A DNA stretch of 61,757 nt, filler included, from Choristocarpus tenellus KU-1152 (GCA_964200185.2; 12 parts of 12 records of this genome joined end to end with filler, not necessarily neighbours in it); one strand, 5' to 3'; counted from the first letter of the whole stretch, positions 1 through 61,757 are shown. Numbers and translations: made by a program. Notes: generated by a model not told the origin, from the letters alone.

Positions 1-92
1 CAGATACTTTGAGCCTGACCTTTCGATCCTAAAATTGGGATTGCAAATTTTTTATGAGATTCGCGTTCACCCCCTCCCAGATACTTTGAGTC
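1..92 (+). mobile_element. Two right-hand termini of MITE family A
   Basis: CAGATACTTTGAGCC at 1-15 and CCCCTCCCAGATACTTTGAGTC ending at 92 match the family A terminal inverted repeat. Confidence 0.7.
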
Positions 93-104
93 TGAGGAAG
101 TACA

Positions 105-363
105 GAGTTAAATTATCTTAGAGGGTACGAGTTTTGCCCTGTTTGTCCGTTTGGGGCTTTGCTTCCTATGTTATTTTTTTTTACATTTTTCTACTCCAAA
201 ATATTTCAGAGAAGGTAAAATGTTTATGTCGTGAAAAGGTGTGCCCGGAACAAGGATATTGACACTTCCTAATAAACGCGAGAGTCAGAATTACTTCAAA
301 ATCGTAACATTGGATTGTTGCCCACAAACGAACCCAGCCCTATCCTCTAAGATACGCTAGCTC
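105..363 (-). mobile_element. MITE family B, diverged full-length copy
   Basis: Reverse complement aligns along its whole length with 1069-1329; degenerate TIRs (ATTATCTTAGAGGGTA ... TATCCTCTAAGATAC); no TSD retained. Confidence 0.8.
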
Positions 364-1068
364 CCAACCAGGAACAGATCAGGAGTAAGAACGTAGTTTG
401 AGAAGTAGTACAAGAGTATGTAGTGCCTATGAGAACAGGTCTGGGAGTCCCCAGAGTAGAGTGAAGACGGTAATCATTAACAGGAATAAATTAGGGCTCT
501 ACTTTGGATGGGTTGCATGACCAATCCAGGAAATACCAATTACTTCTGATGGCTCAAAAATGCCGGGGTTGGCAGGACGGTATGATGCTGATCAATCCTT
601 GAAGGCATAATATATACATATATCTGAAATGATGACAACGATTTCATCCACACAGGGCAGTATCAGCAGTTAGACTTATCAGCATATAACAATACTTCAA
701 TACTCAAACTCTAGATATACAATTAATACCCCATATAACATCAAAGACGACAATACACATACAAGCATGAAGTGCTCACTCATCACACATGGTCCAATAT
801 CTATGTATCATCTTGATATTCATCTTAGAATGACCCAACGACCACACCTCTGCACCCATACTAGCCCTGCTGCACACCCCCACCCCTCTCCTCCCACATC
901 CTTCACCTGCTTAGTTGGAGGCAGGCTTTCGAGCAGGTTCTTAATGATCCAAATGAACTAGGAGCAGGTGTCCACAGCATATCTTAGAGGGGTCGATATG
1001 GACCCTTCTGTTTTCTTAACCTACTTCATGACACTCTACTCCCATCCCTAAAATTCAGCTAACCCTAC

Positions 1069-1329
1069 GAGTCAAAGTATCTTAGAGGGTAGAGCCGTGT
1101 CCGTTTGGGGGTCAAAGTCCAAGGCCACGATTTTGATGTAATTTTGGCTATCGTGTTTGTTAGGAAGTGTCAAGATATCTATGTTTCAGACACACCTTTT
1201 CACAACATTTACATTTTACCTACTCCTAAACATTTTGGAGTAGGAAAGTGTAATATAAAACCCCATGGGAAGCCAAGCCCCAAATGGACAAACGGGGCAA
1301 AAATCATACCCTCTAAGATACTTTCACTC
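1069..1329 (+). mobile_element. MITE family B (~260 bp), Sola-like non-autonomous DNA transposon
   Basis: TIR GAGTCAAAGTATCTTAGAGGGTA / TACCCTCTAAGATACTTTCACTC; 4-bp TSD CTAC/CTAC; internal hairpin CCTACTCC...GGAGTAGG. Confidence 0.9.
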
Positions 1330-1829
1330 CTACCCTTTCAAATAGTTAAATCACCCTTCACAGTGGTAGAAGAATATATACCAGAAGGGAGCCACAAGGA
1401 CAACCCCAACTTCTCAACGAGACATCCCCCTCTAACATAAAAGAGCACTTCTTCACATAATATAGTCCATCCACAGCATTTTTCAATCAAGTACAAACTA
1501 AATGATCGATTTCATGGTGACAGTTCTTAAGAGATACGGTCGGGTCACATATCTACCATGTAAATGCCAGTAGTGGTACGTTTAACTCAGTAGTTTACAA
1601 TAGGCGTTATACCATGAGAAAGATATTCATCACACTAATGCAAACCACTCTGCTTTTCTTAATGCTGTCTCAAATTACCCTATTTATCACACTTTCCCAC
1701 AATTTTTACTATTAAGAAAATGAACTTAATAAAATATAGATCAACCAATAAAATTCAAGAGTTGCGAACCAAGCGGATTTGAAACTTGGTTACATCGTAT
1801 TAATAGGAATTGATTAACTTGGTCGTGTC

Positions 1830-4010
1830 AACTGGATGACAAGCATAAAGAAGCGGCTAATGAAGACTCAAATGGACCCCCTGCTGTAGACCTCCCCCCC
1901 CGTCCATGATACTTTGGCCCTGCTCGCGGAATCAGATCGACTGAAAGATCAAAATCCCCATCGGAGTCGTCATCAGTATCGGAGATATCGTCATCGTCAG
2001 TCAAAGTCATGGTCTCTCTCTCCCCCATGAAGTCCATGATACGTTCGTCTCGCTCGAACGTCACTTGGGCTGAGGTTACCAACTTGGCCTCTTGAGGAAT
2101 CCAGACATACCAGCAGAGTGATGTACGATCGTGTCCAATGATGATACCCTGCTGGGCGTATGGGTGAAACTTTGAACACGCTCCCCTTTGCCACTTTTCC
2201 TGGTGAACATAGCACTCGCTCCTCCAGGTCCGAAGTCTATCATAATTGAAGGATTTTCCTGTTAGACGCTCGCATGGTGTCTCTCCTCCCAGTTATTCAT
2301 GTGGCATGCCTTCAGTTTTGAAGGCATCGTTTGTGATGGCATAGAACCATTACTCATCGCCCAGCCCAGCCTTTACTAGTTGACTCCTTACTGTGCCAGC
2401 ATCCTTTGAGATTTTACTGACCTCCCAAGGTCGCCAGCACAATCCCCACTGATACATTGAACTGGTATATCTTTCCTGGCCATCTGATCGACATAGGCAG
2501 CCGTTGTGTGCGTCGCTTCGTTTTTGGTTTCAATCCGTAAACCCTCTTGTCGTGGCTGCTCTTATGGACAAACCCTTGAAAGTATTTGTCACCACTGATG
2601 TCTGGCCGAAAACGTCCCGCCAAATCCGTGTGTACAACCTCACCAGGCTGCTTGGGAGTCCTGCCATCCCGTTGATAGCTTAGAGTCTCTGATTTGCACT
2701 CCTTGCATACTTTGCATCGCAGTTCCGACGCCACAATAGCGTCAGTGATCTCCGACAGTCCACGCTTCTCGAGATGCTTCATAGCCGATGGGTTGATGTG
2801 GTCCAATATGTTGTGGCAGTCCTTCGATATCAGCTGCTGTTTTTGATTGGCTTGTGCTGCGCTGGATCTCGATTCTTGTTCCTCGTTGATTATGGTTCCT
2901 GTTCAATTTAAAAACACTCCAGACTTTGGTAAGTAGGTTTACCTTGGGCGAATTCTTGGAGGTTTTCAGGTAACTTTCTTTTGTTCCTGAATACATAAAT
3001 TCTCCTCCATTGTGTCGTATGGTTCTAGCAGTCAATATGGGGTATGGTAGATGTCGCACCTATAGAGCATCTTTCAGAACCACTCTTGGTGACTTGCTGT
3101 TCTTGTCCGCCACCATTAGGACCATATCCCCAGTTTCCTTCGCTTCCATCCCATTTCCCATTGTTACCGAAGATGCATGTCCTTTTGGTGGACCAAGTAC
3201 TTACCACGTCCTCACGATCAGGTGTAAGATGGACGTTTGCTCCAGCATCTCGACTTGCCTTCCACTGGAGGAGTTTAGCACCATACTTTTGTTAACCTCC
3301 TCGTTTGCTGTCACCTTGAAAGTGGAGAAGGAGCGCGCTTGGTTCCTGTTGACTCTGTTGCTGCTCGCACCAGGTGGAGGGGGCGGAAATATGTTCTGGC
3401 AGGCGCCATCCCAGGCGGGCTTTCTGCAGGTGGCTTTTCATGCAGGTATAAGTAGCACTTCTTCCATTGATGGTTCATCTTCAAGCAGTATGCACATTGG
3501 CTTGGTTTGGGGCCGCTTCCTGCTGATCCCCTGGACTTCGCAACATGGCTGTTCCTCACAGTGCTGTGCATGGTCAATACCCCATCATGCCCATCTTGGT
3601 CTGAGTGAAGGTAATTGTCGAAGAGATTACTGCTGTTTGACCTCCTTGTATCTGATGTCAGGGCGTGTTATTAATTGCACGAACACATGTGGTATGGCTT
3701 CCTTTATCCCAAGGAGTATAGATACCCTCTTCATGTTTTCTGATTTTGGCTCCTTGAGCTGCTCGAAGTCGGAAAATAGCTGTCAAGTTTAACTACAAAA
3801 TCCGTGCTGTCCTGTGACACCGCGCACCAGAGTTCTCGTAGTCTCGCCTCCAATGTAATGAGCTGCACGGGGATCTCGTCCTTCGCGTGTCATCCATAGA
3901 CTATTTCTAACTTTAACCATGCCCCTCTGCCGTCTGGCTGACCCTCGTTTTCGTACCTCGCAACAATGATTGCTGATGCTGACCCCTTGTCGGTTGGGTA
4001 AGAAGGAACC
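1830..4010 (-). mobile_element. Degenerate Ty1/Copia LTR retrotransposon (gag, zinc knuckle, GAG-pre-integrase, integrase)
   Basis: Gag-like DGRGAWLKLE near 3930; CCHC knuckle CAYCLKMNHQWKKC; pre-integrase HNILDHINP...CKVCKECKS; integrase EVVHTDLAGRFRPDISGDKYF; many stops and frameshifts. Confidence 0.85.
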
Positions 4011-4119
4011 ATAACGCCTTGTTGTTCTTCATACATGTGACATGTGCCGTGCGCTCTGCCCGTCCCGAGGTGGTGGTGGGTGTGTCAGGAATTGAGTTTC
4101 TGCTCGGTAGCTCAGGGGC

Positions 4120-4350
4120 TTACTAATGTTCTGACAAATGCCACTCTCTTGGGATCGAATCTCGCCATGGTTACACATCCATCAAAAGGCTATATGCACC
4201 GCCAGGGTACACAACCTAACATTAGTATATACCTCGCCGAAGTTGGTCACTGATTGGAGGGATAGCAACCCTCGGGCGATACCTCATCGATACCTCATCA
4301 AGTCTAACACTTGCGATCCCCGGGATTAGCTTTTGTTAGAACATTAGTAA
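4120..4350. mobile_element. Short LTR-related element bounded by 22-bp inverted repeats
   Basis: TTACTAATGTTCTGACAAATGC / GCTTTTGTTAGAACATTAGTAA (20/22); shares GGGATCRAATCTCGCCATGGTTACAYATC and CGCCGAAGTYGGTCACTGATTRGAGGG with the solo LTR at 36832-37768. Confidence 0.6.
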
Positions 4351-7300
4351 ATCACGAAATATTCGAAGAGATGTCTGCTGACCCTCTGCTCGGTAGCTCA
4401 GAGGTTTACAAGTGTGATCGAACACCTGTGGCCTCTGTCCAGACACCAAGTTTCTTCAGGTCAGTCTCCATACTACTAAGGCTCAACCTGTGCAATTTAT
4501 CTTGGAAGGTATTGCTATTTATCAGTAGAGAAGAAAAGAGGGTGTGGAGCCTCGTACGACTACCTTTGCTGAACGTGAAAAGAATGGATGAAATTAGGAG
4601 AGTGACCTTTGTGGGATGTCTTCTATTGCTTGTTTATTATTTCTGTGTCTGAACAGTTTAACTACAATAGCGAACTCATAGATAATTCAGAAGTCCATAG
4701 ATAATTCAACTAAATATACTATCTCAGTAGTGAAATCATTTGGACACAATTCAACGCAATAATATCGCGTGCACAAAATAAGGTGCACCTTAATATTGTC
4801 CTATTTTGCACAGACATCAAGAAGCCTGTTTCTTTGTCGTGTGCCACTTCAAACAACTATTGAGACAAGTCCAGATAATTCACTGAAAGTGTCCACCTCT
4901 CGAGCCTGAGGGATGTGGATGGAGGAAGATGAAAGAAGGACGCGATGCGGACTGAGAGTAGTTGTTGCTCCAGAATGTAACGTAGGGTTGTTGTGACAGC
5001 ATAGCATCAATGTCAAGTTGTGCACAAACGATTACGAAAACACAAGCCGAAAATTACAAGGATTCACAGCTAAGCTTATGGCGTCTGACCTACTCTCTCT
5101 CCACTGGAATTCTCCTCTCTTGAGCAGCATGGTGGGTGGACTTTGGATATTTTTTAAAGACTTGTTAACGTTACTATCCTCAACATTGGATATTTTGGCC
5201 CTCTCCTCTCTGCACCTTTCTAACAACCTCCGACCGTTTCTTCACAAATTCGGCTTGTCCATTCAACAATTACTGTACCGCTGTAGCACCCTTACAAATC
5301 CCCCCCCTATTTCAACCCCATAATACCTATTTCCACTTTTCAACACCCACTGCCAACACTACAAAACATATTTTTTTACATACAAAACCTCCCCCTTCAC
5401 CCTGCTTAGAATTGTGAGAACTTCTACCATTACACTGCAATACCACTACTGTGTGACCAATAATGCCTGTTACCACTCTCACTAATGCTAACCTTGTGCG
5501 TGCCATGCCTCACACGATTCATTCACACTACTAAACAAGCGAGTTACCCAGGTCAATGATTAGCAAAGCGAACAGATTCTAGGGCTTTTAAGCCTTCCTC
5601 AAACTGCATGACCTTGCGTTCCCTGCCCTTTCGCTTCAACTTGGATATGGACTCCTACTCGAACCAGGCCTCCAGGACTTGGTCATCAACCTTTTCATGG
5701 ACCCACCTATCAAGGCACTCGCAGACACCATTCACGAGAAACTAATGGATCAGCTTAGGTACTATGTCAAATATTCTCCTGCACATAACCTCACAGTATG
5801 TGTACAAGCTTTTCTGTACAGGATTGAAGAGGAGCGAAGAGATTTGGTCGCACTCATTTAGTTAATCTCAATATCTATAACCTCCACTACGTGAGTATAT
5901 CCTGAACACATGACACATTTCTTACTCCAAGGGGTTGAGTTTCATACTACTGCAAGCATCATATTCTTCAAGATCTTCAGTATTGTGTATGTGTGCAGGC
6001 AAGAATAAGTGGACGCTGTGACGAGAGGAATACCAGGGTAGAAGGGGATGAGGGGATGGGGTACACAGATCATGCAGGATTAGTTGAGTGGAATATTCAA
6101 CACAACATAGAACGCTACGAGGAACTGCTGGGGGTACTTCGTGCATGCTTGAGATTGTGCTGACCTGTATGAGTAGGGCGGTATTCTCCTCTGTCTTACT
6201 CGTTGAATCAACAAGTTCCTGCAGAACGCTCTGCGGGATGCTGCCCACTGCTTGTGCCTCGGTGTCCTTGGCGCTCGAAGCTGCTGATGAATACAACGAA
6301 TCTATTTCATCCACTATCCTGGCACTCTTCTTGACAACCTCATCAACCTCTTTGCCGCCCAAGACCATGGCCTGCACACGCTTGACCTCTTCTGTAACCT
6401 TCTGAACAGTGTTGGAGTATGACATATCCTGCGTCCAGAACCATCCCAACTCTGCTCGGCATATGTTGGCAACCACTTCCTTAGCACTAGATTCCTTCGT
6501 GTCCATTAGCTCTGGGATCAGGTTCTTCATACCATGGGAACTGACCGCAGGCTCTGTGGTACAGGTTATCAAGGACGTTTTGTATATACGCCCTAACTTC
6601 CTCTACAAGATCCTTGGAGCGTAGGTCAAGTGCTTGGTCAAGGGCACGTCGCATCATGTCACTGAACATAGGAGTGTAGAGGAAATTGGTCATGGTAAAC
6701 ATGTCCATGGTTCTCACTCGTCTTGTAACTTCCTTGTGGTATTTGTAGGAGAAGAAGTCAAGGAGGACGTCCTGAACAAAGGAGAGTATGGGGGTGTCAG
6801 AAGAAGCGAGTGAGAGAGGAGTACTAAGTCGTAGAGTATTTAGTAATGCATCACCTGTTGGTGGTAGTCTTGAAAGGGTTGTTGAACAAGTATACATCCG
6901 AAATTGTTCTAATATTGATGCAACCCACACATAATCTATAATAAAGTGTCATAGGCTATATATGCTACCATTTTATAGGTATCAGTTCTAGCCAAGCCTA
7001 CTTTGCCAAGAAGTGGGTACTCAGATTCCTGATATGTACACAACACCGTATATTCATCCACACAGCACTAGACCTTGAAGAGAGGATATTCAGAATGTAT
7101 ATATTTCTGGTAGGACATCAATGACAAGCCTACAGACTCCCATCCACCAAGAAGACGAGTTCTATCTTTTTCCTTTTCCACTGTTTCCTCTTTTTTCTCT
7201 TTTTTCCTTTTTTTTTCCTTTTTTCTTGGTCTTGCTCGTATGGCCTATATATATATATTATACCCATTTGTCGATTTCAAATATGTTCCTATCCTTGCCC

Positions 7301-7682
7301 TGGAATACAACTTATATAAACCAACTCTTCACCTGACATATTGCACATACATGCATTGTGTAAGTAAAGGGGATGGGTAAGACAAAAGTACAAGGATTTT
7401 TTGTTCTCATAGTTACTACAGTTGTGGTTCCAACACACTTCCATATTAAAGTATGTACCAATATACAATTCTCAGAATTAAATATATACATTTATATACT
7501 TCACATTATATTGATTTGCTCCGATGAGACCCCCATCCTGTACGCGGTCCAAGCATAGAATTTCTGTGATAATGGTTAAGCATGGAATTATGCACACCAC
7601 AAATCTAGATTGGGGACTATCGCAACCCCCAGACAGAGAGAGGTGATGCACACTGACAATTAAATAGTTATCATACAACAAG

Positions 7683-7863
7683 GCCTCAAAGTATCTGGGG
7701 GGGGAGAGGGGTTCTACACCAGGGTGTCCATTCGGGCCCTGATCAGGGAAAGTTGACGTATATTATCCATCCGACACATTCAACCAAATCACACAAAAAA
7801 TCGCGACATGGAAAAGTCGTCCCCAAATAGAGAGTAGACACAACCCCCCAGATATTTTAGCGG
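7683..7863 (+). mobile_element. MITE family A, diverged copy (in dynamin intron)
   Basis: CTCAAAGTATCTGGGG...TACACCAGGGTGTCCATT...CCCCCAGATATTTT. Confidence 0.8.
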
Positions 7864-8545
7864 ATAAATTCTTCCACGTCACGACTCATTCTCCTGCTTC
7901 CGTTCATGCCGTCCTCTTTCATTCCTGTTGGGTACAACGCTTCTACAATTATCGTCACTCCACTCTACTACGTCGAATCTTGTGCTGGAACCGGCTAGAC
8001 ATTGACACAGGAGATCCTGGCCTCAGCATTTTTGTGGTATAGCGATAGAGAAGATAGTGCAGGGTGTACAGTCATCTCTAGTCGTCCTTGCCACGGGAAA
8101 TTGGAACATTGAATTAAGATTTGCGTGAAAGGAATCACACTTTGAACAAATCAAATCCAATTCGTGGCGTACAAGTCAATCTACAACAAAACAGTTGTCG
8201 TTTTTGTCATAAATCTGAGTTGTGCACGTTGGGGCATATCCTCACAAATCAAAGACTGCAGAGTACATAGGAGATGACTTGTTCATTTTGGATACAAATC
8301 ATTTGTACTCATTCATATTTCTCACAGTGGTGTTGGACAAGTATTATCACAACAAGACGAAATGTTGACAAATCAATACACCGTGGCTTGTACAATGTGT
8401 GCCCACAAGGACACATCATTGTGAAGAGATTCAAAACGATGTTTTTGTACCAGGGAAATGTTTGTACACCCTTGCAGATAGGGGAGTGGTCAGTACAAAT
8501 TCGTACATGTTTCATAGATGTTTGGGTGCTATGACAAACATTTCT

Positions 8546-8724
8546 GGCTCAAAGTATATGGGGAAGGGTGGCGACTGTCCATTTGGGGACAATTGTTTCA
8601 TGTCGCCATTTTGGGATAATTTGGTTGTATAAGTCGGATGGATAATGTAGGTGCACGTTTCCTGGTTATGGCCCAAATGGACACTCTCGTGTAGATCACC
8701 CCCCCCCCACAGATACTTTGGTTG
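8546..8724 (-). mobile_element. MITE family A (~180 bp)
   Basis: TIRs GGCTCAAAGTAT / AGATACTTTGG; 4-bp TSD TTCT/TTCT. Confidence 0.88.
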
Positions 8725-11183
8725 TTCTACACGTTTTCGTAGATGGGGGAGTGGTACTACAAACATTTGTACATATGTTTAAAAGAGGAGAGGTGGTAAG
8801 AATATGCAAATGCGACCACTGACTGCCGATATACGGAAAAATCTAAACGTACACGTTTTCAACTTATAGGGATAACATGACACTCAACGCACGTTGTGTT
8901 ATCAATGACCGTACTAGGGCTTCTATAATGTGTGAAGTTTTGAAGTGGGGATGATACATGTTGTTACTACCCAAAGAACAACAAGGAAACAAAGTCCTAT
9001 ATATTACTGCAACACACCGACCTAATATGTGTATAGGATTTCCAGTTAAAATTGATCAGCATTAAATATGTACACGGTTGTTCTTTCCTACTTGATCACA
9101 ACAGAAGAATGGTGCAAGATTATTTTTCCTATTTAATCGCAATATAGTATTTGAACACGATTGTTCTTTCCTGTGAAATCGTAACAAAATATTTGCAAAA
9201 AAGATGAGGTAGGGACAGATCACCAATACATAGTTATCCTCTCTCTGCACATATATAGGGACAGATTATCTACATATGTTGATAAAATGGTGAGTGATAT
9301 CTATAAATCATTGGTACATGGTAACCACAAAAGCTATATCGGTAAATCCAGATTGTAGATTATTCTTCCACATTGAGTTGTACTCACTACACATGATTTA
9401 ATGGTACAAAATTCTGGGTTAGTAGAAATAATTTGTTCATCTTCGCTCCTCCTTTAACCTTCACATTCCATATTTGTACATATTTTTATCAACAGATTTG
9501 TGAAGAATAAATAAGTTAAATCATGATTTGTGCGATGTGTGAAAGGAAGTGTGGCGTGGACGGGGCTCGAACCATTGAAATTCAATTTTCATTTAGTGGC
9601 TGCGGAAGATGTTTTTGGACGAACCTCGAGGGTTCAAACCCCATCCAACCCGTCAGTGCCGAACATTCATACACATCACAAGCAAATAGGAACACGATTT
9701 TGATATTATAGACATACTCCTTTGTCTCTAATATCGTGGTATAGTACTACAACAGTAATACTTTCTTAATCTGTCCTTATGGTTGTAAAAAGTAGGAACC
9801 TTACTTTAAGTAGGACTCACTGTATAAATTAATGCAACAATTTTTCTTACTTGATGAAATACAAGACCAGAACATACAATATGTAGGCACATGGGTTCGT
9901 CATGTCCATGGAAGCCAGGGGTGAATGCATTATCTACCATACCAAATAGATGTGTATAGTCTTCTGTAGCTATGGAAGGAACAGGTATGGGGTGAGGGGA
10001 TGAAAGTTGAAATTGAAAGGTTGTATATATAAAAGGGAGAGTGTTATGTAGGGCTGATTTGATGTTTTGACTCGGGTTCAACATTCCACTGATTGTCTTG
10101 TCCTTCCAGTTGTAAGGTGGAAATAAAGAGTCAGCGTATATGTTTTGTGTTCTCCAAGAGTCCCTCAATGAAGTAAACAGTAGTCCTAAAGATCATAAAT
10201 AATTTCAAGTGCAAAAGTGAACCCCCAACCTCTTAGAAAATCACAAGAAGATATCGAACATGGGGAGGTATGACGTCATTGAGGCACATCATGCACACCA
10301 TATGGCAAATTCACCGACGGTCATACCACGGTAACGGTACCTGTAGTGATCTTCTCACACCGCAGTGGCGGCGGTTTTAGAGTGCATTGTGGTGGACCGA
10401 CCTCAGCATTTTCGCCCCAAGAACTCAACCAATCGCAAACGTTGAACACAACAAACCTTCCTCATCAACCCTTTCCTCATCCACATGCATATTGCGTCTC
10501 TCATGACGTCATACTTTCCTATGTTTGATGTTATCTTGTGATTCCCTGAAACGTAGTAGCTCCCTAAAATGTGGATGTTTCCTCATACACTGCAGTATGC
10601 ATGATGCATGATGGCTGGAGTAGTATCTATCGGAGAAGGTCTTCAAAGTGAGTGTATAATGCATAGTGTGGGGCCCTCTTTTCCCCTTCATTGCTTGAGG
10701 AAACCAGTCGACAACAAGAACGACACAGAGTCAAAGTCTCAGATTTCGGGACTTTTGTTCAAGCAAACTCGGAAAATATGTGGAAGGATGTGAGTAGGTG
10801 CCATAACTCTGTTCATGCAAGTTTTACAGACCTTGCGAATGGCGACCGTGTAGTCCTTGTACATTTTAGTAACGTTTTGAAAAATATTGAACTTTTGAAG
10901 GTCTTCATCGTCAGTGAATATGGCTATATTTTGTCCCGCCGTCAAGTCCCTCAGCATGTCTCTGACCATGGTACAGCCATTGTGAAATTCCTTATGTCGC
11001 TTCTCGTTTGTCTTGAACGTCGGGGGCACGGCTTCAAGCTCACCCTTCAAATCTTTTATTCTAGCTTTCGCCATCTTGGTGTATTTTGGGATGAACTGAA
11101 CAATTTTGAACAAGGAGAGGTTGGGAAGTGCAGCATTGGGCCAAGTTCAGCACACGATGCGTCGACGACATTTCGATGGTAAA

Positions 11184-11340
11184 GGCTCAAAGTATCTTGG
11201 GGGAGTGGTGGCTGTCCATTTGGGGCCAATTTTTCATGTCGCTATTTTTTGGGGTGATTTGGTTCCATACGTCGGATGGATAATGAAAGTGCACTTTTCA
11301 TGGTTTTGACCCAAATGGACACTCTGGTGTATACCCCCCC
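11184..11340 (-). mobile_element. MITE family A, truncated at contig end (poly-C)
   Basis: GGCTCAAAGTATCT terminus and family A internal sequence. Confidence 0.85.
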
Positions 11341-11440
11341 NNNNNNNNNNNNNNNNNNNNNNNNNNNNNNNNNNNNNNNNNNNNTTAATTAATTAANNNN
11401 NNNNNNNNNNNNNNNNNNNNNNNNNNNNNNNNNNNNNNNN

Positions 11441-11518
11441 CAAAATTACATCAAAATCACAACATTTGATTTTGACCTCCAAATGGACGCGGCTCTACCC
11501 TCTAAGATAATTTGGCTC
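11441..11518 (-). mobile_element. MITE family B, partial (contig start)
   Basis: CCAAATGGACGCGGCTCTACCCTCTAAGATAATTTGGCTC is the reverse complement of the family B left end. Confidence 0.8.
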
Positions 11519-12352
11519 TTAGATGTATGCTGTAGCTTGTTTACCAGTGTGTGATTATGATGTACTCAGTTACATCTTTTGGGGGCGGTCTATAAATGCT
11601 GAGTCAAAGTAAGCGAGAGGTATCCACTGTTGCATTTTTGGGATGTTGGCAAATATCTGCAAATTCCGACTTTTTTTACAAATGTGTGTATGATATTTTC
11701 CAAATTAGGTCGAATTGTTTCGAACTGTAGAGAAATAAACCCTCTCAAGTCAAAGTTAGTGCTTCATCCACAGAAATATAGGTGGACTGCGAAAAATCGA
11801 AAAACTAGCTTATACGCAAAACGGCCAAATACCGGGTACCTCTCGTTTACTTTGGGTCACTGGTATCTCCAAATGTAAATGTGAATCTGTTAGGTTATAT
11901 TTCATAGTGTGCTCTTGTCTCTCTCCTGATCAATGTGCACAGGAAATAGTGTGCATTCCACAGTGTACATAAAGGGAAAGAGGCCAGTTGATGAACACGC
12001 CATTCGGAAATTGCTGCTATAGTAATACTGACAGATACACTAGTAACATCAGGTGCTGTGCAGCTGAATGCAATTCACATACAAAAGGATAATCCTTGCC
12101 TTGAATGAATATTTTATTGTATTGATAATATGACAAACCTACAACAGGTGAAGAGGGTCTTTCGTGCAAACAGCCAGAAATACACAAGTTATGAGAACCT
12201 GATGGTTTGAAGAACATGGCGGTATACTGAAAGGCACACACACACACACACACAAGCATATGTGACCCTGGAGGCCAGGAGGTATTACCTATACTCTAAA
12301 TAAATAAATAATGATGAATCTGCTGACAATAGCACACTATACATTCTTCACA

Positions 12353-15300
12353 CTATACACCCTTCTTAGGGTTGCGCTCTTCCCTGTAGAGATGCTCCAC
12401 AAACTCTGTGACTTTGGGGAATTCGTCCTTCCACCTTTGACATTGCTCAACCAGAGGCACTGACCACAAGTCCTGGTTCAAGTATGTTGAGTGTATTACT
12501 CTGCCATAGTTCTGGGGGGATACCCAAGGGCCACTGAGAGCAGCAAAGGTGAAGTCCTGTTGTAGTGTAGTTGGGAGATAGTACAGATGTGAAGATTAAG
12601 GGGGACAAGTGTCAGGTGGTTAACAGAACATTTAGTATGGCTTGGGTATTGATTCAAGGAGAGGTAGGTGAATTGGATGAGTGTATGCAATTGAAAAGCA
12701 GCAGGGAATTGTGTGAGATGTCATGTGTGAAGGTATGCTGAGGTCTCTAACTACAAGGATCAAACAAGATTCAAATCAAGCAGCCCCTCAAACACACCTT
12801 AGTCCTTAAACATTCAATCGTGCAAACAATAGTCTATTTTCAATTGATACAACATATTTAAGGTGTACTCGCTGACCTTTTCTAGAGAACTTATCAGGGA
12901 GAGACAGTGTTAGGGCACAATGGACCCAACCACTTCTGTATGTCAGTGTGTTACTGGTCCACTATTGTTGCATCATGTTGGTTGAATGGACTACAAGAAG
13001 TTAAGCCCTGATCAGGTGTGTGTGTGTGTGTAATAGCAGTTACATCTGTCCTCACAGCTTGAACTATGCCAGGTGCCCACTTGTAAACCCTTAACTACCC
13101 ACCCGCAAGCCTTACCCCACCTGCTCATAATCATAATGCTCACACCATCACAATACTGATACCATTACCTGACAAACAAAAAACTTTACTCTTGAAAGAA
13201 GCGTAAGAAGAGTTTCCTGTACATGTGCGAGGGTGTTCTAGAGGATATGGCCCACGATGTATGCCTGCCCGGCAAGTGGGCATACTGGGCATCCGGCATA
13301 TTTGCACAACTTGAATTCTAGTGGAAGTTACAAACATCATAATATTACATTCTCTATGTTGATCATATGTCCCACCAGAAACAGGACCATATGCGTGCCT
13401 TGAACTAATGTGCTTTCGAAAAATAGAGAATGTACATGAAAGGTGAGGTTTTGGGTGATTCTCTTAACCGAAAGGTTTGCACAGACTGTATGAGCTGCAG
13501 TAGAAACAGGAACACACTTTTGGAATGTTAGTGTAACATTTAGAATAGATGTTGTCAATGCTCTCGAGCTATTCATACCTCAAGCCTCATCTTGATAGTA
13601 CATGACAATATTCTTAGGTGTATACAACCACTACAGAGTAAAAAGCAGAGAAACTCATAAAGATCAGAATAACCCAGAGTGTTTGAAACTATTTTCACAG
13701 AAGTGCACACAACTCTGTGCACACTTTAGGTTCTGCATGCACTAGATATCTGGTGTGTAGTGGATCCCAAATGTTCTCTCCTCTAACGGAAACCTCTCCT
13801 GCGCTCCTGCAGGGGTGTTCAAAACCTTGAGGGTGTTTAGTAACTCCACCATACGCGAAAGTCTACAGCGTATTGGATAGACATTCACATGTAGGGTATG
13901 AATGCATGCATGATTAGCGTTTACTTTCAAGTCTGTTGAATGATCTGACCAATCAAGCGCTGCTCTAGAAACGCCACCAAAGCAAAGCACCTAGTACTCA
14001 GTTTCAACAGCTGCCATCCCAGATCCCTACGTTCCTAAATTATTATCTCTATGTGAGAGGCAGAATTCAATTCCAGTGAAGGTTCAGAGTGAAAGACATA
14101 GGAGCTTAGGTGGGTGGGAAGCTTACCGCAAAATTGAGCTCCTTCCCACCAGTTAAACTTTTCCGGCCATCCTTCAGCAGAGTTTCCATTTCTTCCAAGA
14201 AAGAAACGCACTCCGCTAGATTCTATTAATCGAAAGGCCAAGAGAGTGTTACCAATGAAAATGTTAGAGCAGGGTAACAGTGCGGCACACAGGATTGTGG
14301 GAGAATGGGGGACAACGAGTGGATTCTCCTCGGGTTGTTACTGATAGTTTCAAGCACAAAATATGACAATGAAGTACTGAGCAATCCATCCACCCGTCTC
14401 AAGCAAGTATTCGTACTCGAAATTGGAGTATCCAGTGTATTATTCAACAATATATGGCCCTACAGCGTGCGTCCACACCTTAACAAACAAAGATTGTTTG
14501 AAAACCATTCTCATGAACAAGGTGAGCACTGGAAGGAAGACTTTAAGCATCAGCCGTTGCCACATCGGGCAAAGAGAGTCTTTCGCTCCCCAAACGTCCA
14601 AACGCAATGCCTTATTGTCTGCCTGGAGGACGTGGTAGTAGAGCACACTCCGAACATTGTGGCCATATTTGTCCATGCGTGCCTCAAGCTCCACCACTGC
14701 AGGGGATGGAGCCAGGAAGCCAACGTTCACCGTCTTATCCTTACATCCGACAAAACGGCCATAGACATACCGCAGAATACAGCTGGAGTTGGAGATGGTG
14801 GCATTCGCAGTGGACCTGTGGGCCCATGAGGGATGCCATATGGATATTCATTCCGCTACTAGGTTGGACGGGGTAATAGAGATGGTGGAGAGAAGGAATG
14901 AATGGGAGGCCGTGGTCCGAGTTTACATAGTTGATTGAAAGAGTCGAGATTAGGCGACAGTTCAAAATGCACCTGTGGTAAGAAAAAAGGTCGGGGTATT
15001 GACAAACACTGGCAAACAGTGAGGAGAATACCAAAGCAACGCCGAAGTAGAGTCCGGATTAGAATCGTTGCCCTTCCAACTACTCAAAAATATTTTCCGT
15101 CCACAGTATGTAGAACTTGTATACATAAGCCCCAACAAGGACCTGCAGTAGATGTTCATCATGGAAACCGACAGATGTCGGCAAGATTTTTTCCCCTTCG
15201 ACCAGTTGCCAACAACATTTTGCATGTAATTATACAGTTGATTTTTTAGTGTCACCCCAAACTGACATTCACAAGGTTATCCGTACCTGTCGCGCAGTCG

Positions 15301-15471
15301 TGGGACAAACCTCCCCAAAAGGAGCATTCCTAGGATGCCAACGTTGACTTCCTCGTCGTACTCGATTCCCGCACGATCCATGCACCATCGCACCTTCTCG
15401 GCATAGTGGGAAATGCCTATAGTCTCGAGGACAATTTCCACCGCTTTACCCTTTTCCTTCTCCTTAGGCAT
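12353..15471 (-). CDS. Glutathione S-transferase-family protein (GST N-terminal thioredoxin-like plus C-terminal domain); exons 15287-15471, 14479-14815, 12353-12556, probably one more unresolved exon
   Basis: LETIGISHYAEKVRWCMDRAGIEYDEE...VPRL; spliced ISNSSCILRYVYG; terminal exon DFTFAALSGPWVSPQNYG...FVEHLYREER*; canonical GT-AG boundaries. Confidence 0.8.
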
Positions 15472-15784
15472 ATCTTTACCCAAAATAAGGACCCACCTCA
15501 TCATGACACTGAGGAGAGCCAGTCCCATGCAAGAGAGTGTGCTCAAACGTAACCAGGCGGCGGAAGGTGGAAGGAAGATAATGTATACATGCATAAGGGC
15601 AGGCCCGCGTCGAATACGCATGTTAATGTCAGTTCGGAAAGTGCGCTGGTTGATCTTTGTGCCCTATCTTTGACCTTGTTGGTATAGGAGTGTTTCTAGT
15701 TTTTTTGTACTCGGTATCTTATTAATAGAGCGCAAAATGAAGTACATAATGTTTTATCCACAACGATAAGAAAATTTGTTTCCC

Positions 15785-15830
15785 CCCTGACGTATCTGCA
15801 AAATGTCACAGGGCATAATAATATATATAT
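15785..15830 (+). mobile_element. 3' terminus of an RLE-type non-LTR retrotransposon with TAA/TA tail
   Basis: CTGACGTATCTGCAAAATGTCACAGGGCATAATAATATATAT matches the end of the element at 50881-50913. Confidence 0.6.
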
Positions 15831-16074
15831 GGCCCCAGGGCAGGGGAACAGGTACTACAGCACACTCCAACGGTTAAACGCCTGCACCAACTATGCAAGG
15901 GGATGGGCATCCCTTGCACCACGGAGGACGGTAGCCCTTTCACTGTGGACCGAAATCTTCGCATGGATCTGGTGTTTCACGCAGGGGCACTAGCAGATGC
16001 TGGAACTGCTCCCTACAGGGACAAAGGTCTCCTCCTGGACATCACCTTCGCAGAGGTACAGGCCACCTCCCACC
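15831..16074 (+). mobile_element. 5'-truncated RLE-type (CRE/R2-like) non-LTR retrotransposon, restriction-like endonuclease domain
   Basis: NLRMDLVF...GLLLDITFAEVQATSH fits the R-[PM]-D...D-[VI]-T RLE motif; overlaps AEVQAASH at 50338. Confidence 0.65.
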
Positions 16075-16214
16075 NNNNNNNNNNNNNNNNNNNNNNNNNN
16101 NNNNNNNNNNNNNNNNNNTTAATTAATTAANNNNNNNNNNNNNNNNNNNNNNNNNNNNNNNNNNNNNNNNNNNNCCCCCTCCACCCCATCTACTTATCTC
16201 GATGTCCCTAACAG

Positions 16215-17003
16215 TTGAACCGGAACTACTTTGAGGCAGCCATTTGTGTGGGCACATGCGCAGTGTATCGCAGGGAGGCTCTGCTGCCATTTGGGGGCAC
16301 AGCGGCTGTTGACTCTTCAGAAGATGTGTACACAGGATTCAAATGTTCCCAACTGGGTCACACATTGCGGTACCTGCCGATAGTCTTGTCGATGGGTACT
16401 TGCCCTAGCGAGCCAAGGACATTTTTTGCGCAGCAGTACCGTTGGTGCTCTGGCTGCGTCACGCTTTGCTTTAGCGGCAACTTCTGGCATTCGAACTTGT
16501 CGTTCATGCAGAAGCAGTGCTATATTTCGGGTTTGTTGTACTATTTTGTAAGTGCCTTTTGGATCTTTCTTGGACCACTCGCTTCGCTGCTGCTCATCTG
16601 GATAAATCCTGCTGTTGTGCTCTGGTACAACGTGGCATTTGTTGTTCCATCATTCCTATTTTCCGTAGTTGGGATGAGCGTGTGGGCAACACAGAAGTAT
16701 GGCATCGCTGTTCTTAGAGTGCAGGTACTTCAAGCATATGCCCACCTTTTTGCCATTAAGGATCATATGGGGGGCAACAGAGCGCCATGGATACCATCAG
16801 GGGGCGGAGCAGACAAGAGATCCTCTTCCTCCTCTGCATTTGACTCAGCGATGAAACTAATGCTGATCTGGGTTACAATCTCAAGTTTGTTCATTGTTGC
16901 CGGTGTTGTGTTGCACAGTAGGGACTACCCATGGTACCAATTCCTCCCCATGCTAGTTCTCACTACATGGGACTACACACTCAACATGAGTATGTTGTTG
17001 TAG
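16215..17003 (+). CDS. Cellulose synthase-like glycosyltransferase family 2, terminal exon
   Basis: CVGTCAVYRREAL, SEDVYTG and QQYRW (QxxRW) motifs followed by several transmembrane helices; CAG acceptor before 16215; TAG stop. Confidence 0.9.
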   Translation: MNRNYFEAAICVGTCAVYRREALLPFGGTAAVDSSEDVYTGFKCSQLGHTLRYLPIVLSMGTCPSEPRTFFAQQYRWCSGCVTLCFSGNFWHSNLSFMQKQCYISGLLYYFVSAFWIFLGPLASLLLIWINPAVVLWYNVAFVVPSFLFSVVGMSVWATQKYGIAVLRVQVLQAYAHLFAIKDHMGGNRAPWIPSGGGADKRSSSSSAFDSAMKLMLIWVTISSLFIVAGVVLHSRDYPWYQFLPMLVLTTWDYTLNMSMLL

Positions 17004-18274
17004 AGTGGACATGGGTTTTGATAAATCTTGAATTGATTCTGTTGACATAGCTTTTCTAGAGCTCCATACATTTTCCCCGTGACCTTTTTGCTCAAGGACA
17101 TCAATTGTCCTGGTGATGTTTTGTTTGATTTTTTGGTTAGTGTAGAAGGGCATACTAGACCTAGGCAGTCTTTACTGGCAATCAAATTGTGGACACGAAT
17201 CAGGTTCACTTTCTTTGGAGTCTTTCAATAGATGTACCAAGTGCTTAATTACCTCTAGGGAAGCATTGTATGTACAAATCAACCTTTAGTATCTCTTTAG
17301 AACCAGGCAGGATAGCCTCTGCTGTGCTGTGGGTGCATTGGAAGAAGTAGCCACTGTGATTTCCTTGATATTTAACATTTGGATAGATGCAGGTGGTCGT
17401 TACTCAATGCTCCCTGAGATGGAGGTTCATATTGGGTACATTGTATTTCAATAGCTGTTGCTTGATAGGTTGAACAAAGAGTATTGTAGTTTATTATCAC
17501 CTGTTCACTGATGACTCATGATGAGGGTTACCAGAGGAAAGCAATTACTTAATTTCTGCCAAGCAATGTATAAAAAAGGAAAAATTACATAAATAAAAAA
17601 AGAGGATCAGTTAGCTGTGGCAATCGGTTCCAGCAAACAAAAAACACCATTACCCACTGAAAAGGTTCGATGCCCTCCATCCACTTGAAATGAATTCAAC
17701 AGAACAGAGAGAGAGAAGTGAATCCTCCTCAGAGAAGCACACCTATGTGACTGCTGCAGGTGATACATACTAGCGCCAATATGAAGGACGTACAGCTTTC
17801 ACAGATATCATACCGATCATCAAGGATGTTCTTGACTCTAGTTGCCACACTCGCTTTTATCGTGGCACTACGGAAGAAAATTCCTGCAGTGAACTGATGG
17901 TACAGGTGGAGATTGTTTCTTGATTTCCTCTTGATTTTACTCTTACTTGCTGCAGAATGAGGCTCATAGTTACAAGTAACCGCCTTGTTGACCACTATCC
18001 ACGCTACCATTGTATCCCTCAGGAGTGACTTGGACACCTCTTGTCAATTGAGTAGCACCCTCAGTCCTTTCTCACTTTGTTAATCAGGGGCAAATCGGTT
18101 GACAAGTCAGATAGATACTGATGAATAACTGTTAATATATGTATGTACATGTAAGCTTTAAGGGAGTGTTTTATAGTGTTGTAGGTGGTATTCCAATAGT
18201 AGATTTTAGAGAGATATCTTTCACATTTGCGACAAACTCCTACTTTCCAGGGGTTCTTGTGATACTGGTTAATA

Positions 18275-18822
18275 TTTTCCCTGACACATTTGCAAAATGT
18301 CCTCTGACGATGAAAACTATTCGCTTTCATGTCAGGAAACCCCCAAAAGTAACAGTTGTCATAAATGTGGAAGTCATCTATCTATTTACTATTTTACTAC
18401 CAGCTATGATGCATGTTATATATATTATTACTATGCCCTCAGATATTTTGCCAAATGTATATTATTATGCTCTCTAACATTTTGCAGATGATGTGTCAGG
18501 AGAAAACCAATGAAAACTACTCACATGTCAGAAAAAAACCCCTTAAAAAGTAACAGTTGTCAAAAATGTGGAAGCCATTAAACAATTTACTATTTTACCG
18601 TCAGTTATGCTGTACCACTGACTTCCTATGCCTTCCACCTAGCTTAGTCATGCACCCCATGGTGAGGAGCTAGGGAAGTCTATATTATATCATAATAAGC
18701 AGTACACATTTGGAACGTTCTGAAAAGGATCTGTCGACCCCCAGTTATTTCTATTTCTATTTTTATTGTATGTTACTTTATTATTTTTCTGTCTGACATT
18801 TTGCAGATGTGTCAGGGAAATA
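18275..18822 (-). mobile_element. Cluster of stacked 3' ends/3' UTR fragments of the RLE retrotransposon family
   Basis: Two copies of ATGAAAACTA..CATGTCAG..AAAAGTAACAGTTGTCA.AAATGTGGAAG plus TATTATTA(C/T)TATGC termini, all reverse complements of 50800-50915. Confidence 0.65.
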
Positions 18823-20639
18823 AATTTCTCTATTATTATATAAATCTTATTCTTTGTGTTAGTTTGACAGACCCAAATTTCTGGTCGAAATATAGGCAAG
18901 ACACTTTGACCAAGAGATACTAGATGTACCAAAGAAAATAAGAAAAGGCAATGGAAGAAGAAAGAAGAAGAAAGGAGAAACAAATCATCGTATGTATAAG
19001 AATAATGAACAGTGAAGCAAGATATAATGCACAAACAAACCAAAAACTTGAGCAATAGGAAGCCATCTGATCCGAAAAATAGCACTCATCACATGTCACA
19101 GAGAGGGAACAAAAAGGAAGAGGAAAAGAGGGACGCAAGAATAGTCAAACCCCCAGGTTTCGGCCATTTTGTATTTAAAGTCTGTTTTGCAATCTATTGC
19201 AATTCACCCATATTCCTATCTATGGATGAAATTCTCAGTTTGACTTGAGATCATTATTTTTCTTTGTTTGAAATTTTTCTAACACAATTCAGAAAATATC
19301 CTGTACACATTTTAAAGAAAACTCTAATTTTGTACTTAGTGGTCAGCATCCTTATATTGCAACCCTGGGTGCCTCTCGTTTACTTAGACTCGGTGGTGGT
19401 GGTTACTTGGGGTGTCTTAGTTCGATGCTTTAGGATGGCGCACAACATCTATAGCAACTTCCTTGGAGCTCCATTCTTCCACCATGAAGCTCGTTATGCT
19501 GCCAATCACACACCTGTACCACCTGTCTGTCTTGGTTGGTTGCCCCTGTGCTTCATCCCTTGGCCTTGATTGCAAACTTCAAGAGGCCTTCTTGCAGGCA
19601 CATCCACCGGTTCTTCTTTTGTCCACCTTCAGTCTTCCAGCTATCAGCGCCTCAAATTTCAACACCTGAGAATGTCACTCATTTCCCAAGTATGCAACTG
19701 ACCCCCTGCAAATAAGAATCTCCGTTTTCGCACAGCCGCCTTAGTATTCTCACACCCAGTCTACGAACGGCATCTTCGCAGGACAGTGCATGGTCATTGT
19801 GTTCCAGTCTGCGAAGTCTGATGCAACGAAGGAGGAATTGGTGGTGAAGGGAGTGAGGCTTCATACAATGAACCTCGCCGAATGATGATGCTGCCATACA
19901 ACCTTCTGATAGAACCTCGTGCACCTTAGCCCTGAGCATTTGCATCTGACGCTCCCCCAGGGATGCTCCTGAGGTCCTGGCATAGCACACTTGGCTGGAT
20001 TTGGAGAAACAAAATTGGTGTTGTGAACCAAACGAATTTACAATAAAAGGCTATCAACCCAAACACTTTCGATTCCAATTTGATTCGATTGCCCGTCCAC
20101 AAGTCAAGGTGTGCGAAGAAGATCGCGTCGAGGATTGAGCTAACCATCATAACGCGAGGTGAAAGGACCTGTGGTTGGTGAGGAGTCGCAAACTCTTCGA
20201 GTTGAACTCATTTGTTTTTGTTCTCTTTTCTTTACTTACAATCATCCCCTGAAATATCTGAGATTAGAAATTTGGTCAAAATCGTCTTCTTATGTGTTCA
20301 TTAGGTAACATATTTTTCTCTTCAGACAGTTAATATGATTCTTTTTACGCTTTCTTTTCCGTTGTAATCTGTGAGACCTGATTCGTTAATTGGTACACTT
20401 TTCAGATTCAAATTTGGGCGACGTACCAGCCAATGGAACATCAGAAGGAGCAAACCGACCTCAAGATTTGAAGGACTTGGTCAAAGGCCTTCCGATCACC
20501 TTCATAACACAATGTGGGGTGAGGGAGGGGATGCCGAGACGCAAAAGAGGTAGAATCTGACGGATTTAGAGAGAAGAAGGACTGTGACTGTGGATCTCCT
20601 TGTGGTCAGCTAGAATGGCGTTCCGTCTAAGAGGGACCT

Positions 20640-21030
20640 CAGATGAGGTGCTGACATTTTCTGTGTCTCCTGGTTGAGCATCAGCAGGCAATTGGAGCGC
20701 TATAGGCATGAGGAGGACTAGGGCATCATCATCGATCCTGACCTCGGCTCGTTATGGAAGGGGAACAGTACCCGCAAAGTCATCAATTTAATCGAGTTCA
20801 GGGGGTTATGAAGGTCATCTGCATAAGAAGGGATATGACACACCGAGTGGATGCCAGCACATTTGGGCATCGACAGGACCACACTTCACATAAATCTCAA
20901 GCAGCTCGGTGTAGATGACACTGTAGGTGTCTCTGGAGTCGATCATGCTTGTGAAGGGGCACAACACCTACACGCTGCTCCACCTGAGGAAGGACAGAGA
21001 GGTAAGGGCTGGCAGAGCCCATGCTAGAAG
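20640..21030 (+). mobile_element. Degenerate Tc1/mariner-like transposase C-terminus (plant/oomycete mariner type)
   Basis: MTL*VSLESIMLVKGHNTYTLLHLRKDREVRAGR matches the TLQ...IM...GxNxYxLPHxxK terminal motif; upstream part decayed. Confidence 0.55.
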
Positions 21031-22009
21031 GCTTCCATGTAATCCAATCGCGTGCCAGTCAACAAGGATGTTCTTGCGGTGTTGAGAGTTTGTAAGGAAC
21101 TAGTATTTCATGAAGTGTATCGACCTCGATATGCTGGAAACACATACCTGTTTACATTTTGAGATAAGGTAGTAACAACTTTTGACATACCAATCTCCTT
21201 TCTTTCTCGAAGTCCCTTAGAGATACAACAAAGAAAATAATATCTTCTGTTTCTCTTTATATATTATTATGCCCTTTGTGGAAGTGTCAAGGCGCCCCCC
21301 TCTTTACCTCCTTCAGTCGCCTTGCTGGTAGTTGTCTTCTTCTTCCCCTTCCTTGCAGAGGTCTTCTCTTTGCTGGTGGAAATGGAATTGGAATTGGAAG
21401 TGGAGTGGTCCCACTTCTGTCTCGAATATCTCGGTTTGGTCAGACATAGAGTTTAGCCCCCTTGAACACTCGGCATGAGTACCACTGTGAAAGTGTCAAG
21501 GTGCCAAGGCTCTCTACAAAAGGGGGCAATCATAATCACCAGACTGAACTCTTCCATCACAGAGGGCGAGACCGAGTTTCACAGGTCTTGGCCCAGCATC
21601 CCAACGTCAGTTGGGGAAATTCAGAACATAACAAAAACCTTAGTCCATAACAGATTTCACAGAAGGACTGAGTAACATCATCACAGGAAAATGGATCAGT
21701 CAGAATCGGAATGGATCTTTGTTCTGACAGCCTTCTGAATGTTTGGTCAAATCCGGATCTTATGGGTGTGTCTGGTTTTGTGGACCGGTGGATATGGGCA
21801 AGTTCAATGACGTGGTTGGCGCGCGCGTGCGCACACACATATATATATATGCCCGCGTGGCATATCCACAGAATGTGTGTATGGGAGATCCCAAAAAGGG
21901 AACCTGTCCCTGACACCTCTGACATTTTACTACCATCATTATGAACAGGTGAATAGATCACGCAGCTCGCCGTTGTGCGATTTTACCCATGAGAACATGC
22001 ACAATATCA

Positions 22010-22268
22010 GAGTCAAAGTATCTTAGAGGGTAGAGCTGCGTCCATTTGGGGTCCAAAATCCAATGTTGCGATTTTGATGTAATTTTGGTTATCGTGTTTG
22101 TTAGGAAGTGTCAATATCCTTGTTCCAGACACACCTTTTCATGACGTATACATTTTACCTTCTCCGAAATATCTTGTGGTAGGAAAATGAAAAAAAAAAA
22201 CCCGAGGGAAGCCAAGTCCCAAATGAACAAACAGGGTAAAACTTGTACCCTCTAAGATACTTTCACTC
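22010..22268 (+). mobile_element. MITE family B
   Basis: Intact TIRs; 4-bp TSD ATCA/ATCA. Confidence 0.9.
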
Positions 22269-22889
22269 ATCAGCTACCCCTTAAGCCCCCTACCTAGTAG
22301 GTTCCTACTCGTTGTACACAATGTAATTTGAGGGACTCTATGGTTGGGATTCCATACTACTATTACGTCTAAAAATGTACACTAAGAAAAGAGAATGATA
22401 CCACATACCACCCCAAAAATGTGTCCTTTTCGTGCAATTCAAAAGGCTCTGCTCCATTTTGCAGTAATTATCACATGCCCACCCACTTCTTGCGATGGCA
22501 AAACTACAGAATATTCGCACAACAGAACATGTACAACAAACACAACGATTAATACAGAATATATTCTGTTTACAAAATAAGTGTAGAATACAGTAGAAAA
22601 GCGTTTCTACATATATTACATACTCTGAGTACTTGGTATAGCAGATACGATTACATTGAAACGATATATCAACAAGTGTTCTGGAGGAACAAAAGAAAAA
22701 TAGTGCAGCACCTACTTGTACTGTTCGACCACTGGTACTATCAACGCCAAGTAACCCTAGAAAAAAAGAGGTAGCTATGCCCTCTTGCTGTGGCCGGATT
22801 CCTCCTCTACTAGTCTTCAGATGTCAGATGCTCTACTTGGCAGCCTTGGCATCCCTCCCACGCATCCACCCTGAGCCGGATGGTACACA

Positions 22890-23620
22890 GGAAGACAAGA
22901 AGCTGCATGTTGTTTGGGTCCAATCTATTCTCTTCGCTTTAGCAATATTCCCAGATAACCAGAACATATATGCTTCAAGTCCGCCTGTGGAGGAGGAATG
23001 ACCAAATTACGGACGCAAATTACGGACGCAAGTTGACTAAGCGTGGAAAGGATGAAGTCATCTCTTACCATCCACTATACGCCTTGGTGCCAGGAGTCAA
23101 CTTCCAATCGTGCTGACAGCTCCCTCCATCCAGCATTAACTTAAGCTTCAACACAAAGTTCAAGGGGAACTCTAGTGAAGCCCTTTAGCCTCTTCATCTG
23201 ATGGAAATGTGACCTCTCAGCATGAGCAGTATATTTGCTGTGCTGTACCATCCCGACTGCGTCTAGCACGCCCTGACTCAATTGCCACCTCCAGGGATGT
23301 CACCCTTTTACAACTCTGAATGTATCCCTCCAATTCTGCTATGATCTTCTTATGGAATGCTGCAAAGTTGCTGGTCCTTGGGTCCGGACAGGTGGCCAAT
23401 ACCCACCTCCACTTGAATCCCTTAGGCTTGCCCATCCTTCAGTATTCTTCGTGCAGGTCAACACAACCGTGGGTTACCATAATATTTGGAGTGAGGTTCA
23501 AATCCATTGTGAACTCAACATGCAAAATGTCATCCTCATTGCGCTGGCAGAAGTGAAACACAGCGACTTTATGCCTACAAAACATCTCCCTGAAGCTCTT
23601 TAGATTCAGACACTATCATG
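22890..23620 (-). mobile_element. Degenerate hAT transposase, C-terminal part with dimerization domain
   Basis: VLATCPDPRT (A.xLDPR motif) and SFPRL...VIP..QA...SGNIAKAKR across shifted frames. Confidence 0.55.
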
Positions 23621-23676
23621 CCTCCTAACCCTATTGCCGTAGACACAATCTTTTCCCATCCTTCACCCCACCGACT

Positions 23677-23967
23677 GACCCAAAGTATCTGGGAGGGGGG
23701 GGGGGGGGCTCACCCNNNNNNNNNNNNNNNNNNNNNNNNNNNNNNNNNNNNNNNNNNNNTTAATTAATTAANNNNNNNNNNNNNNNNNNNNNNNNNNNNN
23801 NNNNNNNNNNNNNNNGGGTACACCAGGGTGTCCATTTAGGCCAAAACCAGGAAAAGAGCACTTACATTATCCATCCGAAGTATGCAACCAAATCACCCAA
23901 AAACCGCGACATGAACAAATTGACCCCAAATGGAGAGCCGCCACCCCCCCTCCAGATATTTTGAGCC
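23677..23967 (+). mobile_element. Two MITE family A halves on either side of a linker (23677-23715 left end; 23816-23967 body and right end)
   Basis: GACCCAAAGTATCTGGG-polyG at the contig end; family A body ending AGATATTTTGAGCC. Confidence 0.85.
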
Positions 23968-24457
23968 ACCACAACACCAAGAACAAAACAAAATACATCC
24001 ACAAAAAGTATGAATTCCAACCAGAGTCGTCAGTTCATCATGCAGAGAGGGATGTTGTGTAGATACACTTGATGGATTTTTGTTGTGGTAGTTGGATTGT
24101 GGGAACTCAAACTTTCATTCCACTTTTTTTACAAGGTATCTAATGCTTACCGCCCCACATGCTCGTTCCTCCCGTAGAACATATTTCTATATTGCGAAGG
24201 AACCACCCTAAGTATCTTCTTTACAATGTGATGTAGAAGAGTCTTGTCACCTGTTCTGCATAGTGTTGAGATGAACACACTCCCCAAAGGATCCATCTCA
24301 AGAGATCACCTTCTCCAGAGGGGTGTATCCTAACTAACTGCCAAAATTTGCGATGCCACTTTTTATAGTAGACAGCTATAATATTTTAGTAATATTTTAG
24401 TAATAGCCTTTATTTGTTCTTATTTCCGCACTTTTCTAATGCTCACTGTGTAATACT

Positions 24458-25217
24458 TCATTTTAGATATATTATCTTGATAGATAGGCGAATACTATCA
24501 TCAGCAAAATGCCTTGCAACTTGAGGTATCCTGCTCATTTGAGGATGCCTTGTCAAAGACGCAAGCTGCTCATCTTCGTGTGGGTTAAGAAGCAATAAAA
24601 AATCGGGCCTTTTCGCCTGCATTAGGATGCACTGGGCGCAACCATCGTCGAATAAGAAACCTCTACATGTGGCACAGGTCAAATGGTCAAATAAATGTCC
24701 TCCTTGACTCCAAGTGTCATCTGTGAAAGAACAACATACATAGCGTAAATCTAGGTTCACAGCAGTGGTGGGAAAAGAGGTAATTTCAACGGCAATATAT
24801 AACACAAACACAAACATTTCTTTAGTGGAAATCGTCAGAACGGCAGTTACACAAATGTTGGTGTCCATTCTCTCCACAAGTAGTAAGAGATTATTAAAAT
24901 ATAGAAAATAGATAAACTAAGTACAATAGTAAAGAAACCAGACTACTTGCTGGACATCGTCCAGCCCCATCATATCACCAAGGGGATATTATAAATTTAG
25001 CCATACAAACCAGCACGAGATTCTGATGTTCTGGGTACCGCAACTCAACGACGTAGATGAATGAATAGAAACTCAATACCAAGTGGCTACTATTTCCACC
25101 TCGTGCAGAGTTGGTCTGTCAGGGCACAAGTTGACGCTTCCAATGTCACGGTTCCTCCCCCAACTCCATCCTGATGCATCCTTGAAGTATTGCTTAGTGA
25201 GGTAGTTCTTCTGGTAC
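24458..25217 (-). CDS. Possible exons of an unknown gene divergent from ldpA
   Basis: AG/GT-bounded open segment YQKNYLTKQYFKDASGWSWGRNRDIGSVNLCPDRPTLHEVEIVAT (~25080-25217) and a CxxC..CxxC segment; no family recognised. Confidence 0.25.
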
Positions 25218-25609
25218 CTAAGAAGATAGAAATAATCTTCCTGGTGTTGGATCCTTGACCTTGACCTTACTTTGCACTATTTATGGTGGACACCCAAGTA
25301 CGTTTGACGTCCAAAACATGTGGCTATGCTATCTACAACAACAGGGAAGGATGATGACATTCATGATGTTAGGAACTGATATAACTCTAGGAATGAGTTG
25401 TGGGTGTCACTCCCCATTTCTTGTTTGCGTTAGAGAATAGTATTGTCCATGGATTCATGAAGATGTGTTGAACTTCAAACAATTAACTCTGAATCCACAT
25501 GGAAAAGATATCTAATTGTTACGTTTATAGTTAGATGAAGTGATACGTAATATTGTACGATAATAGTGAGTGTACAAAAAATACGATAAGCCTCATCCAA
25601 CAAGTAGAA

Positions 25610-27898
25610 ATGGTCAGCCATAGAGGGGGAATCTTGAATCTGTACTCCTTCGTCGCCATTTGGCTGGGTCTATCTCATGTAATAGTTGCGGCTTTCGCCC
25701 CGCACACATGCCCTACCTTGCGCTGTGGTGTTCGCGTTTGGAGGTATCATGTTCGCTCCTTGAAAGCTGACCAAACCCGACCACAACTTCCGATTGGGGA
25801 CGCGCCAGATGCATACCGCAACTCTGCACTGTCATTGAGAGCTGGATTATTGTCGACGCATTCTTTGATATCCTCATCTGCATCTGATATTGATTTAAAG
25901 CGGGAAATTGAACCCTTTCTACCGCCTGAACGCCGGCGATTGTCCTTCCCTGGCGATTCGTTGAGCAGAGGAGAGTGGTTCAAACTGATATGTGGGGCTT
26001 CCTTCGAGGTAATTTGAAGCGGTAGGATCTTGAGTTACTGATATTAGATGCTGGTCTAGCTTCCAATACTCCAAGCTACGGTTTTCTTCTTCGTAGAAGG
26101 TGCTACTAGCAACACTGCCTCTTGGACGGCCCTTATCTGAATCAAGACATTAGAAGCACCCAATGATTTCTATCCTTCCAATGCCCTTCCCCGTGCTACT
26201 TGATCCGGTTGTTACAGGATCTTCCAGCGGTACGAAACCTTGCAATCGTCTTCACCCTTGCTGGTGCTGACTGCATTGACGTTGCCGCAGAGGAGGCGGT
26301 GATCGAAGCCGTGAGGTATTACCTTCAGGTCCCATATCATGAAGCGGTTATCTTGACTTCATAGTGCCCTTGACGACGACGTATGCTCCCTCCTTATCTA
26401 AACAACTGACACGGTCCCATCCTGTAGCGAGGGGTACAATTTCCTCAATGATGACATACGAAGAATTGGAATGGTAGTTTTCTTGCTTGAACTGTGCCGA
26501 CGCCACACACCCTTACATGCAAAAGCCACACTTCCATGCATTATATCTTCTATTTACTGGTGTGAATGTACACAGCCAAGGGTTACCCTGAGTGGGGTTT
26601 CTTTACCATCATTCTCTATCCATGATTGTTGCCCACGTGCGATGAGGTACGCACACACAATCACGCTCACCGCACTTGTCACGCATGTTCTCCTTGCTGT
26701 AAATGTCATTGCTTCCTTCCCGAGTAAACTAAAGGGGAAGTGAGTAACCTTAAAGCTACCCATTTCACAACACATTTCCTAACCTGCCCAACAACACAAA
26801 CAACGACATCCCATACATACCTCAATTCACAAATAAGGGACGGCATCCATGCTGCAATGGTGCTGGCATCCAGCATGAGTGTGGCATTCCGTGAGCCCTG
26901 GCTGATGGTGAGTGTTAATGATGACGAGGAAGATCCACACTTTCGCAAGGCCCAGTTCAATCCAGCTTTGTGCCCTCCAGGTGAAGGTTTCTGAAGGCTT
27001 GATATGGGGAGTTGGTGTGCTTAAGCTGAAGGGTGAACAGCTTGAGGGCACCTGTTGTTTGTCGTGATTAAGGGCATAGGTTTGTCATACCTTTGTATTG
27101 ACACTCTCCAAGCTATAGCTGAGTAATGTCTGAAGTCATTGGTAAGGCACTCTTGAGTGGTATGTGACTCTTCAATTGCTTTTCCCTTCTCCCTCTGCTG
27201 TGTAGAGGTGGGCTAGAGTGTTTCTCTTGTTGATGTTGGGGGCGAAAAAACCACTCTCCCATCACCACAACAGTTTACTGTCATGCAATATAGGCCGCAG
27301 AGGTTACAGTTGGAACAAGGCACAACACACAGGTGTTCATGATGGTGGGCTGGAGGTTTTTGCTCCAGAGTTGAGGGTGAAGCTACGATGCACTGTGTTG
27401 GTGCTGATGTGTTGAATGGCACATATTCTGCTGCAACTGGGTAGTGTTGGGAGGGGAATACTTGAGCCTGCAAAGGTGGTGCAAACGTCATGCCTGTGAT
27501 TGTTGGAACAAGCCTCGAGATACAGATAAAACAAGATATATGTCATCTTTTTCGACAGAGTAAGATAGTGCAGAGGGGATTGATTACTACATATATTGTG
27601 TCATGTCTTTAACATAACAATGGTGGATTATTGCCAAATAGTTGACAAGGTTTGAATTTATCTAGAGAGCACTTCCCCTATGTTGCACATGAAGAAATTG
27701 CTGGGGGTGTACCTGATCAATATGTTCTCTCCAGAAGGCACAGCAGCAAGAAGTCATGCTCAATTGTCAACACGGGTATTGCTCCTGTTCCTGCATTCAT
27801 CTCACCTCACCACCCCTTTTCATGTGCCGCACCTTCATTAGATTGCCCCAGACCCTGTGAAAGTGTGTGCCCAGCCGATGCTGTGGTTTTTCCAGACT
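25610..27898 (+). CDS. ldpA: LdpA (light-dependent period) 4Fe-4S protein, plastid-targeted; exons 25610-26008, 26218-26315, 26838-26980, 27842->27898 (3' end cut by gap)
   Basis: WFKLICGASFE|DLPAVRNLAIVFTLAGADCIDVAA, PWLMVSVNDDEEDPHFRKAQF..CPP|DCPRPCESVCPADA; splice phases compatible; N-terminal hydrophobic signal followed by AAFAP. Confidence 0.92.
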
Positions 27899-28920
27899 NN
27901 NNNNNNNNNNNNNNNNNNNNNNNNNNNNNNNNNNNNNNNNNNTTAATTAATTAANNNNNNNNNNNNNNNNNNNNNNNNNNNNNNNNNNNNNNNNNNNNCA
28001 GTCAATTTTGGGTCAAGCTCATCCTCAATGAAAAGCTCCATCCTCAATTTTTGAAATCTGCTGTTCTTTCTGGAGATAGATCCTTTGAATGCGACCTTGC
28101 CTACCTCTCTCAGTCGTTATATCTCAAATACCCCCCTCAAAAGTCACCTCATGAGCGTCCCGTAACAACAGGTAGGTATGGATGGTAAAAGGGACATTAT
28201 ACTTGCAACGCGCTACGCGCGAGAGTGAGAGACCTGCACCAATTCTTACTACCTAACCTCTATTGCACTGGCTCTATTTGTTGAAACCAATCGAACTTGA
28301 CATTTAAATACTATGGAGTAACTGTTACATAATAATGCTGCGTATGATTCACAAGAATAGTCAAGTCCCATTGACTGAAACAAGGTGAAGCCGCACGATG
28401 TCTGACCCTAATGCAGCAGGACTGCGACGGAGTAGCAGGTTCCGGCACTTACGAAGACAAGAGGATGACTCGCAGGCTAAGCTGAGACCCAGGAAAAGGG
28501 GGGGCATTAAGGTGGGATGGACAGAGCAACCTGGTGTCGGGGCACTTGTAATGTGCCAAACTCGTCCAGCAAATTTTGCGACATTTGGAAATGGTGCCGG
28601 ACTTACGAGACACTCTTTTGGCTCATTTTGACGTCAACGGCAATATCTGGGTCCGAGATAGACCATTGTGCAACTTAAGCTTGAAAGGCACGACTTGCAT
28701 GCAGGTTACGATTACGACGCCGCGACCGTTGTTGCTTTGACGAGTTGATGACTATGATACTTAAGAGATGGCACATAATATGAGTTTGGAATGGCTAAGC
28801 AGACCTTCATATCAAGTAATCACTGTAAGAATCCATGAAAGTTGAAATCGGCAAAGAAATGCATGCGTAGCAGCAAACACAAGTGTTCATGGGTACCCTT
28901 CACACAATCAACTCCCTCAG

Positions 28921-31341
28921 GTGTTGCATATGTTCCTCGTTGTGGCGACATTCGGCTCTGCAGTGCTTACGGGATCCATTTGGGCGTTAAAAAATGCTGT
29001 CAACAGTCAGTGGGGACTTCGGATGGGGATGGACTCAGGAGCGCACTTTAACGAGTTGTACCATACGTATAACCCTTTCAAGATGACGGAGGTGAGGGGT
29101 GAGCATGTAAATTAGTGATAAGGCTAATTCCCAAGTGGAGATTCGATTCAACCCAACCCGCGCGGTTAGAGGAAAAACCTCTCAGAATGCGGTCCGCATG
29201 CAGAAACTAGGCTTCATCCAGTCGTTACTACATCGTACTTGGATGTACTAACCAAAGCACTGCGTAGTACTCCATACTCCATACTTTAAATCAAGTATTA
29301 CAGGTCACAGAAAAGGCTATGAGCCTTGATTTTCCCTTGCAATCGCTGTTGACTGGTGTGGTCTATGTTGTGATTGACAGCAATGAACAAAATTTGTGTT
29401 GGGCGCATGTTGCATCCCATATATAATTGGGTAGTTTCAGAAATTATGATGCCTGACCCACACCTATCTCGTAGGATATCGCAGCAGAGAATACACACTT
29501 CTCACTAACTTCCCCCTTCTTAAAGTTGTTCAGTCAGTGCAATGTCATGGGAAAGTCTGGCATTCTCAGGTTCTGCTTGCCAGGATCAAAGATGGGTGGT
29601 TTTTCCAATGCCCACCTCTAGGTGTCCACAAGATGTAAGGTCTAACATTGAACAGAAAAAAAAAAATGCGGCAAAAGTATGAGAAATTCTGTCATAAAGC
29701 CATACATACACCTCTTGATTATTGTATGTTGCATTCCCACGAACATATTGATATTCTCAAGTTTCTCTACCTAGAATTGCAAATATCCTACTCTGAGATA
29801 TTCTCCATTATACGAAGAACAAACAATTGCGGTACTGAAAACTGAGAGAATATATATATTTTCATTTCAGCTTGTAATTAACAGCACCAAAAACCTCTAA
29901 GAACCATCACAAGCCCCATGCAGATACCTTTTCTGTACGGTCTGAAGAGTCCAATCTAATGCATTGCTTCCTACTTCAGAATACTACAGTAGTAGTAGTG
30001 GGAACCATCCCACTCTTCCACAAGTGGTGAGCTCAAGTACTGGAGTAGTAGAGGGAAGATATCATGATACTCTGTCGGTGGTATGGCCATGTTTGAACTT
30101 GATTCAAACCCTTCCACCACACAGTAGTAAGCGTACACTTTTGAACCGTACATACGGAAATCATATCCCATATGTATACAACACAGGAGCATTTCTAATG
30201 TACATACCATTCTCGAAAATGGTTAATGCACTACTTAGCATTCAAATACATTCTTGTTCCAAGAAACGATGTATTTGTGAACTTGGTATGTGTGAAGTAG
30301 GTACTGATTTGAATCGAGGTCAAAGCAGAAGAATTATTTCAGATGTATGGATTTGTTGGAATGTTTTGGGCATAGATATTGTTATTCCCTCAAGTCAGCA
30401 AGTGCAAAATAGCTCATGGAATATTTTCCGCATTGGCCTTGATACCTTATGGGCACAATATATATTTTTTCTTTGTCTTAACTAATCAAAAGCACCTTGA
30501 TGAGGTCCAACATGCTCCGCTCTGCTGGTACTCAAGATTGCAGCAGTAGCAGTGAAAACAGAAGAGAGCATAAGGAGTACTTTGAAGCATACCTATATAT
30601 ATAGCTCTGCAACATGACCAATAATGCACTCGAGCTGTGGAGCTCTACGAGCCAAAGTATCTTAGAGGGTACGGCCGCGTCCATTTGGGGGTCAAAATCC
30701 AATGTTGTGATTTTGATGTAATTTTGGCTATTGTATTTGTTAGGAAGTGTCAATATCCTTGCTCTGGACACAGCTTTTCATAATATATACATTTTACCTA
30801 CTCCGAAACATTTTGGAGTGGGAAAATGTCGTAAAAAATCCCATGGGAAGTCAAGCTCCAAATGGACAAACTGGGCAAAACTCGTACCCTCTAAGATACT
30901 TTCACTCCTACATGTGATTCGATCCCATCTCCCTTTCAAGCTAGGGTTAGGTGCAGGATGTACTGATCGTTGTACATCCCGTGAAGAGAGCGATTCCAAA
31001 TTGTTCAGAAGTACACATCAACTCGCTATGAGGAGGATACCTGGTATTCCACTTGTTGCATATGGCCTCAGCAAGCAACAAATACAGTGATCCTACCCAG
31101 CTCTTTGTGAGCAATGCAAGCAATGGGTTGCAGGAACCTCATTTGTGCATAGCAACAGCATCCGGCACATCCCACCCATCCTAATGTGTCCATTACTATA
31201 AGCCCTTCAAGTATGTTCGGCCCTCACAAAACGTCTCCCCTCCCTGCTCCTCTCCCCCAGGTCGAAAATTTCGTGCGCAATGTGGAATGGAAGTGTGCAG
31301 AGATGTTCAGAAAGCTGGAGGGCATGCACAAAGCAAGAGAG
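28921..31341 (+). CDS. Probable exons (28921-29091, 31261-31341) of an uncharacterised membrane-anchored protein
   Basis: CAG/GT-bounded, phase 0; join gives FNELYHTYNPFKMTE|VENFVRNVEWKCAEMFRKLE, similar to the stramenopile FY..YNPxK..V..I....E..MF..L module. Confidence 0.4.
30649..30907 (+). mobile_element. MITE family B
   Basis: Intact TIRs; 4-bp TSD CTAC/CTAC. Confidence 0.9.
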
Positions 31342-31725
31342 GTGATTTTGCCGAAAGTCACTAGTGTACAGTGCTGCTGTGACGTTTTTTTAAATGGGGC
31401 CCTCATAAGTTAAACTGCCGAGAATGTTGCGGCTGGATTAGAACCTGTATTGAAAATGTTCTACAATATAGAGGGGTCGCCCCTATTTTCAAATACGGAA
31501 AATAATAAAAAGTAAAGTGTGTTTGCTTCGGTTCTTATTTTGTAGAGAGCTGGACCGAGCAGGCGTACTGCCACAGACAGCATGATGAAACAGTTGCAGT
31601 GTGTGGTGGGTGGGTGCAAACCCTACCCCTTGTGATTAGCTGGTTTCTGAGGAGACGGATTACAGTCTCTCTTCTTTTTTTTAATAAGTATTTTACCCTC
31701 TTCTGTGTTTTGTGTTGGAATGTGA

Positions 31726-31877
31726 GGGGGTTGGCGGCTGTCCTTTTGGGGTCCACTTTTCCATGTCCCGACTTTTGGATGAATTTGGTTGCATGCATCG
31801 GATGGATGATATAAGTGCATTTTTCCTGGTCAGGGCCCAAATGGACACACTGGTGTAGACCCACTCCCCCCCCCCCC
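31726..31877 (-). mobile_element. MITE family A, partial, ending in poly-C at contig end
   Basis: Family A internal sequence GGCGGCTGTCC...CCAAATGGACAC.CTGGTGTAGACC. Confidence 0.8.
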
Positions 31878-32109
31878 NNNNNNNNNNNNNNNNNNNNNNN
31901 NNNNNNNNNNNNNNNNNNNNNTTAATTAATTAANNNNNNNNNNNNNNNNNNNNNNNNNNNNNNNNNNNNNNNNNNNNCTTCGAGAGGAAGGAAGGGGCAG
32001 AGGGCAATAACGAATATTTGACAAGTGTTAGAAAGGCAGGCAATCAGTTAACTAGGGTGAGATCATGAGAAATGTAAGTGACTGAGTATCCATGGCATGT
32101 TATCATGCT

Positions 32110-33895
32110 ACCGTGGGGATGGCAGAAAGCTCTTCCTGGGGACTGAAATACCACACATACTCCATGGTTGCAATGCCAAGGTCAATCCGATATTATCCCG
32201 CCATGGTACTTTTTCCCTTCATCTTGTTCCTGCACCACATCACCGTGTGTTCAAAAAGATCTCTTCTGTACCTTCATCATGAGTGCAAGTCGTTTGTGCA
32301 GAGCAATATCCTCAGGATACCTCTTGTTCTTGACCATCAATCCAGGCAAAGTACATCTGCACAGTGTACAATACGTTTAGAGTACAGAATTCAAGGCCTC
32401 AGTGACATCAATGACACAATATGAATCACAGAAAGAAATAACTGACTGTTGTTATTTCTACAACATGCAATTTGGCTCATTAAGTGCTGCTCAGGCAGTT
32501 ATACCACCACATATTTAGTGAATAACAGAGTAGTGTAGAAATAGGAGAAATTTTCTTCTTGGGCAATATTTTGAAGTGTATTGCACTCAAATAACCTTGC
32601 GCTCATGCCTCGCTCTGGGGATATAGATCTCAGTATAACATCCCTAGTAGTTCTCACAGGCATTCTCGTGAGTTTATATTACTCTGGTACTGTGATTTGC
32701 ACAAAAGATTGCAACTATATGTACCCAACGTACCAGTGATACCCCTGCTTTGCTTCCCATCACACCATTGTTATAGAAGGCAGGAAGATGGATATTCTAC
32801 GTATGATAAGTACCAACTTATGTTTTAAATAAATGTGTGCAATGGCTGGTGGGAGACAGGAAATATATGTTCCTCTCACTGGAAGGCGATGATTTGGGCT
32901 GCAGAATCCATCTTGAATAATATAAGTCGCATCATTCGTGGAATCAAGTTGAGACGGGTCATTGACTCAGTCATTGCCGGTGTAAGAACCCCAAGAAGGA
33001 GGTCTAATCGGAACACTTTGTAGTCAAGAGTTCCCTTGATCATGCTTGGAAGGCCGTCATTCACCACTGCCTCCAAGTGTCGCTGCATCCACCTGCAACC
33101 CAAGCATCGTAAGTAATGGAATGGAAGAGGGGTTGAGAAGAGATGAGATGGAAAGAGTGAAATGAAGGGGTAGAGTGGAGGTAACCAATCACTGGCAATG
33201 GGGCTTTATTGAAACCTTCTTTCCAAGGTTCCTATTCAACTTATCATTTCACCCGTGACTTGTCAACATTTTTCTTTGTCTCTACAGCACTGCAAGAAGT
33301 ACTTGCCAACAAGAAGTACTTCCATGCATTTAGCTGTATTCTCTACTCGAGATTCTCCCAAAATGTGGAATGTTTATGTCTAATTTCAACACCAGTTGAG
33401 TTTTACCTTCCCAATATATGAAGAATTGAACAATGGGAGTTGCAGATTTAACCAGAGTTGACTATGGAACAGTGGAAATCATCTCCAAGCCTACAAACTG
33501 TTGAGGACACTGAATTATCATGCTAAGATGGATGGGAAACATTGAGAAGGGATTGCACACCTGTGTGCTGTGGGGTACGTATTGATGAGCTTCAAGAGCA
33601 TTCCTGCAGAGAGTGCCTGTCTTCGCTTGGCATCAGAGGTGTAGCATTCTTGAAGCAATGTTTGGCAGCTAACTTCCAACTGTTCCAATGTCCAGTTTGA
33701 CGCATCAAAATCCTCCACAGCATTCTTGATGTTGACATCATTCATAAGGTCTATCCCATCTCTCACTTTAGCAGGTGCATCATTTTCATAGGATCCACCC
33801 CATTCAGTTTCATCTTCTCTTGAGGAACTTTTGGTCATGTCTTCACCGTAGTCAGATCCTATACTGGAGTCAACCGCATCTGTATCACTGTCCAT
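32110..33895 (-). pseudogene. Multi-exon gene or pseudogene of unknown function (helical-repeat-like)
   Basis: Protein-like exon segments MDSDTD...LLKLINTYPTAHR and WMQRHLEAVV...AQIIAFQ; downstream segment has in-frame stops. Confidence 0.3.
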
Positions 33896-34699
33896 CTCTA
33901 GTTAGATTTATTGACAGCACACATTAATTCGATACGTGATACACTTATGCTCAAGACATTTTGCAAATGTTATCAAGAAGAAAGAAGCAGCATGCAACGT
34001 GCTCAGGCCACATGTCAAAAAGATGGTACAAGAATGAGAGCAGAAAGAATGTGCTGGAGTATCTAGCAAAAAGAACAAACACATAAATGAAATAAAGGAA
34101 TTCACACAGATGTAACCAAAAATGTATGTACAACCCCAAAGAACGGAAAATCTCCAAGTATCCTGGTCTCAAAGCTTGTGCCATCGTGTGAATCCAATTT
34201 TTTGCGAAGGCATTATGAGGATTGCATAATTCAGCTTGTGACAGGACATGCCCAATAATATAATCATTTAAACTAGTACCAATGTAGGTGGAGAAAAAGC
34301 AGTGAATTCAGTCATATTAAATTGATTTGGATTTTGAACAGAACAATGGGGCTGAGTGCACCTGTCTCAGTTGTCTATTTTCTCGCCTCTTGTGCCAACC
34401 TCTAACGTTGCACTCACCAGTGGGCGCTGCATCGTTCAAAACGGTGCCCCCTGATAACCCCGGCAACAGTCGCATAGTTTGTATTCCCATGATGGCGACA
34501 TGATCTGCAACCGGATTCACATCACCCGCAAGGCTTTGTTCCTCAATCCCCATAGCTCTCATCTTCACGGCATAATCGACCACAGCTCGCCCTTGAAGTG
34601 CGACCCGATCCGCAGTATCCCCTAGAGCTATTTCCCATGGATGTGGAAGAGGGTCCTATGTATTTTGAGCAACGTAGTGGAAGAAAATGTTATGTTGAG

Positions 34700-36020
34700 C
34701 CTGAGACAAATGCTGCCTGTGAATCCGCAATCCCCCCTTCACAAAACTCAAGCTTTGGATGCTTATTCAACACATGGAATATCCCACCGTTGAAGGCAGT
34801 CGAAGTGATTGGCAACACATGATACGAATCTGATTATCTAAATTATTTACCAATTCTACGCACCTGGGTTCCCCCCACCAACCCTTCTTTTCGTAGCTTC
34901 CCATTCCGACCTTTGGCAAGTGCCACTTGATCCGACAGGGACGCTTCCTTCATGATGGTAACCTTGGGAGAGTTATCCGAGAGTAACTTACCATCACAAA
35001 TTCAAAGGGATTGAGGCTTATAACGGCGTGCCTCAGAGGTTGGCTAGGGTCACGATTATACCTAGTACGTACCCTTGGTAGTTTGATGTTGTACAAAGGA
35101 CCATGACAAACCCTTGATATTCACAAGAGAAGATCAGAGAACCGCAATCAATCACCCATACATGAAGGCAGGGTATTCGCCCAGGTCTCTAAAATACTGT
35201 TTCACCCGAAACGTGACCTACATCGACAGTTTCAAACAAAGAGCAACCCTCACGATCTCTTCGGACCACCAAATGGCTTCGGACATGCAAGGACCAAGTC
35301 ATCATCGAGGTAAAAAAAAATTCAGAGGGGGGCAATGTACTCTCTGAGTGTGAAAGAGAGACGAGATGCCGATGAGAACCGTGGAGGCTCTCGGGAACAG
35401 CTTTGGGCAAACCTGAATGACAAGAACAAAAAGGATCGAATGCTTCGTAGAATATACGAGAGAACTAGGTACAGTCCTACATTGGCTACCAACGAACACG
35501 TGAGCAGTGGATAGAAACCATTTAACTTGTTCGAATCTTGTCATGTATTTGCCAAACTCCCCCCCTCCTTCCACTCTACCACCGAAGCAACGAGCTTGCG
35601 AATTCTTGCAAAGCTAGACGTGAGGAATGGGTAGCCTCGGTTGCCATTGACTCGACTCACTGGACAAAAGATGAACCAGAGCTTTCAGTGCATCAGCACA
35701 CATTTAGGGATCGCCAAGCAGCGGAGGAACTCGGACCAGCCAATGGCCATTTTTCAGGAAGAAAATATATTCCTAGGTGGGTGGGTGAGTTCGATGTGAA
35801 AACGAGGACGTCATGATATGTGGGGAGACACAAGGTCATTGCGGGAAAGAGTATTTTCAAACGTTTATGGAGAGCAACCATTGCTGTACTCCTCGGTGTA
35901 TCTCCGAGCATCGTATTTACTCTCCAGCACACAGCAGTACTTCAAAACTTAGGTGATTTGCCGCCTGATGAGAGCAGCAATGACAAGGGTTGCCTAGAAA
36001 CGCATGCAAAGGTGTAAAAT
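34700..36020 (-). mobile_element. Highly degraded non-LTR reverse transcriptase remnant
   Basis: Ordered weak motifs in shifting frames: RSTAMVALHKRL (RPIA-like), SILFVLVIQ, FYLDDDLVLAC (YxDD). Confidence 0.35.
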
Positions 36021-36431
36021 ATATTTGACAGGATATGAACAACGATTTCAATACTGGTACTTCCTTTTTGAAGTTTCGTGAGGGAGAGGTCTAAACCCTC
36101 GTTTCAATCGATGGCAACAAGTTGCAAGTAGTGCGGGATACATCAGTGATCAGAAAAAAATTAGCTTGTCCATCGCTTAGGTCTCCTTGTGGTATCAGAA
36201 TCTCCCCTGATTGGTCAAGATCTGCACTGTCTCCATGTACCACACAACCCAAAAGGGCAGTGTATGTGGGAGGAGGTGATCTTCACAAGGAAAGAACGAA
36301 TGAGTTAATGAGAACCTTAGCAATTCCTAGCAGGATGAGGGGCAATGATCCAGGGGCACTCCATAATCCATGCACACACACAGTGATGGTCAGCGACACG
36401 GTGAGGGAAAGTGTGTGCTCATAAATGTTGA

Positions 36432-36714
36432 GACCCAAAGTATCTGGGAGGGGGGGGNNNNNNNNNNNNNNNNNNNNNNNNNNNNNNNNNNNNNNNNNNN
36501 NTTAATTAATTAANNNNNNNNNNNNNNNNNNNNNNNNNNNNNNNNNNNNNNNNNNNNGGGGTGGTCTACACCAGGGTGTCCATTTGTTCCAAAATCAGGA
36601 AAAGTGCGCTTATATTATCCATCCAAAGTATGCAACCAAATCACCCCAAGATCTTGAAACGAAAAAATTGACCACAAATGGACAGTCACCACCCTCCCCC
36701 AGATACTTTGAGCC
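36432..36714 (+). mobile_element. Two MITE family A halves on either side of a linker (36432-36457; 36558-36714)
   Basis: Left TIR plus poly-G; body ending AGATACTTTGAGCC, followed by the family B hairpin TACTCCGAAACATTTCGGAGTAGG. Confidence 0.85.
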
Positions 36715-36831
36715 TTTACTTACTCCGAAACATTTCGGAGTAGGTAATATATGTGTTGAAACCTGATTTCGTATGGGTTGTGTATTGTTGTGATGTGTCT
36801 GGTTTGTGACGAAGGAGGTCATAGCGAAACA

Positions 36832-37768
36832 TGTTAGAACACAACTCTCGAGGGATCAAATCTCGCCATGGTTACATATCTGTCAAAAGACTAGACACAC
36901 TATCAGGAATCATAAACGAAGCTAGCACTCAGCACCTCGAAGTCTTCAGTGACAAAGACGACCTCATCTCCAGCACTGAACATCCCTCCGTAGCTGGAGT
37001 GGTGTCTGGCGTTCCATTGAATCGTGTCCTTGCGGTGGACAGTGAACGGCAAGGACTCTATACCATTGTACTCCGATGGCTGCGTCCGCACAATGCATAT
37101 GTTCCCCTCGGTGAGCTATCTCTTCTTCCTCGACAGCTGACCTCTCAGATACATATCACCCATTCCCGCTTCCGTGGAAAATCCGAGGTCTATCTCCTTA
37201 TGTTGGGGCGTGTGGGTTAATTGCCACCTGCATGGGGCCAGGTTGCCGATGGAACAGTTCGTGCAGTAGCACGAGAGTTCTGAGTATATCAATGTACGGG
37301 AGTCTCCGTTGGTGAGCCGATCAGTGAAGAACCTGTGCATGTAATTGATTCCACTGAGGTTTGGGACACGTGGGTCGTGTCGTCCCGCTCGGTTGATCTT
37401 GTAAGACGGAAGGTGGACTATCTCCTGAGTGCGGAACGTGTCGATGTATAGAAGTTTCGTATACGTGTTACTGTGCTGTCTACCGTCCCTGTCCGTCTAA
37501 TCCTAAGGGTTGTGGCGACTGTGCGTATAAGGGGAGGGGTGGTATGTGCTGGAGTCAGTGTCGGGACTGAGGCAGTGTGCTGTGACCGATTTGATGTGAT
37601 GGCATTTTGTTTGGAGTGATATGTGCTACCTATTGCTGTAACGAGTGTTTGGTAATGATGGATGGTGGTAACTGCCCGCCGAAGTCGGTCACTGATTAGA
37701 GGGCTACCAAGTAGACAGTCAGCTGACTACGTCCTCGGTAGACACAGGGGTTTCCTAGTGTTCTAACA
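36832..37768. mobile_element. Solo LTR (937 bp)
   Basis: TG...CA ends with a perfect 11-bp inverted repeat TGTTAGAACAC/GTGTTCTAACA; 5-bp TSD AAACA/CAACA (one mismatch); no internal coding. Confidence 0.75.
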
Positions 37769-38559
37769 CAACAAAGTACTGATAAATTTGTTCTGGTAGG
37801 TCTGATGACATGTAGTATTCAGTCAGGCAGTGTTCGATGTGAAGGTATGTTTGGTTGTGCTGTGATTAACACAGTTAGAGGCAAGTGTGTGTGTCATAGT
37901 GCAACAAGACACCTGCGGTTTCGGTTTGATGTGTCTGAAGGGATGTCTTACTCAATCAAACTTTGGTGGAGTGAGATGGGTACTGTTGTGTCTGTGGTAT
38001 ATTTTACTCAACCAGATGGTGATTGATAGAAACTGTGAGGTCATTCATCAAGACATTCAAATGAAGAAATTCATCCTTTGTGAAGAGGGTTGTCACCTTG
38101 GCAGAGAAAGGTTTCGAAGGATGGTTTTAACTCTGTTTATACTGCATCCCGGTGTGTGTCTTATACCTGTTGCAGAGTGATGGGACGTCTTACTGAGGGG
38201 CTGTCAGTGAAGTAAAAAATAACAACCAACACATGCTATGCAACTGACAACTTGCGTCATGGAGATGAAGAAAAAAAAACAAAGAAACAAAAGCCAAGGT
38301 TGGATCCATATATCTAACGTAACTCCTGTCATACATCTTCTGCGTGAGTTGTCATGATGAGCTAATGAGCTAATGATGTAATGATGTAAAATGGGAATAG
38401 CGACCATTGCAATGGACAAATCAACGTTCAGTATGGGCTGACGATGCTGTATCGTATCAAAGCAAATCGAATGAGTAGCCCATGTTTTAACACCCTCCTT
38501 GCACTGAAAGAAGTGGAACACTACTGAAGGAGTCGCACAGTAGCCCTAACCCGTCGATA

Positions 38560-39350
38560 CTTCTTTCGGTCCTCACTCAGCAAAGACACACAGGGTTATG
38601 TTCTATCCTATGGCTGTCGCAGGCGAAAGAGGACAAGGGGAGCGCACAAGTGGCAATTCTTTGGAACCGCGGGATGTACTTGAGATGGATCTACAAGATG
38701 TGGGACACATCTCAGCAAAAGGCAACGGGTATCTATTAATTGGTGATTAGTAGAGCTTCGAGGTTCCCTTTTACATTCCCAATGGCATCGAAGGAAGCAA
38801 CTGGAGTAGCAATAAACGTATTCGAATTATGTCTTACATTTGGGATCCCTCTGTCAATCCGTAGTGATGCAGGAGGGGAGTTCACAGGAGATATAATGAA
38901 CCACCTTTGTCGTTGGCTGAAGGACCCTATCAATTATGGACCCACTAGCAACTCGAGAGGACAAGGGGGAGTAGAAAAGATGGGAGGATTACTTTTAGAA
39001 GTCCTGTCGGAACTATGTGTGAAGTGGTCAGATAATTGGGACGAGTATGCATGTCTGGCATGTTGGGCACAACGAACTACTCCAGATCCATCTGACCCCC
39101 TCAATCCCACTCCCTTCTGAGTCTTGTTTGGCCGTGATCCTCGCACACAGGTAGATGTCCTCATACCCAAGTTGGATGAAGATGTAGAGGTTGGAGGATT
39201 AGATTCCTTTATTGACCAACGCAGACAGAACTTCAGGGAGGTACGGGAAGTCCTGGAGAGACAGATGTCTGCAAAACAGAAATACAGAGAGAGAGAGCCA
39301 ACGCTTTGATTGCCAGGTCTTTCCCAGGACTAGGATCCAAACCAGGTGAC
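38560..39350 (+). mobile_element. Ty3/Gypsy integrase remnant
   Basis: VLEMDLQDVG...YLL.VISRASRFPF...FGIPLSIRSDAGGEF...RGQGGVEK...W...TPF*VLFGRDPR; D-D-E core; frameshift and stop. Confidence 0.9.
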
Positions 39351-39515
39351 CTAGACCCAAAGTATCTGAGATCGGAAAGCGNNNNNNNNNNNNNNNNNNN
39401 NNNNNNNNNNNNNNNNNNNNNNNNNTTAATTAATTAANNNNNNNNNNNNNNNNNNNNNNNNNNNNNNNNNNNNNNNNNNNNGCAGGTATGGATGAGTGGT
39501 CTGCACCAACACGAT

Positions 39516-39816
39516 GGTGGGGGGGGGGGGGGGGGGGGATCTGCACCAGGTTGTCCATTTGGGTCAAAACCAGGAAAAGCACACTTACATTACACATCCG
39601 ACATATGCAACCAAATCACCCAAAAATCCCAAGATGAAAAAAATGACCCCAAATGGACATCCACCACCCCCTTCAGCCCTCCCAGATACTCTGAGTCTCC
39701 GGAACAAGGACATTGACACGTGCTAACAAACACGATAGCCAAAATTAATCAAAATCGCAACATTGGATCTATGAGCCCGAACGGACGCAGCCCTACCCTC
39801 TCAAGTACTTTGACTC
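39516..39816 (+). mobile_element. MITE family A (39516-39697) directly abutting the remaining part of a reverse-oriented family B copy (39698-39816)
   Basis: A right TIR AGATACTCTGAGTC is followed by B sequence ending TACCCTCTCAAGTACTTTGACTC. Confidence 0.8.
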
Positions 39817-42800
39817 AGAAGGCAGATGAAGAGAGTCGAATATGCGTCAAATAACGATTGTCTAACTTTCAACACATCGAACTGAAAACAAATTCATGCC
39901 TCTCCACGTTCAAACAACCCAACCCCCTACAACTGCTACTTGGACGCAGTATGATCAAGGGAGGGCAGGGACAAGGACTAAGGCATAGTCACAGTTCTTG
40001 AGAATGTTCGGATACTTGAATCGCAACAGCTCTCTCCATTTACCTCCTCTCTATTGAACGGGAACACTATCACAACCCATGGGCATGACAACATAGGTTT
40101 GCTAAAAAAAGTATGAAAGCACCAAGGGTTCAAAATGATGCTACACCTTCTACTTCCAGCAACCCGAGTTTCCCCACTTGCAACATCATTTGTCAAAGGT
40201 AGAAAGAGACAGCACAAAGTTCTGTTACCCCCTGCACGTACTCTTTGCATTGCTACGGACTGGATATCTGTCAAGGACAGAACGTCTGCCACCAGTGATC
40301 GCACTAACTGAAAGGTAGGTTTTGTATTGCGCTGGGAAATAGCACCTGTACATGAAAATTGGGAATGGCGGGAAGGAAGAGAAAGAGGAAGAAGTCCAGG
40401 AAATGTTGTCCTATAATATTATGTATCTTCAACTTCCCCCCTCCTTCCACTGTCTGCACAACACAAACTTTGTTGCATTCAAAAACCATAATATATTCCA
40501 TACTCTGATACCCAACTCGCATCACACAAGCTCCACAGCACGTTTGTCTGCCTTGCAATACCTTGTCCTTCAATCTTTTTTTCACAAACCCCAAATCTCG
40601 CACTACTTTGGGAAGTCACCACCGTACCTATAACGACCAAAGTGCACATATGCGGAGAGTGTCCTCTGAGCTATCCTTCCTATGACAGCAAGGCTTTGAG
40701 AATGAGGGAGGGGGCTTAAAACAGCTCCCCCTGAGCACAGAGCACCAGGATTCGAAAAATACAAGACGACTGACTTGCACAGGTGGCCCGTCACAATATA
40801 TCTGACCCTTGTCCGCATATGTCACTCCCCACATGGTTGGCCTCAAAAGTGCTGACACATGTGTCCACCCTCTGATCTGCTTCTACTCTGGTCGCCAATC
40901 AGTGGGGAAATATTAGTGGTAGTTGTTACCTGTTCAGCAGGGAACACCAAGTTGCGATGCATGAGGCGGAAGGCTAGTGTTGCCTCAAACCATAACAAAT
41001 TGTCTATCAAGTCCTAACACTAGCTCTCTGTGTCTACCCCTGTACCAACTGTAAGTTTGGTGGTGAACGACAGCATACACACAGATGTTTCAGGTAAGAC
41101 ACCAGGCTATACGTGTCGTTGTTGTTGTTCGCAACCATAGTGCATGTCTCCACCAACATCTCACACACAAGGTATCCGATTCCCCATAGCAATCCCACAC
41201 ATTCTACATTATATCCACAGGTGGCACCAGGGCAAGGAATAATTGCCCAGTTATGGTGAGGAAAATATATGCATGTTGCAACTAGTGAATGGTGGGGGTG
41301 GGCAGTAGTTCCATAATCCCAACCTTCACTGCCCCTTGTCCTAATAATGCGCTGATGCGCAATCTAGCACTCATGGAGGCAGGCTAACTCTTGGCACAAG
41401 ATGCCGCCGTATTTCACGGATGTTACTGACCGCTTACTTGATTCAACCAATTACACACTATTAGAGGATCCCAGAATTTCGTAATAATTTGAGCGGCAAG
41501 GTACCGCTCAACACCCTCTTCCCTTCTTCTCTTCCCATAGTCTCATCATGTCCATCACAGCCACAGCATGGAACAGGTGTCTTCCCTTGCACCAAAAAAT
41601 GTTACGTCTTCCAATATCCCTCAACGACCCTGGGGGTAGAAATAATGTAGAGATAATCACAGAGAGTGTGCAAGCAGATTTGACATCAGCAGGGACCGAA
41701 AACGAGAGTATTTGGAGCTCCAAGACACGACAACATTGTAAAAAAGCACCCTTGGTACTCACAACCTTTTCTAGGAATGCACCCGAACTTTTGGCCCAAG
41801 CGTTTGTATGAAAATCTTAAGTAACCCAACAAACGAAGTGCTCGAGGCAAAGAGTCTAAATCTCAATTTGTGCACCATGAGTTTGGAGTGTGTTTCCAGC
41901 TTCGGCAGCCTTCTTCCTCTCCACTGAAAAGACCCTGATCGCGAAGAAAAAGAAGTATCATACCCTAAGTAAATGGTACTTGCCTAAAGACAGCAACTCT
42001 TGATTTTGGCAGACTTCACCAACAGTGTGGAGTTTGCCAACCTGATAATCACAATCTCCACCGGTCATCAGGCTATCTTTCATCTCAGGCACCGTGTATG
42101 TCCATCAGCACCATCTAGACTTGTGGATTAGAGTTACACATCCCGAGGAGGTAAGCTATGGAGCGTTTTGTAAGATGGTGACCTTACCTTGTCTCTTCAA
42201 ACTGGAGAGAATACTCAGTTCTCACCTCGTCACATGGCATTTTTGTTTAGCTCCTTAATATGGTCTGGATATATTCTTCATGGTTTCGTTGACTCCTTGG
42301 GTTGTCCTGTATTGCCTCATCGTCTACCTCCTTCCGACCAGGAGGAAAGGGCCTGCATGGTGGCATCTGTGTCTCCAAAAAAGGAACTATACACACCTAG
42401 GCTGAAAACGGGTAGTCCTGGACCCCTATGTTGTGGGACGTTGCTTAGGTAGCTCCTTCTCACCATTCATACACTTTCATTCCTGGGTCTTGCTTCACAT
42501 TGTTCATCCTTATTTCTCAGGTCTGCAGACATGCCTCACTCACATAGTCTATGGGGAATCAATGATCCGAAGAGGTACCATCACAGCATCTCACCTCGCG
42601 GGATACCCTGCAGCAGCCACAGCCATTCCCCTGAGTGCAAAAGCATGTCAAACAAGCGTGTCCGTTTCCGTTCTTCCACCATTGGCAGATTCTGTTCCAG
42701 ATTAAGATCTCGAGACAACCTCTTCAACCGAGACCCGTGGAAGAGGAGAAACTAGCACGGAGGCTGAACCCTTTCACTAGGACATCATAGCCAGGCCAGA

Positions 42801-43326
42801 TATCCTCATCAAACAGGCCTATCCCACCAAGGGCCACACAGAGAGAAAGTGTATGGTTATGGTACATCATCACAGGGAGGTAGAAGCACAGCTCAGAACC
42901 AAAAATAGAGAACTAGGCAAACAGGCAGAGTTAAATCAGTCCAGACTTGGCATACACAAGAGAGATAGAACCAATCACAGCCTAGACATGCGCTTGTAAA
43001 AACATAGGCTACAAATCTTTTTTGTCATTGATACGATACAGTATTACCAGTTCATACTGACTGTTGATTCGCACATTGGTACTGATCATTACTCACATTT
43101 ACACCAGTGGTCACTCATTTTATAATCATCAATTCATGGTGCATAGCGAGTACGGAACAATCGGCATCTATCAAACATACAAGCATAGTATGTGCCATAT
43201 GAGTTGTCCCAGATATTGTTTAAAATTTATTTCTTTGTTTTTTGATCTTCACATCAGAACCACCAGTTGTATCTCGTATGTTGATTATTCTTTTTTCTTA
43301 GGTTGGCCTTGCCCCCACTTAGACCT

Positions 43327-43503
43327 GAGTCAAAGTATCTGTGGGGGGGTGGCGGCTGTCCATTTGGGACCAAGTTTTTCATGTTGCGATTTTTGGGTAA
43401 TTTGGTTCCATACGTTGGATGGATAATGAAAGTGCACTTTTCCTGGTTTTGGTTCAAATGGACACTCTGGTGTAGACCTCCCCCCCCCCAGATACTTTGG
43501 GTC
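43327..43503 (-). mobile_element. MITE family A
   Basis: TIRs GAGTCAAAGTATCT / AGATACTTTGGGTC; TSD ACCT/ACCT. Confidence 0.92.
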
Positions 43504-43512
43504 ACCTCGAGT

Positions 43513-44079
43513 TCACTCTGCACTAAATGTACCTGACACACAACTGGATGCAATATATTCAGAGTTAAAACATCCATAAAACCCTTCTTCACAAGGTGAC
43601 AAGCCTCTACACAGAGCATGAATATCTTCCTTTGAATGTACCACGGAATACCCTACATCGTTGTACCAGATAACCTCTGACTGTGCAAAGCATGCCACTA
43701 GATTTAGCAGCATGAATTCAAGATAACTCAGCCCCAACTGGTCTAACAATCCTGTTTTCTTCGCTGATGCTCTCACCAATACTCTTGGGAGAGTTGAAGG
43801 AGGAACGTAGACCTTACTGAGAGATCGCTCCTGCAACCATAACGCGTAACATCCACACAGTCATAACCTAACACCTCTCTGTATCGTGCTTCTCGAGCAA
43901 CTATTGTCTGATTCTCTTAGGACATACAGCGATCTTCTGCACAACTCTTCTACAATTGAGATCCCAAACTCACAGGGCACCTCTTACAGGCTCCTCGAGA
44001 CGACATAACTGCAACCGAGTGGGTCCTCATTTTGGTGAAAAAAAGCAACCTTTCGTATAACCAGTAACCCAAAGTATCT

Positions 44080-44118
<39 letters not shown>

Positions 44119-44790
44119 CTACACCAGGGTGTCCATTTGGACCAAAATTAGGAGAAGTGAATTTACATTACCCGTCCGATGTATGCACCCAAATCACCCA
44201 AAAATCGCGACATGAAAAAATTGACCCCGAATGGACAGCCAGCCACCACCCCCAGATACTTTGGGCCAGTCAAAAACGTGGTAAAGGCAGCCATGAGTTG
44301 TTTGAAGACAGTGAAAGGGGACTCATAGAAGAGTGCGGCCAACCGTCCGGTTTTACACTACTGTGCATTTACTGTGAACTCACGGATGCGTCATATTTGT
44401 GAAGCTCCTTGTTTTTGGAGAACATAGGTGAGGATCAACTCATCGATTTGTGCGAACAAGCCCTCCCAATTCTTCTCCCCAATGTCCTAGACCAGGTCGG
44501 AGTTCAAAGCATGGCATTCTGCTTCCGAGAAGACGTTAGAACCCAAATTCGTCCACTGGCAATTTCCCTGAATCATCCTTTGGGAAACGAAATAGTGCAG
44601 CAGAGAACCAAAGCTGAACGGATTTTTGATGGTTTGATCGAGGAACTGTCCAACAGGAACGACCAATACACATTTGTCTCTTCCAACCCAAGTGTTACCA
44701 AAACTGAGTGGCATAGGGGTAAGAGTCACACTGCACTGGGTAGCATGGCAGACGCATGAGAATATTTGCCAGCATGTCTCATCCTTTGGC
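43513..44790 (-). pseudogene. Degraded coding sequence of unknown family, interrupted by a MITE
   Basis: Long protein-like frames (KCVLVVPVGQFLDQ...DLV*DIGEKNWEGLFAQIDELIL...) with scattered stops. Confidence 0.3.
44066..44267 (+). mobile_element. MITE family A with expanded poly-G tract
   Basis: Both TIRs present; flanking CAGT on both sides (off by one base at the right end). Confidence 0.88.
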
Positions 44791-46355
44791 NNNNNNNNNN
44801 NNNNNNNNNNNNNNNNNNNNNNNNNNNNNNNNNNTTAATTAATTAANNNNNNNNNNNNNNNNNNNNNNNNNNNNNNNNNNNNNNNNNNNNGGGGATAAGA
44901 AGAGGGGGGGAAGGGGGGGGGGAGGATGGGGGGCGGGGGAAGGCGAAGATATTCCAATCAGGGGGGTGGGGGAGAACGCATATCAGATCGACCAGAAATA
45001 GACATGTGGTGATTTCTTTTTGAAGTGCGTCCTTTTATTGTTTTGAGAGAGAGAGAGAGTGTGTGTGTGTGGTTGTGATCACAATCTTCACATGAAATCC
45101 AAGTGACTAGTGTCCTTGATTGGCATGCCAATACATCGCGGCTGTGTTGTACTCTGGGTTAGGGGCTTCTTCTTGTTTCCGGAAATTGGGGTGAAGAGCA
45201 TTGTTTCCATTGCACCTTGCAAGCAAATGCCTATATTTGTGGTCATTCGTGGAGTAACAGCAGCTAACAAATTGGAATTTGGGGGAGTGAGACTGTAAGA
45301 ACAATATAGGCATGTTCCTAAATAGTTTAAAGGACTTGAAAAGTTGCATTGCCCACACCAGCATCACTCTGCCCCAACCTACGTGGACGGTGTGTATAGG
45401 TAGCATCTCTTCTGCAATGGATGGCATTGCCTCTTAACATCACACGATACCAAGACCTCGATGCGTGAATGGACTTACAATCATTTGATACAGACTGATT
45501 CATGTCACAATTGAGTACCTCATACAGAACCTCCTCGTTTGTTCCTGGGTTTTGATATTGCTGTTAATATGTAAAAGAAGTGTTACTAATGCTGTGGAAT
45601 ACGTCAAAGCACTGTTTACAACCCTAACACATTGTCAGGAGTCAGGGCAAAGATACGCGATCTGTCACTGCATAGAATGGGCCCAGTGTCTGTCCTTCAC
45701 AAAAGAAAATGAGAGAGATCAATCCCCTTGTGTATCCCATGTACTGGTTTGTTTTTGATTGAAGCAACAGTACATAGAAGTCTCGAGTTTTCCCTGTTGA
45801 AGTTGTGTAAGTTGGTGCAAATTTACCTCGTTACAGGATTAACACATTTTTTAGCCTTATCTAATCTAGAGAATCATGCCGAAGGGGTTCCTTGCACCAT
45901 ATGTGGTTACTTGATTGACGTGGCTAGAAAGGTTCATGAGGTAGAGGATAAGGAGGGACTATTTGCAATGAGGGGCTGTATGTTATTTACATGTTTGAAG
46001 CTTGGGTGAACAGACTTTGTTCATGTGAGAAAGAAGAATACGACTATTTTCAATTTCTTATCTACTATTGATCGTCGCCTGGGGAATTGGGGAGAGTCAC
46101 AATAGGAAATGAAAGAGCTTCACTAGTGCAGCAGGATGTCCTTTAAAGTGAATGAGCCTTTTTGGGACCGTGTGCACGGGTGGTTGAGAAAGTGAGAAGC
46201 AACATAGTGCAGAAACTTCAGGAATAGGCAGTCCCATCTTTTTGCTTGAGGTGCTTTTCTTGTCTCAAATTAGCGACTTCTTCAAATAATATTTTAGGTA
46301 ATAGTGCACCAAATCACAGAGGAATAACACAACACCCTCAACCTCATTCTCTTCC

Positions 46356-46531
46356 GGCTCAAAATATCTGGGGGGGTGGCGGCTGTCCATTTGGGGTCAA
46401 TTTTTCTCATGTCGCGATTTTTGGGTGATTTGGTTGCATGCGTTGGATGGATAACATAAATGCACTTTTCCTGATTCTGGCCCAAATAGACACCCTGGTG
46501 TAGACCTCCCCCCCCCCATATATTTTGGGTC
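46356..46531 (-). mobile_element. MITE family A
   Basis: Both TIRs; TSD TTCC/TTCC. Confidence 0.92.
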
Positions 46532-47930
46532 TTCCGTGAAAAATATCAACAGCTATTGTCGATGAAAGGGAACCTGGAGGTCAACCGCTACAACTAGGGC
46601 ACTGTGGGTGGAGAAGAGGCCATCATTGGATGGGCGCATGGGGTGGCAGTGGATTAACATCGGCGGTTGAGGGGAAAAGGGAAGGCGATGACAAGCTCCA
46701 GCCAAGGGCACCCCTTACGCCCAATGGTTCTTCCCTTTCACCTCAGCATCCAATGCGAAAAACCCAGGATGTTTCCCTCCACGCAATAAGTGTTCCAGTG
46801 TTTTTGACTAGGGCGGATTTGCTCCGCAAGATGCACCATTATTGATACAGGGGTTGGAACAGCCACCATGACCTTCCATGCAATCTACTCCGTAATAATG
46901 TGATGTGCAAAGTAAATACTCATCATGTCCTACACCCTGAGTGTCCTTGATGATATTAGTCCGATAGCAAGTTGGCTCTCGTTCATAAAGTGGTGAGTGA
47001 AGCACGATTATTATGGTCTTGAAACGTAGAAGGCAATTTTTTTATTCCATTCTCCACCTCTCTCTACTAGAATCTCTTGAACACATGAAATAAATCCAGT
47101 TTCATATTTCTTGGATTTTCACATATATTAATATATTTCGTTCGAATGAGGAGATTGGCGCTTCGAGGTCGTCAATTCGTCTGTTCGATGTTGGGTTTCA
47201 TATCGAAATGATCAGTTTTCTTATCCGTTCAACTAAAATATTGAAGGATACTCATAATCCACGTAAGTTACCCTTAAGATTCACCAAACAAACACTAATC
47301 TACCCATATCAACTACAGTGTTACCTACTAGTTATATTTTATTCCTGTTGTTGTGTTGTCATAGTATACAACTACAAAAAACGGATCTTTTGTCCCTTGT
47401 ATATACATTCCTTCCACTTCCAAAATGTATATTCAGAATATTATTGAATGAAAAGAAAATATTGACTCAATTAACCGACAAAATTAAAACACAATACTTA
47501 AATTACCAATATTTCTAACATACAATTCAAATTACTTATTCAGTTCGAGATTTTAGATCTTCCATCATTACCGTTGCATATTGTCTTGATCCCATTACAA
47601 TATACTACTAATAATATGTAACTTATCATAAGATCGATCTTCACACTTCTTTATAGTTCAGACTGACCAATACAAATATCAGATCATTTCAATAATATAG
47701 CATTGGATGGTCCGCCAGAGGTGCTATATATTATTACTACTTCACAAATTATTCAAAACGTATGTGGAAAGCATGTTTGTCTGTTATTATACCGTATTGC
47801 TCGTATGACATATATCGTTATACCGTGGTANNNNNNNNNNNNNNNNNNNNNNNNNNNNNNNNNNNNNNNNNNNNTTAATTAATTAANNNNNNNNNNNNNN
47901 NNNNNNNNNNNNNNNNNNNNNNNNNNNNNN

Positions 47931-47951
47931 CCCCCCCAGATACTTTGAGCC
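47931..47951 (+). mobile_element. MITE family A right terminus at contig start
   Basis: CCCCCCCAGATACTTTGAGCC. Confidence 0.75.
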
Positions 47952-48703
47952 AGCTGTTTGGCTATGTAACAGACTCTCCCGATACCCCTTCATCCGAGTT
48001 GGGGGTTGCAACCTGCTCTAAATATGCTGGCAGGTACCAAGTCCTTAGACTCCTTGTCCCTCTCTCCAGGACATTCCATAAGGAGCTCTGAAGAAAGAAA
48101 ATAATCAACACATGATATACAACTGATGGCTTCTTGTGAGAAGAAGAGAGGGAAAAACAAAAAAGAAACAAGAAGACAAACTTGAAGCAATATTTGAGGG
48201 AACTGATGTGACGCGTATTATGCCTGTATGTGTGATAGGTAACGAGTGTTCTGATGCTTCCTATGTACTCTGGCGTGACTGTGGCAAGTGGTCATTGAAC
48301 TGAAGATCAAGGCACCTCAGAACATTGGATGGCCAGCTTTAGTGTTTCTTCTTCTTTGACATAGTTCCACTCTTTGTCTCACCTGGTTCACACATAGTCC
48401 TGCTGTTGATGCCAATCTGAATGGCTCAGATCTCTGAATGTGGGTGGCAACAACAGGCACTGGGTTGCATTGACGAGGACAACAGTGAGGATATAGGATC
48501 AGGAGAAGAGATGAAGATCAAACCAGATCAAAGGTCTAGACCATCCTCAAAGTGGCGTGCACAACTACACAATCAAGGTTCCCACAAACAAACCTACACA
48601 AGAAGGAACAACAAATAGTCTGCTCAAGTGTGATGGTTAAGGTGGGAGAACTGAATGAGCCAACAAATGAGAATCACACGAGGTGACATCAGACAAACAA
48701 GAA

Positions 48704-48985
48704 TTACTTGAGAGGATCCAAGACAGGGCCGTCGTCAATCTCAACAAACCCAGCTCGAGCATGATGCCTGAGCTGGGAGACCTGAACAAGAGCTGAGGGA
48801 GGTGAACAAGAACTGAGGGAGGTGAACAAGAACTGGGGATCTGTTGGATGATTAGGAGAGCTGAGACCGCAAGAAATCCGACAGGCAGGAAGAAACCTCA
48901 GTTGGACTATCAATCCAAGAAATGCCACCAAAAGTGACCCTCGAACATGTTAAACCGGAAAGACCCTCCTGCAGAGGTTTCGCTC
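48704..48985 (-). pseudogene. Possible decayed light-harvesting (LHC/FCP-like) fragment
   Basis: *HVRGSLLVAFLGLIVQ..LP...P.ALVQV...AGFVE resembles the helix 1 (KHGRxAMLAFLGxIVQ) to helix 2 region; contains a 20-bp tandem duplication. Confidence 0.3.
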
Positions 48986-50337
48986 GGACCTCTCATACAT
49001 AATGCTCTGTAAAATAGATATTTAAAAAGTATATTCTACTAAGTAGACCTATGATAACAATTTCATAACTTGTTTATTGTTAATTATAATAGTTTATTGT
49101 TATATATTATATTAATGTTGAAGGATTCCATACTACTTGAAAAAAAGGTAACAAAGCAAAAAAAAGCATTTGAAGAGAAGAAAATAAAAGGAAAAATGAT
49201 CGAACTCGTAGGAGGTAAGCGCCATCACTTAAGAAAACATAAGGGAAAGAGAAGAAAGAAACTGAATAGACGATGCGGTTGAATATGACTATAAAAATAC
49301 AGCATTAAACAGACAGTGATGGTGGTGGAGGCATTAACCATTTGAGAGACCTTAGTGCCTACTTTGGTATTACATACAATAGATATACCAGCTTCCTTGG
49401 AATGCCATTTTCAGTCATGAACCTTATTGTGCCACTAGCCATACACTATACAATCCTGATTGGTATTGACCTTTGAGCCCCAACCCTCAACTCTAATCCC
49501 AAATTTGTTATGATCATATTTTGGAGACATGTCCACAAGTTCTCCTGTACACCATACGCTTCTGTTTTCCATACGCAAGCTTCCCAAACATCAACATCTT
49601 GGGGAGTCGCACATCCCCCATGTGAGGAACTGACCAAGCAAACAGGAGCCTCCGCTTGCACACCATTGCACCTAGTGTTCATAAGAGTATATTTTTAGGA
49701 GAGGACGTTATCAATGCGTTCTTGTTTGTGGAAACCTATGTGGCGGAAGCGGAAATTGTGGTGGTGGGAGTGGAGCTTCAGACAATATGATTCTGGTGTA
49801 GTGTCTCTATGTCATACAACCATAGAACAGAACTCTAGGTACTTCGCCTTTGGGCATTCGAGTCTTAAGCTCAAGTTAGGCACCTGAGGTCCTGTCCTAA
49901 ATAACTTGGATTCATTTGCGAAAACAACTCAAGTCTTCTGAATCCTCCGGCTGATATCAGCAATAATAGCGGCATCACTGATGGTTTCCTACCGGTAAAC
50001 AAACTCAGCAGTCTGCTTATGGATCTGGTTGAATGCCTGAATCTTAGGAGTACAAAGGCACATAATCTCCGCATTCAAATGCCAATGCAGACAGATCACA
50101 TGATGTGACTACCTGGTTGAATAGCCTAAGAGAAAGCCATATGGTTCCAAGGAACTATAGAAGTAGTGTAGATTTAAGCCTGTATTACATACTTCGAAGT
50201 ATATTACACCATTGATAACGTATTAATCAACCTGATGTTGGTGTGCCCAGGCGCTCCCACTCATATTAATTCTAACCCTGCCCCTAACCCTTAAAAATGT
50301 AAAAGAGTGTAACATATCGGACTAATAATATAGGAAC

Positions 50338-50913
50338 GCAGAAGTGCAGGCAGCATCTCACCCGGTACACTCCAGCAACGGTTAGCTGCTGCTGCAGCTG
50401 AGGCGCGAAAGTGCAGCCATTACGAGGGGCCTTTGATCCCCGTAGTTATATCCTCAACACCTTGGTGGTAGAAAGTTTTAGATGCCTCAGTAATCAAGCA
50501 GAATATTTTCTGGACGAGCTAGCTACGCCCGCAGTAGGGGGGAGAGGAACTGGAGGCTACAACAGGAAAGGGGCGGTCAAATACCGCCCACAACAAGTAG
50601 GCTCTGTTACAACACAAGTGACCCTGTCTGGATGTGTCATGTGTTTTAAGCTGGAGACACCAGGGAGATGGGCAAGGAGGGGCCTGTTAGATTCTTGCGA
50701 TGCTTCCCTAGCTCTTCAACCTGGGGTGCAGGAATAAGCTAGGTTGGAGGCACAGGAAGGCAGTGATACAGCATAGCTGCTAGTACAACAGCAAATAGAC
50801 TAATGTTTTTCACATTTATGACAACTGTTACTTTTTTAGGGATTTTTCTGACATGTGAATAGTTTTCATTGGTTTTTCATCTGACAGATCTCCAAAATGT
50901 CAGAGGGCATAAT
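50338..50913 (+). mobile_element. 5'-truncated RLE-type non-LTR retrotransposon: endonuclease C-terminus, 3' UTR and TAA tail
   Basis: AEVQAASH..AAAAAEARKCSHY/FDPRSYILNTLVVESF..L...AEYFLDELA; ends GGGCATAAT; candidate TSD ACTAATAATA (50321) / ACTAAAAATA (50914). Confidence 0.7.
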
Positions 50914-51132
50914 ACTAAAAATAATAATTTAATGTGTGTGGGGGTAACCCTACAAACCGGGGCACCTGTGTGCCCGCAAAACCACTCGCCGTAATATAAA
51001 TGAAACACAATACTAGAAATAGGTAGCCACCTTTCATCTCCTAGCAAAGGGTCACAAAATCAGATACAGGATACACTTGTAACACAAATTGAGTTATACA
51101 TATTGGGGTGAGAGGGTGAAGAATGAAGTGGA

Positions 51133-51309
51133 GACCCAAAGTGTCTGGGGGTCGGGGGCGGTCTACACCAGGGTGTCTATTTGGGAAAAAACCAGGAAAA
51201 AGTACTTACGTTATCCATTCGAAGTATGCAACCAAATCACCCAAAAATCGCGACATGAAAAAATTGACCTCAAATGGACAGCAGCCACCTCCCCCAGATA
51301 CTTTGAACC
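51133..51309 (+). mobile_element. MITE family A
   Basis: Both TIRs; TSD TGGA/TGAA. Confidence 0.88.
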
Positions 51310-53697
51310 TGAACAGTAGATAACACAGAAAAATTTGTGAAGACTTTGGAATATGGTTTGTCATATTATAAGGAGTTGCACAGTCTATGCGTGTTATCTT
51401 CTACGTGAATGTGGCGATGGGGTGCTACTTTATTCAAGTTACGCTCCATGACAATATTTCCACGCAAAATGGTCGGTTTATAATAATAGTGCACTATTAA
51501 TTGTATTTTAGGATGTAAGTACACAATATATTTGTGACGTTTGTGTTGTTATCGCATACCTTAGTAGTGATAGTCCACCTGCACGCATTTCCATTGTTTC
51601 TTAGAATGCCCAGGTTCAAAATCGGTAGAGGTCAGACTTTCTTCACCACGGAATCTGACTTCGATGCACCACGTGGCATGCATGGCGGTACGGAGTATGA
51701 TACATCTGTACCCTCCTTTTTCTCTCCTAAAAGCTCTACACCACATGAAAGAGAATACAGAAGACCCGAGTCGGTGTGGTGGCAAGGCTTCATTGTGCCA
51801 GGGCGACTACTCCACAATATTCTAGGGGAGGGAAGCAGGGGTGATGAGGAGCGGGACTTGATTCCAAGACGCAAAAAAAGTAAGAAAAAGCTTGAAAGAA
51901 GAAACGTGTAGTGCTTCTGACCACAGATCAGGGCAAGTTAGGCTCGAGCCATTGGTTTCAAGAACTCAGACTGTAGTTGAGCCAATATTATCCTAAAGGT
52001 ATCACTGCGGTCGTATCTATCGCTTGGTGCAAAGCAATTGGATATTTATTCCCACCATCAAGCACCCCCCCCTTCCCTTCAACCTAATAGTGAAACAATG
52101 TCTAGGCTAATGTTATTAAGAGTATGGTTGGCCCAGAATGCGATCTGTTCTTCACCAGTCTGGCAGGGGCATTGTGTTACAGGGTGGAAGTCTTGGTAGG
52201 ACCTCCATGTTACAGCGTGCCCCGGCCAGAACTCACCTCCACAGGATATGCAATTCAAATCCAACGACCTTAAAACGACACTATGGGAACGTTGCCCTTG
52301 ATAACAGTTTGTAGGGTGTCAGGTATCCTTCTCTCTTGATATTCCACTCAGCGCTTAGCTCAAGGCTCGACTAAAAGTTTCGTTCAAGATATAGAAAAGG
52401 ACTGGTAGGTAAGAGGGGTCAAGGTGTTTTACCGAAAGCCCTCTCATTATTTTCATCATCCACCCAACTTCTTTGGTCTTCTATGCAACTGCTCTACACG
52501 TACTCCAATCATAAACCTTTATTCTGCAACTTCTTAGGGACTTTGACGTTTTCTTCTGTAATGCTATATATGCATTACGAATCTTACTCTGTATCTTCTA
52601 CGAAATAATCATTTATTCTGTAAGGCTATGTATGTGGTACTAATATCGTATATTGTTCGCACTTGTCAGAACTCGAGAAACAATCCTCACACTATACGTC
52701 TACAAACGTTCGTGTTTGCTAAAATATGACAAGAAATGCTCATGCTATTCGCGTGTAACTAAAGCTCGCACTTCATTGGAACACAAGAAGAATGCTCGCG
52801 TTATTCGCCTGTAACAATTGTTCATGATGACTTCGAGATTTACTCCAGGTAGTAGACAATTCTCTGTTAGATCCTTTGAAGGCCAAAGTTACGCACAGAC
52901 TCCACACCAACATATATATTCATCTATATATGTTTAGCTCGATGATAATTTTTTCACAGGAAGGCACAGACCCCGCTCATAAAGCCCATCCCTTCTACTC
53001 AGGTACTGTTACAGGCGCCCCTCAATGCTCACCTTCCAGGATGTACAACTCAAATCCAACGACCTCAAAACGATGCTATGGNNNNNNNNNNNNNNNNNNN
53101 NNNNNNNNNNNNNNNNNNNNNNNNNTTAATTAATTAANNNNNNNNNNNNNNNNNNNNNNNNNNNNNNNNNNNNNNNNNNNNGGATACTTTAACACAATAC
53201 ATTGGACCTTAGGTTTTCACCCATCACTTCATCATGTCTCCACGAGGAGATGCACCCCGACTAGACACAATCCCGAATTAGTCCCGATTTCTGCTGGCCA
53301 AGAAATCAGATTCTCGCGGCAATTGTCTATATAATACAATATATAATTTAAAAAAAAAAAAAAAATTGCTAAGAGTTTTAAAGAGAGAGCTCAATTTACC
53401 TCACCTCGACACAAGTAGTTTAGTTTGTTAAAATAAAATAAAATGAATATGTGACCCATGCTGGTCTCTCTCGTATATGTTGTGTGGATTGTGTGATTCT
53501 GTGGGAGTTCCAAGTCTGTGGGATTGGCCTTGTGTGAAGAGATTGCGTGGTTTGATTCTGACGTAAGATTCACCAGTGTAATCATGGATGTTTGATGAGG
53601 AACCTCAATCGTTATAACGGTATAATGGTATAATGGTATATATATATATGTATCGCACGGCAATAAGAATGGTATAACAACAGACAAGCATGCTTTC

Positions 53698-53738
<41 letters not shown>

Positions 53739-54378
53739 GAATATATTTATTTATTGATTTGTTTCTACTCGGTGCTATTTTGAAAATTTGGAAGAAAAGT
53801 GTTTTTTTCAGTTATTATTATTATTTTTATGAAATCAGCCTGGGGGTATCCAAGTCCCGTGTTTGAAAAGGCAGTAGTACGGAAGACAATACACACTTGT
53901 ATGAGAAGAGGCAACAAAGACCATATTAAAAAAAAATAATAAAGAAAGAAAGAAAGAAAAAATAAGGTTATTTTGCAGCGGAAGAATATATTTTTAAAGC
54001 GAAGAAAAGAAATATATAAAAAGAAAAGGAATAACGGATAATAATAATAATAATAAAAAATGAACCCATAGGATAAAAAGAAACACTGCCATCGCCTCAA
54101 AAAAAAAAATCAATGGGAAGAGGAGAGTAGAATAGAAAACATATAGAACCGAATATAGAATAGAACAGAATAGAATAGATGGACAAAAAAAAATGTACAA
54201 GAGAAAACGACATTCAGCAGACAGTGGTCTTCTTGCTGGCTCAGACAACCTTAGCTCCTGCCGCTTTGGTGTCATGTACATTATTGTTATTATTATTATT
54301 GTACATTATTAGGTATCACAGCTTACTTCCTCGGGATGCCGTTCAGTTATAAAACCTTGTTGAGCTGTTTAGTCGCAT

Positions 54379-54666
54379 ACTTATACCACTCACATTGGTT
54401 ACTTATACCACTCACATTGGTCACTTATACCACTCACATTAGTTACTTATATCACTCACATTGGTTACTTACACCACTCACATTAGTTACTTATACCACT
54501 CACATTAGTTACTTATATCACTCACATTGGTTACTTACACCACTCACATTGGTCACTTATACCACTCACATTAGTTACTTATATCACTCACATTGGTTAC
54601 TTACACCACTCACATTAGTTACTTATACCACTCACATTGGTTACTTATACCACTCACATTAGTTAC
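54379..54666. repeat. 22-bp minisatellite (ACTTATACCACTCACATT(G/A)GTT) x ~13 with 66-bp higher-order periodicity
   Basis: Directly visible; the translated ORF repeats every 22 aa. Confidence 0.95.
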
Positions 54667-55891
54667 AGGCCCTGGGTGCTCTAGCCCTCGACCCCAATCC
54701 CAAACTTTGAAGGTTGTCTTGGAGGCGTGTCTGTTGGTTTTCCTTCTCATGTCCGTCCACCTCTTCCTTCTTTTTTTGTTTGTTTAATTAACAAAAAAAA
54801 AGTACTACTCTTGTGTAAAGAAAAAAAAAAGTGAAACAACAGTATCCGTAAAAGCTCTTCTGAGTGTTGAATCAGAAACTAGTATTGTGTTTGTAATTTA
54901 AAAAAAAATGTATATATATATATATGAGCCCGATTGACCTTGTAACGAAAAAGAAGCAAACACGCCTCCGAAATTTATTTATTTGTGTTGCATTTATCGG
55001 TAGATGTCACATGTCACTGCACGAATGAGTACAGTATTGAAAGAGCCGGTTATTTCAGTTGTGTAGATTCTTGGCGGCGGAACATATTATTATTATTATT
55101 ACTATTATTTTTATCACTGGAAATATTTTTTATTAGTTGTTCTTTTTCTTTTTTTTAAATTACGGTTGAAACTGTTCCAATAGTGTACGCAAGAGATATG
55201 TTGCAGTATTTTCTTTCCCCTTTGGGATCCCCTCTCACTGCATGCTCCCTCTGTCCCATGTGTCCGTTAATAATAATTGTTCCTTAATGCATGTACCTCT
55301 TCGGATGACCTCCGATTTAAAGAAAAAAAATGGATTTTTTGTGCTGAATTCCTTGGAATTTCTTTTTTTTATGTGAGATGAGTTATATTTGAAATATTTA
55401 TATGTATATCCCGAAATTGTTCTGAAAATATGGAACAGAAAGGACGGGCATGAGACGTGTGTCATACTCATATATATTTGCATGTGTGTGTGTGTGTGTG
55501 TGCACGTGTTTCTTTTTTTTCTGGTGAGCTTTTGTAACTGCCAGTCAAAAATAACTTCTTTTTTTCTTGATGAAAGAGACTCGGCTCTTTGTAGGGCATG
55601 TACGCAACACTTTATTTTTATTTATATGTGCAGTTCTTGAGATTCTTAGTACATCAAGTACAGTTCAAAAGCTATGGGTTGTGCCCATCCCCTGGAGTGT
55701 GATATTTTTTCAATGATTTGTGGTGAGCGGAATCGACAGGTGGGGGTAGCGAGTCAAACGCTTTGACGCTGCTGTTTCTATCCGAGGAAATGGTTCCAAT
55801 CAAATGGATAGAAGAATGTGTAATGTTTGTTTACTTTCTCCAACGGACTTCTCTGATGGATTCAAACACATCAACCAACATTTATGCTCAA

Positions 55892-55969
55892 ACATACATA
55901 CATACATACATACATACATACATACATACATACATACATACATACATACATACATACATACATACATAC
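55892..55969. repeat. (ACAT)n microsatellite
   Basis: About 19 perfect units. Confidence 0.97.
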
Positions 55970-56063
55970 GCACACCGCCTTCCAACCTCTTCCGATGTCC
56001 ACAGATTCTTTAACGCAACGATTTAATGGTTGGTTAGCACACAATCCTTTGCCCAACCCCCCC

Positions 56064-56106
<43 letters not shown>

Positions 56107-56239
56107 CATCCACCAGACACAGNNNNNNNNNNNNNNNNNNNNNNNNNNNNNNNNNNNNNNNNNNNNTTAATTAATTAANNNNNNNNNNNNNNNNNNNNNN
56201 NNNNNNNNNNNNNNNNNNNNNNACTCCGACCGGTAGCTA

Positions 56240-58130
56240 CGTATCTTCTGTTCCACTATCTAAATGTACAACTCGTGGAATGCAAAGTGCATGAACATGA
56301 GAGTCGGACACCAAGGAATGATACACTGATGCAGAAATCTGCACAACCTGCAACTCTACCCTTACTTCTACAGAAAACCGGAACGACCGAAGCCCTATTT
56401 CAATTGCTGGGCAGACTCGAAATTGCATTCGTTCCCCTTCTCCCACCACTCTTCAAGCTTAGGATATACCTCGACAAGAAGGTGCCATAGATTTAGGCAT
56501 GTGGAGTACCTGTCGTTCCAAGGCTCGGGCTTCACGAGGCTCAATAAGATAGCCTTCTTCGCCTGGAGCGCTTCCACATGCTCGGGACACAACGTATTGC
56601 CTGGTTCCCTCCACGATCGCTGAGTTTAACCTGTGTGGGCTCGTGGACGTAGCATTCATCCCCGAAAATAAGAGAAGCGGCCCCTTTACCGGCCTTGATG
56701 AGCCTGAACCCGTGATCGAAAATGACTTGGGTGAGGATTTGCGTCTGCACTCGATACTGTGCAGAAGCAGGTTTCGTTGCCGATCATAGGAGCTCGGTAA
56801 CGCATGCCTCCATGAAGGCTTCGGTGATCCCCACGTCAGATGCATCTCCGGAGTTGGCCGCGTCCTGTGTGACGCAATCCAGTACTGTCTAGGTGACATA
56901 GACTTCCGAAGTACTGATGCCGTGTCACAGACGGCTGTGAAAAGGAGGGTAGCTGCAAAGATAATGGCATTCCTCAAAGAAGCTTGGGAGGACACACATA
57001 TGGAAGCCGGCGTGGATAGACTCACCGACCAAACCTCCGTCCAATTCTCCAATGCGATCGCCACCCTTGTCTACATATGCGCGGGAGAAGGTGAGATTCT
57101 CACGACTCCTTCAAAAGGAAACGATTCGTGAACGATTGTGAAGCATCGCGTACCTTTCTTCACATATATCCATATTAATTCCGCGTCGGTGGTCCAACAT
57201 ACACCCCATCCCTCTATTCCCCTCACTATGTTCCACCAGAGACAAAAGAACTGGAGGAGATCCTTCTCGGTGTGTGGAGAGAGCACAAGAAGCATGACGG
57301 GTCGAGTGTAAGCGCGATACATCCGTATCTACATTAGTACATCCAATACCCCATCACTAATGGTCCAACAACACCGTAGTAACCCCTGCCTTCCAATACT
57401 GAGCTTGAATTGACGTTTCATATATTGGTAATGTCATCGACCTTATGACATACGCCGTTAACCCACAAACCAACTCCCACTCCCACGTTCTTCTGTCCTG
57501 ATCATATTAACTTATTCTCCACATACCCAACGCGCACCTGACCAGGACAAATTCGACTTCAGAGCAGTTCACATGTTCACTGTGCTGTGGTATGCTAATC
57601 CGGACGCTGCCATCGAATCCCTCAAGAACAGCGGGGGATTCACGCACACCTGGTTGCACTTGGTGACCAGTGTCGCTATACGCGCGCGACAATCAGGGTC
57701 CTCTTCCGTTTCCCGGATGTAGGGGTGGGACCTGTCGCAACTGAAGTCGTGCCTATACTCCAGGATAGCGACAACCCAAGAAACCATCCAATGGAATATG
57801 TCTAGGATGTTTGGCACGTGCGATCGGCTGGCTGCAACGCTCTCTCCTGTGGAGATTGATTCAGTCTCTTCTCCCGGTTGCAATGTGGATATATCTTCCA
57901 CATGAAGCTCTTGTGGTTAGCCATCTGGAGGTTTGCTCCTACTTCCGAGGCCCATCGCGTTGTCACATGGGCCGCGAGGTTGATACCCCAAGGGACGTTG
58001 TCCTCCTTGGCGACGCACTCGATCGCCCTCAACAGCGTAATCGGACTATGTGATTAATGATGACGGGATCTGCACAGAGTGCAGGGTTCGCGTCCATGCG
58101 TGGGTTATGCAAAGGTGATATGAAAAGGGC
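56240..58130 (-). mobile_element. Degenerate hAT-like transposase
   Basis: CxxH (LCITHAW) followed by HVTTRWAS (the hAT RW motif), then a long decayed frame with TGA/TAG stops. Confidence 0.5.
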
Positions 58131-58302
58131 GTAGTGATGCCCGTGGACACGAGGATGACGTAAACGCTTTCCTCGAAGGCCGATATTTACTAAGAATTTG
58201 GAACTGTTATCCCGGTCGATATGGGAGAAATATGAATATGAATACGCACCAATATCGGACGCACTCTAGAAGGATTTACGCGCCGACCAAGGTAACATAT
58301 AG

Positions 58303-58670
58303 CGAGGGCAATCATGCACAGGTTTGTACTTGACATAGGGCAGGAAATAATGAATGCATTTCATGTCTTCTGTCGAAGGGTAGATGCCATCAATATCCAA
58401 AGCGCGGCAAGACTGTTGGGGTGTGTGTGTGTCGATTTGAAATAGTAATCCTGAGGAGGAAAATATTACGTCGAATCTCAAAAGTGAAAGATGAAGATGA
58501 AAGATTTTAGACGCTGACCCGGGCTGGATGTCGGGAGGGCAATCATTCGCAGGTTTGTGCTTGATAGTAATGAATGAATTTGATGTGTTCTGTGGAACGC
58601 TAAAGGCCATCAAATTCCAAAGCGCGGCAATACGGTTTGGGGGTGTGTATGTACATTTCCGATTTGAATC
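58303..58670. repeat. Diverged ~230-bp tandem duplication
   Basis: GAGGGCAATCAT..CAGGTTTGT.CTTGA and TCCAAAGCGCGGCAA each occur twice about 220-230 bp apart. Confidence 0.7.
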
Positions 58671-59021
58671 TTATCGGAAATATTCCAATGGTATCGGAGC
58701 CCTTACACACGCGTATCGAAGGTGTTACCACGTCATCCTGGACCGACGGATGTTGTGGTGCGTGAAATTGCATCGTGGAATCTTGCTTCTATTTCGGATC
58801 AGTTGTCTGATTACTCCCAACAAGAGTGACAGCAACATATGTTCCAATATCCGAAAAAGGTTCGGTCGAATTCGCTGTAGTCATTTTGTATTAGTGTTGC
58901 TGAATTTATTCTACGATGGCAATTTTGATCCGAGGTGAAATCTGAAAATGATGCATTTGGCTTAGTGTTGAAAATGTAGGTGACTTATTTTTGTCAGGGC
59001 TAGGGCTAGTGTCATGGGTGC

Positions 59022-59272
59022 TGGTCGAAATATCTTAATGGTAGGGCCACGTTCATTTTGCGACCGAATGAAAATGTTGCTTTCTTCCTGTCATTGTTGC
59101 CCTCATTATTGTTTGGATATGTACATGTCCTTTTTCCGAACACTCCTTTCCATAGTGTATATATTGTAAATCTCCAAAACATTTTGGAGTCAGTACGAAG
59201 TCCTTGAAAACCAGTGGTTAGCCAAGCCCCAAAGGACAGACAGGGAAAATGCAGTGCCCTCTAACATAGAGT
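59022..59272 (+). mobile_element. Old, diverged MITE family B copy
   Basis: GTCGAAATATCTTAATGGTAGGGCCACGTTCATT ... CTCCAAAACATTTTGGAG ... AGCCAAGCCCCAAAGGACA ... CCCTCTAACATA, colinear with the family B consensus. Confidence 0.65.
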
Positions 59273-59274
59273 AT

Positions 59275-61460
59275 CGAATAAAAAAATTGCTCGTATCACA
59301 ACCATTTACAGATGGCTTAGTCACTGTTGTAAAGGCAAATAAATGCAGGGCATCGAATCTGAAATGCTTGTATCACCACCATTGGCAGTAGAGTAGACTG
59401 TTGTAAGGATTACGAAGAAAGGGTACTGAATTTGAAAATGCTGGTGCTACCAGGATTGACAGATGTTGTGTACACGATTGGACATGCAAATAAATAAAGG
59501 GCATCGAACCTGAAAATGCTGGTATCACCATCATTGAAAAATGGTGTATACACAGTTGGAAACGTAAATAATTACAGGGCATCGAATCGAAAAATGCTGG
59601 AATCACCACCATTAACAGGTGGTGTGTAGACGGCTGTATGCATGCCACTATGCAGAGATTTATTAGTAGGGTATATACTTTTGCCAGCTTTATCAGGTAA
59701 ATGCAAACTATTAATATAGTCATCTATACTCATTTCAGCTCTAGCAAATACTTCCTGAAATTTTAGTTTAGACTGTAGTAATACATGATGGTCTTGCATG
59801 TGATGGATACCACTAACTACACCTCTGTCAGTTTTGATTAGTATACCGAAATCTTTCTGTATTGCTTTTGGCAAATCCTGGATAGGAGATTTCTTACTGA
59901 TAGCTTCACCTATTATATCAATTTCGCTATCAAAATAATCCGCACCTTTTCTGTGTAACTTTCTTACGTCTATAAAATGATCCGTTTCATGAAATATTGA
60001 TGCTTTTGGTAATATTCCATCAAACTGAGATATTTCATAAGGTAATTTACCATAGCGAGCATCAAGATAAACACCTTGGCAAGGATTACGAAGACAGGGT
60101 ACTGAATTTGAAAATGCTGGTGCTACCAGCATTGACAGGTGTTGTGTAGACAGTTGTCCAAGGAAACGCAAATAATTACGGGGCATCGTATCTAAAAATA
60201 CTGGAATCACCACCATTGACAAATGGTTGTGTACACCGTTGGAAATGCAAAAAAATACAGGGCATCGTATCTAAAAATGCAGGTATTGCCACCATTGATA
60301 GATGGTGTGTATACGGTTGGAAACGTAAATAATTTCGGGGCAACGAATCTAAAAATGCTAGTATCACCACCATTGACAGGTGGTGTGTACGCGGTTGGAA
60401 AAACTACTAATTACGGGGCATCAAATCTAAAAATGCAGGTTGTACCATGATTGACAGGTGGTGTGTACACGGTTGGAAACGCAAATAAATACAGGGCATC
60501 GAATCTAACAATGCAGGTATTACCACCATTGACTGGTGGTGTGTACACGGTTGGAAACGGGAAATAATACATGGCATCGAATTTTAAAATGCTGGTATCA
60601 CCACCATTGACAGGTGGTGTGTATACTGTTGGAAATGTAAGGAATTACAGGGCATCGAACCTAAAAATGCTGGTACTACAACCATTGACAGATGTGTATA
60701 AAAAATTGGAGACGTAAATAATTACGGGGCATCGAATGTAAAAATGCAGGTATCACCACCATTGACAGGTGGTACATACACGGCTGGACACACATATAAT
60801 TACAGGGCATTGAATCTAAAAATGTAGGTGTTACCAGGATTGACAAGTGGTGTGTATGCGGTTGGAAACGCAAATAATACGGGGCATCGAATCTAAAAAT
60901 GCTGGAATCACCACCATTAATAGGTGGTGTGTAAACGGTTGGAAACGCAAGTAAAGACGGGCCATCGAATCTAAAAATGCTGGTAACAACACCATTGACA
61001 GGTGGTGTGTACACGGCTGGAAACGCAAATTATCACGGGGCATCGAATCCAAAAATACTGGTATCACCACCATGGACAGGTGGTACGTACACGGCTGGAA
61101 ATACGAATAATTATGGAGCATCGAATCTATAAATTAAGGTGTTACCAGGATTGACAAGTGGTGTGTATGCGGTTGGAAACGCAAATAATACGGGGCATCG
61201 AATCGAAAAATGCTGGAATCACCGCCATTAACAGGTGGTATGTACATGGTTGGAAACGCAAGTAAAGACGGGGCATCAAATCTAAAAATGCTGGGAACAA
61301 CACCATTAACAGGTGGTGTGTACACGGCTGGAAACGCAAATTATCACGGGGCATCGAACCCAAAAATGCTGGTATCACCACCATGGACAGGTGGTACGTA
61401 CACGGCTGGAAAAGTAAATAATCACGGGGCATCGAATCTAATAATGCTGGTATCACTGTT
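59275..61460. repeat. 78-bp tandem satellite (~5 diverged units at 59275-59636, ~17-18 units at 60081-61460) with an internal hairpin and a 311-bp higher-order duplication
   Basis: Consensus GGGGCATCGAATCTAAAAATGCTGGTATCACCACCATTGACAGGTGGTGTGTACACGGTTGGAAACGCAAATAATTAC; ORFs starting 60831 and 61142 are offset by 311. Confidence 0.95.
59637..60080 (-). CDS. Fragment of a bacterial-type polymorphic toxin: HExxH motif plus AHH (HNH/EndoVII) nuclease domain, inserted in the satellite
   Basis: Stop-free 148 codons: IFHETDHFID ... QDHHVL...VFARAEMSIDDYINSLHLP....IYPTNKSLHSGMH, matching the AHH pattern xHH...IDxxxNxxxLP...HxGxH; AT-rich relative to its flanks. Confidence 0.6.
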
Positions 61461-61757
61461 AAAACATTGGCTACTCATTTGTTTCTTGTTGATATGATAC
61501 ACATACTACCAGCTTGTACTGACTGTTGATTGGTGCACTGCACTGATTGTTAGTGTTCATTTATTTATTGCGCATTCCAACTCATCATCATCACATCGAT
61601 GACAGTAGATTGAAGCATAGCATCAGTTGATATTCAGTTGATCCACATCACACAAAGGAACATCATAGCACACGTCATCCAAGTTACTTCGGAACTTGCA
61701 TCAAGTGCGTTCCACTGTTACCTTGTGTTCCTCTTTCTATTTTGTTGTTGTTGCCAT

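Follow-up and report, generated by a model that had tools for sequence, protein, structure and literature searches.

We analysed positions 56223-61757 of the window, which is the whole stretch of 61,757 nucleotides from whose first letter all positions are counted. This 5.5-kb piece was found to carry an array of a 78-bp satellite that is interrupted by a single block of unique AT-rich DNA among about 21 units. The minus strand of this block encodes part of an AHH-type nuclease toxin whose relatives are bacterial. The features discussed below are the following.

59275..59636, no strand: left part of the satellite array, about 4.6 units of 78 bp, the last of which stops at phase 1
59637..60078, minus strand: inserted toxin-gene fragment, about 442 bp (ends within 2 bp either way), 33.8% GC, delimited by unit phase and by BLAST against the bacterial relatives
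60079..61456, no strand: right part of the satellite array in 78-bp units, which starts again at phase 2
61457..61757, no strand: very high-copy element that cuts the array, with a word depth of about 90,000 in sequencing run X1
59572..60222, minus strand: ORF of 216 codons that crosses the insert and extends into the repeat on both sides
59785..59793, minus strand: DHH motif, the counterpart of the family's 'AHH' dyad, with D or N in place of A in the whole subfamily
59710..59712, minus strand: Asn of the HNH-type core, invariant in the alignment of relatives
59638..59652, minus strand: HSGMH motif, likewise invariant in the alignment of relatives

Tandem Repeats Finder places the 78-bp unit at 59433-59625 (2.3 copies) and at 60162-61456 (16.6 copies, 79% matches), and it also reports a higher-order period of 311 bp, or four units. 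Once more diverged units are included, the left edge of the array lies at about 59275. The first unit of the right part (60081-60166) was found to belong to the same variant as the stretch at 59405-59490, to which it is 88% alike. Every 78-bp unit contains the hairpin CACCACC-N7-GGTGGTG, and the array is therefore hairpin-bearing, as the initial annotation had described it. Folding of whole units gives only a modest gain over shuffled sequence (z of -1.3 to -2.4), and the variant unit adjoining the insert holds a palindrome at 60113-60133 with a 9-bp stem and a z of -4. The array ends abruptly at 61456, which falls inside a unit (phase 49), and the very high-copy element follows.

In X1 this element (61457-61757) reaches a word depth near 90,000, compared with 15-25 in the single-copy parts, which corresponds to several thousand copies (about 4000). 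A second repeated stretch at 56408-57147 has a depth of 1000-1900 in X1 and is thus present in about 50-100 copies, while bins within the array reach depths of up to 1400-1800, as expected of a satellite found at many places in the genome. None of the eight ORFs to the left of the array belongs to a Pfam family, and a language-model look-alike search with one of them remained below its useful range. An Rfam search of the region returned no match and no organelle signal was observed. A satellite with higher-order structure, into which a high-copy element cuts and next to which mid-copy repeats lie, has the look of a eukaryotic chromosome and is unlike any bacterial genome. The recipient is therefore very probably a repeat-rich eukaryotic nuclear chromosome, judging from the satellite, its higher-order repeat and the copy-number profile.

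The interruption of the array was seen by Tandem Repeats Finder, by GC content (33.8% in the insert, 40-43% in the array and 48% in the DNA to the left of the array) and by the ORF call, in agreement with the initial annotation of a 78-bp satellite broken by unique AT-rich DNA that is free of stops on the minus strand. That annotation had set the insert at 59637-60080; its left end stands and its right end is corrected to 60078, within 2 bp, by unit phase and BLAST. The frame of the insert runs for 148 codons without stops or indels in DNA of 34% GC. The minus-strand ORF that had been called at 59572-60222 is present and encodes 216 aa, and its sole start codon is a TTG located in the satellite.

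The continuity of this ORF had been taken as a meaningful in-frame capture, a reading that we do not retain because frames that are stop-free in the repeat unit itself suffice to produce it. The consensus 78-bp unit has exactly one stop-free frame per strand, that of the minus strand reading PCTHHLSMVVIPAFLDSMPRNYLRFQ, and another frame of the minus strand is interrupted by a single stop in each unit. The ORF follows the stop-free frame of the repeat upstream of the insert, and downstream it runs in the one-stop frame until it is terminated by the first stop. Insert-free stretches of the array also hold ORFs of 100-117 codons. The run-on into the repeat thus arises from the unit's own open frames and is not evidence of a gene. 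Furthermore, the length of the insert (about 442 bp) is no multiple of three, so that the continuation of the frame carries no information.

The ORF matches the Pfam family AHH (PF14412), a member of the HNH/EndoVII superfamily, with 28.4 bits, and the insert alone matches it with 22.8 bits, the gathering cut-off being 22.3 bits. In an alignment of eleven sequences the (D/N)HH, Asn, LPD and HSGMH positions were observed to be invariant or nearly so. The insert carries the HH dyad with its hydrophobic strand (DHHVLL), the Asn and the HxGxH by which AHH domains are recognized. Both the above-threshold score and the conservation of these motifs in the relatives bear out the earlier identification of an AHH-family nuclease signature, and we regard the identity of the domain as firm. 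An NCBIfam search with the ORF gave no match. Sequence searches of the PDB returned only chance matches, to MEK1 and twinfilin with E-values of 0.006 or worse, and no relative with a solved structure.

The sequence HETDH at 59977-59991 had also been pointed out as an HExxH motif. It was rejected as a metalloprotease site since the relatives read NETDN or ETPEH at this point; the motif is not conserved and the match is one of chance.

Of the 111 profile positions of PF14412, the match spans only 7-79, and full-length relatives cover positions 12-107. The part homologous to the bacterial genes begins at 'QGVYLD...', about 23 residues ahead of the toxin module, where the relative on contig L001 reads GQGVYLD, and it ends right after HSGMH. 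All relatives run about 60 residues beyond that point, and this C-terminal part of the domain is absent from the insert. The insert therefore encodes about 23 residues of the pre-toxin region followed by the first two thirds of the AHH domain, and it does not contain a complete domain. The predicted catalytic motifs (HH, Asn and HSGMH) are retained without the whole domain. The insert had been described as intact, which holds for its reading frame and fails for the domain, whose C-terminal third is lost. An AlphaFold2 model of the domain of the relative on L007, built from the eleven-sequence alignment, has a mean pLDDT of 58.5 with values below 50 in the catalytic stretch, and it is too uncertain to reveal a beta-beta-alpha-metal fold or to place the lost elements.

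Among 5.8 billion proteins a word-based search identified five relatives of the fragment, and eight came from a profile search (P0001 to P0009). All of them come from metagenomes or from a Logan assembly, and PF14412 was found in most. Their protein identity to the fragment is 70-90%, with P0001 being 70% identical over 98% of the fragment and P0002 being 90% identical. At the DNA level, contigs L002, L003 and L004 are 93.5%, 92.7% (over 287 bp) and 91.1% identical to the insert, respectively, and L001 is 76% identical across the whole of 59635-60078. The GC content of the related contigs is 32-38%, that of low-GC bacteria, and the relatives at 91-93% DNA identity have 32-34%, like the insert. 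Comparison of the rest of the 5.5-kb piece with these contigs showed no likeness outside the insert. Every homologue lies on a bacterial contig, as had been expected of the best matches.

In the bacterial relatives the toxin forms the tip of a much larger protein. L007 encodes a protein of 2589 aa with a SecA_DEAD-like N-terminal part and the AHH domain as its last 200 residues (31 bits, profile positions 12-107), and an ORF of 273 codons lies directly 3' of it. The same pair of a toxin tip and an ORF of about 250 aa, the latter without a Pfam family, was also observed in L001, L002, L006, L008, L009 and L010. Polymorphic toxins and their immunity genes are arranged in this way, with the C-terminal toxin tip directly ahead of a small gene, which suggests that the conserved partner ORF is probably the immunity gene. 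Modules of a C-terminal toxin and an antidote within larger polymorphic toxins occur across rickettsial genomes (PMC11077975). The arrangement of carrier, C-terminal toxin and partner gene is thus found in the bacterial relatives and not at the insert locus. The insert lacks a carrier, its own start codon, the C-terminal third of the domain and the partner (immunity) ORF, and satellite lies on both sides of it.

The contigs of the relatives are rich in mobile elements. L002 carries IS21 istA/istB genes and a resolvase, the toxin gene of L004 is cut by an IS701-like transposase, and in L006 and L007 there are a ParA/VirC1-like gene, a DDE_Tnp_4 gene and a PD-(D/E)XK transposase. The toxin copies in L002, L003 and L004 were found to be broken by IS elements, and the dN/dS ratios among them are near 0.56.

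These neighbouring genes have an affinity to Rickettsiaceae. In L006 the toxin has a transposase as its neighbour, and plasmid pPCS201 of Candidatus Megaira ('Megaera') polyxenophila encodes a transposase that is 95.7% identical to it; further matches are in Rickettsia, Cardinium and Wolbachia. The IS21 transposase of L002 is 59% identical to proteins of Rickettsia endosymbiont plasmids, the next best match being 33%. For the SecA-like part of the L007 protein, the closest match is a 'SecA-like domain protein' on another Candidatus Megaira plasmid, followed by matches in a Rickettsia endosymbiont, Legionella and Candidatus Bandiella. The toxin domain itself found no relative in two profile scans of representative bacterial and archaeal genomes, and a tblastn search of the PLSDB plasmids gave nothing. 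The assignment of the donor is therefore indirect, as the toxin is found in no named genome or plasmid and mobile neighbours can move between bacteria. On the evidence of the mobile-element genes and of the SecA-like part, the donor was most probably a low-GC, IS-rich intracellular bacterium of the Rickettsiaceae, near Megaira. The initial suggestion of a Rickettsiales-like endosymbiont as the source agrees with the toxin-adjacent mobile-element genes, which are closest to those of Candidatus Megaira and Rickettsia plasmids.

The way in which the insert sits in the array is informative. Alignment of the flanks to the consensus unit puts the last base of the left flank (59636) at phase 1 and the first base of the right flank (60079) at phase 2, so the array is continuous across the insert and no unit sequence has been lost or duplicated. 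The end of the bacterial homology at 60078 coincides exactly with the resumption of the array at 60079, and the same variant junction was found uninterrupted at 59391-59418. Examination of the insert edges revealed neither a target duplication nor terminal inverted repeats, and the microhomology does not exceed 2 bp. These features fit a blunt end-joining capture of an extrachromosomal fragment. One may speculate that the palindrome, at a distance of 30 bp from the junction, rendered the site prone to breakage.

Comparison with the nearest relative, L003, over 96 codons showed 22 differences only, of which 12 are synonymous and 10 are non-synonymous. This gives a dS of 0.25, a dN of 0.044 and a ratio of 0.18, and the ratio to L001 is 0.16. 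Such low ratios indicate that most of the divergence took place under purifying selection in bacteria, before the transfer. If the ratio in bacteria is about 0.1, neutral change since the insertion amounts to a few per cent at most, the true donor being unsampled. A recent insertion is indicated by the ratio of 0.18 and by a frame free of stops and indels, and the earlier description of the event as recent fits with both. Units of the array differ by about 20% from each other, and the array is therefore far older than the insertion.

Support for the junctions was sought in Logan contigs assembled run by run (not in raw reads) from three runs of one study, X1-X3, which are possibly the source data of the assembly. 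Three contigs cross a junction.

59577-59968 (392 nt), X1: no mismatches, depth 24, left junction crossed
59998-60120 (123 nt), X1: one mismatch, depth 40, right junction crossed
59798-60120 (323 nt), X2: no mismatches, depth 11, right junction crossed

The left junction is thus crossed in X1 and the right junction in both X1 and X2 by independently assembled contigs with 0-1 mismatches, and the junctions are real. The contigs of the insert have depths of 24 (X1) and 11 (X2), and those of nearby unique contigs are 14-23 (X1) and 9-13 (X2). The copy number of the insert is that of its surroundings, at single-copy depth. An exception to this agreement is the X1 bin at 59923-60107, which has about five times the single-copy depth, as additional nuclear or bacterial copies of part of the insert might produce. 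Base 60014 is C in X1 and X3 and A in the analysed sequence and X2, so the samples contain at least two variants of the stretch. Among the joints listed, none was an empty-site joint from 59636 to 60079. Taken with the AHH match and the bacterial relatives, the contig-crossed junctions sustain the central proposal of the initial annotation, a horizontal insertion of bacterial toxin DNA into the repeat.

An obvious alternative is that bacterial reads were misjoined to the host satellite, as a chimera of assembly or through contamination. The insert is indeed bacterial in sequence and, at 34% GC, in composition, and bacteria are probably present in the samples, whose Logan contigs reach 245 kb. 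However, both junctions are crossed by per-run contigs with 0-1 mismatches in two samples and at the single-copy depth of the host, which makes a chimeric assembly very unlikely. Any sequence common to the repeat and the bacterial gene is too short to have merged paths in an assembly graph, and a random misjoin would not give the exact continuity of the array phase. It can also be asked whether the fragment has become a gene of the host, with the frame of 216-232 codons or an exon of it expressed as a truncated nuclease core that serves, for example, in defence or in an effect on a symbiont. The frame of 148 codons that stays open in AT-rich DNA, the preserved DHH, N and HSGMH motifs, which are predicted to be catalytic, and the low dN/dS would be in line with such a domestication. 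However, divergence that took place in bacteria ahead of the transfer should give such a low ratio, and the 'coding' DNA on either side is the open frame of the repeat itself. The about 60 C-terminal residues that all relatives keep are lost, the only start is a TTG in satellite and the immunity gene is absent, and we consider domestication highly improbable.

It had also been proposed that a repeat-based element captures foreign fragments, whereby DNA would be taken up actively by the hairpin array of 78-bp units itself or by a transposon of which it is part, and other arrays would hold other inserts. The hairpins in the units, the strong palindrome (z of -4) in the unit beside the insert and the occurrence of the satellite at many places in the genome could be read in this way. 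However, there is one insert in about 21 units, no spacer-like periodicity, terminal inverted repeats or target duplication was seen at the insert, and the contig joints seen in other arrays are rearrangements from repeat to repeat and not to foreign DNA. Fragile palindromic DNA and end joining suffice without a dedicated mechanism, which leaves active capture with a very slim chance, and the proposal is not upheld. More closely related to our interpretation is the possibility of a Rickettsiales-like source that never resided in the lineage, its DNA having arrived through prey, an environmental or transient infection, a virus or a plasmid. In favour of this route, free metagenomes of several kinds are the source of the relatives. 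On the other hand, Rickettsiaceae are obligately intracellular and the Megaira group is known from algae, including green algae (PMC4324946), and, besides algae, from aquatic hosts such as ciliates (PMC11077975). An algal recipient, as named in the initial annotation, would fit this host range. A resident also has the easiest way into the germ line or nucleus, and a route without residence seems unlikely.

We therefore favour end-joining capture of a piece of a toxin gene of a Megaira-related Rickettsiaceae bacterium within the satellite, where it is now a non-functional relic, and consider this reading as a whole to be likely. The event would have started with a double-strand break within the 78-bp satellite of the nuclear genome, at which non-homologous end joining would have taken in a stray DNA of about 442 bp from an intracellular bacterium related to Candidatus Megaira. 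The captured piece would stem from the 3' part of the gene for a giant polymorphic toxin and comprise the end of the pre-toxin region with two thirds of the AHH-type HNH/EndoVII domain. This insertion would be younger than the array and would be carried by copies with different sequence variants, and the donor was presumably resident in the host lineage. With no carrier, start codon, immunity gene or C-terminal third of the domain, the fragment is very probably non-functional.

Transfers from symbiont to host and end-joining capture in fragile repeats are well known, and the locus is a fresh example of a known process with no new mechanism and no new kind of system. Nuclear inserts of Wolbachia in arthropods and nematodes, like NUMTs and NUPTs, arise by end-joining capture at chromosomal breaks with little or no microhomology, and most of them are non-functional and decaying. 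The present insert would resemble them as a relic of a cytoplasmic genome captured by end joining, and it differs in its putative donor, a Megaira-like member of the Rickettsiaceae, and in its target, a hairpin-bearing satellite. Host repeats on both sides with junctions seen in contigs, single-copy depth and, indirectly, an intracellular donor lineage were all observed, as in other symbiont-to-host insertions. A close parallel is the nuclear genome of Volvox carteri, where about 9 kb of rickettsial gene-like DNA is found with four gene-like regions (PMC4324946). Like that case, the present one would involve DNA of a Megaira-group Rickettsiaceae endosymbiont in a eukaryotic nuclear genome, and strains that carry the Volvox insertion may lack the bacterium. 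The four regions there contrast with a single 442-bp internal fragment of a toxin gene in satellite here.

The insert also shares the HH dyad, the Asn and the HxGxH with AHH (PF14412) polymorphic toxins and rickettsial toxin-antidote modules (PMC11077975), and its bacterial relatives share the placement of the domain as the C-terminal tip of a giant protein with a small conserved ORF. In contrast to such toxins, the insert covers only profile positions 7-79 of 111 and has neither a carrier nor an immunity gene. The subfamily itself differs by having D or N for the A of 'AHH' and a carrier that is SecA-like in its N-terminal part instead of one with Rhs or haemagglutinin repeats.

As a footprint, the insert would record contact between the host lineage and a Megaira-like Rickettsiaceae bacterium. 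It could be used as a presence or absence marker for strains, for asking whether the symbiont persists and as a route to the toxin repertoire of the donor. There is also a faint chance that the satellite is a preferred landing site of symbiont DNA from which the toxin fragment enters transcripts or small RNAs, or that the truncated HNH core is expressed as a host protein from the open frame of the repeat. In the first of these cases, the RNAs of the satellite would allow the host to recognize the toxin gene of a Megaira-like symbiont in a sequence-specific way. Finally, the relatives make up a little-described subfamily of AHH toxins, found in metagenomes and in no representative genome, with giant SecA-like carriers and a conserved partner ORF.

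The bacterial relatives of the toxin gene from which the insert (59637-60078, minus strand) derives are carried on metagenome contigs, and one of them is listed here:

L007, 247-8837: giant protein of 2589 aa, SecA_DEAD-like in its N-terminal part and carrying an AHH domain at the C-terminus

An AHH toxin of this subfamily is also encoded on contigs L006 (33-2152), L001, L008, L009 and L010. In L007 and related contigs, the AHH toxin gene is followed by a conserved ORF of approximately 250-270 aa which matched no Pfam family and is a candidate immunity protein. Searches of 185,579 representative genomes and of the PLSDB plasmids gave no match to this toxin subfamily, and metagenomes were the only source in which it was found. 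In the bacterial copies closest to the insert, the toxin gene is itself disrupted (L004, 152-1461; L002, 1998-4672; L003, 1-1004). An IS701-like transposase follows the residues 'MSID' of the toxin copy in L004, the copy in L002 is truncated with an IS21 immediately upstream, and the copies in L003 and L004 have in common an upstream part that is shortened and unlike that of the others.

Within the insert, summed contig depth in sequencing run X1 reaches about 120 over 59923-60107, five times that of the remainder, and the X1 contigs break at 59968/59998. This segment may have extra copies or variants in the sample, either nuclear or bacterial. The satellite unit directly to the right of the insert (60081-60166) is a distinctive variant, AAGGATTACGAAG...GCTGGTGCTACCAG, and the same variant is found three positions to the left of the insert (59405-59490), the two being 88% alike. 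The palindrome AATGCTGGT-GCT-ACCAGCATT is perfect in the right-hand copy.

At its right end, the satellite is broken off within a unit (...GCTGGTATCAC|TGTTAAAACATTGG...). In X1, the sequence that follows (61457-61757) reaches a Logan word depth of roughly 90,000, compared with 15-25 in single-copy parts, and is therefore an element with several thousand copies; its first bases are TG and it may represent an LTR end.

To the left of the satellite, region 56408-57147 has an X1 depth of 1000-1900, equivalent to approximately 50-100 copies. Long open frames are present on both strands, GT..AG-like boundaries were observed at 57100 and 57239 on the plus strand, and no Pfam match was found for the region, which is probably a decayed transposon or a gene-family pseudogene. 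Separately, 58270-58440 and 58501-58660 form a pair of direct copies of about 165 bp each, 73-81% alike and spaced 220-231 bp apart, which is a local duplication or a small repeat present twice.
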